This document shows positions 1 through 64,000 of a DNA stretch of 64,000 bases, piece after piece; position 1 is the stretch's first letter, and every line of letters starts with the position of its first letter. Source of the DNA: a virus; the IMG/VR virus record IMGVR_UViG_3300035698_008372, positions 64,001-128,000 of that record. One strand, 5' to 3'. Both the position numbers and the translations under genes were made by a program. The notes under the pieces are model-generated. The model was not told where the DNA came from and did no database searches. It worked only from the letters and a program-made list of their open reading frames with translations.

Positions 1-559
1 ATGTAATCAAATATGAAACCAAAGGTCATTGGGATTATTTATACGAAATTGAAATATTGGTAACAAAATAATGGCCAGCGATTTAAAAAATGAAATTGCC
101 CTCGCTGTTGGTAAAGAAAAAGGTCGAATTCTTCATAGTGATTATGTTAAAGAATTGAACAAAAGGCTGGAATTGATATCAAAGGGGACATTGGCACATA
201 AGGTGTGGGCAGCTATGTGGATGGATAATAAATTGCGAACCAATATGAAAAAAGATTTGAGCACCGAATATTACGATGGTACAGTGGATATGTGCAATAT
301 GATTTTAAGAGAATTTGACGAAGTATTTTTAGAAGAGGAATTCGTCACACAAGAGGAAGAATAATGAAATTAAAAGATTTACAGCCATACGATAGTTTGA
401 CATTTAGAAATAATAGAGTATATTTGACGTATGCCGGTTCTATTTGGGATACGCATAACGAAGATTTTACGTCAAAAAAGAACAGAAAATTTGACATTGT
501 TAGGGTTGAACGAAACGGGGAAATCCTATTCGAAGATGAGGAATATAAAAGGTTACACA

Positions 560-1504
560 ATGTTACTTAGTAGAAAAGAATTTGGGATGCAAGTATTTGA
601 GCGGGATATATCACTGTGCGTTATGTGTGGTGAAGAAGCCGTTGATGCACATCATATCATGGATAGAAAATTGTTCAAAGATGGTGGATATTACTTAGAC
701 AATGGGGCATCATTATGCTCCAAGCATCACATTGACGCTGAAAATGGAACTATTACACCCGCTGAATTGCGTGAAATTATTGGTATCAAAACGGCAGTTC
801 TACCCAATGGAACCTATGACCCAAGAGTAGATTATGATAAGTGGGGCAATACACAAAAATATTTCAAGTACCCACGCACATATCATTTCCCTTGGTCAGA
901 GGGGCTACAGAATGATGATAAGATGATGCAGAATCCCAATCAATTTGTTGGTAAAGAAGTAGTGGTCACTATCAAAATGGATGGTGAAAATACTACAATG
1001 TATAATGATTATATTCATGCTCGGTCATTGGATAGTCGGCATCACGCTAGCCGCAATTATGTTAAGGGAATCCATGGGTCGATTAAATACAGAATTCCAG
1101 CGGGTTGGCGAATATGTGGTGAGAATTTGTACGCGGAACATGCGATAAAATACAAAAATTTGGACAATTATTTTCAGGTGTTTTCTATATGGCAGGCCGA
1201 TAATATTTGTTTGTCGTGGAAAGCAGCCCAACATTACGCGGTGGACGCCGGACTAATGCCGGTTAGCACCATATATGAAGGTATATATGACGAAGCTTTA
1301 ATTCGTGAATTGGGTGATGAAATAATGGTAAATGGGTTCAATGGTGATCCAGTTGAAGGTTATGTTGTTAGACTGGCCGACCGATTCCATTACGATGATT
1401 TTGCCGATTCTATGGGAAAATGTGTACGAGCGGGACATGTTGGTGCAACTGATGATCATTGGATGAGCCAATGGAATGAATCAATGGTAAATAAATTAGG
1501 TTAA
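560..1504 (+). CDS. HNH domain fused to an ATP-dependent RNA ligase (Rnl2-like)
   Basis: N-terminal VFERD..CVMC..DAHHI..NGASLCSKHH (HNH). C-terminal KYPRTYH, KMDGEN (KxDG motif I), GENLYA, EGYVVR. ATG 560 preferred over 431. Confidence 0.8.
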   Translation: MLLSRKEFGMQVFERDISLCVMCGEEAVDAHHIMDRKLFKDGGYYLDNGASLCSKHHIDAENGTITPAELREIIGIKTAVLPNGTYDPRVDYDKWGNTQKYFKYPRTYHFPWSEGLQNDDKMMQNPNQFVGKEVVVTIKMDGENTTMYNDYIHARSLDSRHHASRNYVKGIHGSIKYRIPAGWRICGENLYAEHAIKYKNLDNYFQVFSIWQADNICLSWKAAQHYAVDAGLMPVSTIYEGIYDEALIRELGDEIMVNGFNGDPVEGYVVRLADRFHYDDFADSMGKCVRAGHVGATDDHWMSQWNESMVNKLG

Positions 1505-1518
1505 TTGCAAAATAACGG

Positions 1519-1547
1519 TTGACTTTGTCATTTTTATCTTGTATCTT
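1519..1547 (+). promoter_or_regulatory. sigma70-type early promoter (TTGACT-17-TATCTT)
   Basis: One of 7 copies of TTGAC(T/A)TTGTC...ATCTTGTAT(C/A)TT, each upstream of a gene start. Confidence 0.85.
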
Positions 1548-1813
1548 CTAGTATGATAAGAGAGGAACACATGACAAAAGAAGAATTAGAAATTTTAGAG
1601 GATGTCTTTAGGACACCTTATTCCCGTTTAGTGGAAATGGATGACTTTGTTAAATTTCCAAAGGGTGCCACCATATTTTTAAGTGGCATGGTTCACTGTC
1701 CATATACATTGACATTAACACCCAAAAGGGTTTTTGTTGACATGAAAATGGACAATTTTCAAAAAATGCAATTCGATAAAATATTACCAACTTTTAATTG
1801 GAAAATGATTTAA

Positions 1814-2527
1814 ATGGCAAATGTAGAACGACAAGACTTTGATAAGTTACAGGAATTTTTGAATACCAATCTGGTGTATCTGTTTAGGAACAGCAGATAT
1901 ATTTCGATTAAGATTGAAAGGGTTCACGACCATTCAATTACTATACTCGGAAACAACATCACCAGCCAATCTGGTCTAACCAACCAAATGCGTATTAGGA
2001 TTACAAGAGATTATGTTGATTCTAATATATCTCCTGGTAGATTTGCATATAACCCAAGTGGAATGTATCTGGGTCACAAAGAGGGTCGGGAACGAAAATT
2101 GGGTAAATTCAAGAAAATTCTACAAGTATCCAATGATCACATGAAAACTTATGAAAATGGGGTTCGTGAAAAACTGGCAGATTTTAATAGGGAAGCTGAT
2201 CATAACACTCTAATGGAGAATGAATTTTCCCGTCATTTTGAGGTTGCCACTTCGGGAGCTCGTGGAGGGAAATTGATCAGTAGGAATTATCAGTATGAAC
2301 CAAAACGCTGGGGCAGACCCAGTGATGAAGTTGAACAATTACCATTGGTTTCATTCAGAAAAAATGAAGATGAAACATATACAATTAATAGGGATTCGGG
2401 ATTCTTTGTGAATCCAGAAGAATTCCAATTCAACGCCCGACATCTCAAGGAATTGGGTGAATTTTTAGAACGAGTCCTTTTTGATAAGGAACACATGACA
2501 GAATTATTGGAGGAAGATGATGATTGA
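1814..2527 (+). CDS. hypothetical protein (ends on TGA)
   Basis: 237-aa ORF in an early operon; no motif recognised. Confidence 0.7.
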   Translation: MANVERQDFDKLQEFLNTNLVYLFRNSRYISIKIERVHDHSITILGNNITSQSGLTNQMRIRITRDYVDSNISPGRFAYNPSGMYLGHKEGRERKLGKFKKILQVSNDHMKTYENGVREKLADFNREADHNTLMENEFSRHFEVATSGARGGKLISRNYQYEPKRWGRPSDEVEQLPLVSFRKNEDETYTINRDSGFFVNPEEFQFNARHLKELGEFLERVLFDKEHMTELLEEDDD

Positions 2528-3038
2528 GGGAGCACGGAAATACGCGATACTTAGGCACAACAAAGCCAACCAGACCTATGATGGTAAACCATACGAAACT
2601 CATCTGAGTGAAGTTGTAAACGTGGTTGAAGAATATAAACATTTAATTCGGGGATTCCACGAACGGTACGAACATCTGATTTCGGCCGCATGGAACCACG
2701 ACGTAATTGAAGATACCGATACCAGTTATGGTGACTTGGAAAAGGAAATTGGAACCACTGTTGCCGATTTGGTGTATAGAGTCACCAACGAATTGGGCAA
2801 AAACAGAATCGAAAGGGGAATGAAAACATACCCCAAAACACGAGAGAGTGATGCCGCAATATTCCTGAAATTATCGGATAGGATTGCGAACACCAGACGT
2901 TCCAAGCGGAACGGCCATAGAATGTTTAAGGCATACATTAAAGAGTACCCAACATTCAGATACGCTTTGAAAAAGGGTCATCTGTTTGATGAGATGTGGG
3001 CACATCTTGACGAACTATATGGATACGAGGAATCTTAA
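2517..3038 (+). CDS. HD-domain (p)ppGpp hydrolase-like protein (small alarmone hydrolase/Mesh1 type)
   Basis: H..Q.YDGKPY.TH, AAWNHDVIEDT, LKLSDRIAN match RelA/SpoT hydrolase motifs. Confidence 0.8.
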   Translation: MMIEGARKYAILRHNKANQTYDGKPYETHLSEVVNVVEEYKHLIRGFHERYEHLISAAWNHDVIEDTDTSYGDLEKEIGTTVADLVYRVTNELGKNRIERGMKTYPKTRESDAAIFLKLSDRIANTRRSKRNGHRMFKAYIKEYPTFRYALKKGHLFDEMWAHLDELYGYEES

Positions 3039-3359
3039 AATGGAACCTATTGAAGTGGAAGTGATGTACCACGAGCCACCAATTTATAAGTATATCCCCA
3101 AGACTACAGAACGGCTGCAAGACGAAACGTGGTATCCTGAATTTCATGAATTTTGTGAATGGGCCGCATTTGAAGATTGGTGGAATTATAAGATACTGCC
3201 CGACACGGACGAAATCAGAGAATTGTATTTGATGTTCTATGAAGATTTGAATGATGAAAAATTTGATGGTGATATGGACAGATTGCAATCGTATTGTGAA
3301 TATGAATTACTTGCTATTCCGGGTCTAATTGAAGTTTATAAAGAATTTGGGAATGGATA

Positions 3360-4028
3360 ATGAGAAAAATTAGTAAAATGATTTGTGAACAATGTGGATC
3401 AAATGATGTAAATTTTATAATCGAACATCCAGATTATGATGGATTAATTGAAGTGGATAAAAACGGGAATTTATTTGATTCGGGGCAAATTTTGCATCGC
3501 TCCATAGATGATCTTAACCTAAATAGTTTCGAATTCATTGATGGGGAATGTTTGGATTGTGGGGATTTTAACACTGTTATGGTGTACTTTGAAGACGGTG
3601 TGTTTGAAAAGGATGAAAAGGCTTTTATGCATTTTACCGAATTGGGCACATCCACTAGAACGGAAACAAAATTAACTAAAATTGAAGACATCAATGTTGG
3701 GGACATTTATTTTAATGTCGGGGATACAATCAATGGCGATTTTTCAATTCAACTCATCCAGGTGGAAAAGAAAGCGGTTAGAAGTTTTACTGGTCGGAGA
3801 TATCTATTTTTCTCCAAATTTGCCGAATTGGGGGCGATGAAATATGAAAATGATCAAGTTCGGAGTAAATGTTTTAAAGATGAATTGTGGTTACCGGCTA
3901 CCAATGAACATCTAATGGCGTTTGAAATGTTGGAATTATTGGCATTTCCAAATGGTGAAGTAACATTTGAATCGGCCAAATTGAAAATTCAATCAGCTGG
4001 AGTTGACTATGAAGGATTATTTGGATAA
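3360..4028 (+). CDS. hypothetical protein with Zn-ribbon CxxC pairs
   Basis: CEQC and CLDC; TAATG coupling to both neighbours. Confidence 0.6.
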   Translation: MRKISKMICEQCGSNDVNFIIEHPDYDGLIEVDKNGNLFDSGQILHRSIDDLNLNSFEFIDGECLDCGDFNTVMVYFEDGVFEKDEKAFMHFTELGTSTRTETKLTKIEDINVGDIYFNVGDTINGDFSIQLIQVEKKAVRSFTGRRYLFFSKFAELGAMKYENDQVRSKCFKDELWLPATNEHLMAFEMLELLAFPNGEVTFESAKLKIQSAGVDYEGLFG

Positions 4029-4369
4029 TGAGAAAAATCCCCGAAATATTGAAAAAGAAGAGAATTCATTCGTCAAATCATTATGGTCAATATAGGGATA
4101 TTCACGTTCTAGGTGGTGTATGGAAATGGTGTAAGCGTGGCAGTACGATTATGATTGTATCTCCAGCTTGGAAGAAATACACTATTTCTGAATCAGATTT
4201 CACTGGTATATCACACGAAGAACTAAGCCGAGGGGCATACAAGGGGTACTACGTTGGCATAGATCCCGCTCAGGTTAAACGATACATAATGAATACTATT
4301 TGGGGCACTGAGTATCCCCAGAAAATTAATATAAAATATGAAAAAGATAAGGAATGGGAATAATAAAGC

Positions 4370-4398
4370 TTGACTTTCTCATAAATATCTTGTATATT
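4370..4398 (+). promoter_or_regulatory. sigma70-type early promoter; likely leaderless start at ATG 4404
   Basis: TTGACT-17-TATATT; ATG 5 nt after the -10 box with no SD. Confidence 0.8.
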
Positions 4399-5098
4399 AT
4401 AGTATGAATAAGAATGACATTATTGGAGAATTGCTTAGAATATTAATTCAGGCCACTATTGAATATGTGGATTCGGTTGAAAAGGAGCTATTTGATTTCG
4501 AAGATAGTAACGATTTACTGTCGGATACCATAACTGATATGGAAGAAGAAAATGAAGATTTACGTGAACAACTGAATGAAGTTTTACATGAATTGGAAAT
4601 ACGGGACATGGATATGAGAAATATATTGGATGATGACAATGAATAAAAAGGACATAATTGCGCGATTAAAAGATTTGAGCCGATTCGATATGGCAGCTGA
4701 AATTGATCCCTACAGTGATCGCATCGGCGGATATTCAACATGGGTTGAAAAAGACCGTTATGAGTTTGGGGATTATGTGGAATGGGATGATATTGCCATT
4801 CTCATAAAAGAGCTGGAAAATGATACAATTTTGGAGTATGACAATGAAACCGATTAATATATTAAATGAACCAATAAAAGTGTATCATGCAAATTTACTG
4901 GAATCTGATGACAATTCAATGTATAGGCGTGAATGCCCATTTTGTGAAATTGGGTTATTTATGGTAAGGCGTGATAATGAAACATTTGTATTGGAAGATA
5001 CTGATAATTGTATTTCATGTGGACAACAGGTGATTTACATGGATATTGACAAAATGAGAGCTAAAGAAAATTTCGAAGAATTAAAGGATGTGGAATAA

Positions 5099-6040
5099 AT
5101 GAAAACATTAATTATTGTTAGGGGAGTACCAGGTTGTGGTAAGTCCACCTATGCAAAGGAATTGGTTCGAAAGGACCCACAGAATTGGCTTCGCGTTAAC
5201 CGAGACGATTTCAGGACGATGGCAAATGCCGGAGTATATTCTGAAGTATTTGAAATGGTTATCCAAGATACAGTTATGGCGATGGCTCGTAAGGCCCTAC
5301 AAAAAGGGTTGAATGTGGTTACTGATGACACCAACTTAAAAGGTAAAACCGTATCACAATGGCACAGACTTGCACAGAGTGTGGGTGATGTTGAAGTGAT
5401 AGAAAAATATATTGATGTGGAGCTGAAAACTGCGTTACATCGTAACGCTACTCGACCGTCTGAAGATCAGGTGCCAGAGGGAGTGGTTAAGAAATTTTTC
5501 ACCAAATACATCAACAAGAATCTTAAAGTGACTCCAAAATCATATTGCCCACCAGTGGATAATCCAATGTTCACCAATATTCAGGATCAGAGTTTGCCAC
5601 AAGCAATCGTATGTGACTTGGATGGGACATTGGCAAAGATGGTTGCTAGGGGCCCATACGATTGGGACAAGGTGGATACTGATGCAGTGAATAGCCCAGT
5701 ACGCCACGTATTGGATACATACGGATATTCGAACATGATGCTCAATGAAGATGACGAAGACGAACACGTTGAAATCATTCTATTCTCGGCACGCGATGGT
5801 TCTTCCCGTGATTTGACTGAATCTTGGCTGCGTACACATAACATCCATTATAACCAGTTGATTATGCGTGAAGCGGGTGATATGCGTAAAGACAGTACGG
5901 TTAAAAAAGAAATGTATGAACAATTTCTTGAGGACAAGTATAATATCCTATTTGTTCTAGATGACAGAGATTCCGTGGTCGAATTATGGCGAAACGAAAT
6001 TGGGGTTCCGTGTTTTCAGGTCGACTACGGTAATTTTTAG
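5099..6040 (+). CDS. pseT: polynucleotide 5'-kinase/3'-phosphatase (T4 PseT-like)
   Basis: GVPGCGKST P-loop, NRDDFR, DDTNL; HAD motif CDLDGTL; DDRDSVV...CFQVDYGNF. Confidence 0.93.
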   Translation: MKTLIIVRGVPGCGKSTYAKELVRKDPQNWLRVNRDDFRTMANAGVYSEVFEMVIQDTVMAMARKALQKGLNVVTDDTNLKGKTVSQWHRLAQSVGDVEVIEKYIDVELKTALHRNATRPSEDQVPEGVVKKFFTKYINKNLKVTPKSYCPPVDNPMFTNIQDQSLPQAIVCDLDGTLAKMVARGPYDWDKVDTDAVNSPVRHVLDTYGYSNMMLNEDDEDEHVEIILFSARDGSSRDLTESWLRTHNIHYNQLIMREAGDMRKDSTVKKEMYEQFLEDKYNILFVLDDRDSVVELWRNEIGVPCFQVDYGNF

Positions 6041-6285
6041 CAGAAAGGTTAAGAAATGAAAATTAATACGGAACACATGAGAAAATTAATGGAAGCGTAT
6101 AATATCGCCGCGAAGGGTGATGATCCATATAAACATTATGCGGCCGTAGTTACACTGCGAAAAGAAATTCAGGGGTTTGAACGGACTCTTGAAATCTATG
6201 AGAAACACATCCATGCAAATATGTTTGCACAGTTGGAAAAAGACTTGCTCAAAGGAAATTAATTTCAAAAAAGCGAAAATAACGG

Positions 6286-6314
6286 TTGACTTTGTCGTTT
6301 TTATCTTGTATCTT
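6286..6314 (+). promoter_or_regulatory. sigma70-type early promoter
   Basis: TTGACT-17-TATCTT, near-identical to the 1519 copy. Confidence 0.85.
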
Positions 6315-7485
6315 GAGGTATGATAAGAGAGGACAATCAAATGCATAAAAGTGAAAGAGTCGAATTATTGACTAACGCCCAAGACTTAATTAATGAGGCC
6401 ATCGGCCTAATTGAAGAGGCAGTAAGCGGTACAGAAAACGATATGTCTGCACAGGCATATATTATAGCACACTTGAATAACTGGGCAAATGGTGGAAACC
6501 CATGCGACGAGACAATCCCAGTATTAATTGAAGAAATTGAGGAAAATTAAGATGAGTAAATATTGGTGGGACTTTGAGGGTCCAGATACGGTTATAGTTG
6601 AGAGTGAAAATTCAAATGTACCATTGGCCGAATTTGAATACGATTATATGGGTGGTGATGGAGAAATAATGACACATCCAGACGGCACACAATCTCGTCA
6701 GGGGTGTGCATCGGCCGCAATCGAGTTGGCAGAACAATTTATTAACGATTTAGAAGGACAGAATTAAAATGACATTGCAAGAATTTATTGACGACAACAG
6801 AGCTGAACTCGACTCGGGCATCCGAGCGGCTATAGGTCAACCAAATTTTGATCTTGACGACGACGAACGTGAGTTGTGGATTATGAATGACGAAGGCCTT
6901 TACAACTGGGCTCTATCAGAAGGTGTAGAGGAAATCTAAGATGTCAACCAATCAACTCAAAAAAATGGTGGAAGTCGATTTCGAAAGACATGCTTGTGAT
7001 TTTTGCAATCATTATGTTGAATATGGACCCAACCACGACCATTTCAATTCCAGCGGAGAAACTTTGATATGGGGCGAATCTCAACCGATTTTTATTGACA
7101 AGTGTGCTATTTGTGAAAATGATTTTTGCAACGATCACAAAGGAGTTGAATATTCCGAAGATGGTTCAATTTGCCACAAATGTGCCGAAACATACCAATT
7201 CGATATCAGTGGGGTGTCATTTATTAATATCAAAACTGGTGAAAAAGCCGGAAGCTTCAACCTATAGGGGTGGAATTATGGAAATCACACTGACTCCAGA
7301 AAATGTAAATGACTACCATCTGAATTATCGGAATGGTGTATTACATGCAAATATAATGAGACTGGTTGAAGCTGGAAAATCGGTCGATATTGAAGTGGAA
7401 ATTCAGACCAATGCCCAATTCTTGGTAGTTAATTATGGGGGCAATATTAACTAAAATAATTAAAAAAATAGTAAGATTTTTTTTC

Positions 7486-7517
7486 AAAACACCCAAAATA
7501 AAAGGGTGTTTTTCTTT
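7486..7517 (+). terminator. intrinsic terminator closing the early block
   Basis: AAAACACCC-loop-GGGTGTTTT followed by T-rich tract. Confidence 0.6.
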
Positions 7518-7623
7518 GCCTGCTTACTATATATTAATGTGAAAAGAAACACAGGTTGTATGAATTAAATATAACTAATTAAACATTAACGAATGAGCAT
7601 TTAAACACTTAGGAGAAACAAAA

Positions 7624-8388
7624 ATGGCCGATATTAATGCATTAAAAAAACGTCTAGAACAGCTAGAATCAACAAATCACCGTGTAAACAACCTCTGGAA
7701 ACCATCTTCCGGAAAAACCCAAATCAGACTCGTACCTTATAAAATGGATCATGATAATCCATTCATTGAGTTACTTTTTCATTATGACTTAGGTGGCAAG
7801 AACTACTTGTCTCCACTGTCATTTCAGAGACCCGATCCAATCGAGGAATTCTCTAAGAAGCTGCGGGCTTCAGGAGATTCAGAAGGTTGGAAACTGTCTA
7901 AGAAACTTAGTGCTAAGATGAGAACTTATGTTCCAATCGTGGTACGTGGTGAAGAAGATCAGGGTGTAAAATTCTGGGGTTTTGGAAAAACAGTTTACCA
8001 AGAACTGCTCGGATTCATGTCTGACCCAGACTACGGTGACATTACCGACCCAACAAGTGGTCGTGATGTAGTCGTGGAATTCAAAACCGCGGAAGAAGTC
8101 GGTGCGAGTTTTCCAAAAACTAACATTCGCGTTAAGCCAAATGTTACACCATTAACCGCCAATAAGGCACAACTGGATAACTTCTTGGAAAATCAAAAAG
8201 ATGTCCGCGAAATTTATCAGGAACTTTCTTATGATGATTTGGCAGAGGCTCTCAATGATTACCTTAGCCCAGATGCAGAGGAAGAATCTGATACAGCCGG
8301 AGACGGTATGACAAAATCTCAAATGCAGGAACATGTTGAAACTGCTTCCATTGATAATTTCGATGACATTTTTAACAAGAAAAACTAA
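7624..8388 (+). CDS. single-stranded DNA-binding protein (gp32-like)
   Basis: LWKP..G...IRLVP, NPFIELLFHY, KFWGFGKTVY, DITDP..GRD, acidic tail; SD AGGAG. Confidence 0.85.
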   Translation: MADINALKKRLEQLESTNHRVNNLWKPSSGKTQIRLVPYKMDHDNPFIELLFHYDLGGKNYLSPLSFQRPDPIEEFSKKLRASGDSEGWKLSKKLSAKMRTYVPIVVRGEEDQGVKFWGFGKTVYQELLGFMSDPDYGDITDPTSGRDVVVEFKTAEEVGASFPKTNIRVKPNVTPLTANKAQLDNFLENQKDVREIYQELSYDDLAEALNDYLSPDAEEESDTAGDGMTKSQMQEHVETASIDNFDDIFNKKN

Positions 8389-8402
8389 ATAATAAACGAT
8401 AC

Positions 8403-8434
8403 GGGGAGACTTCACAGTCTCCCCATATTATTTT
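8403..8434 (+). terminator. hairpin/terminator after gp32
   Basis: GGGGAGAC-TTCACA-GTCTCCCC then T-rich. Confidence 0.7.
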
Positions 8435-8445
8435 AGGAGACGCAA

Positions 8446-9564
8446 ATGAGAGATAGAGACGAATTAGCCTCAATGATCGCGGATTCGATTAACAAATCAT
8501 CCGCCGAAAAATCCGCTTTCTTTTTAGATAGCGAAGAATCACCCACAGATGTAACGGATTGAATTTCCACTGGATCATCAGAACTAGATTTAGCGATATC
8601 AAATATGCCCAACGGGGGAATACCCGTGGGTAGAATCACTGAATTTAATGGATTGGAAGGTACTGGCAAAAGTCTTGTCGGTGCTCACATCTTGGCTAAC
8701 GCCCAGCGTAAAGGTGGGGTGGCCATATACATTGATACTGAAACTTCAGTTAGCCCACAATTTTTGACAGCCATTGGAGTGGATGTTAAGAACATGATTT
8801 ATGATCATGTGGAAACAGTTGAAGAGATTTTTGAACACATTGAAAATATTGTGACAAAGGTTAGGGAACAAGATAAGGGCAGACTGGTTACAATTCTTGT
8901 GGACAGTATAGCCGCAGCCAGTACAAAGGTTGAAATGGAAGCCGATTTTGATAAGGATGGTTGGGCAACAAGCAAAGCCATTATTATCTCAAAGGCTATG
9001 AGAAAAATCACACAAATGATTGGTAAACAACGTGTCGCATTGGTTTTCACAAATCAATTGAGGCAGAAGTTGGGTGCAATGTTTGGTGACCAATGGACTA
9101 CTTCTGGTGGAAAGGCATTGCCATTCCATGCATCAGTTAGAGTTAGATTAAAGAACGCTGGCCGAATAAAGGTTGGTACTGGTACAAAAGAACAGGTCGT
9201 TGGAATGAAAATTAAAGCACAGGTAATCAAGAATAGAATGGGTCCGCCTCTGAGGCAGGCCGAATTCAACCTAAGTTTCGCTTCTGGAATTGATGACATT
9301 GGGAGCTGGATAAGAATTTTATCCGCTCATAAGATTGTCAAACAGGCCGGAGCTTGGTACACCATCGAGTACGAGGATAAAGAAATAAAATTTCAGGCAA
9401 AGAAATTTGAAGAGGTTTTAGAGAAAAATCCCAAATTGGAAAAATATCTATACGATCAAATATGTGAAAAAACCATATTGAAATACAGAAATTCTCCAGA
9501 CGAGCCGGTGGTATTGGATGCCGAAGTGGAAGAAATTGAAGAGATGTTGGAAGACGACAGTTAA
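8446..9564 (+). CDS. recA: RecA/UvsX recombinase, with in-frame UGA(Trp) at 8560
   Basis: SD AGGAG + ATG 8446; reads PTDVTD*ISTGSSELDLAIS into GRITEFNGLEGTGKS, IDTE, VDSIAA, FTNQLR, TSGGKALPFHASVR. Confidence 0.93.
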
Positions 9565-9665
9565 TCTTCATCGGACTTGGGGCATTTTTGCTTTTTAGGT
9601 TGTTACTCCAAAATACATACATAAATATTAGAAGTTAAGAATGCCCCTTTTTTAGAAAGGTGTAA

Positions 9666-10739
9666 ATGAACAATAAAACATTACAACGGATACTGGATCA
9701 AGTTCAGAAGGAACATGACAATGCAGATGATCTGGAATATAATAGCAACGTGTTGATAGTCGATGGACTAAATACATTTATCAGGGCCTTTTCGGCCGTA
9801 CCCATGACAAATACAAATGGGGCTCATGTCGGTGGAATCATCGGATTTTTGAGGTCTATAGCATATACTGTCAAAACATTAAATCCCACTCGGCTGATAA
9901 TCACATTTGATGGCAAGGGTGGTTCGGTGCGCCGTAGAGAATTGTATCCAGAATACAAAGGAAAACGGAAAGTATCAAAATTAAATAGAGCGGATGCATT
10001 CAGTACCGCTGAGGACGAACATCAGTCGATGATGGAGCAGTTGAAAAAGACTGTTGATTATTTGGGGACACTTCCGTTATCACTGATTACGGTGGAGAAT
10101 ATTGAGGCTGATGACACAATGGCATATATTGCCAAGCAGGTTTTGACTGATAGTAAAATCACATTAATGAGCACTGACAAAGATTTTCTACAACTTGTAA
10201 ATGATAGAATATCGGTGTGGTCACCTACCAAAAAAATACTCTATACTCCAGAGGTAATCAGGGCTGAATATCAAATACCACCAAATAATTTCCTAGCATA
10301 TAGGATTATGGAAGGTGATGTATCTGATAATATTCCAGGTGTCGGTGGAGCCAAAATCAAAACAATCATAAAGAGATTCCCAGATGTATTGGATGATTCA
10401 AAGAAATTGAATGTTGATGATTTGATAGAATATGCTAAGGGTCAAGACACCAAATTGAAAGTGTATGACAATGTTATTAATAACAAAGAGCTATTGGAAT
10501 TGAATTGGAAATTGATGCAACTGGATGAGGTGGTTATTAGTAATACCGCCAAATTTCATATACTGAGTGTGGTCGATAGGGATCAACAAACCAAGTTTAA
10601 TAAATTACAATTTGAGAAAATGTTTATTAGAGACCAACTGCACCAATCCATACCCAATCTGGAAACATGGTTAAACCAGTCCTTTTTAACATTGGACAAA
10701 TTCGTGCGAGAACATAATGGGAAGAAAAAAGAAGTATAA
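9666..10739 (+). CDS. 5'-3' exonuclease / flap endonuclease (PolI N-terminal, T4 RNase H-like)
   Basis: IVDGLN, FDGKG, YPEYKG.R, EADD, STDKDFLQL, GDVSDNIPGV. Confidence 0.92.
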   Translation: MNNKTLQRILDQVQKEHDNADDLEYNSNVLIVDGLNTFIRAFSAVPMTNTNGAHVGGIIGFLRSIAYTVKTLNPTRLIITFDGKGGSVRRRELYPEYKGKRKVSKLNRADAFSTAEDEHQSMMEQLKKTVDYLGTLPLSLITVENIEADDTMAYIAKQVLTDSKITLMSTDKDFLQLVNDRISVWSPTKKILYTPEVIRAEYQIPPNNFLAYRIMEGDVSDNIPGVGGAKIKTIIKRFPDVLDDSKKLNVDDLIEYAKGQDTKLKVYDNVINNKELLELNWKLMQLDEVVISNTAKFHILSVVDRDQQTKFNKLQFEKMFIRDQLHQSIPNLETWLNQSFLTLDKFVREHNGKKKEV

Positions 10740-10896
10740 TACAGTAGAAGAACGTAAAGAGGCACAGAGGAAATGGCAAGCCGATCATTACGAACGCAAT
10801 AAAAAGGAAATATTGAAGAGGGCTAGAGATGCCTATCGCAAGAAAAAGATTGAAAAAGCCAAGCGCGAACGAATGAAAAAATTGTATGATGAATAG
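10717..10896 (+). CDS. small basic protein
   Basis: MGRKKKYNTVEERKEAQRKWQ...; 59 aa, below track cutoff. Confidence 0.55.
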   Translation: MGRKKKYNTVEERKEAQRKWQADHYERNKKEILKRARDAYRKKKIEKAKRERMKKLYDE

Positions 10897-10958
10897 GAAA
10901 AATAAATCAATATGTTACAAAATATATCAGCGTTTTTCGCCATATATACGATATCTAT

Positions 10959-11156
10959 ATGTACGGAAAAGCTTGATTAATTAAAGGGTTGGGATATTGG
11001 GTTGACTTTTATAGCCCATCAAAAAATATAGTGATCGAATACTATGAAAAAAAACATCTAAAACAAATAAAACGGGATGTGAGAAGAAAAATGGAAATTA
11101 TAAGTTATATGGATTGTGAATTTATAGAAATTAGAGAATGGGAAAATGGTAGATAG
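10959..11156 (+). pseudogene. remnant of a Vsr/DUF559-like homing endonuclease (UGA at 10974)
   Basis: LGYWVDFYSPSKNIVIEYYEKKH..RD.RRK.EII....CEFIEIRE resembles the C-terminus of ORF 21243-22082; N-terminal part missing. Confidence 0.65.
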
Positions 11157-12537
11157 TGAAAAACTAACCCCATTTGGGAGTTCGTTTCAAACCAAAGTGA
11201 TATCGTCACTTCTGGCTGACACCAAGTATTTTCAGACAATAGGGGATATCTTGGAACCAGTCATGTTTGATAGTGACGCTAATCAATGGTTAGTGGCCAC
11301 CATCAGTGAGTATTTTATGGAGTACAAAACGACTCCAACACTCGATGTACTTAAAATCAAAATAAATGAAATACAGAATGACATCCTACAGACATCAGTA
11401 ATTGCTAAGCTCAAAGAGGCATGGCAAAATATGGATTCTACTGATCTAGAATTTGTCAAAGGGGAATCATTGGAATTTTGTAAAAATCAAATATTGAAAA
11501 ACGCAATTATTCAATCGGTTGATTTATTACAAGAAAAGAAATACGATTCGATTAAGGGGCTGATTGATAATGCCCTAAAAGCTGGATCGGAACGAGATAT
11601 AGGCCACGATTATATTGTGGGTTTGGAGGAGAGATTGACAAAAAGCACTAGAAGTACGATAGAAACCCCTTGGGAATCCGTCACTGAATTGATGGACGGG
11701 GGAGCTGGTAAGGGTGAATTAATAGTGGTGGTAGCACCCGCTGGTATTGGAAAAACGTGGGTATTACAGACAGTTGGGGCACATGGGGTTAAAATTGGTT
11801 TGACAGTAGTTCACTATACATTGGAATTAAATCAGAATTATGTTGGTTTGAGATATGATACTATTATGAGTGGGGTTCCAACCGCAAACATTAAGTATCA
11901 TCAAGAGGATGTAAAAAAGGTAATTGATGCATTACCGGGGAAAATGATAATTAAGTATTGGCCAACCAGATCGGCATCGGTACAAACGATTGCGGCTCAC
12001 TTAAAACAAATGGAAATTCAGAATATTATACCCGACCTAATTGTGGTTGATTATGCCGATATTCTGAGAGATTCATCTGGAGCCGTAGAAAAACGATTCC
12101 AGCTGAGTAATATTTATGAGGACTTGAGAGGTCTGGCCGGTGAATTCAGTTTACCAGTATGGACGGCATCTCAAGCGAATCGTAGTGCATTGGAAGAGGA
12201 AATTATTGATGCTTCCAAAGTTGCAGAGGATTATTCTAAGATAATGACAGCTGACTTTGTAATGTCTATTAGTCGTCAAGTATCTGATAAGATAGCGAAT
12301 ACGGCTAGATGTCACATTATCAAAAACAGATTTGGTCAGGATGGTATTACCTTGCCGATGAATATGAATACGAATATAGGTAAAATAGAAATCTTTGAGG
12401 GTCAAAGTTTTAGTGGAAAAGAACAACAGAAAAAGATGAATAACGGTGATGAGTATGTCCGCAAGGAATTGAAGAACCGATTCAAAGATTTGATGGTGGA
12501 TAATAAGGCCGAGAAAAAGGTCGATGGATATGAATAG
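11146..12537 (+). CDS. replicative DnaB/gp41-like helicase
   Basis: APAGIGKT, HYTLEL, VVDYADIL, WTASQANR, KNRFG. Confidence 0.93.
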   Translation: MVDSEKLTPFGSSFQTKVISSLLADTKYFQTIGDILEPVMFDSDANQWLVATISEYFMEYKTTPTLDVLKIKINEIQNDILQTSVIAKLKEAWQNMDSTDLEFVKGESLEFCKNQILKNAIIQSVDLLQEKKYDSIKGLIDNALKAGSERDIGHDYIVGLEERLTKSTRSTIETPWESVTELMDGGAGKGELIVVVAPAGIGKTWVLQTVGAHGVKIGLTVVHYTLELNQNYVGLRYDTIMSGVPTANIKYHQEDVKKVIDALPGKMIIKYWPTRSASVQTIAAHLKQMEIQNIIPDLIVVDYADILRDSSGAVEKRFQLSNIYEDLRGLAGEFSLPVWTASQANRSALEEEIIDASKVAEDYSKIMTADFVMSISRQVSDKIANTARCHIIKNRFGQDGITLPMNMNTNIGKIEIFEGQSFSGKEQQKKMNNGDEYVRKELKNRFKDLMVDNKAEKKVDGYE

Positions 12538-12547
12538 GAGAGAATAA

Positions 12548-13645
12548 ATGGTAACTTTTAAATTATCGGATAAATTTATAGATGGGTTCAAGCGCAAGCG
12601 GGCACCCTTCGGTTTCAATGGGTTAGGGGCCCTAGTATATATGAGGACATATTCCAGAATAAAGGAAGATGGTTCAAATGAACAATGGTGGGAAACAGTA
12701 CAGCGTGTAGTTGAAGGTACATATAGCATGCAGAAAAACTGGATAGACGAACAAGGTCTTGGATGGAACCCATGGCAGGCACAGAGGTCTGCACAGGAAA
12801 TGTATGAGCGTATTTTTGAAATGAAATTTCTACCACCCGGACGGGGTCTGTGGGCAATGGGCACTGCTATCACTGAAGAAAAGGGATTGTATGCGGCATT
12901 GAATAACTGTGCATTCGTATCCACCGAAAATTTGAAAGACGATTTGGCCAAACCATTCACGTTTCTAATGGACGCTTCCATGTTGGGAGTCGGTGTTGGA
13001 TTTGATACAAAGGGGGCAGGGCAACTTATTGTCAAAGGCCCTAATGTGGATAGACCACCAGAAAAGTTTGTAATCCCAGATTCCCGTGAGGGTTGGGTTG
13101 ATGCCATGAAATTATTGATCGAGAGCTATTTTCTTGGTACTTCACCTATGGATTATGATTATGATACAATCAGGCCAGAGGGAGCACCAATAAAGGGGTT
13201 CGGCGGCACTTCAAGTGGGTACAAACCACTTAAAGCTGCTATGGATGAAATATCCAAAACACTAGATAAAAATGTTGGGGCACCTATTACAATAACCACA
13301 ATAGTTGATATTATGAATCATATTGGTAAATGTGTGGTGGCCGGAAATGTCAGACGCTGTTTACCAAATCACTATGAAGTTCAAACGGAAAATGGTTTCA
13401 AATGTATGAGTGAACTTACATCGGGAGATATGATAAATACAGCAGGAGGTTTGCGAGAGGTTAATGATGTCATAGATAGCGGAAAACAGAAAGTGTTGAA
13501 AATTAAAACGATGAACAATACTGAATATGAAGCTACTGAAAAACATACATTATTGGTATATAATCAGAAACTAGGCTTTAAGTGGAAAATGGTAAAGGAT
13601 ATTGATTCGGAGTTAGATTTTTTAGTTAAACCCAAAAATAAATAA
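12548..13645 (+). CDS. nrdJ: class II (B12) ribonucleotide reductase part 1 + N-intein 1 (13358-13642)
   Basis: YMRTYSR, FLPPGRGLW, ALNNCAF, GVGVGF, VVAGNVRR then CLPNH...ATEKH (intein blocks A/B), stop TAA. Confidence 0.92.
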   Translation: MVTFKLSDKFIDGFKRKRAPFGFNGLGALVYMRTYSRIKEDGSNEQWWETVQRVVEGTYSMQKNWIDEQGLGWNPWQAQRSAQEMYERIFEMKFLPPGRGLWAMGTAITEEKGLYAALNNCAFVSTENLKDDLAKPFTFLMDASMLGVGVGFDTKGAGQLIVKGPNVDRPPEKFVIPDSREGWVDAMKLLIESYFLGTSPMDYDYDTIRPEGAPIKGFGGTSSGYKPLKAAMDEISKTLDKNVGAPITITTIVDIMNHIGKCVVAGNVRRCLPNHYEVQTENGFKCMSELTSGDMINTAGGLREVNDVIDSGKQKVLKIKTMNNTEYEATEKHTLLVYNQKLGFKWKMVKDIDSELDFLVKPKNK

Positions 13646-13711
13646 AATATGAAGCGGTTAAGAATAATGGATACCGATTTAAATTAGATGTATATTAATA
13701 GGAGAATGATT

Positions 13712-14458
13712 ATGTATGGGATAGAAGATTTCAATTTGGAAGATTTCAATTTAATTTCGATTATGGAAATAGTCGATGAAAATAAATATGTTCAAACGAT
13801 GGACATAGAGGTTGCGGACAAGCATCATTTCTTTGTACGAAATCCTGAATACTCGGATGAATGTATTGTATCACACAATACAGCCGAAATTGTATTTGGT
13901 GATCCTGAGAATCAGGAATATTTGGACTTAAAGGATTACGACGTGAATCCATATAGGGAAGAATTTGGGTGGACATCGAACAATTCTATATTTGCCGAAT
14001 TGGGCATGGATTATACTGATGCTTGTAAACGTGTTGTGAAAAATGGTGAACCGGGATTTGCATGGCTTGAGAATATGCAGGGTTACTCACGTATGAAGAG
14101 CGGTAAAGACTACAAAGATAGACGTGTAAAAGGTGGAAATCCATGTGTTGTTGGTGATTCAATTATTACTACTGATAGAGGTAGACTTAGAATGGATGAA
14201 TTAGTTGAACGTGTAAATTCAGGTGAAACCATAAAAGTTATGTCTTTTAATGAACAAACATTAACAACTGAATTTAATGTTATTACAAAAGCGTGGATGA
14301 GTAAAAAGGATGCTACTGTATTGACATTGGAAATTGAGGAAAATGACCAAATGTTTAAATTGACATGTACCCCCGACCATAAAATATATACAACTAATCG
14401 AGGATATGTTGAGGCTAATGATTTAACTGGGGAGGATGATATAAAAATAATTACATAA
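13712..14458 (+). CDS. nrdJ: RNR part 2: C-intein 1 (to 13879) + 88-aa extein + N-intein 2 (14144-14455)
   Basis: TMDIEV..KHHFF...VSHN|TAEIVFG...TSNNS...NGEPG...GGNP|CVVGDS...CTPDHKIYT; SD AGGAG before ATG 13712. Confidence 0.92.
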   Translation: MYGIEDFNLEDFNLISIMEIVDENKYVQTMDIEVADKHHFFVRNPEYSDECIVSHNTAEIVFGDPENQEYLDLKDYDVNPYREEFGWTSNNSIFAELGMDYTDACKRVVKNGEPGFAWLENMQGYSRMKSGKDYKDRRVKGGNPCVVGDSIITTDRGRLRMDELVERVNSGETIKVMSFNEQTLTTEFNVITKAWMSKKDATVLTLEIEENDQMFKLTCTPDHKIYTTNRGYVEANDLTGEDDIKIIT

Positions 14459-14526
14459 TTCGTTTGTATATGGTATTTATTTTTGATATTTATAATAAAG
14501 AAACACTCTATATAAAGGAATGAACT

Positions 14527-15582
14527 GTGAAAACATATTGTGAAAAAAAGAACGGAAAAATTAAATTTGGAGATACTAATCATATTAGTTACGTGGGTCA
14601 CTATACAAACAATAACAATAAAACATATTATTTGCGTAGCAAGATTGAATTCGTGGTGGCTAGATGATTAGATATAAAAAATCTTAAATTTTTATATGAA
14701 TGCAAAATATATATAATAAATTCAAAAAATTATAAACCCGATTTTTTCCACACTGTAAATGATAAAATCAGAACTATTATAGAAGTAAAACCAGATAAAC
14801 AAACGGCTCTGGAATATTATTCTAAATATAACGAGTATTTTAAGAATATAGGAATTCGGTATGTAGTTTTATGAGAAAAACACATACATCAATTAATACG
14901 TAAAAATAATTTACAAGATGAGGTACTAAATTGAATAGACTATAGCATCACGAATTATAAAGTTCCCGATATGAGAGGGAAAAATAATCCTAGATATGGA
15001 ATGAAAACATCAGCAACTACTAAAAAGAAGATAGGTGATAAGACCAGAGAAAGATGTAAGGATAATGAGTATATTGATAAATTGAGTACCTCTATTTCTA
15101 AGTTCTATAATACGGACATGGGACTAAAACGAAGAAATGAAATTTCAGAGTTAAGAAAACGTGAAAACGTAGAATTCTGGAAACGGAAAAATCATGATGA
15201 CCCACTTACTACTGCTATATGTAAAATATGTGGTGATTTATTTAGATATAGAGGTATTAGTGAAAGTGGTCGTGTAACTTGTAGAAAAAATGGATGTACT
15301 ACAAAATATAATAATAGTATTGGAATTCCTCGAAAACCATTATCTAAAAAATCAAGTATTAGCTCATATAAAACAAGACTGTTAAACGGTGGTAATAAAA
15401 TGAAATTAACTGAAAACTATAAAGATTGAAACGAGAAAATTAACATGTTAAAGAAAACGTATAATATTCCAATGACGTTTGGTATGAATGAAAATACCAT
15501 TGTCAAATATTTTGGAAATATAAACACCTATATAAAGGAGATAAAAAAATATGGGAAAACTAATAAGAACGATTTTACATAA
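14527..15582 (+). mobile_element. free-standing homing endonuclease (TnsA-like PD-(D/E)XK + NUMOD3-like), 4 in-frame UGA
   Basis: From GTG 14527: YYLRSKIE...YKPDFF...IIEVKP, then GKNNPRYGMKTSATTKKKIG; TGA at 14665, 14872, 14932, 15427; ends TAA 15582. Confidence 0.8.
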
Positions 15583-16767
15583 AACTGTGGAGGATGTATT
15601 CGATTTAACCGTCGATGCTGTCCATAATTTTATAGCCAATGGTATATTGGTACATAACTGCCTTAACTACTAAGTCTCGGGGCAGTATAAATTTCTCCTG
15701 ATTGACTTGGAAGGTGAGTATACACCGACAGGGCGCAAGGGTAAAGCCAGCGTGAGAGACTGAGCGGAGAAACTTCAAAATGAAGATGCGACAGTCCACC
15801 TTATGAATCGAAACTTCTGATACGATTTGTAAACAGCGAACAAAGTTTAGAATCCTATGAATTGTGTTGTCTAGTTGAAACATTTCCAGACAATCATACG
15901 AGCAAAGAAGATTATTTGCGAACATTGAAATATGCTTATCTTTATGCAAAGACAGTGACACTTGGAAAAACTCATTGGCCAGACACAAATAGGGTTATGC
16001 TGAGAAATCGTAGAATTGGTACATCGGTATCTGGTATTGCCCAATTCATTACCAATCGAGGTCTGGGTGTACTCAGGGATTGGTTGGAAAGTGGGTACGA
16101 TGAGATTAAGAAATGGGATGAGATGTATTCAGATTGGTTATGTATTCAGCCCAGTATAAAAATTACAAGTGTGAAACCTAGTGGGACAGTATCACTACTG
16201 GCCGGATCAACTCCAGGATTACATTATCCAGAGAGTAGGTTCTACATCAGGCGTGTACGACTGGCAAAAAGTAGTAAACTGATTACACCACTTGAAAACG
16301 CTGGATACAAAATAGAACCGGCTTATGGTTCTGAAGAAAGCACAGTTGTGGTGGAAATTCCCATTGATGAGGGTGATGGAATTAGGACAAAGAAGGACTT
16401 AACGATGTGGGAACAATTGGCCCTTGCGGCGTTTATGCAACGGCATTGGGCTGACAATGCTGTTAGTGCCACGATCACGTTTGATCCGGAAACCGAATCG
16501 GATCAACTCCCATTCGCTTTGAACTATTTTCAGTATCAATTAAAAGGCATTTCATTTCTACCTAGAGTGGAAAAGGGGGCCTATAGACAAATGCCGTATG
16601 AGGAAATCACTGAAAGTGAATATGATAATATGAAAACTAATCTAAAATATTTGAGTTTAATTCACATTGAAGGGGAAATGGCAAACCCAGAAAAATATTG
16701 TGGGAATGATACGTGTGAAATTGATGCCGAGTGGGCACAAGTTGAAGATGAACAGGATGAAAAATAA
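15551..16767 (+). CDS. nrdJ: RNR part 3: C-intein 2 (15551-15658) + C-terminal extein, interrupted by a group I intron
   Basis: MGKLIRT...VFDLTVDAVHNFIANGILVHN|CL^EQSLESYELCCLVE...RNRRIG...TSVKPSGTVS; C-terminal CGNDTC. Confidence 0.9.
15664..15836 (+). ncRNA. compact group I intron (173 nt, no ORF)
   Basis: 5' exon ends in U, intron ends in G. P1 ACTGCCT/GGGCAGT with U.G; P3 TTTCTCC/GGAGAAA; P7 GACTG/CAGTC; P8 CTTCA/TGAAG. Removal restores C-L-E-Q frame. Confidence 0.9.
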
Positions 16768-16817
16768 TCTAATCTCATAGTGAGATTGATATAGACAGAT
16801 AAACAAGGAGAAAGACA

Positions 16818-17258
16818 ATGTTAGTAAAGTTAAAAAGTTGGACAAGAGAGAAAGTTATTGAATGTGACAGTTACCATATTGAAAAAGTGGAGCATGGACA
16901 TAGATGACAAATAATGAGAAACGCCACACAAGGAGATGTTAATGGTCTCGTCCTTGACCAAGTAATGGAACATTGGTCAAATGGGGAAGATGTGCGGGTG
17001 TTTGTAACTGACAATGGTAAAAATGTGGAGTCATACAGATATACATGGACTAAGCCACCATGCGGTCCGCCGCAGGAAGGCTATGGTTCACGGGACATTG
17101 GGACGGTTGAGCCACGGTTTGACCACGATTTATCCAAGGACACATTGGCTTTTATAATCGGTGCAGTTGAAAAGTATGGAAATGATGCATCATATAGTGA
17201 GTCGCTTGTAGTGTATTTACAAGAGCGTCTTTTTGGTAAGGATGAAATAGCTAAATAA
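16818..17258 (+). CDS. hypothetical protein (UGA at 16905)
   Basis: SD AAGGAG + ATG 16818 in frame with the 16914 ORF across one TGA. Confidence 0.65.
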
Positions 17259-17314
17259 AACAAAAACTGGTGGGGTGGGCTTCTCGGTCTGCCCCTAAGT
17301 AAACGGAGAAATAA

Positions 17315-17770
17315 ATGTACACATTAAAATTAAACGCATTTAGCGATGATATGATTGAACGGTATGCAAACCATACACATTATCATGAAGGAGATTCGGG
17401 GATAGATTTGTTCTTCCCAGACCCAGTAACAATACCAGCTGGAACTTTGGGTAAGAAAATCGGTCTCGGATTTTCGTGTGAAATGATATATGGGATGTCT
17501 GAAAACGTGTCATTCAATATATACCCACGATCCAGTATTTCCAAAACACCATTGAGATTGTCAAATTCGGTTGGTCTAGTGGATGCTGGTTATAGAGGTG
17601 AGATCATGGCATTATTTGATAATCACAGTGATAGGGATTACCATATTAGTGCGGGAGACAGGCTGCTACAGATCGTAGGACCCAACCTCCAGCCCATTGA
17701 TTTGGAATATGCTGAAGAATTATCTGGTTCCGATAGGGATGAAGATGGTGTTGGAAGCACGGGAAAATAG
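17315..17770 (+). CDS. dut: trimeric dUTPase
   Basis: DSGIDL, PRSSIS, NSVGLVDAGYRGEI, GDRLLQI, R...GVGSTG. Confidence 0.95.
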   Translation: MYTLKLNAFSDDMIERYANHTHYHEGDSGIDLFFPDPVTIPAGTLGKKIGLGFSCEMIYGMSENVSFNIYPRSSISKTPLRLSNSVGLVDAGYRGEIMALFDNHSDRDYHISAGDRLLQIVGPNLQPIDLEYAEELSGSDRDEDGVGSTGK

Positions 17771-17805
17771 TTGAAAATAAATCGTGTCTTTGGGAAATAA
17801 AACAC

Positions 17806-17813
17806 TATTTATA
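17806..17813 (+). promoter_or_regulatory. TATTTATA motif, putative phage middle/late promoter
   Basis: Exact intergenic copies at 14487, 17806, 21189, 27044, 53369; variants near 7524, 13689, 23018, 30315, 34026, 45642; here 3 nt before tRNA 1. Confidence 0.6.
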
Positions 17814-17816
17814 TAC

Positions 17817-17889
17817 GCGGTTGAGGTGTAAGGGGATTTGCATGTCGGCTTTCCAGCCGGAGGAGTTGGTTCAAAACCTTCCAACCGCT
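17817..17889 (+). tRNA. atypical tRNA-Gly-like (UCC in a 6-nt loop, mismatched T-stem)
   Basis: GCGGTTG/CAACCGC acceptor, U73; TCGGC-TTTCCA-GCCGG; GGTTCAAAACC; A at position 8; no CCA. Confidence 0.7.
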
Positions 17890-17900
17890 CTATTACAAAT

Positions 17901-17973
17901 GCGATTGAGGTGTTCAAGGGGAGCACGTCGGTATTCCATATCGAAGGAGTGGGTTCGAATCCTGCCGATCGCT
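17901..17973 (+). tRNA. atypical tRNA-Gly(UCC)
   Basis: GCGATTG/CGATCGC, U73; TCGGT-ATTCCAT-ATCGA; GGTTCGAATCC; A8; no CCA. Confidence 0.85.
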
Positions 17974-17984
17974 CTATTAAAAAT

Positions 17985-18057
17985 GCGATTGAAGTGTAAC
18001 AGGTAAGCACGCCGACATACCATGTCGGAAGAGTGGGTTCGAGTCCTACTGATCGCT
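17985..18057 (+). tRNA. atypical tRNA-Gly(ACC)
   Basis: GCGATTG/TGATCGC, U73; CCGAC-ATACCAT-GTCGG; GGTTCGAGTCC; A8; no CCA. Confidence 0.85.
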
Positions 18058-18084
18058 CTATTAATGCAAGGAAAAAAATGTTAT

Positions 18085-19242
18085 ATGAACTTCTCAAGTA
18101 AATTTTTCGATATCAAACCATTTGATATAGAAGAAGAAAAACAAAATCTAATCAATAATTTGGACTTTTTACATTCTATGACAGTGGAAGAACAAACCCT
18201 GTATAAGAAATGGCAGGAGTTCAATAAGAACGAACATAAGATCAGGGGGAAAGCCCACCTGTTTGATGTGTTTGAAAAAAGGTTATGGGCACCAACCGAT
18301 ATCTATGATGAGGATTTAACCATTAAGGAAATTAATGCGTTGGAGCCAGTTGTAGAATATGCAGGAAGCGATGAAGCTGCTGATTGGTCATTGTATAGGA
18401 TGTTAATTCACACAATGGATTGGTCTGCGAACCCCGGTAGAAATATGAAATTCTATGTAAAGGATGCTGTCACTCGTAAGGTGTTGGGTCTAATATCAAT
18501 GGGTTCAGATGTTACCAGTATCAAGGTCAGAGATGATTATATTGGTTGGAAAAAAGAAGATAAATTTGTAAATCACAAGTTGAATAATACGGCTATAGCC
18601 AGCACAATTGTGTCGGTTCAACCATTGGGTTATAACATGCTTGGTGGAAAATTGATAGCCGCGTTGGCAACAGTGTCAACAATTAGGGACAAGTGGGAAA
18701 AGGAATATGGTGATGTTCTAGCTGGGGTTACAACCACTTCATTATATGGCATCCATTCACAATATAACGGAATTCCACATTGGAAAACGATGGGTGAATC
18801 TGCTGGCAAGATTAGGATCAAGCCAGATGATAGTGAATATTTGAAATGGAATAAGTGGCTCAAAGAGAATTATCCAGATGAGTTTGAAAAAGCCATTACT
18901 GGAACGGGTCCCAAACAGAATGTATTAAGCAAGGTATTCAGCCATTTGAAAATTAGAGGTTATGAGCATGGATTTCATAGAGGTGTCTATTTTGCGTCAA
19001 TCTATGATAATACAGTGCCATTCTTAAAGGGTGAAATTGAACAATCTGAGCTCAAAATGAAACTGAAATATGAACAGGATTATGAATATATCGACAGGTG
19101 GTGGAAAAAGAAAGCCATAAGACGATATCAGAACATGATTGCACAGGATAGGATTAAACCAGAGAAATTATTCTATGGTGATATCGTGGGTGTATCTTGG
19201 GAAGAATGCCAAGAAATGTATTTAAAAGAAGTGGGGAGATAA
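18085..19242 (+). CDS. DUF4338/DruA-like protein (putative GNAT fold, Mom-related)
   Basis: NPGRNMKFYVKD, RDDYIGW, QPLGYNMLGGKLIA, TTTSLYG..SQYNG; ATG 18085 (track start overlaps the tRNA). Confidence 0.7.
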   Translation: MNFSSKFFDIKPFDIEEEKQNLINNLDFLHSMTVEEQTLYKKWQEFNKNEHKIRGKAHLFDVFEKRLWAPTDIYDEDLTIKEINALEPVVEYAGSDEAADWSLYRMLIHTMDWSANPGRNMKFYVKDAVTRKVLGLISMGSDVTSIKVRDDYIGWKKEDKFVNHKLNNTAIASTIVSVQPLGYNMLGGKLIAALATVSTIRDKWEKEYGDVLAGVTTTSLYGIHSQYNGIPHWKTMGESAGKIRIKPDDSEYLKWNKWLKENYPDEFEKAITGTGPKQNVLSKVFSHLKIRGYEHGFHRGVYFASIYDNTVPFLKGEIEQSELKMKLKYEQDYEYIDRWWKKKAIRRYQNMIAQDRIKPEKLFYGDIVGVSWEECQEMYLKEVGR

Positions 19243-19419
19243 TGAGTAAAACACTAGTTGAGAAGATCGAAGAATTGGGTACTGATTGGAGCAAGGTGAA
19301 TACCGCTTTGCATCACTTATGGTCAAAAAATGTCGGAACTGATAATTATGACAAAGAAGAATGGAAATTGTTAGAAAAATATATATATAAAATTATATTG
19401 AAAGACAGGGGATAAGCTT

Positions 19420-21180
19420 ATTTATAAGTCAATTTATTTCGAAGCGGAAAAACAGAAGATTCATTTGTGGGATGATGACCGCGGCTATTTCACAATACCA
19501 TATAGACGTTATGGGTATATAAAAGATAGGGGCGGCACATATACTTCATTATATGGGGACAGGCTTAAGAAAATCCACAAGTGGGGCAAAGATTCCACTG
19601 GATTATTTGAGAGTGATGTACACCCTGAAACAAGAACATTAATTGATCTGTACACCAATGACGATGAACCATCAAAAGGTAACAAAACGATTATTATTGA
19701 TATTGAAGTCGAGGTCACAGATGGATTCCCAACTGCTACTTTGGCCGAGAATAAGGTTACGGCTATATCAATTTACGATTTTACGGATAAGAAATATTAT
19801 GGTTTGGTATTGGAAAATGGCAAGGGTATTATCAAGCCATCCACAACTCCAGAGCTTGACATTGAAGTGTTTGATATGGAAGTTGATTTGTTGAATAGAT
19901 TCATGCAGATATACCTACGCATAAAACCAACTATTATTACTGGTTGGAATGTGGATAGATTTGATGTAACATACCTATACAATAGAATGGCCGATCAGCT
20001 GGATGAAGATGTAGCCAATTGCTTGTCTCCAATCGGTGTGGTACATTGGAGTGATTTCAGGGGTAGCTACAGAATCGCTGGGGTTGCAACAATGGATTAC
20101 TTACAGTTGTATAAGAAATTTACATTTACGCAACAGGCTTCATACAGATTGGATGCGATTGCTGATTTCGAATTGGGTGAACGCAAAATTGAATATGATG
20201 GTACACTAAACGAATTATATGAAAATGACATTGAAAAATTTGTCCAATACAACATCCATGATGTTCGACTAATTGAGATGTTGGACAAGAAATTGAATTT
20301 TATAGAAATCGCTCGTGGTATTTGTCACTTGGGGCATGTTCCGTATGAAGATATTTACTATGACAGTAGATACCTAGAGGCTGCTATTCTTGTTTATCTG
20401 AAAAAATTGAACATCATCGCTCCGAATAAGCCCGAGCGTGAGGGTTGGAAGGATGAAATTGGCTTTGAGGGTGCTCACGTTCAAAAGCCCAAGAAGGGTC
20501 GTCATAATTGGGTATATGATTTGGATTTAACATCAATGTATCCAAGCATCATTATGTCGTTGAACATTTCTCCAGAGACAAAAATAGGTAAAATAGATGG
20601 GTGGGATTCCAATAAATTTGTGAAAAAAACCCCAAAAACCTATACTGTCAAATATGGTACAACCGCACTCCAATCCATGGATCAGGATGAACTACAGGTA
20701 TTTTTTGATACCAATCATGTGTCGGTATCGGCCAATGGGATATTGTACAAAACTGATAGGGATGGCCTAATCGCGTCACTCCTGAAAAAGTGGTTCGACG
20801 AACGTGTTGAATTCAGAAAATTGGCTAAGAAGTTTGCCGACGCGGGTGATAACGAGAAATATGATTATTTCAATAGACGACAACATATCCAGAAGATTCT
20901 CCTTAACTCACTTTTTGGGGCACTCGGTTTGCAGGGTTGGAGATTCCATGACGTAGACAACGCCCTTGCAGTTACATCGACGGGGGTAGAATTAATTCGA
21001 TTTTCCAAAACCATTGCAAACCATTATTACAATACTGAGCTTGGTAAAGAAATTGAACTTGAAATGGAAGATGGGTCTATCAGAAAATTATATGAAAATT
21101 GGCCAATCCATGTAAAAAGGGGTGGTAAAAAAGTTCAAATTTTAGCCAAAAATCTCAAAATAAATGATGATATTCTCTAA
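19420..21180 (+). CDS. family B DNA polymerase, N-terminal part (probable ATT start)
   Basis: ExoI DIEV, TGWNVDRFD, YNIHDV, motif A DLTSMYPS, motif B KILLNSLFG; ends in an intein-like tail. Confidence 0.93.
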   Translation: MYKSIYFEAEKQKIHLWDDDRGYFTIPYRRYGYIKDRGGTYTSLYGDRLKKIHKWGKDSTGLFESDVHPETRTLIDLYTNDDEPSKGNKTIIIDIEVEVTDGFPTATLAENKVTAISIYDFTDKKYYGLVLENGKGIIKPSTTPELDIEVFDMEVDLLNRFMQIYLRIKPTIITGWNVDRFDVTYLYNRMADQLDEDVANCLSPIGVVHWSDFRGSYRIAGVATMDYLQLYKKFTFTQQASYRLDAIADFELGERKIEYDGTLNELYENDIEKFVQYNIHDVRLIEMLDKKLNFIEIARGICHLGHVPYEDIYYDSRYLEAAILVYLKKLNIIAPNKPEREGWKDEIGFEGAHVQKPKKGRHNWVYDLDLTSMYPSIIMSLNISPETKIGKIDGWDSNKFVKKTPKTYTVKYGTTALQSMDQDELQVFFDTNHVSVSANGILYKTDRDGLIASLLKKWFDERVEFRKLAKKFADAGDNEKYDYFNRRQHIQKILLNSLFGALGLQGWRFHDVDNALAVTSTGVELIRFSKTIANHYYNTELGKEIELEMEDGSIRKLYENWPIHVKRGGKKVQILAKNLKINDDIL

Positions 21181-21242
21181 GTTTATACTATTTATATACA
21201 GACACAATGTATCAATGTATAAAATATAAATTGGAGAGTAAG

Positions 21243-22082
21243 ATGAAAAAGGGGTCAGCGAGAACATTACAATATTGATTGGATAAAGGGTATAAAGGGG
21301 AAGAAGCAGAAAAAATGCGTATGAGCAGAATTCCAGGTACTATAGAATATTTTACTATATTTAAGGGGCTCCCATTGAATGAGGCCGAAATTGCGAAAGA
21401 AAATTATAACAAAAGGTCCGTTCCGACATTGGAAAATATGATACGCAAGTATGGGGAAACTGAAGGTGAAATTAGGTGGGGTGCATATCGTGAAAAACAG
21501 GCAAAATCCAATACATTTGAATATAAGCGTGATAAGTATGGTTGGACATTGGAACAATTCGATGCTTATAACAAATCAAGGGGATTGTCTGGTAAAGACA
21601 ATGGCAATTATGGGTCGAGCTATTATGAAGCTTGGGTTAAAAAGTATGGAAAAATAAAGGCCGATGAAATGAATAATGCTTTAGGTGAATTGAAAGCCAA
21701 AGGGGGGAAATCTCAAAAAGGTGTACCCAAATCATTTGTGGCTAGAAAAAATATGAGTATAGCTGCAAAGAAAAGGATAATGGATCAGGGTACTTACATT
21801 TCATATAATCCAAATTCAATTCCGATAATTGAAAAATATGGAAAAGAAAATGGATATAAATTTCAACATGCTGAAAATGGCGGCGAATATTTGGTTAGGG
21901 AAGTTTACTATTGGGTAGATGGGTATGATCATGAAAATAATGTGGTGGTTGAATATGATGAAAAATACCATGAAATGCAAACGGAAAAAGATAAAATTAG
22001 GCAACAACATATAATGGATGTGTTGGGGTGCAAATTTATAAGAATTAAAGAATCTGGAGAAATTAAGATTTATGAAAATTAA
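21243..22082 (+). mobile_element. free-standing Vsr/DUF559-like homing endonuclease splitting polB (UGA at 21276)
   Basis: QY*LDKGY..EEA, KYG...G repeats, FQHAENGGEY...YWVDGYD.ENNVVVEYDEKYH...D..RQ..I...LGCKFIRI. Confidence 0.82.
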
Positions 22083-22993
22083 AAATATAAGGGAATCAAA
22101 AGGTGTCGATGTGGATCATGTTATCTACATCGACACGTAGTGCGGATTCACTATTTATTTCGTCAACCGCGATGGTGAGCAAACGATATGGAAACAAGAA
22201 ATTCAGTGATGTCATGCTGTCACAGTACATCTTGACAATAGCTGGTGACACCCAAAAATTCATAAATAACTCGTATGACTATTTTGCCAAGAAATTCTGT
22301 AATCTTCCCGGTGCACACCGGTTTGAGATTAAACAGGAATTGATTGCAAAGTCAGCTGTATTTGTCAATGCTAAGAAAAATTATGGGTTGCGTGTTATCA
22401 ATGACAATGGTGTGAAAGTGGATAAAAATGTGTACAAAGGCTTGGCCGTAGTTCGCAGTGATTTCCCACAATCATACAGAAAATTGTTAGGTGAGGTGCT
22501 AGGTGATGTTCTAGCGGATGTTCCAAAAGATAAGATCGACGATCGTATTATTGAATACAAAAACAACATGAGATACTTGAATGTCGAAGATATCGCCAAA
22601 CCAACTGGGGTTAAGAATATCAAAAAATATTTGGTTCCACCTGGAGCGGGTGGGGGATTTTCTACTTGGAAGTCTCGTTGTCCTATCCATGTCAAATCAT
22701 CTATCATATACAATGATTTGATTAAGCATTTTGACAAACAAAAGAAGTACGCATTGATAGGGGCCGGCGACAAGGTCAAATGGGTGTACTTAAAGAAAAA
22801 TAATTTAGGATTAGAAAGTGTGGCTTATACAGGTCACGAAGACCCAAAGGAAATTATGGATTTCATATATAATTTTGTGGATAGGGATAAGATGTACGAT
22901 AGTATATTTTTGAACAAAATCACATCAATATATTCTGCCATGGACTGGTCGTTGCCCATAGATAAAAAGTTCTCGATGGACAGATTTTTTTAA
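22072..22993 (+). CDS. family B DNA polymerase, C-terminal part; 7-nt coding gap (22138-22144) inside YIDT^DS
   Basis: ATG 22072 MKIKNIRESKGVDVDHVIYIDT-TAG; DSLF resumes at 22145 in the +1 frame; later AKKNY, KGLAVVRSD, PIHVK, GDKVKWVYL, C-terminal SMDRFF. Confidence 0.9.
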
Positions 22994-23044
22994 TCGTTTG
23001 GGCACATTAATGTATATGTATATATAAAGAAACAAGGAGTTACA

Positions 23045-23764
23045 ATGGAAAAAGGAAAATTAGTACGGTTTATTCAAAAATATCATTTGAATGGCAACGT
23101 ACAATCGGTTTCAATGAATAGTGACGGTGAGACGTTAAAGGCGGAGTTTGTAACTTCGGACAGAGGGTTGCTCGGAACTATTAAAATGAAGAATTGGGGA
23201 TTTGAAAAATCCAAAATTGGTATCTTGGATACTGAGAAGTTCTTAAAATTATTGGCAGTATTGGATAATGATGTTAAATTGTCATTGTTAAAAGCTGGCG
23301 ATACGGCAATCACATTAAAGGTCGCGGACAATAGTTCTACAGTCAATCTGATGTTATCAGACTTGTCGGTAATTCCAGCTGTACCGCCTTTGAAGTATGT
23401 GCCGCCAATGAATCTCAAGTTGAACTTGGATTCAAATTTCATTAAGAAGTTTATCGCTGGTAAGGGTGCTCTATCCGATGTGGATAATTTCACAGTGGTC
23501 ACAGATAACGATTCTGTTAATTTGGTGATCGGTTATGCATCAATTAATACGGACAGGGTTATTGTTCCAGTTGATACTGAAGTATTCGAAAAGATTGACA
23601 AGGTATCATTCAACGCAAATATCTTCAAAGATATCCTGCAATGTAACCGTGAATGTAAAAGTGGAGTAATGGAAATCAGCTCAGAGGGTCTTTCAAAACT
23701 GACCTTTAATGTTGATGACTATGAAGTTGTGTATTTCTTAGCCGCATCTGAAAACGTAGGATAA
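23045..23764 (+). CDS. DNA sliding clamp (gp45/PCNA-like)
   Basis: 239 aa, beta-rich, between polB and clamp loader; IGILDTEKFLKLL. Confidence 0.7.
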   Translation: MEKGKLVRFIQKYHLNGNVQSVSMNSDGETLKAEFVTSDRGLLGTIKMKNWGFEKSKIGILDTEKFLKLLAVLDNDVKLSLLKAGDTAITLKVADNSSTVNLMLSDLSVIPAVPPLKYVPPMNLKLNLDSNFIKKFIAGKGALSDVDNFTVVTDNDSVNLVIGYASINTDRVIVPVDTEVFEKIDKVSFNANIFKDILQCNRECKSGVMEISSEGLSKLTFNVDDYEVVYFLAASENVG

Positions 23765-23770
23765 ACAACA

Positions 23771-24697
23771 ATGGTTAGAAAAACATCTCATTCGATATGG
23801 TGTGAATTATATCGACCAACATCAATGGAAACATTCGTAGGAAATGATCATCTCAAGGATAAAATTGATATGTACATTGAAACCAATGATCCGCCCCACC
23901 TGTTATTTCATGGTAAGGCGGGCACTGGTAAAACTACATTGGCCAAGGTCATACATAATAGTATAGACTGTGACCACTTGTACATCAATGCTTCAGACAA
24001 AGGTGGTGTGGATTACATTAGGACTGATATCATTCCATTTGCCAGTAGTGTTGGATTTAGGGAGTTGAAATTGGTTATCCTCGATGAGGCCGACTTTTTG
24101 ACTCCACAATTCCAAGCATCACTACGCAACGCTATGGAAACGTACGCGATGAATACTCGGTTCATATTGACTTGCAATTACCCCGAACGGATAATCGAAC
24201 CAATACAGAGCCGGTGCCAAATGTTTGAAGTTTATCCTCCAAGCAAAAAGGAAATCGCCGTACATGTCAGTGCAATATTGGCAAAAGAGGGTGTGAACCA
24301 TACCGCGAGTGACATCGGATTGATTGTCAATAGTAAATATCCAGACATTAGAAGTATTATCAATACATTGCAGAAACAATCAATTAATGGTGAGCTGAGA
24401 TTGGACAAGCGTTCGGTTGTGGAAAGTGACTATAAATTGAAGATATTGGATGTACTGAAAAAGCAGGATAAGAAAAACTCATTTGCTAGTATTAGACAAA
24501 TGGTGGCGGACAATTCAATCAGAGATTTCGCTGAGATTTATTCAATGTTATTTTCTGAGGTGGATGATTACGCTAAGGGTCATATCGCTCAAACGATATT
24601 GATTCTGGCCAGATACCAATTGAGTGATTCTCAAAGTGTCGATAAAGAAATAAATTTTATGGCATGCGTAATAGAATTGTTAGATTGTATTAAGTAA
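23771..24697 (+). CDS. clamp loader ATPase (gp44/RFC small subunit)
   Basis: WCELYRP, GKAGTGKTT, INASD, ILDEAD, FILTCNY, IQSRC. Confidence 0.95.
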   Translation: MVRKTSHSIWCELYRPTSMETFVGNDHLKDKIDMYIETNDPPHLLFHGKAGTGKTTLAKVIHNSIDCDHLYINASDKGGVDYIRTDIIPFASSVGFRELKLVILDEADFLTPQFQASLRNAMETYAMNTRFILTCNYPERIIEPIQSRCQMFEVYPPSKKEIAVHVSAILAKEGVNHTASDIGLIVNSKYPDIRSIINTLQKQSINGELRLDKRSVVESDYKLKILDVLKKQDKKNSFASIRQMVADNSIRDFAEIYSMLFSEVDDYAKGHIAQTILILARYQLSDSQSVDKEINFMACVIELLDCIK

Positions 24698-25501
24698 ATG
24701 GAAGAACAATTTGTAGACACGTCGAGGGTAGAACTTAGGATTATTACTACCGCTATAGCAAAAAGGATGATTGTAAAATACCATTACAGTCACGCATGGC
24801 CCGCATCAACTCAAGCTCCATTAGGGGTATTCTATAAGACAGGCAAGAAACATAAGTTTCTTGATGAGGATGATGAAAAATTGATTGGTTGTATTGTCTA
24901 TGGCAATCCAGTTGGTCGTAGAGCGGCCGCATCTATAGTGGATAGTGATGAGATTAACGCTCATGAAAGTGTTTATGAATTGACAAGGTTATTCATCCAT
25001 GATGGATACGGCAAGAATATTGAGAGTTATGTTATAGGTCAATCGTTCAAATGGTTGAAAGAGAATAGGCCTAAAATCAAAATGTTGATCAGTTATGCCG
25101 ACCCAGCACAGGGTCATGTTGGAGGAATCTATAAGGCCACCAACTGGGGATACCAAAGTGCGGATGATATGAAGTTGATGTTCAATTACCCAATTTCATT
25201 AACAAACGATCCTTATGATTGGATTCATAGCCGTACTGTATTTTCAAGGTACGGAGTGACTCCATATCCAACGGATGATGCAGTAGCCAAAATGAAGAAA
25301 GCGGTGGGCCAGACATTCTGGATGAAACGAGAATGTGTGAAGCATCGCTATATTCAATTCTTAGTGGACAAGAGGGAAAAACGGAAATTGATAAAATTGC
25401 TGAAGCACCCATTTCGAGACTATCCTACAACGGCCGACGACGATAGTGAAATTATTGAAGTGATAGTTGACGGGAGTGGAAAATTTGGGAAGTTCATGTA
25501 A
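24698..25501 (+). CDS. Mom-family DNA-modification GNAT, paralog 1
   Basis: KYHYSH, LIGCIVYG.P, ELTRL, ISYADP.QGHVGGIYKATNW, KHRYI. Confidence 0.8.
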   Translation: MEEQFVDTSRVELRIITTAIAKRMIVKYHYSHAWPASTQAPLGVFYKTGKKHKFLDEDDEKLIGCIVYGNPVGRRAAASIVDSDEINAHESVYELTRLFIHDGYGKNIESYVIGQSFKWLKENRPKIKMLISYADPAQGHVGGIYKATNWGYQSADDMKLMFNYPISLTNDPYDWIHSRTVFSRYGVTPYPTDDAVAKMKKAVGQTFWMKRECVKHRYIQFLVDKREKRKLIKLLKHPFRDYPTTADDDSEIIEVIVDGSGKFGKFM

Positions 25502-26268
25502 TGGAGAAATATACAGACATATCTAGAGTAAGTGTTCGACCAATAGATCGGACTACTGCTAAAGGTATCATTGAAAAATACCATTATAGTCATTTGATTC
25601 CAGCTACTTTACAGCTGTCATTGGGTGTATTTTATGAATCTGATGACACAGGTAAATTTTTTGATGACAATGAAAAATTGATAGGGTGCATAATGTATGG
25701 GCATCCATCTGGCAGAATGGTAGTGGATTCCATAACCGAAGGTGATTTGCTCGATCGGGAAAATATAATGGAACTTTTGAGGTTGTTTATCCATGATGGT
25801 TATGGCAAGAATATTGAGAGTTATGTAATCGGACAATCGTTCAAATGGCTCAAAATCAACAGACCAAAAGTAAAGGTGTTAATCAGCTTTTCCGACCCAG
25901 CAGAAGGTCATTTGGGTATCATATACCAATCGACCAACTGGTTGTTTCAAATGATTCCATCATCTGGTAAGTGGCAATTTTCAATGGAAAAAAACCCGTA
26001 TCATTGGGTACACCCCAGAACAATATTTGGAAGATATGGATTTTGTGGTGTGGAAGATATGAAAAAGTCATTTGATAAGAACTTCTATGCCAAGCGCCTG
26101 ACAAACAAATTTCGATATTTGTACATACTGACCAATAAATCGGAAGCTAGGAAAATCAAGAAAAATCTAATCCACGAACTACTGCCATACCCAAAGTCAA
26201 TTGATTATATGGAAGAAATAGTGGAAGTCGAAGTGAGCGGAAATTCGAAGCTCGGAAAGTTCATATAA
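25501..26268 (+). CDS. Mom-family DNA-modification GNAT, paralog 2
   Basis: KYHYSH, ELLRL, ISFSDP.EGHLGIIYQSTNW, KFRYL. Confidence 0.8.
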   Translation: MEKYTDISRVSVRPIDRTTAKGIIEKYHYSHLIPATLQLSLGVFYESDDTGKFFDDNEKLIGCIMYGHPSGRMVVDSITEGDLLDRENIMELLRLFIHDGYGKNIESYVIGQSFKWLKINRPKVKVLISFSDPAEGHLGIIYQSTNWLFQMIPSSGKWQFSMEKNPYHWVHPRTIFGRYGFCGVEDMKKSFDKNFYAKRLTNKFRYLYILTNKSEARKIKKNLIHELLPYPKSIDYMEEIVEVEVSGNSKLGKFI

Positions 26269-27035
26269 TGGAAAAATATACGGATACTTCTAGGGTCACT
26301 ATAAGGCCGATAGACAAAAAGACTGGTATTAATATGATTAAAAAATACCATTACACTCACAAAGCACCTGGTACTACTCAGGATGTGTTGGGTGTGTTTT
26401 ATAAGGGTGAAGAAGCCAACAAGTTTTTCGATGATGATGAAGTATTGATCGGGTGCATGTTATATGGTCATCCAGTTGGTAGGTGGACAATAAAATCCAT
26501 TATCGAAGATGAAAATATCAAATCCTATAATGTGTATGAATTACTGAGGTTATTTGTACACGATGGGTATGGCAAGAATATCGAAAGCTTTGTCATAGGT
26601 CAATCATTTAAGTGGCTGAAAGAGAACCGACCAGAGGTGAAAATATTGGTGAGTTATGCCGATCCTGAAGCCGGTCATGTGGGCATCATATACCAATCAA
26701 CTAACTGGATGTTCCAGATTCCAGAACCAGGTGGAGCAATGATGACTTCACTAACCAAAGACCCGTATGTATGGGTTCACCCAAGGTCAATGCACGCAAA
26801 GTTTGGTGCTTGTGGGGTGGATGGTCTCAAAGAGGCATTGGACAAACCATTCTACATGAAAAAATCACCTCCAAAATTTAGATATGTATATCTATTGACG
26901 GACAAAAGGGAGAGCAAGATATTGAAATCGAAATTCGTATATCAACAATCTCCATATCCAAAAGAGCACGATTATGTTGAAAAAGTTATTGAAATGGTGC
27001 CCAATGAAGAGAAAAAATTTAGTAAATTTATTTAA
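26268..27035 (+). CDS. Mom-family DNA-modification GNAT, paralog 3
   Basis: KYHYTH, ELLRL, VSYADP.AGHVGIIYQSTNW, KFRYV. Confidence 0.8.
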   Translation: MEKYTDTSRVTIRPIDKKTGINMIKKYHYTHKAPGTTQDVLGVFYKGEEANKFFDDDEVLIGCMLYGHPVGRWTIKSIIEDENIKSYNVYELLRLFVHDGYGKNIESFVIGQSFKWLKENRPEVKILVSYADPEAGHVGIIYQSTNWMFQIPEPGGAMMTSLTKDPYVWVHPRSMHAKFGACGVDGLKEALDKPFYMKKSPPKFRYVYLLTDKRESKILKSKFVYQQSPYPKEHDYVEKVIEMVPNEEKKFSKFI

Positions 27036-27067
27036 ATGGTATATATTTATACCTGAAAGGAAATGTT

Positions 27068-27331
27068 ATGAGTCAATTAAATCCAAGAAAACCATTACCA
27101 AAATCACCACCAAAACTAGACCTAGCGAAGGCAGAAACCATCGTATGTGAACAAGAGGGGTGTGGTAATATGTTATTTCTTCAGTCATTCGTGATGAAAA
27201 GAGTATCGGCCATTTTGAGCCCAAGCGGTAAAGAAGAATTACTACAAATTCCAGTTATGAGTTGCGGAGCATGTGGTGGGGTCAATAAGGAATTCATGGC
27301 CGCATTCGGAGAACCCGACAGCGATGGTTAA
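27068..27331 (+). CDS. small Zn-ribbon protein
   Basis: CEQEGCGN...SCGACG. Confidence 0.65.
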   Translation: MSQLNPRKPLPKSPPKLDLAKAETIVCEQEGCGNMLFLQSFVMKRVSAILSPSGKEELLQIPVMSCGACGGVNKEFMAAFGEPDSDG

Positions 27332-27773
27332 TACCAAGATCAAAAAGGCCAAAACCTTATTTGAACATGTAAACCATGTCAATGAAAAACAAACCAAAAA
27401 TTACTGGGAAACCTTATCTGAAGCCGATAAGAAAAATTGGTCCAATTATATGATCCACAGGTTTTTGTCGATGGAACCAGCATTTATTGAGATAGTGAAT
27501 GAGGTTCAAAAATATAATCTCACTCCGGATATGGTGTATAAATTCTACATAGATGTTCTGCCAAAGGGTAAGCGGTGGTTGAAATATGTAAAAAAAACGG
27601 CCAAACAGAAATTCGAGAGTGGATTGGTGGAATTGTTTGCAAAGCATTTTGAGGCTAGTATTCTTGAATCGACTGAATACATTGAATTATTGAGCCGATC
27701 TGAAATTGAAGAGATTTTGGACAAATATGGTCTGGATGCAAAAACAAAACGAAAATATCTGAAAGGAATTTAG
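27324..27773 (+). CDS. clamp loader small subunit (gp62-like)
   Basis: YMIHRFLSM...YKFYIDVLPKGKRWLKYVK resembles the T4 gp62 family; context. Confidence 0.6.
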   Translation: MVNTKIKKAKTLFEHVNHVNEKQTKNYWETLSEADKKNWSNYMIHRFLSMEPAFIEIVNEVQKYNLTPDMVYKFYIDVLPKGKRWLKYVKKTAKQKFESGLVELFAKHFEASILESTEYIELLSRSEIEEILDKYGLDAKTKRKYLKGI

Positions 27774-27962
27774 AATGTCATTACACAAGAGATGGTTAAT
27801 AGAAGAAATCCAGAAATACTGGAATGTAACACAAGAGGAAGCATTAAGGTATGCAGATACATACGATGCGACTGAGCAAGGTAGAGTTGAATTGAAAGCC
27901 ATATTGATCAAATGTGGAGTTTCCAGAGAAAAATTAAGAGAATTGAGATTATAGGAGCTAGT

Positions 27963-28580
27963 ATGGAAGAAAATGTAGATTTAGAAGAGGGTGTAAAAGA
28001 ACCCGGAGAAATAGAAGAAGTATCGGTGGCGTTTGATTTGGGGTCATTCCAATTGGATAATGGTATTGATTTGATCAATAACGCTCTCCATTTTGTGGGA
28101 GAATTCAATTCAGAATCAATCGCTGATATTATTAATAGGATGACATTTATGTATAATGTCAACTCCGAGAGGGATATCAATTTAATGGTGACTTCTCAAG
28201 GTGGTGATGTGTACGCATTATTCGGCCTGCTCGATTTTATACATGGCCTAAAGGTAAAGGTAAATGTGTATGTAATTGGTAGTGCATTGTCTTCAGGGGG
28301 TATCCTGCTTGCATGTACGACGGGTGAACGAGTGGTCGGCCCACATTCAGTGGTTTTATTCCATGATGGTGAAATATCAATGGGTGGCAAATTGGATGAT
28401 GTAAAGGGTCAAAGTAAGCACATGGAAATGTTAGCCGATAAAATTCTCGATATGTTGGAAGAAAAAACTTCAATGAATCGCAAGTTTTGGCTTGACAATA
28501 CCAAAAATGACTTGTATCTTGAAGCTGACGATTGTGTAACTTATGGGATAGCTGATAGAATTGGAGGAATGCATGACTAA
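27963..28580 (+). CDS. ClpP-like protease
   Basis: INLMVTSQGGDV, GSALSSG, VLFHD, DLYLEADDCVTYGIAD. Confidence 0.85.
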   Translation: MEENVDLEEGVKEPGEIEEVSVAFDLGSFQLDNGIDLINNALHFVGEFNSESIADIINRMTFMYNVNSERDINLMVTSQGGDVYALFGLLDFIHGLKVKVNVYVIGSALSSGGILLACTTGERVVGPHSVVLFHDGEISMGGKLDDVKGQSKHMEMLADKILDMLEEKTSMNRKFWLDNTKNDLYLEADDCVTYGIADRIGGMHD

Positions 28581-29454
28581 TCACGTTTCCAATTCACAGG
28601 TAGTGAAGTATTCAAAATGCCCATTACATTGGAAATTGGAGTATATTGATGAGATAGGGGACTATGAAACGAATATCTACTTGATATTTGGTACATCCGC
28701 TCATACTGTTATACAATCGTATATCAAGACATTGTATAACGAAAGTGTTAAGAAAGCCAATGAAATGGATTTGGATCAAATGCTCATAGATGAAATGAAA
28801 TCGGAGTATGCTAAGGCACAGGAAAAGGGCGATCCGAATCCTTGTACCAAAGCAGAGATGATTGAATTTTATTATGATGGTATCAAAATATTCAGATATT
28901 TGATAGCACATCAGAAGGAATATTTCCCTAAGAGAAACCACAAATTACTCGGAATAGAAACTGGGTTGGGTGTGGAATATGGCCCAGTAGAATTCGCTGG
29001 GTATCTGGATGTGGTTATTCTGAATGATACCACTAAAAAGATCAAGATAATTGACTTGAAAACGTCTACCAATGGGTGGAACAAGTGGCAGAAAATGGAC
29101 AAATCCAAATCCAATCAACTGTTATTCTATAAGAAATTCTATGGAGAAAAGTTTAATATCCAGATGAATGACATTATGGTGGAATTTTTGATACTCAAGC
29201 GCAAGTTATATGAGAATATGGATTTCCCACAAAAGCGAATACAAAGGTTTGTGCCCGCAAGTGGTACACCTTCTATAAACAAAGCGATGAATGATTTGGA
29301 AACCTTTGTAAATGAGGCTTTCACTGAAACAGGAGAAAAGAATACGGAACGGAAATATCCGGCAAGGTCTGGCAAAAACAATAGAAATTGTACATACTGC
29401 CCCTTCAAAGATCATCCAAAGTATTGTGATCCAAAAGATAGGATAAGGGGTTAA
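28573..29454 (+). CDS. PD-(D/E)XK nuclease (RecB/Cas4-like)
   Basis: S.SQ...Y.KCP, FGTSAH, GYLDVV, IIDLKT, QLLFY, CTYCPF...C. Confidence 0.85.
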   Translation: MTNHVSNSQVVKYSKCPLHWKLEYIDEIGDYETNIYLIFGTSAHTVIQSYIKTLYNESVKKANEMDLDQMLIDEMKSEYAKAQEKGDPNPCTKAEMIEFYYDGIKIFRYLIAHQKEYFPKRNHKLLGIETGLGVEYGPVEFAGYLDVVILNDTTKKIKIIDLKTSTNGWNKWQKMDKSKSNQLLFYKKFYGEKFNIQMNDIMVEFLILKRKLYENMDFPQKRIQRFVPASGTPSINKAMNDLETFVNEAFTETGEKNTERKYPARSGKNNRNCTYCPFKDHPKYCDPKDRIRG

Positions 29455-29899
29455 TTATGACCATACTTTTAAGAATATTATTAACGGATATGCTGGATAA
29501 TCCAATGGAGAACATAGTTCTGCACAGAATTGAGAAGGCCACAAAAGAACTGAAAACTGGTTTTGCGGTTGAATTTTGGTATATCAAGGGGGAAGTGGGA
29601 GTTCCCAGAGTACAGAAATTTATTGATAAAATTTCAACGATGTTCCACTGCCAAATGTCGGTAAAAATGGTAGAATCTGATGCAGACCAACCACATGGAT
29701 TTGTACTCCCGCCACATGAAAAGCATGTGTGGTTCAATGTCACTCCAATGAGGTACAAGAATTTGCACATAAGTTATAGGTTTGAATATGTGTACGATGG
29801 AATAGAAGATATGGGTAACGCTGTATCCGATTTTATCAAAACAGTTAAATTCTATGAAAAACCAAAACAAGATAATAGACGACAAAAAAGGAACGATTA

Positions 29900-30307
29900 A
29901 TGAATGTGAAAATCGGTATTGTGGGCAGTCGCAAATATGCCAATAATAGGAAAATGAAGGATATCATATTCAAGCTGAAAGAACGGTTTGGTGACGATGT
30001 TGAAATAGTAAGTGGTGAACAGAAGCAAGGTGCCGATGGAATGGCTAAGAAAATAGCATTGGAAATGGGCATGAAATATGTGTCATTCCCGCCAAAGCAT
30101 TATCCTTACAATAGTTATTGTATTATGGAATCATCCGATTATGGCAAGCCATACAGGGTGTGGTATTATAATGAACGGAATACTCAAATAGCCGAATATT
30201 CCGATTATGTGTTCGCATTCATTCCAGAGGGTGTGGATTCTAGGGGCACAATGGACACCGTAAAAAAAGCTCGTAAATTGGAAAAAAAAGTCGTCATTTT
30301 TAACTAG
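29900..30307 (+). CDS. SLOG/YspA-like protein
   Basis: IGIVGSR, IVSG..QGAD, RN..IAEYSD, SRGTMDT. Confidence 0.8.
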   Translation: MNVKIGIVGSRKYANNRKMKDIIFKLKERFGDDVEIVSGEQKQGADGMAKKIALEMGMKYVSFPPKHYPYNSYCIMESSDYGKPYRVWYYNERNTQIAEYSDYVFAFIPEGVDSRGTMDTVKKARKLEKKVVIFN

Positions 30308-30341
30308 TTCATTGATATATATAAATATACAGGAGATAGAA

Positions 30342-30539
30342 ATGGATAAAGACAACACAAAATTAACAACGGTAAAGCTGATCGACGATTGATATAGGCA
30401 GTTCAAATTGCATGCTATCAATGACGATTTCACTTTGCAAAAACTTGTAAATCGAACCATACATAGATATGTAAATGACGATGTATATAGAAATGATATG
30501 TTAAATTATGATATGCCATTGAGTGGCAGTAAATATTAA
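30342..30539 (+). CDS. small RHH-like protein (UGA at 30390)
   Basis: SD AGGAG; KLTTVKLIDD*YRQFK...FTLQKLVNRTIH. Confidence 0.6.
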
Positions 30540-30552
30540 TCGGAGGTTATAA

Positions 30553-32148
30553 ATGGCTGACAAAGTTATAAAGAATTGAAATGTCGGAGACATAAGAAAC
30601 GGGACAGAGGTTTTAGCACCAGAACAGAGAAAAACACTATTAATATTATCGGATGATCTGAGAATGTCGTCTGGGGTAGGGACAATGACTAGAGAAATAA
30701 CTATGGGTATTTGCCATAGATTTAATATCGTTCAAGTTGGTGGAGCTATAAACCATCCAGATAAAAATAAAGTGATTGATTTAAATCAAAGCTTTCAAGA
30801 CGGAACGGGTGTCCCAGAGGCACATTGCAAGGTGTATCCAGTTGATGGATATGGAAATTCGGATGTCGTTAGACAAATAATGAATACTGACAAACCCGAT
30901 GCCATACTACACTTCACAGACCCTAGATTTTGGGGTTGGTTGTATCAAATGGAACATGAGATTCGTCAGAATATTCCAATTTTTTACTACGCTTTGTGGG
31001 ATGATTTGCCAGTACCAATGTACAATAAAAGATTTTATGAATCATGTGACTTGATTATGTCAATTTCAAAACAATCACATTACATCCATAGATCGGCATT
31101 AATGGAAACTGACACCAAAATAATTGACATGACCATAAATGAGGTACTAAATGAATATCCAGACGGAAACAATATGGAGACCAGAGTTAGTTATGTTCCG
31201 CATGGTATCAATGAAAATGAATTCTATCCCATAGAAGAGGGTCATCCGGAATGGGATGATATGAGGAAATTTAGGAGTGAAGTCACTACAGGGACTCTTG
31301 GAAATATCGAATTTATATTCCTATACAATAGTAGAAATATTAGAAGAAAAATGACAACCGATTTGATATATGCATTTAAAGTATTTTGTGACGCTCTGCC
31401 CCAAGGTGAAGCCGACAAATGCTTATTGTTATTACATACACAGCCGGTTGACGAAAACGGAACGGATTTGCCAGCTGTAATCAGTGAATTGGTCGATAAC
31501 TATAATATCGTTTTTTCACATCAAAAATTAGATACTAAGCACATGAACTACCTATATAATATATCGGATGTCACTGCACTAATTTCTTCAAATGAAGGAT
31601 TTGGATTGGGCACAGCTGAATCATTAATGGCGGGTACTCCAATTCTGGTTAATACCACTGGAGGACTTCAAGATCAAGTTGGGTTCAAAAGAGAAGATGG
31701 TGAATATGTCGGAGTAGAAGATTATAGAGATGGTTGGGGTTCCAATCATGATGGTCGATATACTGAGCACGCGGAATGGTGTAAACCAGTCTGGCCTGTT
31801 AGTAGGGCTATAGTGGGTTCGGTTCCAACTCCATATATTGCAGACGACCGATGTGATTGGCAAGATGTGGCAATCAGAATGTTGGAATGGTATGGCACAC
31901 CAATAGACGACCGCAAAGCTTCTGGGAAGTCTGGTCGTGAGTGGTTACTTTCAGAAAAGACGGGGATGTCTGCTTCAGAAATGGCTCGACGATTTGTGGT
32001 TCACATGGATGAAACTTTTGAAAATTGGATGCCGAGAAAGAGGTTTTCAATGATTAAAGTTGAAATGCCGGAAAAAGTTATGAAGGAAAATGGCTTGAAA
32101 CTCACCAAAAAAATTGAACATGGAAATGTTTACATACCAAATAAATAG
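30553..32148 (+). CDS. GT-B (GT4-like) glycosyltransferase (UGA at 30577)
   Basis: SD GGAGG + ATG 30553; LLILSDDLRMSSGVG lies upstream of the track start; RNIRRK, NEGFGLGTAE. Confidence 0.88.
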
Positions 32149-32162
32149 GAATAGGAAAAATT

Positions 32163-33518
32163 ATGCCAATACCAGAAAATAAAGTAATGTTAGTTTTTAT
32201 GGCCCCAGTGGCCACAAGATCAGGTTATGGTTCCCATTCTAGGGATATTATCAGGTCTATTATCAAAATGGACAAATTCGATGTTAGAATTCTGCCCACC
32301 AGATGGGGTGAAACTCCACAGGATGCGTTGGATTATCTCAATCCGGATGACAGGATAATCATAGATAGGTTGCTCCCTGAGCCCAAATTGGACAGACAAC
32401 CAGAGATATTCATGCAGTGTACAGTGCCAAATGAATTTCAGGCACCCGGTAAATATAATATCGGTATCACGGCTGGTGTCGAAACTACCATTTGTCCTCC
32501 AGAATGGATAGATGGAATGAATAGAATGGATATGAATATTGTACCTTCAAAATTCGTTAAGGATATGTTTGAGAGCCTGAAATTTACGGAGAAGAATGAA
32601 CAGGGTCAACCAGTAAGAGAAATCAAAATGGAAAAACCCATTGAAGTATTGTTCGAAGGAGCAGATACTAAAATCTATAAAAAGACCAGTGATTTCAGCA
32701 GTGAATTAAAAGAGGAAATGTCTCTTGTAAAAGAATCATTTGCATTTTTATTTGTGGGGCATTGGTTGCAGGGTGGACTTGGCAAGGATCGAAAGGATGT
32801 TGGAATGTTAGTTAGGATGTTTCTTGAGACATTCAAAAATAAGGCTAAATCGCCCGCACTTATAATGAAAACCAGTGGGTCTAGTTTTTCGGTGTTGGAT
32901 AGGGAAAACATGCTGGCCATGATTAATCAAATCAAACAATCATTGGGTAACCATAAATGGCCAAATATCTATGTGATGCATGGAGATTTGACTGACAATG
33001 AAATGAATGAATTGTATAATCATCCGAAGGTTAAGGCTCACGTAACATTCACTCATGGTGAAGGATTCGGCCGACCATTACTTGAAGCGGTGTTTAGTGA
33101 AAAGCCAATTATCGCTCCGAAATGGTCTGGGCACTTGGATTTCTTGAATCCAAAATATGTTACATTGTTACCAGGTGGACTTACTGCCGTGGATAAAAAC
33201 TCACTACAAAAGGGGTTGGTTGTCGATGGTGCAAAATGGTTCACAGTGGATTATGGTCACGCTGGCAAGGTATTGAAGGATGTGTTTGATAGTTATAAGA
33301 AATATACCCAAAATACAAAAATATTGGCGATGGCAAATAAAACCAAATTTTCTATAGAAGCGATGGATGCGGAGTTTTTGAAAATTTTGGATACACATCT
33401 TCCAGAATTCCCAAAATTGGTGGACAATCTCAAGCTCCCCAAATTGAAGAAAACGGGTGGCACTGTACCTAAAATGAAATTCCCCACATTAAAAAAATCA
33501 AGTAAACTTACTAAATAG
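32163..33518 (+). CDS. GT-B (GT4-like) glycosyltransferase
   Basis: RSGYGSHSR, FVGHW..RKDV, GEGFGRPLLEA. Confidence 0.88.
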   Translation: MPIPENKVMLVFMAPVATRSGYGSHSRDIIRSIIKMDKFDVRILPTRWGETPQDALDYLNPDDRIIIDRLLPEPKLDRQPEIFMQCTVPNEFQAPGKYNIGITAGVETTICPPEWIDGMNRMDMNIVPSKFVKDMFESLKFTEKNEQGQPVREIKMEKPIEVLFEGADTKIYKKTSDFSSELKEEMSLVKESFAFLFVGHWLQGGLGKDRKDVGMLVRMFLETFKNKAKSPALIMKTSGSSFSVLDRENMLAMINQIKQSLGNHKWPNIYVMHGDLTDNEMNELYNHPKVKAHVTFTHGEGFGRPLLEAVFSEKPIIAPKWSGHLDFLNPKYVTLLPGGLTAVDKNSLQKGLVVDGAKWFTVDYGHAGKVLKDVFDSYKKYTQNTKILAMANKTKFSIEAMDAEFLKILDTHLPEFPKLVDNLKLPKLKKTGGTVPKMKFPTLKKSSKLTK

Positions 33519-33696
33519 AAAAGGGGTAAATCATGAAAAATGATTGGCTGGTTGTAAAAAATGAAAAGGGTGAATTGGTAAAAATCAATGTCGAACCCGA
33601 AATATACAAATATGTTACACAATTGGAATACGCAATTAAATTCCCGATTAGGAGCAAGATTGCGGAATTGTATCCCGATAGATTTGGAGGGGAATA

Positions 33697-33993
33697 GTGT
33701 CCGATGTAATGACTGGAACATACGAAGAACTGAGGCATTGGTGATACGACGTAATGAAAATTATACCAAGAAATCAGAATATGGATTATGATAAATATCC
33801 ATATAGGGAATTGACTGACAAAATGACATTCAAAGATCAGGTCGACGCTGGAATAGGCGCGTGTAGGAAACTTGATCAAGACCCCGAATTTGCGTTGTAC
33901 TATATGAAATATGATAGGCGGTCAAAAAAGAATGCAGATGAAATTGATGAGATAGAACTGATAGTTATAAACCAACGTGTAAAAATAATATAG
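33697..33993 (+). CDS. hypothetical protein (UGA at 33742)
   Basis: SD GGAGGGG + GTG 33697 in frame with the 33754 ORF. Confidence 0.5.
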
Positions 33994-34049
33994 GAAAAAA
34001 TAATATCTTTTTTTATCTTTTTTGATACTTATTATAAAAGGAGATTACA

Positions 34050-34199
34050 ATGGATAAGAAAAATTTAAAAATTGATTCGAATGTGCACAATAAATTAAAA
34101 GAATATTGTGATAATAATTTTTTGAAAATGAGTGAATGGGCGTCTAATATTATTTTAAATCATATATTGGAATTGGAAAAAAATGATGGGAAAAACTAA
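34050..34199 (+). CDS. small RHH/CopG-like DNA-binding protein
   Basis: KNLKIDSNVHNKLKEYCDNNFLKMSEW; SD AAGGAG. Confidence 0.6.
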   Translation: MDKKNLKIDSNVHNKLKEYCDNNFLKMSEWASNIILNHILELEKNDGKN

Positions 34200-34216
34200 G
34201 AATAAAGGAGTTATGA

Positions 34217-34699
34217 ATGAGTAAAAATGAAAATTATGAAGGTGAAAGGGTCATTACCTGCCCCATCTGTTTTAATGATGAAAAATGTTTTGAGGATATG
34301 CATGGTGATTTTTCATCGTATTTGTGCTTCAGATGTGGATACACAAGCAATTCACACTACACCAAAGATTCTGCCGAGAGAGCCAAACACATAGGTAACA
34401 CCCCCGAACTTATAAAGGGTCTGGAATTTTTTGATAACGAGCGAGAGCTCTATTGGTATCCTAGTGTACTTAATATGGGCACTAAGGGTATCATATTTCC
34501 GGAGGGAAAAGAAGATAATTGGGTATGGAAATATGCCAAAGTAATTGATATTCCAGAAGATGAGAAAAAGGATTACCCTGTCCCTGGAAAAGATGGTGAA
34601 TTTTATGACACCAAATTGGATGTAGATGGAGCCGAATCGTTTGACAAATATGATTTCTTGTCAGCGGTTAAAGGCATGGGCATCACTGTGGACTTATAA
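34217..34699 (+). CDS. Zn-finger hypothetical protein
   Basis: CPIC...LCFRCGY. Confidence 0.65.
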   Translation: MSKNENYEGERVITCPICFNDEKCFEDMHGDFSSYLCFRCGYTSNSHYTKDSAERAKHIGNTPELIKGLEFFDNERELYWYPSVLNMGTKGIIFPEGKEDNWVWKYAKVIDIPEDEKKDYPVPGKDGEFYDTKLDVDGAESFDKYDFLSAVKGMGITVDL

Positions 34700-35155
34700 G
34701 ATGGCTGAAGAGAGAATCAAAATAAGCTGGAATGAAATCGAACCGGGGATGATTTTATCATTCGTATATGGTGAGGGTGCCAGAAAGAAATGGCGTACTT
34801 GTATGGTACTAACCGACCCATTAGATTCTAGGGCTTGGCTCACGCGCAAGGATGGATCAAAAAACAAAGTGGTACATACGCTCCAGCTAAGAAAACAACA
34901 AAAATTACAATTACGTGGGACCAAGCTCAGAAGAGTATTGAATCATTTTGGCGGTGTTATCCGTGAGGAAATGGAAGGATTCAGACACAACCGCATGATT
35001 ATTGGTGACATCAAAAACTCATACCCAATGCTCAGTCCGATGCTCAAAGGTACTGATGTATATAGGATATTGGAAGTAGATAAACTAAAGACTACAGCGT
35101 TGTATCTTATAGATTATAAATTTCCAAGAGACATTAAAATACAAAGGAGATACTA

Positions 35156-35779
35156 ATGATATCATTTTCAATTTTATCACATAATGAAGGTGAAGATTTA
35201 GGTAAATTATTACATCAGATTGCCACCAAAAGTGATTTGGATTATGAGTTTGAAATTGTCATAGTGGATGATTTTAGCACAGATAGTAGGACAATGGAAA
35301 TATTAGAAGAATATGGTAATGTGGATAATGTGCATGTATTCCAAAGGAAATTGGATATGGATTTTGCCGGACAGAAGAATTTTGCCAATTCAAAATGTGT
35401 GGGAGAATACATATTTTCAGTCGATGCCGATGAATATTTCCCTGACAATCTTATTGCAAATCTGTATGAATTGGTTAAAATGAATGGTGATATTGATTTA
35501 ATGTGAGTCCCCAGGATTAATCTTGTGGGGGGTATTACAAAAGAACATATTGCCAAATGGGGTTGGAATGTGAATGCACAGGGTTGAATAAATTTTCCCG
35601 ATTATCAGGCCCGCCTTTTTAAGAATTCTCCAGACATAAAATGGAAAAATAAGGTTCACGAAGTTATCGAGGGCGCGATGACTATAAGCCGACTACCAAC
35701 GGAACAAGATTGGTGTTTGGTACATAACAAACATATAGATAAACAAGAAAAACAGAATGAATTTTATGAGACCATTTAA
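35156..35779 (+). CDS. GT2 glycosyltransferase (UGA at 35504, 35585)
   Basis: IVDDFSTD, FAGQKN, VDADE, LM*VPRIN, QG*INFPDYQARL, WKNKVHE. Confidence 0.88.
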
Positions 35780-35913
35780 TGAAAATTGTTATAATAGCTC
35801 CGAAAATACAAGAATGGGTGGACATGGATACAGTGGCAGCGGCAAATTGGTTAATTGAAAATAATAAACAAAATGAAGATTATAAAAATTTTACATTGGA
35901 AAAGAGTTAAAAT

Positions 35914-37062
35914 ATGGATATTAGAAAATGCCCATTAAAAGTATTAGGACCTCATGGTGATGAGTCGGATGTTCAAGCTTTAAGGGAAGTTATTGAAAGT
36001 GGTTGGTGGGGTAAAGGCCCCAAGGTTGAAGAATTTGAACACGATTTTGCAAAAATGGTTGGGTCAAAACACGCCATAGCGGTTACTAGTAATTCACATG
36101 GTCAAGACTTAATTATGAAAGCCATGGGATTCAATGGCATTGATGTTATCAATCCAACGATTTCATTTGTAGCTACAGCCGAAATACCATTATGGAATAA
36201 TTGTACATCGAATATAGTCGATGTTGATCCAATTAATATGAATATAACGGCCGAAGAGGTTGACAAATGGAAAACCCAAGATACCGAATTGGTGATTGCC
36301 GTAAATATGGCCGGAGTTCCAGCTCCCATAGAGGAAATTAGGAAGGTGTATGGTGGATTCATCATTGAAGATTGTGCCCATAGTTGTTATACTCCAGGTG
36401 CTGGAATGTTGGGTGATGTGGCCGTTTGGTCATTTCAGGCTGTTAAGACAATGCCTATAGGTGATGGTGGCATGATAACATTAAACGATGATGCATTGGC
36501 CAAAAAAATGAGAGAAATGTTGTGGTTCGGTGTTACGTCGACGTGGAGTAGATCAGCCGATTCTACAGGGACAAGACCTGGTTATGCTTGGGATTACAAT
36601 GTTGATAAATTGGGATATAAATATTATATGACTGATTTGTATGCGGCACTTGGATTATCACAAATGAAAAAGCTTCCCAGATTTTTAGATACTAGGAGAC
36701 ACATCCAAGAGAGATACAATTCAGAATTAAATTCCACAATTCAAAAGCCCCCATATAGTGACACAGTTCAATATTATTGTATGAAATTGGAAGATAAAAG
36801 AAATTATGCTCCAGATGCATCGGGATATTCTGGTAAAAGCCGCGACGATTTAATAGGTTATTTGGCGGATAAAAAAATCCATACATCTGTGCACTTCAAA
36901 CCATTGCACCAATACGATTTGTTAAAAATGGATAGGGAATTCCCAGTAGCTGATGCTGAATGGGTTAAATTAATTTCACTGCCATGCCATAATGGGATGA
37001 CTGACGATGATATTGATTATGTCATATATTGGGTAAATAAATTTATCGAAGAGGAATATTAA
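35914..37062 (+). CDS. DegT/DnrJ/EryC1 sugar aminotransferase
   Basis: GPKVEEFE, IEDCAHS, SFQAVK.MPIGDGG, ISLPCH. Confidence 0.93.
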   Translation: MDIRKCPLKVLGPHGDESDVQALREVIESGWWGKGPKVEEFEHDFAKMVGSKHAIAVTSNSHGQDLIMKAMGFNGIDVINPTISFVATAEIPLWNNCTSNIVDVDPINMNITAEEVDKWKTQDTELVIAVNMAGVPAPIEEIRKVYGGFIIEDCAHSCYTPGAGMLGDVAVWSFQAVKTMPIGDGGMITLNDDALAKKMREMLWFGVTSTWSRSADSTGTRPGYAWDYNVDKLGYKYYMTDLYAALGLSQMKKLPRFLDTRRHIQERYNSELNSTIQKPPYSDTVQYYCMKLEDKRNYAPDASGYSGKSRDDLIGYLADKKIHTSVHFKPLHQYDLLKMDREFPVADAEWVKLISLPCHNGMTDDDIDYVIYWVNKFIEEEY

Positions 37063-37063
37063 A

Positions 37064-37843
37064 ATGAAGCGATTAATATTGGGAGATGGATTACTTGGTT
37101 CTGAAATCGCGAAACTCACTGGGTGGGATTATATTAGTAGAAAAAAGGATGGACTTGATTTTGCAGATATTAATACTTATTCTGAAATTTTAAATGGGTA
37201 TGACGATGTAATAAATTGTATAGCTCATTGCAATACTTATGATGAAAATATTGATATTCATTGGAATGTCAATTATAAGGGTGTTGTGAACTTGGTTGAT
37301 TATATTATGAATAAGGGGATTAAATTGGTACACATATCCACAGATTATATTTATTCAAATTCACAATCAAATGCATCCGAAACAAGTGTTCCAGTACATT
37401 GTGAAAATTGGTATGGTTATACCAAATTGTTATCAGACGCGTATGTGCAACTTAAAATGCCCAACTATCTATTAATTAGGGGGACACATAAAGAAACTCC
37501 ATTTGAATATAATGGGGCGTATATAAATCAAATAGGCAATTTTGATTATATTGATGTTGTAGCTAAGATGATAGTGGATTTGATAACAGCTGAAGAAACT
37601 GGCATTTACAACGTGGGAACGGAATTGAAAACCATGTATGATTTGGCTAAAAAAACGAAATCGAATGTAATGCCAATAAATGAGAAATTTCATCATACCA
37701 TGCCATCCGATGTTAGCATGGATTTAACTAAATTGAATAATTTTTTGGACGACAATAAAAAACTAACAATTCTACTAAGTGTTGTCATGTTATATCATTC
37801 TGAGGCGGATGAAGGAGAAAATCAACGGGCGGGTGACTTTTAG
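37064..37843 (+). CDS. RmlD-like NDP-sugar reductase (probably continues by -1 shift near 37760)
   Basis: LGDGLLG, INCIA, HISTDYIY, YGYTKL. Confidence 0.85.
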   Translation: MKRLILGDGLLGSEIAKLTGWDYISRKKDGLDFADINTYSEILNGYDDVINCIAHCNTYDENIDIHWNVNYKGVVNLVDYIMNKGIKLVHISTDYIYSNSQSNASETSVPVHCENWYGYTKLLSDAYVQLKMPNYLLIRGTHKETPFEYNGAYINQIGNFDYIDVVAKMIVDLITAEETGIYNVGTELKTMYDLAKKTKSNVMPINEKFHHTMPSDVSMDLTKLNNFLDDNKKLTILLSVVMLYHSEADEGENQRAGDF

Positions 37844-38529
37844 AATCACTTAAATTATTAAAATATATTGATAAAATCCATAAATCAGTCGATGGGGGAA
37901 TTAATTTTGATATTATTATAGTTAATAATATTTCTGAAAATACTCTTACAAATGATCTTTTGTCTGAAATGGATAATCAATCCACTAAAAATGGCAAAAT
38001 TATAGTTGTTTCCAGAGAAAATATTGGAATTTCGTTTGGTGGATTTAATTACGCGTTTCAAAAATTTAAAGATGATTATGATTACTGATTTTTCACGGAA
38101 GATGATATTATTTTGAATAAGCCCATGTGGTATAAAGACGCTTATGATGAATTAAATAAAAATATGGATTCTGATAATAATATTGCATATATTACTCCCA
38201 ATGGCATTAATAGGGATCACAGTAGTAACCATGTGCTTAACGGGTGTGGTTTGACTCATAAAAAATTTTTAGATGAAATTTGTTTGATTAATAATGGGGA
38301 GTTGCCGCATGGGAAATTCAAGGGGAAGGACGGGTTTGTCCCAGATAAATGGGTTGCTATTAATACCGAAATAGAATTTACCAACATATTGATTAGAATG
38401 GGATATGACTTTAAGGATATTTTATATGACAATGAGAAAAAAACCAGATATTCAGATTCTTGGTACACTGCTGTAAATAAAATTGGAATACGTGGAGGAA
38501 ACCATGGGCAAAAAGATAATTATAAATAA
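37759..38529 (+). CDS. GT-A-like domain with 4 UGA, no own start codon
   Basis: Open frame after TAA 37756: CCHVISF*GG*RR...G*LL...FDIIIVNN...RENIGISFGGFNYAF...DY*FFTEDD; TGA at 37801, 37810, 37834, 38086. Confidence 0.7.
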
Positions 38530-39208
38530 TAAAATTGGATTTGTGTGCACTATTCATCAGAGTGATGCCCATAGACCAAATGGGTTTGAATTATTTAACA
38601 ATTTTGTGGAATCATTGTATCAATCTTGTGAATACCCATTCATGCTATATGTATTTGACAATGGGTCTACAGATAAATTTGAAATTGAAAATGATGTTGA
38701 TAATATGAAAATTATTAGGGTTGATGATCAATATGCTAGGGGGGTAACTGGAACTTGGAATGATGGTATTAAATTGGGACTGGCCGATGGATGTGATGTG
38801 ATGATAATAACGGAAGATGATGAAATTATAGATAATTCTATCAATAATTTAATTAGTGTTGTATTGTCTCACCCACTTAATGATAATGCAATGTATGGTC
38901 CTGTTAGTAATGCACCAAATAATGGTCACCAATCAGCGTCCGAACCAACTGGAAAAATCTTTGAGATTGATGGTACTCCCACAAAAGAATTGAACGGATT
39001 TTGCATGGCCATGACCCGCAAAACTATCGAAGCCAATTATTATGATACCGACAACTTTTTTAGCACCGATTTTGAAAATGCGTGGGGTGGTCAGGACGTT
39101 GAAGTTCAATCGAGAGTTGGTCATTCAATTGTGGTGGGAACTTGTTATGTTCATCATATCAAACAAGGTGGTTGGAGAAAAATCAGGGATGGAAATTATG
39201 AAAAATAA
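38504..39208 (+). CDS. GT2-like glycosyltransferase
   Basis: VFDNGS, TWNDG, ITEDD, VHH. Confidence 0.7.
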   Translation: MGKKIIINNKIGFVCTIHQSDAHRPNGFELFNNFVESLYQSCEYPFMLYVFDNGSTDKFEIENDVDNMKIIRVDDQYARGVTGTWNDGIKLGLADGCDVMIITEDDEIIDNSINNLISVVLSHPLNDNAMYGPVSNAPNNGHQSASEPTGKIFEIDGTPTKELNGFCMAMTRKTIEANYYDTDNFFSTDFENAWGGQDVEVQSRVGHSIVVGTCYVHHIKQGGWRKIRDGNYEK

Positions 39209-39914
39209 TAAAGTTATATATACGGCCATCATCGGCGGGTATGATAAGTTGATAGAGCCCAAATTTAAACCCAATGGTTGGGATTTCGTGTGTTTCACTG
39301 ACAGGGAATTGGAATCTGATACTTGGGAAATACGCAATACCTTGCCATTATATACAGACAATACTCGGACTGCGAGAAAACATAAATTATTAACACACAG
39401 GTATTTGCCGGAATATGATTTCAGCTTGTGGGTTGATGGTAATATAAATATTGTTGGCGATCCCATTGAACTATTGCCATATATAGATAATTGCAATTAT
39501 GCCACATACGATCATAATCAAAATATTCTCGATCCTAGAAAATGTATTTATGAAGAAGCTAGGGTGATATTGAATTTTGGTGATATCAATATGAAAAGAA
39601 ATCCTGAAAAAGGCATGGGCAATTACAAGGATAACCCCGATGCCATTAAAAAGCAAATGATAAAATTTAAGGAAGATGGATATCCAGAAAATAATGGTTT
39701 GGTGGTTCAAATGGAAGTCTTGAGGCGGCATAATGAAATGGATGTCATAGAAGCAATGGAATCTCAATGGGATATATTGAAATATTATAGTAAACGTGAA
39801 CAGTTGAGCTTTAACTATATAGCGTGGAAAAATCATTTGAGATTTGAATATATAGAAGGGGATTCCAGACTTAATAAATATTTTGTACATACTGGAAAGC
39901 ATGGTGGCAAATAA
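39198..39914 (+). CDS. DUF616-like glycosyltransferase
   Basis: VIYTAIIGGYD, VCFTD, ARKHKLLTH, WVDGN, REQLSFNY. Confidence 0.8.
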   Translation: MKNNKVIYTAIIGGYDKLIEPKFKPNGWDFVCFTDRELESDTWEIRNTLPLYTDNTRTARKHKLLTHRYLPEYDFSLWVDGNINIVGDPIELLPYIDNCNYATYDHNQNILDPRKCIYEEARVILNFGDINMKRNPEKGMGNYKDNPDAIKKQMIKFKEDGYPENNGLVVQMEVLRRHNEMDVIEAMESQWDILKYYSKREQLSFNYIAWKNHLRFEYIEGDSRLNKYFVHTGKHGGK

Positions 39915-40789
39915 TGATATTTTGGAGAATTATTGGAGATAAATTATATTCGACGGGTGAAGTGGAACAACTCGGATTTAATGAAAATGATGCATCTTAC
40001 ATACCAGATGAGTATCTGGAAAATGGTGAATTTGTAATATGTCGAACCGCCTTTGGTTTTGGTGATTGGTCAATAATATCGGCCATGCCGAGATTGTTAA
40101 AAGAAAAATACCCAAATTGTAAAGTGAATATCCCAACGGTGGAATGGTTTGAAAATACATTTGGTGATTTGAAATATAATTGGTCAAGTTGGTCAAATCC
40201 ATATCAAATGGCACACGCTGTGTTTGATAATAATCCCTATGTGGATGGATTTGTATATCCAAAAGATGGTGATATATTTCACGATCATTATAGAATTTAC
40301 AATGGGGAAGACACACCGCTAGTTAAACAGATATTGAAATTCTGGCAGTTTTCGGAAAATGAAATGATTGATAATCAACCAGAACTATATTGGAGTGATA
40401 AAGAACGGGAATTTGGAGATCGTATAATAGCAGAAAAGGTGGGCGATCTTCCCTTTGGGGGATTGCTGGTATCGGATAGATGTGATGAAACTGATATTGA
40501 ATTACTAAATGGGGCACTGCGTGATAATGTGTATCCATATTTTTATCTTACTCCCGAACCATTAAAAGGCGGGCATTTCAGTTATGTGAACCCGGCTATG
40601 GATTTGAGACACATGGATATCAGGATTCAATTATATATAAGGTCTAGAGCTAAATTGAATGTGGGCAATCAATGCGGGGTGTTGGACACACTACCTAGAT
40701 ACGCCGATGTATATTCAGTGCAACGCCAGTATCCTCTTGGCGGAAATTTTGTAGAGGGTGAAATTTATTTAAAAAAGGATAATCAATAA
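39914..40789 (+). CDS. GT9-like glycosyltransferase
   Basis: GFGD...SAMPRLLKEKYP, FDNNPYVD. Confidence 0.6.
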   Translation: MIFWRIIGDKLYSTGEVEQLGFNENDASYIPDEYLENGEFVICRTAFGFGDWSIISAMPRLLKEKYPNCKVNIPTVEWFENTFGDLKYNWSSWSNPYQMAHAVFDNNPYVDGFVYPKDGDIFHDHYRIYNGEDTPLVKQILKFWQFSENEMIDNQPELYWSDKEREFGDRIIAEKVGDLPFGGLLVSDRCDETDIELLNGALRDNVYPYFYLTPEPLKGGHFSYVNPAMDLRHMDIRIQLYIRSRAKLNVGNQCGVLDTLPRYADVYSVQRQYPLGGNFVEGEIYLKKDNQ

Positions 40790-41349
40790 TGGAAATTTTG
40801 GATTCAATACCAGACAAGAGAGAATATACAAATACAACTTCATTGAAATTTAAAGAAGATTTGATTGGATATTTTACAGAAAATAAAATGCATACCATTT
40901 TAGAAGTTGGGGCCGATCGCGGATATACGACAAGAATTCTCAGCTTTTTATTTGATAAGGTTATCTCATTTGAATTCAATGAAGAAAAACTTGAATTTGC
41001 AAGGAAATTAAATTCCGATAGGGATAACATACAATTTATTAATAAGGATGTGTATCGCAATGATTGGGAAGTGGGCCAATATGATGTGGTTTTTATAGAT
41101 TGTGATCATCAATATGATAGTGTGATTGCCGATACAATAAATGCTATCAAATGGGCGGACAGGGAATTGTTAATAATTTATGATGATTATGGTCACCCTA
41201 CCACTGGAGTTAAAAGGGCCGTGGATGATTTGTTGGAAAAAAATGATGGATTGTCATTGGTGAAATACATGGGTGAGGCTGAAGGGTCTGATTGCCGACC
41301 CGGATTGATATTAAAAGATTATGAAGGGGTCATGTGCAAATATGTCTAA
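40789..41349 (+). CDS. class I SAM methyltransferase
   Basis: ILEVGADRG, FIDCDHQY, IYDDY. Confidence 0.85.
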   Translation: MEILDSIPDKREYTNTTSLKFKEDLIGYFTENKMHTILEVGADRGYTTRILSFLFDKVISFEFNEEKLEFARKLNSDRDNIQFINKDVYRNDWEVGQYDVVFIDCDHQYDSVIADTINAIKWADRELLIIYDDYGHPTTGVKRAVDDLLEKNDGLSLVKYMGEAEGSDCRPGLILKDYEGVMCKYV

Positions 41350-42127
41350 TATAGTATTTATTCCAAATATAGATGTTGGTGATAATAGGAGCAACCCATA
41401 CTCCTATTCCATCAAAAGCTGGGAAAAGTGGTGTGCCAAACATGATTGTGAATTGGTTATTTTGGATCAGTTATTATTCCCCGTTGAAGAAATTAAAATT
41501 ACATGGCAGCGATGGTATGTGTTTGATATTCTTGAGGCCAATAATATGAAATTGGGTAAGGATGATCAGGTGGCACTAGTTGACGCTGATATGGTGGTAC
41601 ATCCAGATTGCCCCAACTTTTTTGAATATACGGATATGAAATGGGCTGGGGTATTGAACAACGGCTCTTATGAATGGGTTGTTAGGAGCATCAATGGGTA
41701 TGGTGATTTGATGTTTGACAATGACCGTATTCATCCTTGGGAATATATAAACAACGGGTTGGTCATATTCAATAATAAACACAAGAAATTCGTCAAATCC
41801 ATTACAGATTATTACTGGGATAATCAACCAGAAATTATTGCCAGTTATGATAAAATCAAGTGTAGCACTGACCAAACCATTATAAATTATTTGCGGGTTT
41901 TGGGTGGGATTGAAACTACTTATTTACAAGACAGATTCAACTTGCAGGATTTACATAGCAAGCAGTTATTGTACCATGACCCATCAAATTGGTGGGGTGA
42001 TTCAATAAGTAATTTATTACAATCTGGATATGTATTTCATATAAACGCTATACCTTCAAATAGATTGAATAGGACAGCCGGATACTGGATTAAACGGTTA
42101 TACAAGGAGATGTACCCCAATGATTAA
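41342..42127 (+). CDS. GT8-like glycosyltransferase
   Basis: LVDAD, YINNG, DQT..NY. Confidence 0.7.
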   Translation: MSNIVFIPNIDVGDNRSNPYSYSIKSWEKWCAKHDCELVILDQLLFPVEEIKITWQRWYVFDILEANNMKLGKDDQVALVDADMVVHPDCPNFFEYTDMKWAGVLNNGSYEWVVRSINGYGDLMFDNDRIHPWEYINNGLVIFNNKHKKFVKSITDYYWDNQPEIIASYDKIKCSTDQTIINYLRVLGGIETTYLQDRFNLQDLHSKQLLYHDPSNWWGDSISNLLQSGYVFHINAIPSNRLNRTAGYWIKRLYKEMYPND

Positions 42128-43064
42128 TGTGGCATTTTTCACAGAAAACGGATTCGTAGGAGAAGTTCCTAGAAATCACAGTAACATGCGAACGGAATAT
42201 TCATGAATGGTTGCCACTAGAGCAACACATTACAACATTCACGGGCCGTATGATCCAATTGCAACCTATGATTTGGGCATAGTAATTGTACCCAAAAACA
42301 ATCCACAGGTGGATATGGACAGGATACGGGCAGTATGTGATAAGGTGACCATAATGCAAGAGGGCCCATCAACATTTTGGCAGGATTATTCAGTGCCAAA
42401 TCAAATCCATTTCTTCAATACATTGACTGAAGCCGATTTCCTATTATGTCATAACAAACAGGACCAATTATACTACAATGGGTTGACAGGCAAGGATACG
42501 TTTGTCATGAAGTCTCTAATGATACCCGACGCGATTATGACAACGAGCCCGCGGGAACCTACCAATTCGGTCATGTTGGGGGGCAATTGGACAAGTTGGT
42601 ATTCGGGTGTGGATTCCTATATACTGGGACAAGTATTCACTCCAGAGTATGAACTGTATGCTCCATCTATGGGTAGGAAAAAAGAAGAAGAAAATGAAAT
42701 CGAAGATGTAAATTATTTCGACTATATGATGTGGCAGGAATGGATTGATTCCATAAAAAATATGAAGGTTGGGATTCACATGATGAGAATATTTGCGGCA
42801 GGGACCTTCGCATTGAATTGCTCATATTGGGGCATACCTTGTATTGGGTATAAGGGGTTGGATACACAAGAAACGTGCCACCCGTTGACATCGGTTGATT
42901 TGGGTGATATGGAAAAGGCTGGGCACATTGCCGAAAAATTGAAAAATGATAAAGGGTTTTATGATCTGTGCTCTATGGCGACTTTAAAGCGATACGAGAA
43001 ACACTATTCAGAAGCCGCATGGTTGAAAGACTGGAAAAGTATAGAGGAGTACACAAATGGATAA
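42120..43064 (+). CDS. GT-B-like protein (UGA at 42204)
   Basis: MINVAFFTE...NMRTEYS*MVA...AAGTFALNCSYWGIPCIG. Confidence 0.7.
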
Positions 43065-43252
43065 AATACCAATATCGGCAGGAAAAGAAATCGCTGAAAA
43101 ATACGGATATGATCAAATTGTCATAATTGGCAGAAGAGTTGGCGACGATGGGTTGGAGAGTGTTACTACATACGGGATTGACAAAGCACATTGTGGTGTT
43201 GCCTCTAGAATGGGTGATTACATTAAATATAGAATAATGAAATGGGAGAAAA

Positions 43253-44524
43253 ATGGATAATATCAGTCTCATCGTTCCATCGAGGAACAATTTAAAATAC
43301 TTAAAATGGAACTATAATTCGGTTAGGGCATTGTACCCAAATGTGGAGTTTTGTGTTTTTTCAGATTTTTCAACCGATGGTACTGTTGAATGGTGTGAAG
43401 AAATTACAGAAACGGATACGAATTTTAAGTACATTGTAAATGATGGAACGTGGTTTGGTAAGAATGCTGGCGAGCTAAGTCGCATGGGTCACACTTTGGG
43501 TTACGATATGTTAATCGAGGACGTGGCCACCAGAGATTTTGTTATGATATGGCATGCGGACATGAGTGCATTACCCAATATGTTAGAGAATATGATGAAA
43601 TATGCCAAGAGTGGTCGGGTGATTTCAGCGACACGTATAGAACCTCCGCTACACCCGCCAGGACCCGAAAAGGAGATTGTTGACTGTGGCATCGAGCCCG
43701 AAGAGTTCAATTTGGAACTGGCACTATCAGAGAATGCCCGTTTACAGAAAAACCACGTGGATGAAACTTCAGATGGTATTTTTGCACCGTGGATAATCAC
43801 AAGGGAAAATTTCTTATCTATGAATGGTCATGACCCATTATACGCCCCACAATCAAAAGAGGACAGCGACATTTTTAATAGATTCAAATTGGCCGGATTT
43901 CAGCTGATACAATCCCGTGACGCGTTTTGTTATCACATGACATGCCGTGGTAGCCGTTTTAAGGATGGTGCGAAAAGAAATCCCACTGGTGAGGTGTTTA
44001 TGAAAAACCGTGAAACGGATGAATGGTTGGCGCAGAACATACGGAGCACACGCAATTTTATTCGCAAGTGGGGAACGATGGTGAGACATGATAACATGTT
44101 ACATCCGATTGTGCCACATAAATACAACATTGGATTTGTGGTGAAAAACTGTGATGCTCAACTATTAATGGGTTTGGAACCTTGGTGTGACGCCTTGTAT
44201 TTGATGGAAATGGGTGATGGGGATCGTGATATTGTCCGGAATTATATTGAATTGGAACAGAATTTTACATTATATAATTTGTCCAATAAGATTTTTGTAA
44301 ACATAGAGCCCCCTAAATCGAGAGAAGATATATTGGTGACATTTGACGCTAAAGAATTGACTTCAGAAAATATGAACATACTTGCACAGTTGCCGGATAT
44401 CATAACAGATAGCGGCGATGTGGGGGAATTCGATTTGGACCCATTTAAACTAAATATTAGAAATATGTCATATTATGAAGATACACTAATAAAGGCTGAC
44501 AAGTCGGGCAAATTAAGGAGATAA
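43253..44524 (+). CDS. GT2 glycosyltransferase
   Basis: IVPSRN, SDFSTDGT, HADM, EDSD...R, YH. Confidence 0.85.
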   Translation: MDNISLIVPSRNNLKYLKWNYNSVRALYPNVEFCVFSDFSTDGTVEWCEEITETDTNFKYIVNDGTWFGKNAGELSRMGHTLGYDMLIEDVATRDFVMIWHADMSALPNMLENMMKYAKSGRVISATRIEPPLHPPGPEKEIVDCGIEPEEFNLELALSENARLQKNHVDETSDGIFAPWIITRENFLSMNGHDPLYAPQSKEDSDIFNRFKLAGFQLIQSRDAFCYHMTCRGSRFKDGAKRNPTGEVFMKNRETDEWLAQNIRSTRNFIRKWGTMVRHDNMLHPIVPHKYNIGFVVKNCDAQLLMGLEPWCDALYLMEMGDGDRDIVRNYIELEQNFTLYNLSNKIFVNIEPPKSREDILVTFDAKELTSENMNILAQLPDIITDSGDVGEFDLDPFKLNIRNMSYYEDTLIKADKSGKLRR

Positions 44525-44748
44525 TATGGATTGGTTGGAAACTCAACAAAGGGATAGGGAAACTTGCATTGGTACGATTGACGCTTATCAATATGCAAAC
44601 GGACCTTTTCCAGATAGACCGGGTAAATATTGGATATTTGCTACTGGTAGTTTTTCCAAATATTTTGATGGAAATAAATGGGAACATTCCGAATACGGAT
44701 GGCACGGATTTACGGGGTATAAATATGATGGATATGGTAGAAGAATAG

Positions 44749-45618
44749 ATGAATAGGAAAGCTATAGTAACTGGGGGTGCTGGGTTCGTGGGCACCAATC
44801 TAATTAAGAGGTTGGTAAGCGATAATTGGAAAGTGGTATCATTGGACAACTACTGTATTGGTACTGAATCCAATCATGTAGATGACAAGAGGGTGTCATA
44901 TTATAATGTAGATTTGACTGAAACATCGGATTATGATTTTTTTATGAATGATGCCGATATCCTGTTTCATCTAGCGGCAATACCAAGAATCCAACCATCA
45001 TTGAAACGGCCCAAGACCACATTGGACAACAACCATTTATCAACTGTCAATGTTTTGGAATATGCCAGAAAAAATAACATCAAAGTCATATTTTCATCTT
45101 CATCATCAGTGGTTGGGAATGTGTTTGCAAACCCATATACGGTGTCAAAGCATAATGGTGAAAATCTATGCGGGATGTACAAACATGTTTATGGATTGGA
45201 GATAGCGATGGCTAGGTTCTATAATGTGTATGGACCTCACATGATAGGAGATTCAGAATTTGGCACTGTGCTTGGAATATGATTGGAGCGGTACAAAAAA
45301 GGTATGCCGCTACTGGTAACCGGGGATGGTACACAGCGGCGTGATTATACCCATGTGGAAGATATTGTTGATGGGCTGATATTAATGGCGGATAATACAG
45401 AAATATGTGGTACATATTCTCCAATTGAACTCGGCAGGGGTGAGAATTATTCACTAAACGAATTGGTCAGATTATTTGACTGTGCTGAAGTAGAATATGT
45501 GGACAGACCAAAGGGAGAAATGGCACATACTTTGCGGTATGATAAAGAGAATGAAATCAATGGTTTGGGTTGGAATCCGCAAAGAAATGTAAAAGATTTT
45601 ATAAAAAACATGAAATAA
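44749..45618 (+). CDS. NAD-dependent epimerase/dehydratase (UGA at 45280 joins two track ORFs)
   Basis: TGGAGFVG, YTVSK, RFYNVYGP, VLGI*LE...GDGTQRRDYTHVEDI. Confidence 0.93.
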
Positions 45619-45672
45619 AGTTGTATTTGGGCAAATTTGCCGATATATATATATAAAAAGGGAATCAAGGTT

Positions 45673-46590
45673 ATGGAATACAAAATAGGTGTTATAGGTA
45701 TGGGGTTTGTAGGGACCGCCGTGCGAGAAGGATTGGTAAATCATTACCCAATTCATACTTCAGATTTAAATCCAAAAGTAAATGAGTGGAATGGTAATGA
45801 TAACCATTTAGTATGTGCCGATAATATCCATGTATTGAATCGGTCAAATATCATATTTTTATGTGTTAATACTCCGATGAATAAGGATGGTAGCTGCAAT
45901 ACTGGGATACTTGAGAAAATCATTGGTGAATTTGATAATGTTGGATTTGATGAAAAGAAAATAGTGGTGGTTAAATCTACTGTTTATCCGGGATTTACGG
46001 CAATGATGAATAAACGATTAACAAACCCGAATTTGAGTATCGTATTTAATCCAGAGTTCTTGACTGAAGCGAATTTTATTGAAGAATTTAAGAATCAAAA
46101 TAGGATCGTATTGGGTGGACCCGAAGAATCAGTTAATTTTGTGGTGGATATGTATCAAAAAATATTTCCAGATGTTGATCGTTGGGAAACTGGAATATTT
46201 TCACCGTGTGCTCATTACTTGTGTACGGATTCCACAACCGCTGAAATGGTGAAATATTCAGCCAATTCGTTTTTAGCGACAAAGGTATCATTTTTTAATG
46301 AAATAAAACAGATAAGTGACAAATTAGATGTTGACTTTGTCGAATTAATCTCGTATATTGTATATGACAAAAGGATAGGAAAGTCTCATTATAATTCCCC
46401 GGGGCCCGATGGAAAACTCGGTTTCGGTGGGTCGTGTTTCCCCAAAGATTTGAATGGCCTAAAGTTTTTAGGCAAGAAATTGGGGGTGAAAACAACGATG
46501 TTAGATGCGACTTGGGAAAAGAATTTAGAGGTCAGACCCGAAAAGGATTGGGAACAATTAAAGGGTAGGGCGGTAACAAAAGATGAATAG
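45673..46590 (+). CDS. UDP-glucose/GDP-mannose dehydrogenase family
   Basis: GMGFVG, CVNTP, KSTV.PG, NPEFL, AEMVKY..N, GFGGSCFPKD. Confidence 0.92.
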   Translation: MEYKIGVIGMGFVGTAVREGLVNHYPIHTSDLNPKVNEWNGNDNHLVCADNIHVLNRSNIIFLCVNTPMNKDGSCNTGILEKIIGEFDNVGFDEKKIVVVKSTVYPGFTAMMNKRLTNPNLSIVFNPEFLTEANFIEEFKNQNRIVLGGPEESVNFVVDMYQKIFPDVDRWETGIFSPCAHYLCTDSTTAEMVKYSANSFLATKVSFFNEIKQISDKLDVDFVELISYIVYDKRIGKSHYNSPGPDGKLGFGGSCFPKDLNGLKFLGKKLGVKTTMLDATWEKNLEVRPEKDWEQLKGRAVTKDE

Positions 46591-47563
46591 TATAGGGATT
46601 GGGACAGTAAATTCAAAAGCAAAATTAGTAATAGGATATTCCACAGGGGATACCGAACAAAAATCGAAAAGGAACGCAATGGAAACGCCGGAAATTAAAA
46701 CGTGTCAATATGCTGTACTACCAGATGGGGTATTTCAGCCAACGAGTACAACCATTGAAACGATACCTCCAGGTATCTATCAAGGTGATGAGAACAATGG
46801 TGCAATAATCATGCAGCTTAAAGAGCAAAATATCGGGGACTTGATTATTTTTGAGGACAGTATGACCGACATGATCATTCAGGAATTTGATAAATTTTGG
46901 GAACTTCAGGAAAAATATGAAGAAATGGGTGAAATTCACAAAAGGGGTTATCTGCTTCATGGACCTCCCGGTGGTGGAAAAACTTCATTGATTGAAATTA
47001 TCAAGAGCAAGTTCGTCTCAGAAGGTAACATCGTTATCGAATTTAACCACTACACAATGCAACTTGTTAAAGCTATCAAATCCATTGAACCAAACCGTAG
47101 GGTTATGGTAACAATCGAGGATATTGACGCTTGGGCAAAGGGCTCCAATGAAAGTACAATCTTGAACTTTCTCGATGGTGATCAAGATTTTAACAACATC
47201 GTAGTATTGGCAACAACCAACTACATCGAACAACTTCCAGATAGAATCGTAAACAGACCTTCAAGGTTTGACAGGGTTGAATTCGTAGGATTCCCCAACT
47301 CAGATGAACGTGAAGTGTATCTCCAGAAAAAATCAAAATTCATTTCTGAAGACATGAAACAATGGGTGGACACGACTGAGAACTGGACATTTGCACACAT
47401 CAAGGAATTGCTGTTGGCAACTGAAGTCTATGATATCCCTTTTGCGGATACTGTAGCACGAATCAATGTCATGCGTAGAAAAGAAGCTCATTCAGATGAC
47501 TATTTGAATCAACTGCGTGGAGAAAAAGAAAAAGCCGGACTGGGGTTTGGTGGCAATAAATAA
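46583..47563 (+). CDS. AAA+ ATPase (start may be 46679)
   Basis: RGYLLHGPPGGGKT, IEDID, ATTN, RPSRFD. Confidence 0.9.
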   Translation: MNSIGIGTVNSKAKLVIGYSTGDTEQKSKRNAMETPEIKTCQYAVLPDGVFQPTSTTIETIPPGIYQGDENNGAIIMQLKEQNIGDLIIFEDSMTDMIIQEFDKFWELQEKYEEMGEIHKRGYLLHGPPGGGKTSLIEIIKSKFVSEGNIVIEFNHYTMQLVKAIKSIEPNRRVMVTIEDIDAWAKGSNESTILNFLDGDQDFNNIVVLATTNYIEQLPDRIVNRPSRFDRVEFVGFPNSDEREVYLQKKSKFISEDMKQWVDTTENWTFAHIKELLLATEVYDIPFADTVARINVMRRKEAHSDDYLNQLRGEKEKAGLGFGGNK

Positions 47564-47564
47564 T

Positions 47565-48212
47565 ATGCGTTACGCATTTCTCATCCCAATAGGCGATTCC
47601 ATATCTGGAAAGCTCATCCCCCAACTCCTGAATCTCCAGGATTATACAAAACAGGTGGATGGTAAGATTTTTACAATCGCAAATAGAACACATGTTGACG
47701 CACGAAACTGGCTGGCAACAGCCGGTGGCGGGTTCAAGAATCCAACTAACCTAATTGATCAATGCGAATGGTTAGTGTGGTTGGATTCAGATCAACAGTT
47801 CAATCTTGGACAGATTAAGATGTTATTGGACAGACCTGAAAAATTTGTAAGTGGGTGGTATATCAAAGACCACGCTGGGCAAAGAAGTCCCCAAGCTATG
47901 GTTGCCCATTGGGATGAGGAATATTTCAAAAAGAATGGTTCAATGCAATTCTTACATGAAGATGAATTGATTGGGAAAAAAGACCCAATTGAAGTTTCGT
48001 ATGTGGGGTTTGGATTCGTGAAAATACATACTTCCATTCTAAAAGAAATGGAATACCCATATTTCAGACAACACGTTCAACACATCGGTGGGTACAAAGA
48101 TAATTCAAGCGAGGATGTATCATTCTGCTTGGATGCATACGAAGCGACTGGTATCAAACCACTTGTCATTCCACAACTAAAAATAGGACATTTAAAGGAG
48201 ATAATAATCTAA
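47565..48212 (+). CDS. GT-A-like glycosyltransferase
   Basis: ARN, WLDSD, GFGFV, SEDVSFC, IGH. Confidence 0.75.
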   Translation: MRYAFLIPIGDSISGKLIPQLLNLQDYTKQVDGKIFTIANRTHVDARNWLATAGGGFKNPTNLIDQCEWLVWLDSDQQFNLGQIKMLLDRPEKFVSGWYIKDHAGQRSPQAMVAHWDEEYFKKNGSMQFLHEDELIGKKDPIEVSYVGFGFVKIHTSILKEMEYPYFRQHVQHIGGYKDNSSEDVSFCLDAYEATGIKPLVIPQLKIGHLKEIII

Positions 48213-48733
48213 TGTCAGAATTATTAATAGGCGCAGGACATCGTAGAAAGAAATTTATGCCAATCGGTTCAACGTGGTCCGAGTTGACAACACTTGACAT
48301 TAATCCACTGTGTAAACCCGATGTAGTGCATGATTTAAACGACTTGCCATATCCATTTGGGAATGAACAATTTGATGAAATACATGCATACGAAGTATTA
48401 GAACATTGTGGTACTCAAGGCGATTTTAAATTCTTTTTTGGTCAATTTGATGAATTTTACAGAATACTAAAGCCAAATGGGATTATATATGGCAGCGTTC
48501 CAACATGGAATTCCAGATGGGCATTTGCAGACCCTGGACATACTCGCATAATAACACCGGACACATTAAGTTTTTTATCACAGGATATGTATGTGATAAA
48601 TCAAGAACAGCCTACCAGTGATTATAGAGAATGGTATGATAGTAATTTTAAATTAATTTTTAATAAAACGGAAGGTGCAACTTATATATTTGGACTTAGA
48701 AAAATTGGACACTTGAAGGAGATAATAATCTAA
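48212..48733 (+). CDS. class I SAM methyltransferase (type 11-like)
   Basis: IGAG, TLDI...HDL...PF, VLEH, RILKPNG, DPGH. Confidence 0.85.
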   Translation: MSELLIGAGHRRKKFMPIGSTWSELTTLDINPLCKPDVVHDLNDLPYPFGNEQFDEIHAYEVLEHCGTQGDFKFFFGQFDEFYRILKPNGIIYGSVPTWNSRWAFADPGHTRIITPDTLSFLSQDMYVINQEQPTSDYREWYDSNFKLIFNKTEGATYIFGLRKIGHLKEIII

Positions 48734-48964
48734 TGGGATTTTTTGATGGAGTTAAGTACGCTGGCTGGAGAGTTGGTCAGTCAATAAAAGAGACATGGGA
48801 CGATATTGGAAAACCGCGTAAGTTCAATGACTATTGTGACGACTGCGGACGTGAAACCGAGCATGTTATTAGCGAGGAATTTTACGGAACTGGGTCGGAT
48901 ACATACCAAATATGTCAAAAGTGTGGCAAAAAATCATCAGCTTATTAAGATGGGTAGGGGTATA

Positions 48965-49654
48965 ATGAAAACCACATACGAAAATATAATGGCACCCGGA
49001 CAGGGTGTTGTATCATTGGTTGATTTTATGGGGAACGATTTGAGTGTGGTTAATGCCGCACGTGTGTCATTCGGCAAACGCGCTGATTTATTGAACAAAA
49101 AGGACAAGGTACTGATTAAGTATTTGGCCGAAAACAGACATACTTCACCATTTGAACATGTAACATTTACATTCCATATTAAGTGTCCACTATTCATTGC
49201 AAGACAATGGCACAGACACAGGACATGGTCATATAATGAGGTTAGCCGCCGGTACACATCAGAGAATATTGAATTTTTCGTACCAACTAAGCTCAGACTG
49301 CAAGACAATACGAATAATTTTCAGGGTAGTGCCGGATTATTGTCTGAGGTCGAGGCGGAAATCCTTTCAGTAAGTATGGTAAATAATTGTAAACAATCCG
49401 TGGGATTATATGAAGAAATGTTAGATAGGGGTGTAGCTAGGGAACAGGCTAGAATGATACTCCCACAAAATATGTACACCGAATTCTACGCTACAGTGAA
49501 TCTATGGAATTTGGCACACTTCTTAGAATTGAGAATGGATGAACATGCACAACTAGAAATCCAGCAGTATGCTGGAACATTATATGAAATTGCAAAAGAT
49601 GTAGCCCCAATATCGGTTGAAGCCCTATTGGGAAAAACAATAAATAAGGGGTAA
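48965..49654 (+). CDS. thyX: flavin-dependent thymidylate synthase
   Basis: AARVS, HTSPFEH, RQWHRHR..SYNEVSRRY, AREQARMILP, LR...HAQ.EI. Confidence 0.96.
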   Translation: MKTTYENIMAPGQGVVSLVDFMGNDLSVVNAARVSFGKRADLLNKKDKVLIKYLAENRHTSPFEHVTFTFHIKCPLFIARQWHRHRTWSYNEVSRRYTSENIEFFVPTKLRLQDNTNNFQGSAGLLSEVEAEILSVSMVNNCKQSVGLYEEMLDRGVAREQARMILPQNMYTEFYATVNLWNLAHFLELRMDEHAQLEIQQYAGTLYEIAKDVAPISVEALLGKTINKG

Positions 49655-49656
49655 TT

Positions 49657-50289
49657 ATGTACACAAGAGTTGTTACAATGGAACGTGGGAATAAAAAAAT
49701 TAAATTGGTGGGTTGCGTTCACATTGCACCACAGTCATATTTTGACAAATTACAACATGAGTTGGAAGAGGGATTGGTACTATTTGAATCGACTTCTTCA
49801 AAAAATGGTGAGAACGAGCAATTAAGTAATTTGAAAACCGTATATGGTATATTCAGTGAAATTACGGGATTGATGTTCCAAAAGGATGCACTAGATTATT
49901 CCAATCCAGAATGGGTTAATTCGGACTTATCCATTGAAATATTGGAATCATCCAATGAAAAATTTAAAGTGATGTCCACTGAAAAGGTGAGTGACGCCGT
50001 GGAAATGTTGGAAAATCTGGGTGAAGAGGGCAAGGAACGGATTGCTAGTGTATTCAAGTGGTTCCTAAAATTGATACCAATTATGAGGGGAATTGTTCCA
50101 TCACGTCTGGGTCCAACTATTATCGGCCTGCGCAATGATAAGGTGATTATTGATACATTCGAACAAATGATAGATCACGATTTTATTACAATTGCATACG
50201 GTGAGGGTCACATCAAAGATTTCATCAAAAAATTTAAGAAATTCAAATTTAAAGTGACTGAAGTTCGCAAGATTATGGTGATGGATTAA
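49657..50289 (+). CDS. hypothetical protein (TraB/GumN-like motifs)
   Basis: LVGCVHI, VLFE, RN, YGEGH. Confidence 0.45.
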   Translation: MYTRVVTMERGNKKIKLVGCVHIAPQSYFDKLQHELEEGLVLFESTSSKNGENEQLSNLKTVYGIFSEITGLMFQKDALDYSNPEWVNSDLSIEILESSNEKFKVMSTEKVSDAVEMLENLGEEGKERIASVFKWFLKLIPIMRGIVPSRLGPTIIGLRNDKVIIDTFEQMIDHDFITIAYGEGHIKDFIKKFKKFKFKVTEVRKIMVMD

Positions 50290-50905
50290 TGGCCGAAAGT
50301 AAGGAAAGCATTTTGGAAGACATTCTTCGATTTGGAGAGGGATACCCAGAAACGGTATTCACTATTCCATCCGGATGTCAACACGCATATTCTGAAGAGA
50401 AGGACGAGAAATTGGTCAAAGTGGGATTCACCAGTCAATATGGCGTGATTAATGAATATGTGTCAGAAGATGGAAAATCATTTAAAATCAACAAAATTGT
50501 GTTTCCGGATGGATTCGAAATTGATGTTGATACATTACTGGAGGGAAAGTAAATGAAACTGTACAGGGTTGAAAACAAAGCTACAACTAATGGTATGTGG
50601 ACAGACAAATTTGATGGAAAATTGGTATTGGAGCACCTGTCCGATAAACGGCTGGCTGAAATGCCAATGCCCTATGATTCCATCCACAATACAGATGGTA
50701 AGGATTGGAAAACGGCTGTAGGTAATATGGCTGATATGAGTTATTGGTTCTCCAAACAGGATGTTGAGGAAATGATGGGTTATGGGTTTGTAATGGTCGA
50801 ATTTGATTCAGATGAGACTATTGAAATGGGACATCAGATTCTATACAACGGGGGCACTCGTACAAATGTAGTGGACGTTACAGATAAATTCTTGGCCAGC
50901 GTCTA

Positions 50906-51136
50906 ATGATATTCTATTTAATACCTAAAGACCCATTGAAAGCTGACTGAGAATATGTCACAATTGGTGAGGAAAGCTTCGGTACATTCTATGCCGAAAA
51001 AGGATTGGATGCTCTCGTTAAATCCATTGACAGGGGGTTTGAAGATCAAATTTCCATAAAGGATGAAAAGGGCAAAGTGTGGGATATTCAGAAATTTTTG
51101 GATATATTGGAAACTTTAAAAATACGAAAAAATTAA
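50906..51136 (+). CDS. hypothetical protein (UGA at 50948)
   Basis: TAATG-coupled; fills the gap exactly if TGA is read through. Confidence 0.65.
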
Positions 51137-51145
51137 AGATTTCGC

Positions 51146-51174
51146 TTGACTTTGTCGTTTTTATCTTGTATCTT
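51146..51174 (+). promoter_or_regulatory. sigma70-type early promoter
   Basis: TTGACT-17-TATCTT, core identical to the 6286 copy. Confidence 0.85.
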
Positions 51175-51862
51175 GTGATATGAAACGAAAGGAAACGAAA
51201 TGAAAATACAAGTTTCGACGGGTAATAACAACACCCAAACGAGCACAGATGAGAACACTACACAAATTCAGTTTGGCAAAACTGTATTATTTTTAGTGTC
51301 CGTCGCATTGACAATTGGAGCAGGGGCCACATTGGGCTTCGCCGCATCCATTCTCTTGCTGACATGGTCCCCAATGGGGCTCTTATTGACATCATTGGTG
51401 GCATTTTTACATCTCATTATGGTATCGGCAAGTATTGTCACGATTTATTTAGTACCGTACCACTGGGTAGCATGGTACAGATTAATCAGGGGCATTTAAT
51501 ATGGGATTGATTGTTTTTGTTGTAATATCTCATGCTGGGGGAGAAGACGAGATTATGTCAATCCATTATACCAAACCTGCGGCCAAAAAGAATCTGAAAA
51601 AGATTAAGAAATGGCCCATTTTTACGGAAGATGCTGGATTTAGTATTCAGGAGCATGAAGTAACTTAACACATAACCGAAAGGAATGCAATGAAACGCAT
51701 GAACTTTAAATGGCGTATTGAACTACGCCGAACCGAAGCCCTCGAGCGAGAAGAGGACAGAGCTAAGAGGAGCACTGCAAAGCAGATTGCCCTCATCAAA
51801 ACCCGTAGGGGCGATTCCACAAAGGAATTGGCACGACTACAGGAGCCCGTGGTCATAGACTA

Positions 51863-52324
51863 ATGGACATCGGCAGTAAATCTAAATGGCCATCGCGCCA
51901 ATTATCTAATTTTGCACTATCCCCATTCATAGTCGATGGGGTTTCGTGTGCTAGTATGGAAGGATTCATACAGGCGTTGAAACGGAAAAGCCACGACATT
52001 CAGATACATGGGTGTACATTGGTTGGAATAGGTGCAAAGAGATGGGGATCGGGTCCTAAATGGTGGAACCGACCTCCAGAAAAACAATTATGGTGGAAAG
52101 GTCAGGGGTTCCCCGCTCATGGCCGGACCCACCTCGAATTGATTGAATTGGCTCTGAGAGCTAAATTCACACAGCATAGTGGTAGTAAACGGGCTTTACT
52201 GGCCACCGGGGATGCAAAATTAACACATAGTATTGGTAGAAACTCCAATACATCATTAAAAAAATCCGATTTTTGCAGACTACTTATGCAAATTCGGACA
52301 GAACTGCAAAAAGAGGAGCAGTAG
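51863..52324 (+). CDS. NADAR-like protein (T4 gp30.3 family)
   Basis: LSNFA..PF.VDGV.CASMEGFIQALK, LLATG...LTHSIG. Confidence 0.75.
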   Translation: MDIGSKSKWPSRQLSNFALSPFIVDGVSCASMEGFIQALKRKSHDIQIHGCTLVGIGAKRWGSGPKWWNRPPEKQLWWKGQGFPAHGRTHLELIELALRAKFTQHSGSKRALLATGDAKLTHSIGRNSNTSLKKSDFCRLLMQIRTELQKEEQ

Positions 52325-52518
52325 AATGCCACAGTATGATTTGGAAGATTTCGAAGATTTGGAAGAAGTATCCACAGAGAAAATTAAACGGAGTGGAGCC
52401 AGAAAACCCAAGAAATCTTGGAAAGAAATCAATAAGGCGAAAGAACGTAAATTGGCTAAAAAGGTACTCACTAAAAAACGTAAAAATAGTGAGAAAATGA
52501 TGAATATTGAGGAAGACT

Positions 52519-53049
52519 ATGAATAAAACTGATACGGGTGAGGCTGCCTTTTGGATACTTTTAATTATTATGGCATTAATAATAGGATTCACTAATAGTT
52601 GTGAAAACCCCATATCGGACAACTACAATATTTCAGTCGATCCTCGATTGGATCAGGATTCAAGTGGATATTTTCATTTGACATTGGATAGGAACAGTTG
52701 GCAAACAATTCACCGATTTACAGGTCAGGTGTACCATGATGGTACTGCCGTAGAAAATGTTCGAGTAGAGTGGGAATCCGATAAGAACTGGATTTTGTCA
52801 GATACTATTGGTTATATTTCAACTTATAGTTATACGAGTGACCTAATATATATTGCCATTGATACTAGCTACATATACTTTGGACAGGAACAATTCATTG
52901 TGCCGATTATTAATCCAGTATCGTATTCAAATGCAGACGGTGAATTCAATATCATGTTCGCACCCGTCTTATCACAACGCGGTGATACCGCAACTGTATT
53001 CATGAATTCACTTGATAATGGGTTACAATTTAAAGTAGTATTGGATTGA
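52519..53049 (+). CDS. putative lipoprotein with Ig-like beta domain
   Basis: Hydrophobic leader then FTNSC; beta-rich body; ends on TGA. Confidence 0.55.
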   Translation: MNKTDTGEAAFWILLIIMALIIGFTNSCENPISDNYNISVDPRLDQDSSGYFHLTLDRNSWQTIHRFTGQVYHDGTAVENVRVEWESDKNWILSDTIGYISTYSYTSDLIYIAIDTSYIYFGQEQFIVPIINPVSYSNADGEFNIMFAPVLSQRGDTATVFMNSLDNGLQFKVVLD

Positions 53050-53428
53050 AATGAAGCAATACAAACCAAATGGGCACTATTCAATATCAAGCCCAGACGT
53101 GGACAGACACCTTTCAAACATCTTAAAGGGTCAACTCATAACTGATATTAGTCGCATGATGTCGGGTCAAAAAGATACGGAAATTGACATGCACAATCCA
53201 TCTATAGTGGATGTGATGTTAATTGTATCCAAATTAATCATTGACAGGGATCGGCACGACATTCCAATCCCAGAAGATATGGACCAGACTTATGGTAAAT
53301 TGTTATCTAAAATTGTCACAAATACCATAAAAACTCTGGATAAACAAACGTAAAATTCTCCAAAATGATATTTATATACGAAAATATGTATATCAACGCA
53401 GTATAAATTGAGAATTGGAGAACCTTAG

Positions 53429-53812
53429 ATGGCACTAACAGCACGTGATAAGGAAATCATAAAAGAAATAGCTTCAAATATTAAACAGGGTTCTGCTGAA
53501 GATTCAACTTCTAGGTGAGAACTAATAGCCGAAATAAAGGCCCAGACCACTATCAACACCCAAATATTCGATGAAATTAGGGCAGTTGGTACAAATATGG
53601 GCAATATAGCAACATCCCTAAACAATGGGATTACCGAGAAAATCAATACAACCGCCGAAAAGGTTGAAAACATTGAATTCGAAGTTAAAGACAAAGACGG
53701 GGCCTTAAATAAATTGTATTCTAAACTCAATTATTTCTGGATTCCGTGAGTTGGTTCTATAATTGGTATCATACTGATTATAATCAAAATATCAATGGGA
53801 TCGCCCATATAG
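53429..53812 (+). CDS. coiled-coil protein with C-terminal TM helix (holin/XhlA-like?), UGA at 53516 and 53747
   Basis: SD GGAG + ATG 53429; 127 aa when UGA=Trp; FWIP*VGSIIGIILIIIKI; TATTTATA motif upstream. Confidence 0.65.
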
Positions 53813-54047
53813 GAAAAGGTAAAAATGAAGGTTATAAAAGTGGGAGAAATGGCGTATCAAATACTAACCATGATTCCATATTCAGAAAAAGACAACATCG
53901 AAATTCACAAGCGCACAGCTACATACGATGTCTTAATTCAAAACGATAAACAACAACTTCTGTACTTCTGCGATAAAATAGAAGATGCGGAATTCACCGA
54001 GATTGATATCTCACTACAAAAAATAGAGAAAAAAGTAAAGAAAACCG

Positions 54048-54076
54048 TTGACATTGTGGTTTAAATCTTGTATCTT
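54048..54076 (+). promoter_or_regulatory. sigma70-type early promoter
   Basis: TTGACA-17-TATCTT. Confidence 0.85.
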
Positions 54077-54882
54077 CTAGCATGTAAGAAACACTAATAT
54101 AAAGGGTTATAAATGAAATGAATGATTTTAATAAACTCATTGAGTTGCTCGATGAGTATGGTTATTTAATAACAGAAGACATCTGCCTTGTCGAAGATAA
54201 AGAGTATAGAATGGTTACCATTGATGGTAACAATATTCGTGCCGCATTTTGTGAGGAAGGATATGGTGGTTATAAATCACTAGATGGTAGGGTTGCCATT
54301 GAAAACGCTGGCGCGTTCAATAAGTGGAGCCAGGCCCCCGTGTCACTCCCCATACCAACTACAGACGAACAGAGGGAAATCATAATGGGACAATTGGAAT
54401 ACTGGGGTACTGCCGGAGGATTCGAACTGTCCAATGGTTATGCCGAACCGATTACTAGTTATGATGAATTGATGTAATGATATTATTCACTACATGGGTT
54501 CTCGTCATCATTGGTGTGGGAATATGGACCCGCGCGGAACAAGGTTCGTCTTGGGCTGAATTCGGAGCTGCAATGATATTCGTTTGTGCAATTCTTGGGT
54601 TTGGTTTACTTGGTGGGATTGTCTCAGTCGATACAACAATATTCAATACAACCAATGATATTTACTGGTTACAAGATAGTACAGCGGTTATTGTATCATA
54701 TTCCGAGGACAAGAAAATGGTTGAACACATTTCAGATCAAAAGGTATTGGATTGTGTGGAAAATGATAGCGTTAATGTGGTGTACAAAACGAATAGAAAT
54801 TCCTATGGTGGGAAACTCGACGGTAGGTTCATAATAACAATTTACTCCGATTCAACCAAATTTATTATTAGAAGGACAGGCA

Positions 54883-57800
54883 ATGGGCTTTAAAATTGGT
54901 GACATAGTAACATTAATTCCGTATTTGGAAGATGGCAAAATGTACGGGCATGACTCGTTCCATCACAGTACGATGCATTTTGATGGTCAAAGGCAAATTA
55001 CTGGAGAAGATGAGGACAGGGGTTGGTATTTGGGTGATGATAATACCTTTACATTTACGACCGAAATGTTGAATTATTCAGCGTCAGAATTCCCAACTCC
55101 AAGGGAAATGCGACCTGGGGATATGGTTAAATTGAGGGTTAATTTGGTTGAAGGTGCTAGATATGGCAAACGGTACTTTTCCAATGCGATGTATTATTCT
55201 GGGGTTCGTAAAGTACGGGAAGTTTTCCAAAATGGTGTACATCTGAAAGGCAACCTTTCCGTATATGACACCGAAATGTTCGACCCACATGTTAATCCAG
55301 AAACAGATATACAGAGGTTGGAACGGAAAATTGATGGAATTATGGAGGTCTTAGGAATGTGTGAATATGAAGATTGAATTTAGTAATAATAGGTATATTG
55401 TAAGTTCCAAATGGGGCCCAATTGCATATTTTAATTCATACGGTGGGGCCGAACATTATGTAGAAATGAATAAAAAAGTGTATGCGGTACTCGATGGCAA
55501 TGGAAATGTGGATAAGGTATTTTCAAATAGACATCAGGCCACATTGGATGGCCGCCAGATAGTCGAACTATCGGATATTAACGACGATTTAATGGAACAG
55601 GAAGAAGACGAACCGGAAGAAATGGAAGAGGACAATGACTGAGTATAAGATCGGGGACAAGCTTATTGATTTAATGACAACAATAGAATACGAGGATTAA
55701 ACGTGAATTTTCAAGAAGGTGACAATGTAATAGTGACAGATACAAATAATGATTACCCCGATATGTTCCGAATTGGCCAATCCAGAAAAGGGGTTGTGGT
55801 TGAAAATGATGGGAGCTCCATGCCATATTGGGTTGAGGTTGAGCTCGATGAACCCGGAAAAACTGACGATTTTTGGTTTGTACCAAAATCAGTTAGTGCG
55901 GGGTCCCCACATCCGCCAGAAATTATCAAAAGAACGGTGGAAGAAATATTAGAATCAATTGAAAATCGTTTGGGCCGTATGGAAGATATAATGGGAATCG
56001 CTGAATACGAGGACTAAAAGTGGGACTTAAAGAATTAAAACAGAATATGAAGATTGAAATAGGTTATGACATAATTGAAGTCTGGGACAATGGGGTTGAA
56101 TACGACCTGATAATGTGGAAATATAATAGGGTACTTGGACAAAAATGGGTGGTAAAAGTGATAAAAGGTGATGAGGTGCTAGAATATGTCAACTAAATTC
56201 GAGATTGGGGATTGGGTTGTTTTGGATGAAAACCCCGGAATATGCGCGGGATGGAGAATCTATGACTGGCCGGCCCAAGTTATTAAGTATTCACAAAATG
56301 CTAGTGGATCGAGAACATTCGTGTTGGATAATAACCATACATTCGCCGGATTCCGGATAAAATTGCATTCGAAAGGTACACTATCCGCAGCGGAATACAT
56401 AACACCAATAAAAGACCCTATGGAACAGATATTAAACGAAATAAATAACAGATTGAAAAACATAGAAGAACTATTAGGAGTAGTAGAGCATGAAGATTAA
56501 GGAAAAAGAGTTAAAATTACTATGGTTACTGGCTGGATTATCAGATGGTGCCATGAAAAATATGTTGGAATTACAGTACGGCAAATCGGCTATACTCAAA
56601 GTTGATTCGCGGTCACAACACATGTTTACAACCCTTGATGAATATTACAAGTCCGAATATCCAAAGGAATATGCGGATCACATCGCGTGGGCTCAGGAAT
56701 TGGAAGATAATTTCAGGCACGATGGTTGGAATGAATTTTCATCCAGAATTCCAGCGACTACAAATATGCGGGATGAGATTAAAGAGATATTGAGTATCTT
56801 AAAATCGGTTGAACAAGAGGACTAGAAATGAAAGTTGGAGATAAGGTTGTAATAACCAATCAGAATTATGCGGAATGGGGGGTTTTACAGGGTGCCATAG
56901 GGGTTATTGTAGGCATGGGTGGTGCACCCAGTTATATTGATGTGGAAATGGATTTTGCACATAAGGGTAGTAGCAGCCCTATTATTCACGTCGACGAGAA
57001 ATCTATTTCTCCCATAACTAAGATGGATGATGACCCATTAGTTGACGTGTTGAAAACAATCAGTAAGGAAATGGAAATTACTAATAAACGACTTCTAACA
57101 ATAGAAACCCTACTTGGGATATGTGAGGAAGAAAAATGAGACCAGGAGATATGGTAATGATGGTTGACCCGGCAACATTCAATCATCATGACCCCCCGTG
57201 TATTATCCGGGTATGTTTTTCGGGGGTTCAAAACAGATAGAACGCATCACCCCAGATGGATACCTATTATTAAATGGACGGGAGGGGTGTTATAATTCTA
57301 GATGGGTAACACTTGCGGACACAAAGGGAATTGATAGGATTGCAGCTATTGAGAATAGGCTGGCGACATTGGAAAAGGTAATAGGTGACCTTATAGGAGC
57401 GTGTGATGAAGATAGGTGATAGTGTAAGGTTAAGGGACTCCAGCACTTGGGATTGGGGACAAACACCCGGATACAGTTCTGATATGGAATTTGGGGGATT
57501 TGCCAAAATTACGGGTACAAGTCCATCAGGTTATTTGATGTTGGATGTAAAAACCGAGTATGTGTATAATGAGAATTGGTTATCAGTAGTTTACATCGGC
57601 GAGATGTTCTCCGTTGAAGATGAAATAAGGTCACTTCATAAAAAAATGGACTTGATATTGGAAATTTTGGGAGCGTGTGAGCGTGAGTAAATACAAAAAA
57701 GGCGATAGGATACGGCTTCTACAGGGTCATAGTTATTTTGGGTTGTCGGGATATGGGGTATATAGTCACATGAGCCTCGATGATGAACGACATTGGCTCG

Positions 57801-59636
57801 ATGTCACTTATGAAGGTGAATCCTATGGGCATCCATTCCTCTTTCTTGAAAAACATTTTGAACTTGTGGGTCATCCCGTTGAAGAAGAGGGGCAATATTC
57901 AGATCATGATAGAATCAAAATGTTGGAAATAAAGATGGATCAACAAGCCCTCCAAATTAAAATATTAAATGAAATTATTTACGCTTGTGAGCAAGATAAC
58001 GGTTGACTTTGTCAGTATAATCTTGTATCTTCAAGTATGAAAAGAGAGGTATCAATGAAAGTATTTTTAGTCACCGGGGATTGGTGGGACGATGGTTGTC
58101 ACGAGTGTAATAGCGGTAGTCGTCACACTACAAAGGTATTCGGCAAACGGTCGGATGCTGAGGACTATATCACTGAACAGAAACAGAAATCGTTCCGAAT
58201 TACTTATGATATTGACGAAATGGAAGTAGAGTAAAATGGATCATTATAAAAGAAAAACCTTGGCTGAGTTAGAAAAAATGACTGCCCAAAGGTTATTGAA
58301 GTATTATCAAATGAAACGAAATTCATTGTATGGATTTCAGGACATGGATTTCTCCATAGAAAATGGAGAAGAGTATGAAGCCGAACGTGACGCCGAGTAC
58401 GATTATGTGGAAAAAATCAAACTGGTTCTAGAAACCAAAGGACATGTGGTGAGAAAAAATGACACTAATAAAAAGAATTAAACGAGTTAATAAGACTAAA
58501 TTGGCAATCATGATTGTTGCAATCATCGTGGGATTTGTCGCAATATCACACGCAATCTACGGGGTCACGATAGTGAATCCCTTGATAATCTGGTGCTCAG
58601 GTGTTGGACTCATCTACGCTGGCATTTACAATTTTGCTGTACCACATCCAATAGATAGGGTCAATAGATAATGTAATATGGAGTAAAAATGACTGAAATT
58701 AAAGAGAAAATTGAAGATTTGAGAAACGGATTCAACCCTACATCGGTAAGCCTCATCCTAGATGAGTTGTTGAAGAAAATTGAAGAACTCGAGTCCAAAC
58801 TAGCCAATCAGAAATCCGAATTCCAATCGGAAATTATATCGGCCGCTGGAAGAAGATAATGTTATTGACCATTGGCAAGGGTCATTTGGTAAGTATTGAT
58901 CCAAATAAGATAGGCGATACTGTTAAAGTTGACCAGCTAAACGGGGAATTGAAATTTACTCCGGATATGTATTTTCAGGGGAATTTCTATGTCGAGCGGG
59001 TGGATTGGACTGACAATACAGCTATAGTGAATGGATTGTGGTATTCATTGAGATGGTTGACTAGAGAGGGCCCTGAAGAAAGGCATTCTGAATTGGATGA
59101 CTTGAAAGCCGAGGTAGCTGAATTGAGGAAAATGATAGAAGATTTTATAGGAGCGTGTGAACAGGATGTCTAATACAGATTTCAAAGTTGGAGATACTGT
59201 TAGACTAACCGATCCCAATGGGGTTAGTGCCCTAGCAGGGTTCGATGGAACCAAAAAGATTATTGAAAAGAGTGCGGCGAATAATATTAAATTGGATAAT
59301 GATCATTGGTATGACCCTAGTATGTTGGTACTTGTGAAAAGACCAATACCAGGTGCTTTAAATGTGGGTGATTGGGTTACTATAAATAAATCACGTATAG
59401 CACCAGCGGAATACAATTATTTTGTGGGCAGTAAACAAATAGAACAAGTTGATAACCATGATAGTACCGTTTGCTTGTCAAATCAAATGTGGTATAGCTT
59501 TTCATTTTTGGAAAAAGTGGAAAACACGGGACCTGATTTGGAGCCTAGGATAAAGACACTTGAGGAAAAGATTGACAGCATGGATAAGAAAATGGATAAA
59601 ATTTTAGAGATATTGGGAGTGTGCGAATATGAATAA
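54883..59636 (+). repeat. array of ~11 paralogous small ORFs (KxGDxV SH3/KOW-like start, coiled-coil + LGxCExED tail)
   Basis: Starts at 54883, 55635, 55703, 56186, 56490, 56828, 57136, 57406, 57683, 58859, 59166; an outlier at 62772. Confidence 0.8.
58003..58031 (+). promoter_or_regulatory. sigma70-type early promoter
   Basis: TTGACT-17-TATCTT. Confidence 0.85.
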
Positions 59637-60949
59637 ATATGAAATAAAAATAGTAACGGAACACATGACAAGAAAAGAAGTCAATGCGTTAATGGGACTA
59701 TTGGGTAGAGCTGGATATGCTGCCTATTTGGGTTATGATAAGTCCGTATGTTTCACCGCTGAAGAGGGCGATAGTGTTACAAAAATTAAAGGGAAGTGGA
59801 TACAAGATGACTAGGATGAGAGATAAGATAGATGTATACGAGAGTATATTTCACAGGATACAGATGTTGCGAGAGGTTGTTATGGATAAGGATAAGCTCC
59901 TTGAGGTGTTGGATATCATAGGTAGTTGGTCCTATGCACACAGGTCTGGCAACGGTGAGCTAAGTGAGAACGAGCAGCAAGAGAGAATTGATTATCAGTT
60001 TAATAAGATGAAGGAAAACCTTTGGGGTAAACAAGAAGATATTGATGCCACAATGGAAAAATGCATGAAAATTATAAAGGAAAATGAAGATGAGCGAAAC
60101 CGTACATTATAGAGGACGACTGGTTCCTATCAATATGGGAGACAAAACTGTTGAAGAAGTGGCCAGAAAATTAGTTGGTGGTGGCAGGGTTAAACCCCAT
60201 TTTGATGATTATGCCGAACAGCTGATATATGATCATGATAATTATACCGTTCTGAATGGTGCTATTTATGAAATAGTCGAAAAGGAATGGGTCGATGTTG
60301 ATGAGGATATATTCAGATCAACCAAGAATGGTAATGGTACTATTGATTTTGAAATCAAATATTACAATGGTGGCTGTGGATTCGAGGAAGCCCTTGAGGA
60401 AGCGATTAAAGATGACGCATAATATGAAAATGGGTTTGGCTTACTATGGTGGCCTGATCCTGGTTTGGGTCTATCGCGGGGTTTTTAACAGCTCTGGGAC
60501 TATTAATTGTTTCAGCAGTAATATACAATGAAGCTAAAGGGTAAAATAGTGAGTAAATTTTGGAAAAATTTGGGATCGGGGTTGAGTGTATATCCAGATG
60601 CTGGTGAAACGTGGATGTATAAAGAGGACAGCCCGTGGGGCAATAGTACAATTAAAATCATCGACCGCAAGGCGGGTTGGGTGTTATTTGAAATTGATGA
60701 AACCGAAGTATCAATTCCACAAAGGGATTTTTGGTCAATGTTTAGGATGGCAGAATAATGGATTTAGTAAAAGTAAATGATTTTAGTGTGGCGGTAATGA
60801 TTAAGTGGACTTGTCCAAAGTGTGGTAAGGAACATGAAAACCATTGGGAGGCATCACCATATAATGCGGTGGCCGACGATGGGTTGGATCAGTATTGTGA
60901 TAATTGTGAAGAATGGTTTGAATTAACTATGTATGAGACAAAATAAAGC

Positions 60950-60979
60950 TTGACTTTGTCAAAATAATCTTGTATATTA
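60950..60979 (+). promoter_or_regulatory. sigma70-type early promoter
   Basis: TTGACT-18-TATATT. Confidence 0.8.
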
Positions 60980-62061
60980 TAGTATAATAAAAAAGGAACA
61001 AGTATATGGCTAGATATAGATATTTTTTAACGGATACGGTGGACAATACCGATTTTGGATATGAAGCGGATTATGAAATATTCGTTACCGACGAAGACGA
61101 TTCGTCACAAGAATGGGATGGAGACGACATCGGTATCCATACTGAGGGGTTCTTGGAAATTATGACACCGCTGGAAATTCAGGGTGAAGATATGGAAAAT
61201 GTGTTTACTGGGTACTACATTCCAGCATTCCCGACATTTGAGAGTGTGGCGACACATCTTGAATCGTTTGGATGGATACTTGATAAGGATTTGGAAGAAT
61301 AATGGATGGTATGTTACATCTGAAGGTAATTTGGTCATTTGCATGGCCAACCATTAAATTTGTCTTAGTGCTAATGGTGGCATTTGCCTTCATTGGACTG
61401 GGAACGGCATTTCCAGCTGTCAGTGCGTGGATAGTTGGGATAGTTGGAGCAATTGTAGTCCTTGGATTACTTGGACTGGTATATTATGACAGACTTACAG
61501 ATATGAGGGATTTGGATAATGGATAAACCACAAGTTAGAACAACGGAGTATTTGGACTTTCTTGAATGCAAAGCATTCATAGCTGACAAATTGGGTTACG
61601 ATTTACGTGATACTATGGGTTGGCGGAAACTTCTGATGAAGGACAGGGAACATGAAGTTGAATATAGAGATTGGTGGCACCACTTCTTAGATTACAATGA
61701 TGTCAAGAATGATAGCTACTCCACATATTACTTTTGTGATATGTTAGAAGAGGGTGAAGACTGGCAAAAAGAGATTACCCAAGCTTGGATTGATGAATTC
61801 GGTGAAGAAGGTATGTATTGGATGTGTTGGTAATATGAACGATAAAATTATATTTTTGGTAATTGGAACGGAAAATACCGACCATTGGGCGGACACGATA
61901 GTGGATGCGTTTATGGATGAACATGAAGCCGGACACAAATCATTGGAATTGAACAATCGAGATGGATTATCCAGATTGTATTGGATTCAACCATTTTTAT
62001 TGAATGATGCGATGAACATGTTATTCGAATTTTATGAAGAAAAGCGACAGGGAGATTAGAT

Positions 62062-62472
62062 ATGAATTTAAATGCGATGATAGGTAAAACGATTGAGTCG
62101 ATTACAAACAAAAATAATGATGAATTGATTTTCATTGTGAGCGACGACGAACAATATATAATGTATCACGATCAAGATTGTTGTGAGAGTGTGACTATTG
62201 AAGATATCATTGGTGATTTAGATGATTTGGTTGGTAGTCCACTTGTTATGGCCGAAGAAGTTGTGAGTGACGAGAATCCAGACAAGGTTTTGGTGTCTGA
62301 AGACGATTCGGACGATGAAAGGGGATATTATCCAGACTCGGAAACGTGGACATTCTACAAATTTGCTACAATAAAGGGGTATGTAACTATACGCTGGTAT
62401 GGTACAAGTAACGGGTATTACTCAGAATCGGTAAGTTTTGATAAAATTGGAGAAAGGTGGCGGGATAGATGA
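62062..62472 (+). CDS. conserved phage hypothetical protein
   Basis: MYHDQDCCESV.IEDI.GDL..L.G, TWTFYK.AT.KG.VTIRW.G.SNGYYSE, a motif I recognise from many phages; ends on TGA in an ATGA overlap. Confidence 0.7.
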   Translation: MNLNAMIGKTIESITNKNNDELIFIVSDDEQYIMYHDQDCCESVTIEDIIGDLDDLVGSPLVMAEEVVSDENPDKVLVSEDDSDDERGYYPDSETWTFYKFATIKGYVTIRWYGTSNGYYSESVSFDKIGERWRDR

Positions 62473-64000
62473 AAAAATTAATTAAATACACAGGGTATGT
62501 GTTGGCTTTTGTGGCTGGTGTATGCATTACATCTAGTTTCTATGTGCCGGCCCTTGTACTTGGGTTGACATCAATGGGGATGGTGATATATGGGTCGGAA
62601 TAAAATGATTATAACTAAGGAATTTGTACCTGAAGCACTATCGTTTGTAGTATCGACTGTGGCCGCAACGGTCTTGTCATTCTTTGCACCCGCGGTGTGG
62701 TTGGTCGCTGGGTTGGGATGGGCAGTTATATTGTACATAACTATTAAGCGTTTTATAGGGGCGTAACCAATATGAATAGTGAATTTGGAGAATTCCAAAT
62801 TGGGATGTGGGTCAATCTCACTGAAAAGGCTTGGGAACTGGCCCGAGAAAACCCTTGGGCAGATTGTGTGGCCGCCAAGTGGCCCCAACAAATAACCGGA
62901 CATCATGACAATAAAATGGATGTCACTCTAAACTCAGTTGGACCAATTGGAATCAGGCATTTGGTACTGGAAGAGAATCAGAAAAGGATTCCATTTATTC
63001 AACCACTTACATTGGAACAGAAAGTGGATATTTTAACAGACAAATTCGATGAATTACTAACCAAATTGGACAAGGTAATTGATTGGGATGTATTGGAATA
63101 TGATAATTGAAATATCCTTTTTTAGACAAAACCCTACAAATACAGTAAATGATAGGGATATGTGGTGGCTGTCAATGGATGGCCGAAGGGATACTCATTT
63201 TATAGATGATTGGGAAATGTATGAATTTATTAAGGACCAGACATATGTGGGCCCAATTGGTTTATAATTGATGAAACGGTATTAGAACATGATAATGGAA
63301 ATCAAACAGCGTAGGACATTCTGGGGGTTGACTTTCGATTTGGACATAGATGGTTCTACAATGTATGTTTGTCATTGGACAGAAGATGTAGTAAATAAAG
63401 GATTAAAGGCGTGGCCCATGGCAGAATGGGGTCCAACCTTTGAAGAAAACGCAAATTATTATATTTGTGAACATGAAAAGGAGTAAGTATGAACAGTGAG
63501 ATATTGGGTGGAGTTTTGGGGAGAATTAAAAAGAGATTTATTTCTGAATCCTAGGTTTTGGGCCGGATTGGTTATGATATGGGCTGGAATAGCTATGGCC
63601 AGTCTATCGTGGTTTCCCGGTTTGTTGGTGTGTATAGTCGGATGGACTTTGTATTGGAAATTCCTTGGGGGATATCACAGATGAGCTGGAGATGTCTACC
63701 TTGGGTAAATTTTTCAATAGGGGTATGGTGTTTGATAGTTGGAATCCTTAGCACTACACCATTTTTGGGCCCATTGAATATATTTCTTGGGGTATTGAAT
63801 ATTGCGGCGGGGTTCCATACAATTTATCTAGAGAGGAAAAACTCGTGGATGAGAAACTAAGTACATTATTGGAATCATTGAACTATCGGCATCAGATACT
63901 AAAGGATGAATTAACTAGTATTGATAGAATGGGTACAATTGAGGAAGAAATAGAACGTGCAGGGATCAAAGGCCGCATGAATGAGAACGATTTAATGGTC

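Follow-up and report, generated by a model that had tools for sequence, protein, structure and literature searches.

The locus raises the question of how a family-B DNA polymerase (PolB) can be produced from a gene whose catalytic motif is interrupted by seven nucleotides starting with a stop codon. The window analyzed here is a stretch of 64,000 nt, corresponding to positions 64,001-128,000 of the IMG/VR record IMGVR_UViG_3300035698_008372. The features of the locus are summarized in Table 1. The polymerase gene is divided by an endonuclease gene, and its downstream part is broken between the T and D codons of the motif YIDTDS. The ATG at 22072 opens MKIKNIRESKGVDVDHVIYIDT, which is terminated by the TAG, and the reading DSLFISS... 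picks up after the gap in the +1 frame. All coordinates and sequence features reported around the gap in a first-pass annotation of this DNA were reproduced. That annotation interpreted them as a programmed bypass in the PolB catalytic motif, paired with an endonuclease cassette. The comparative evidence supports this interpretation, while the mechanism is inferred. Most likely, the ribosome crosses the gap by a short programmed hop that is encoded on a mobile cassette. The hop itself is deduced from sequence, without support from protein data, RNA-seq or reporters.

Table 1. Features of the split PolB locus, in positions of the 64,000-nt window.
Feature	Position	Strand	Description
PolB N-terminal gene (N-part)	19465..21180	+	571 aa; exonuclease domain, motifs A and B; Pfam DNA_pol_B_exo1 and DNA_pol_B
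C-terminal extension (CTE)	21046..21180	+	Cassette-encoded tail of the PolB N-part, 44 aa; KEIELEMEDGSIRKLYENWPIHVKRGGKKVQILAKNLKINDDIL, then stop
Endonuclease ORF	21279..22082	+	267 aa (255 aa from an alternative ATG); free-standing, probable homing endonuclease
PolB C-part start	22072..22101	+	Leader MKIKNIRESK (N-terminal extension, NTE), conserved in ~25 alleles
Replaced exon stretch (HomR)	22102..22137	+	GVDVDHVIYIDT; homologous to GTDKDYVIYIDT of the intact allele
5' hairpin	22103..22136	+	14 bp, 6-nt loop; arms 22103-16 and 22123-36, one G.U
Proposed take-off codon	22135..22137	+	ACG (Thr); a Thr codon in all alleles
Coding gap	22138..22144	+	7 nt, TAGTGCG (UAG at 22138-40, then UGCG); absent from L002
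Proposed landing triplet	22142..22144	+	GCG, near-cognate; last three bases of the gap
PolB C-part after the gap	22145..22993	+	282 aa and stop; DSLFISS... to the ...MDRFF tail

The anatomy of the locus is observed directly by comparison with intact alleles. In L002 and L003, which are 84% identical to the window, PolB is intact, has 833 aa, and reads ...ELGTDKDYVIYIDTDSLFISS. What the window has in addition is a 1056-nt endonuclease cassette and exactly 7 nt. The homology of the N-part to intact PolB stops at ...NHYYNTELG (~21045, by-eye alignment to L002). The CTE that follows is conserved in all split alleles and missing from intact alleles, and a Pfam search with it gave no match. The 571-aa call for the N-part is repeated in independent contigs. 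In 1186 phage records, the PolB C-terminus is homologous to the C-part, whose start overlaps the endonuclease ORF by 11 nt, out of frame. The conserved leader follows the pattern M[KI]IKxI[RK][RK], and the distance from the start to the take-off Thr codon is 21-22 codons in most alleles (range 21-30). HomR is recoded: V-D-V-D pairs with I-Y-I-D, and 24 of its 36 nt are identical to L002, with flanks at 73-77%. No near-identical DNA was found in cultured phages, and the best cultured relative is only 38% identical.

The source record is a metagenome assembly without raw-read inspection, and the 7 nt could in principle be an assembly or sequencing artefact in a single contig. Against this, the independent assemblies from three pipelines are identical. 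The same 7 nt are found in the 8 assemblies that were read (ENA, JGI, Logan), and the called ORF is present on at least 23 contigs. Analogous gaps in about 30 diverged alleles also contradict an artefact. These assemblies, and the intact 84% identical relative without the 7 nt, bear out the insert reported at first as genuine. The artefact is refuted for practical purposes, and the chance left to it is negligible. An exact 23-mer of the window's gap had no match in IMG/VR with its own record excluded. The presence of inserts at this site is beyond chance, since the roughly 30 diverged alleles have a stop-containing 5-7 nt there.

Reassignment of a stop codon was examined and rejected. All three stop codons terminate long ORFs in the genome; thus, there is no code change. 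Neither a phage tRNA-Thr nor a suppressor tRNA was found in the genome, which contains tRNA-Gly genes only.

The gap-bearing relatives comprise ~30 distinct metagenomic PolB alleles, 43-85% identical, with an insert of 5, 6 or 7 nt exactly between DT and DS. By row (n = 32), the gap is 5 nt in 24, 6 nt in 2, and 7 nt in 6. Removal of the gap restores DTDS in all three length classes, and no other single reading does. The alleles are related to each other, and their counts do not represent independent events. A stop codon directly follows the Thr codon in 32 of 32 rows (TGA 15, TAA 11, TAG 6). The same rule holds in seven loci found by protein matches, for which no stop requirement was set. A scan for DT, 5-7 nt and DS without a stop requirement revealed no PolB allele lacking the stop. 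A pattern scan of prokaryote genomes gave two chance matches, neither of which is PolB.

The take-off Thr codon in the 32 rows is ACG (15), ACT (14) or ACC (3), and ACA is not used. The landing triplet is ACN in 24 rows, with all four third bases, GCN in three, AUN in three, and UCG in two. If G.U is allowed, it can pair with the Thr anticodon in 30 of the 32 rows; UCG makes a U.U mismatch with it. The landing triplet of the window is near-cognate only, with G.U at position 1 against the ACG take-off. In L115, the closest gap-bearing relative (its N-part is 83% identical to that of the window), the gap TAGTACG gives ACG UAG U ACG, where take-off and landing are exactly matched. The landing triplet appears to behave like a codon. 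Two criteria for bypassing are met by these alleles: the two ORF segments make up one conserved protein after gap removal, and the take-off codon is directly followed by a stop in the A site in every row.

The frames also permit conventional recoding that inserts residues. The 7-nt gap would be read by a +1 shift (DT-SA-DS in the window), the 5-nt gap by a -1 shift (DT-[LV]T-DS), and the 6-nt gap by read-through. In a variant of this explanation, the stop plus or minus 1 nt is skipped and the landing triplet is decoded afresh (DT-A-DS in the window and DT-T-DS in the 5-nt class). Stimulation of +1 shifts by an A-site stop is a classic effect, and the inserted pair in the 5-nt class is fairly uniform, [L/V]-T. 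However, the polymerase would have to tolerate one or two extra residues in the motif C turn, and three separate mechanisms (-1, 0 and +1) would be needed for one conserved element. The inserted residues vary (SA, SS, ST, EI, LT, VT, xM and xI) in an invariant catalytic turn, in which none of ~70 intact relatives has any insertion. The scan without a stop requirement gave no PolB. These gaps do not satisfy the criteria for programmed +1/-1 frameshifting: a slippery motif is missing, P-site re-pairing is absent in the shifted frame (e.g., CGU or UUG for the Thr anticodon), and the direction of the shift differs by gap length. Recoding of this kind is therefore unlikely.

Another possibility is that the two readings are not joined and translation stops at the UAG. 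The polymerase would then consist of three pieces, or use an internal start, or the gene would be defective and another polymerase would act. An internal start in the C frame, at ATG 22109 or 22118, would produce MLSTSTRSADS..., without YIDT. Gene callers annotate exactly such ORFs (P0004, P0082), and one 6-nt allele reads TAA ATG GAT, where restart is possible. Most alleles, however, have no restart codon; the C-frame triplets ahead of ACN are TTA, GTA and CTG. The Y.DT coding stretch 5' of the gap is kept in all gap alleles. Its strict conservation in the leader frame, across alleles diverging over the 43-85% range, is sensible only if it is translated and used. The C-part ORF downstream is intact (277-292 aa) in gap alleles with complete sequence, and the allele is abundant in many samples. 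A second intact polymerase elsewhere, together with decay of polB, had been named beforehand as an observation that would refute the bypass. No second PolB or PolA was found in the 140-kb record, which is ~71% complete. It is quite improbable that the parts remain unjoined.

The sequence upstream of the gap is strongly structured. For the region 22095-22160 the fold energy is -26.2 kcal/mol (z = -5.6), a stability that none of 200 shuffles matches. In gap alleles, a 5' hairpin of 12-14 bp with compensatory changes ends at the take-off codon. All 31 gap alleles that were folded have it, and none of the 36 intact alleles does. The fold energy over 39 nt ranges from -11 to -25 kcal/mol in gap alleles, and the mean in the 36 intact alleles is -3.7. 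Counted from the first base of the take-off codon, the 3' arm occupies -12 to +2, and this geometry is fixed even where the loop holds extra stems. In the covariation analysis, 91% of cells are paired and 5 pairs show double changes; the score was reached in 0 of 500 shuffles. The 14-bp hairpin described in the first-pass annotation is thereby confirmed by both folding and covariation. The same annotation suggested searching related polB genes for the same gap and covarying stems, and the search yielded the ~30 alleles described above, in which the 5' hairpin covaries. It also described a second hairpin, burying the stop. This 6-bp stem (22137-42 with 22149-54) does exist in the window, but it is not conserved and is broken even in L115. 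No conserved 3' take-off stem-loop was found across the gap alleles.

A conserved covarying hairpin abutting the gap could position a nuclease, and removal at the RNA level must be considered. In this explanation, the 5-7 nt beside the hairpin are excised from the mRNA, phage RNA repair enzymes join the ends again, and DTDS is then read by ordinary translation, as in the micro-intron first offered as an alternative to bypass. Genes for Pnkp and an RNA ligase in the phage were reported by that annotation only. The micro-intron is disfavoured because it explains neither the invariant in-frame stop, of any of three kinds, after the Thr codon nor the Thr-like triplet with a free third base at the end of the gap. 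There is no Rfam intron match, and the hairpin persists in a gap-less allele, L163. To our knowledge, no mRNA excision of this sort is known in bacteria or phages. Such removal is very unlikely.

The programmed hop is favoured by the fixed position of the gap, the constant restoration of DTDS, the invariant stop, the codon-like landing triplet, the covarying hairpin, and the layout resembling T4 gene 60. In the proposed mechanism, the family-B replicative polymerase would be made as two polypeptides, the cassette having interrupted the gene after motif B and before motif C. Translation of the second would initiate at ATG 22072 and proceed through 22 codons, until peptidyl-tRNA-Thr occupies ACG in the P site and UAG stands in the A site. 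At that point the anticodon would release, the mRNA would move forward by 7 nt, and the tRNA would re-pair on GCG with G.U at the first position. Decoding would restart at GAU. The product would be MKIK...VIYIDT-DSLF..., with the catalytic motif whole and the predicted junction peptide ...HVIYIDTDSLFISS....

The forward pull might come from refolding of the upstream hairpin, whose 3' arm would at take-off lie entirely inside the ribosome, in the stretch from the exit to the P site. A contribution of the basic leader peptide is also possible. These roles are inferred. L163 is a split allele that lacks the gap and yet retains both the hairpin and the leader, so neither is a proven stimulator of bypass and both are assigned to the cassette. 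Unstimulated short hops in E. coli reportedly reach ~1%. An essential polymerase subunit would need a high hop yield, and the actual efficiency is not established.

The cassette consists of five parts: the 44-aa tail on the N-part, the Vsr-like endonuclease gene, the new start with the MKIK leader, the recoded 36-nt hairpin-forming exon copy, and the 7-nt stop-containing insert. The endonuclease has weak matches to DUF559 and MTES_1575 (DUF559 E = 0.0013, below the Pfam cut-off), and NUMOD3 is observed in two of nine members of its family. The motif QHAENGGE..VDGYD..E.DE..H is conserved. With Foldseek, its predicted fold matched only PD-(D/E)XK nucleases, including the homing endonuclease I-Bth0305I (3r3p: probability 0.97, TM 0.54 over 79 columns), and all E-values were above 0.01. 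Single-sequence and profile searches against PDB gave nothing relevant, and a search for related loci with the endonuclease gave one weak locus. It is probably an endonuclease of the homing type, with a Vsr-like or PD-(D/E)XK C-terminal domain as predicted from the fold; cleavage is inferred. The insert may also protect the allele from the endonuclease, which is likewise an inference. The endonuclease is lost or broken in many relatives.

The criterion for a homing cassette, presence and absence at one site together with diverged exon sequence beside the insert, is met. The site is polymorphic between close relatives, as in L002 (intact) and the window (split). L140 differs from L013 by a 205-nt insertion and ~40 nt of diverged sequence within ~80% identical flanks. 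In a quick PolB tree, gap alleles are patchy and interspersed among intact ones, as expected of a mobile cassette.

Two other kinds of elements were rejected. For a group I intron with an endonuclease ORF, the search of 20500-22700 against Rfam gave only noise for group I introns or any other family (E up to 10). The junction bases do not fit (5' exon U, intron G), and both the N-part tail and the C-part leader are conserved as protein. For an intein or split intein, the tail begins with K/E and the C-extein with G/V, there are no nucleophiles, and no intein family was found. True inteins are seen in other relatives, where they sit between D and TDS.

The translational bypass of phage T4 gene 60 is associated with a homing-endonuclease cassette, mobA. 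The layout proposed for PolB by analogy is borne out in its order of CTE, endonuclease, overlapping NTE, HomR and gap. In both systems, a free-standing endonuclease gene interrupts an essential replication gene, a C-terminal extension is added to the N-part, and the NTE start of the C-part overlaps the endonuclease ORF out of frame, followed by HomR and a non-coding gap. Both have a stop right after the take-off codon, a matched or near-matched landing site, and an mRNA stem 5' of take-off. In both, decay, replacement or loss of the endonuclease is frequent without loss of the gap, and rare alleles are split yet gap-less. The differences are also clear. PolB motif C is interrupted here instead of a topoisomerase, and the two elements share no sequence homology. 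With 5-7 nt instead of 50 (20 in one clade), the gap is too short to contain a take-off stem-loop or an internal SD. The take-off codon is Thr ACN instead of Gly GGA, ~22 codons precede it instead of 46, and the endonuclease is Vsr-like/PD-(D/E)XK instead of the HNH MobA. The PolB element does not meet the criteria for homology to the gene 60 system, namely its gap, its take-off stem-loop and the GGA/GGA pair in topoisomerase II. The similarity is only architectural. A survey of the gene 60 MobA element calls that cassette unique (bioRxiv 10.1101/2022.08.31.505936, 2022).

Short hops over stop codons of +5, +6 and 9 nt were described with E. coli reporters (Weiss et al. 1987; O'Connor et al. 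1989). As proposed for PolB, the peptidyl-tRNA there detaches at a stop or slow A-site codon, and its new pairing partner is a matched codon a few nucleotides further on. Those sites are synthetic and of low efficiency, whereas the PolB sites are natural, conserved, and in an essential gene with a hairpin and a leader. According to a 2016 review, a natural in-frame stop hop was not known; the two 6-nt PolB alleles would be candidates for one.

Fractured genes with Vsr-like free-standing homing endonucleases (Dassa et al. 2009, PMC2677866) are similar in that a conserved phage or marine enzyme gene is divided in two, with the endonuclease gene between. Most of them are rejoined by split inteins, in contrast to the PolB case, which has no intein nucleophiles, motifs or family. 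The gp43 of T4-like Aeromonas phages, a B-family polymerase, is also divided into two genes (Petrov and Karam, cited in PMC2677866). None of the fractured genes or split gp43 has a frame-breaking insert in a catalytic motif. The byp elements in the mitochondrion of Magnusiomyces capitatus (Lang et al. 2014) are mobile GC-rich hairpins of 27-55 nt. They are short inserts in essential genes skipped in translation, as proposed for the PolB gaps, and their take-off and landing match is sometimes imperfect. They differ in the relaxed decoding of the mitochondrion, in their many sites, and in having no link to an endonuclease cassette. No paper describing a PolB hop element of this kind was found in the literature.

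Knowledge of efficient programmed bypassing in bacteria and phages has so far come essentially from T4 gene 60 alone. The PolB alleles probably form a second natural family of this kind in phages. We lean, with less assurance than for the hop in the window, toward a broader interpretation of an undescribed and widespread family. Its 5-7-nt hops, driven by an exit hairpin, would rescue a PolB whose YxDTDS was deliberately broken by a mobile cassette. It would include natural in-frame 6-nt stop hops, would be the smallest natural bypass, and would represent a second independent invention of the gene 60/mobA strategy.

If true, this non-homologous family would offer dozens of natural variants, spanning three gap lengths, three stops, several take-off and landing pairs, and differing loop sizes. 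They would be a ready mutational series for studying, at the shortest distance possible, how the anticodon lets go, the mRNA slides and landing takes place, and would make it possible to test directly whether forward movement is driven by structure that forms at the mRNA exit. Breakage of an invariant catalytic motif followed by rescue through recoding would then be a repeatable strategy of homing-endonuclease cassettes. In practice, annotations of metagenomic phage genomes currently present such polymerases as truncated or frameshifted ORFs.

Four reading frames, all on the plus strand, cover the polB region of the window (see table), and the coordinates reported for it in the first-pass annotation were all correct. 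PolB is split into an N-part and a C-part, and the C-part is interrupted inside its YIDTDS motif. A stop-containing gap follows the Thr codon, referred to here as the take-off codon, and the last three bases of the gap are referred to as the landing triplet.

Features of the split polB locus and neighbouring genes in the window
Feature	Position	Strand	Remarks
tRNA-Gly-like gene cluster	17817-18058		further tRNA-like match in Rfam at 17817-17889
DruA-like (PF14236) gene	18022-19242		upstream of polB
PolB N-part	19465-21180	+	family-B polymerase N-terminal 571 aa; Pfam exonuclease and polymerase domains; motif B KILLNSLFGALG
N-part tail	21046-21177		44 aa
Insertion relative to intact allele	21046-22101		1056 nt, after ...ELG
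267-aa protein ORF	21279-22082	+	weak DUF559 match; probable endonuclease
C-part start	ATG 22072; TAG 22138-40	+	overlaps end of 267-aa ORF; opens MKIKNIRESKGVDVDHVIYIDT, then TAG
C-part leader	22072-22101		10 aa
Upstream hairpin	22103-16/22123-36		14 bp
Proposed take-off codon	22135-37		ACG (Thr)
3' stem	22137-42/22149-54		6 bp
Gap	22138-22144		TAGTGCG
DSLFISS... frame	from 22145	+	+1 relative; 282 codons, ends in ...MDRFF tail
Mom-family (PF25680) genes	24698-27035		three tandem paralogues (267, 255 and 255 aa), downstream of clamp-loader-like AAA gene

Two IMG/VR contigs, L002 and L003, have a C-part 84% identical to that of the window and encode an uninterrupted PolB of 833 aa, which reads ...NHYYNTELGTDKDYVIYIDTDSLFISS... 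at this position. Compared with L002, the window shows three differences. The first is the 1056-nt insertion. The second is a 36-nt stretch, GVDVDHVIYIDT, which is homologous to GTDKDYVIYIDT but diverges beyond its flanks (24 of 36 nt identical, against 73% and 77% in the flanks). The third is exactly 7 extra bases between ACG (Thr) and GAT (Asp). About 70 other relatives have Y[IV]DTDS without interruption.

The gap is not an artefact and PolB is not a dead gene. The ORF called for the C-part (P0082) was found in assemblies from ENA, JGI and Logan, on no fewer than 23 contigs, and the region is base-for-base identical in all eight contigs read. Neither a second family-B polymerase nor a family-A polymerase was found in the 140-kb viral record. 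Each of the three stop codons ends long ORFs in the window's genome, which gives no hint of an altered genetic code. No tRNA-Thr was found in this genome; the only tRNAs of the 140-kb record are in the tRNA-Gly-like cluster, where ARAGORN predicts two genes with the anticodons TCC and, unusually, ACC.

The gap is also present in diverged alleles. The first clue was C-terminal PolB fragments in the protein collection with odd leaders (MLSTLTRSSDS..., MYLHRHLTDS..., MVHLHGYLTDS...). Their DNA, and 6 of 80 related IMG/VR loci, shared this anatomy and the codon boundary at which it lies. With metagenome and viral contigs also scanned for the pattern, the search of related phage polB genes yielded about 30 distinct gap alleles. 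The gap is 5 nt in 24 rows (typically ACU UGA CU|GAU), 6 nt in two (ACG UAA AUG|GAU and ACG UAA AUA|GAU), and 7 nt in six, including the window, L115 (the closest gap-bearing relative; ACG UAG UACG|GAU), L091/L092 (UAGUUCG) and L113 (UGAAAUU). The scan demanded T-R-R after the Thr codon and is thus biased towards stops. The seven loci found via protein matches are free of this bias, and a stop, be it TAG, TGA or TAA, is present in all seven. When the gap was left unconstrained, a scan added no PolB and gave only unrelated chance matches, 16 in number. In alleles with complete sequence, the post-gap ORF is intact (277-292 aa) and ends in conserved ...RFF or ...FFSF, with L135 as the sole exception.

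The programmed bypass in PolB proposed by the first-pass annotation remains the best-supported reading on comparative evidence, and the observation behind it is confirmed. It is very likely that the element is real and conserved and that it needs a recoding event restoring DTDS. That this event is a hop of the P-site tRNA-Thr over the gap is probable, at a lower level of confidence. Four observations point to the ribosome, and a hop is their best reading as far as sequence comparison allows. First, no operation other than deletion of the gap yields the invariant DTDS for gaps of 5, 6 and 7 nt alike. Ordinary recoding could also join the frames, but it needs a different event for each class, a -1 shift for 5 nt, read-through for 6 nt and a +1 shift for 7 nt, and it would insert variable residues (LT, VT, xM, xI, SA, SS, ST, EI) into the catalytic turn. 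Second, the alleles have in common a stop directly behind the Thr codon and no particular sequence there. The invariant stop fits a stalled A site, which needs exactly a stop, whereas an RNA-cutting enzyme that removes the gap would need no stop codon there. Third, the landing triplet appears to behave as a codon for the same tRNA. Of 32 rows, 24 have ACN (each of the four third bases occurs), three GCN, three AUN and two UCG; pairing with the Thr anticodon (3'-UGN-5') is possible in 30 of 32 if G.U is allowed. The window has GCG, while L115, whose N-part is 83% identical to that of the window, has ACG, identical to its take-off codon. Fourth, Y.DT is kept in the leader frame within 12 codons upstream of the gap across 43-85% protein divergence, which is sensible only if the short ORF is both translated and connected to the remainder. 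Restart of translation after termination fails as a general model, because most alleles lack a start codon in the C frame near the gap. Roles of the hairpin and the leader in the hop, the efficiency of the hop, and shielding of the allele from its own endonuclease by the gap are inferred. Although no Thr codon is used more often than ACA (36%) in the window's genome, ACA is the take-off codon in none of the 32 rows, which are not independent.

Both hairpins described in the first-pass annotation are seen in the minimum-free-energy fold of 22095-22160 (-26.2 kcal/mol, z = -5.6; none of 200 shuffles was as stable), but only the upstream one is a shared feature. The 3' stem is not conserved and is broken already in L115; downstream folds average -4.2 kcal/mol and have no shape in common. 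In the upstream hairpin, ATCTAYNNNGAY(AC) pairs with an upstream complement, ending at or inside the take-off codon, in 31 of 31 gap alleles folded. Over a fixed 39-nt window, gap alleles with the standard 22-codon leader range from -11 to -25 kcal/mol, against a mean of -3.7 (best -8.3) for 36 intact alleles. In longer leaders the loop takes up the additional codons, which often form a second stem, and the 3' arm stays in place. Aligned across 15 alleles, the hairpin has 91% of its cells paired, compared with 15-45% when the partner columns are slid. The covariation anticipated in related phages was found for this hairpin: five pairs show changes on both sides, and none of 500 shuffles reached the covariation score. 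Several compensating changes are non-synonymous on both arms, such as D to G with I to T.

Counted from the P-site codon, the 3' arm runs from -12 to +2. By inference from standard ribosome geometry, this arm would lie entirely within the ribosome at take-off, with the 5' arm and the loop just emerged, and one more pair could form per base of forward slippage. For gene 60 bypassing, pairing of the exiting mRNA has been argued to act in a comparable way. One split allele (L163-L165; L163:2247-3909) has no gap and reads YGDTDS. Because it keeps both a leader (MKIKKIKKEK) and a compensated hairpin (-20.6 kcal/mol), together with an endonuclease of the window's family, these two are parts of the cassette and not proven bypass signals. 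This allele represents either a secondary loss of the gap or a stage of the cassette before the gap. Gap-less split alleles with the hairpin are rare; no IMG/VR contig matched a scan for the hairpin followed by DTDS without a gap, whereas 17 contigs had the gap.

All split alleles share an N-part tail of ~45 aa (...[IV]E[IV]E[LM]E[DN]G...V.R.G....L...L...DD[FI]L), a C-part leader (M[KI]IKxI[RK][RK]) and the recoded exon stretch. The sequence between the halves varies. An endonuclease of the window's family is there in the window, L009, L108 (near-duplicates L127 and L135), L109, L119, L123, L125 and L132. It is broken into ORFs of 84 and 200 aa in L115 (~660-910 nt upstream of the take-off codon), and only a 65-aa remnant is left in L131. 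Other ORFs occupy the place in L007, L096, L111 and L113, and a spacer of only ~20-30 nt in L094, L112, L116, L128, L134, L136, L137 and L140. The cassette outlives its endonuclease. By their appearance, the tail and the leader may serve to dock the two polymerase halves to each other as a dedicated pair, or are possibly a split-intein relic; they have no Pfam match and no intein nucleophiles.

The endonuclease family has an invariant core, QHAENGGE...VDGYD...E.DE..H...D..R. Two members have NUMOD3 motifs, and matches to DUF559/MTES_1575 are weak. The AlphaFold model of the C-terminal domain (pLDDT ~75-89) matched only PD-(D/E)XK nucleases in Foldseek, all with E-values above 0.01, among them the catalytic domain of the homing endonuclease I-Bth0305I (prob 0.97, TM 0.54). 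As judged from this model, the protein fits the Vsr-like free-standing endonucleases of "fractured genes" (PMC2677866).

In a quick maximum-likelihood tree of the C-part, gap alleles are interspersed with intact ones, indicating that the cassette was gained or lost repeatedly. Intact L002 is sister to the pair of the window and L115, while L140, with a gap and without endonuclease, is within a well-supported clade of 12 intact alleles. L140 and L013, an intact allele of that clade, are ~80% identical on both sides of a region with a 205-nt insertion, a diverged stretch of ~40 nt and the gap, here 5 nt long.

The layout of the cassette corresponds part for part to the MobA/gene 60 element of topoisomerase II. 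That element combines an endonuclease with a C-terminal extension, an N-terminal extension that shares 8-32 nt with the endonuclease ORF, a "HomR" stretch and a bypass cassette; the endonuclease has decayed, been lost or been replaced by another, VSR-type ones included, and a few clades lack the bypass yet are still split (bioRxiv 10.1101/2022.08.31.505936). The two elements are not homologous, as the gene, the codons and the endonuclease all differ. The PolB gap of 5-7 nt, unlike the 50 nt of gene 60, is too short to hold a take-off stem-loop, and the PolB element is mechanistically closer to the short stop hops of E. coli reporter constructs. A natural in-frame stop hop was unknown in a 2016 review; the two 6-nt alleles would be candidates for one. 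No description of bypass or frameshift in motif C of phage PolB was found in the literature, with subscription journals mostly uncovered.

The coding DNA for YxD|T|DS is a target for more than one kind of mobile element. In other relatives, true inteins occupy the neighbouring D|TDS (L166, LR756508.1, ~2380-2520; P0066-P0070, ...VVHN|TDSVF...), and the motif is therefore a mobile-element hot spot. Contigs encoding P0051, of a gap-bearing lineage, show weak intein-splicing matches in dUTPase and clamp-loader genes, and such genomes seem unusually rich in mobile elements targeting replication genes. The Mom-family and DruA-like genes near polB were read from the gene tables of sister contigs.
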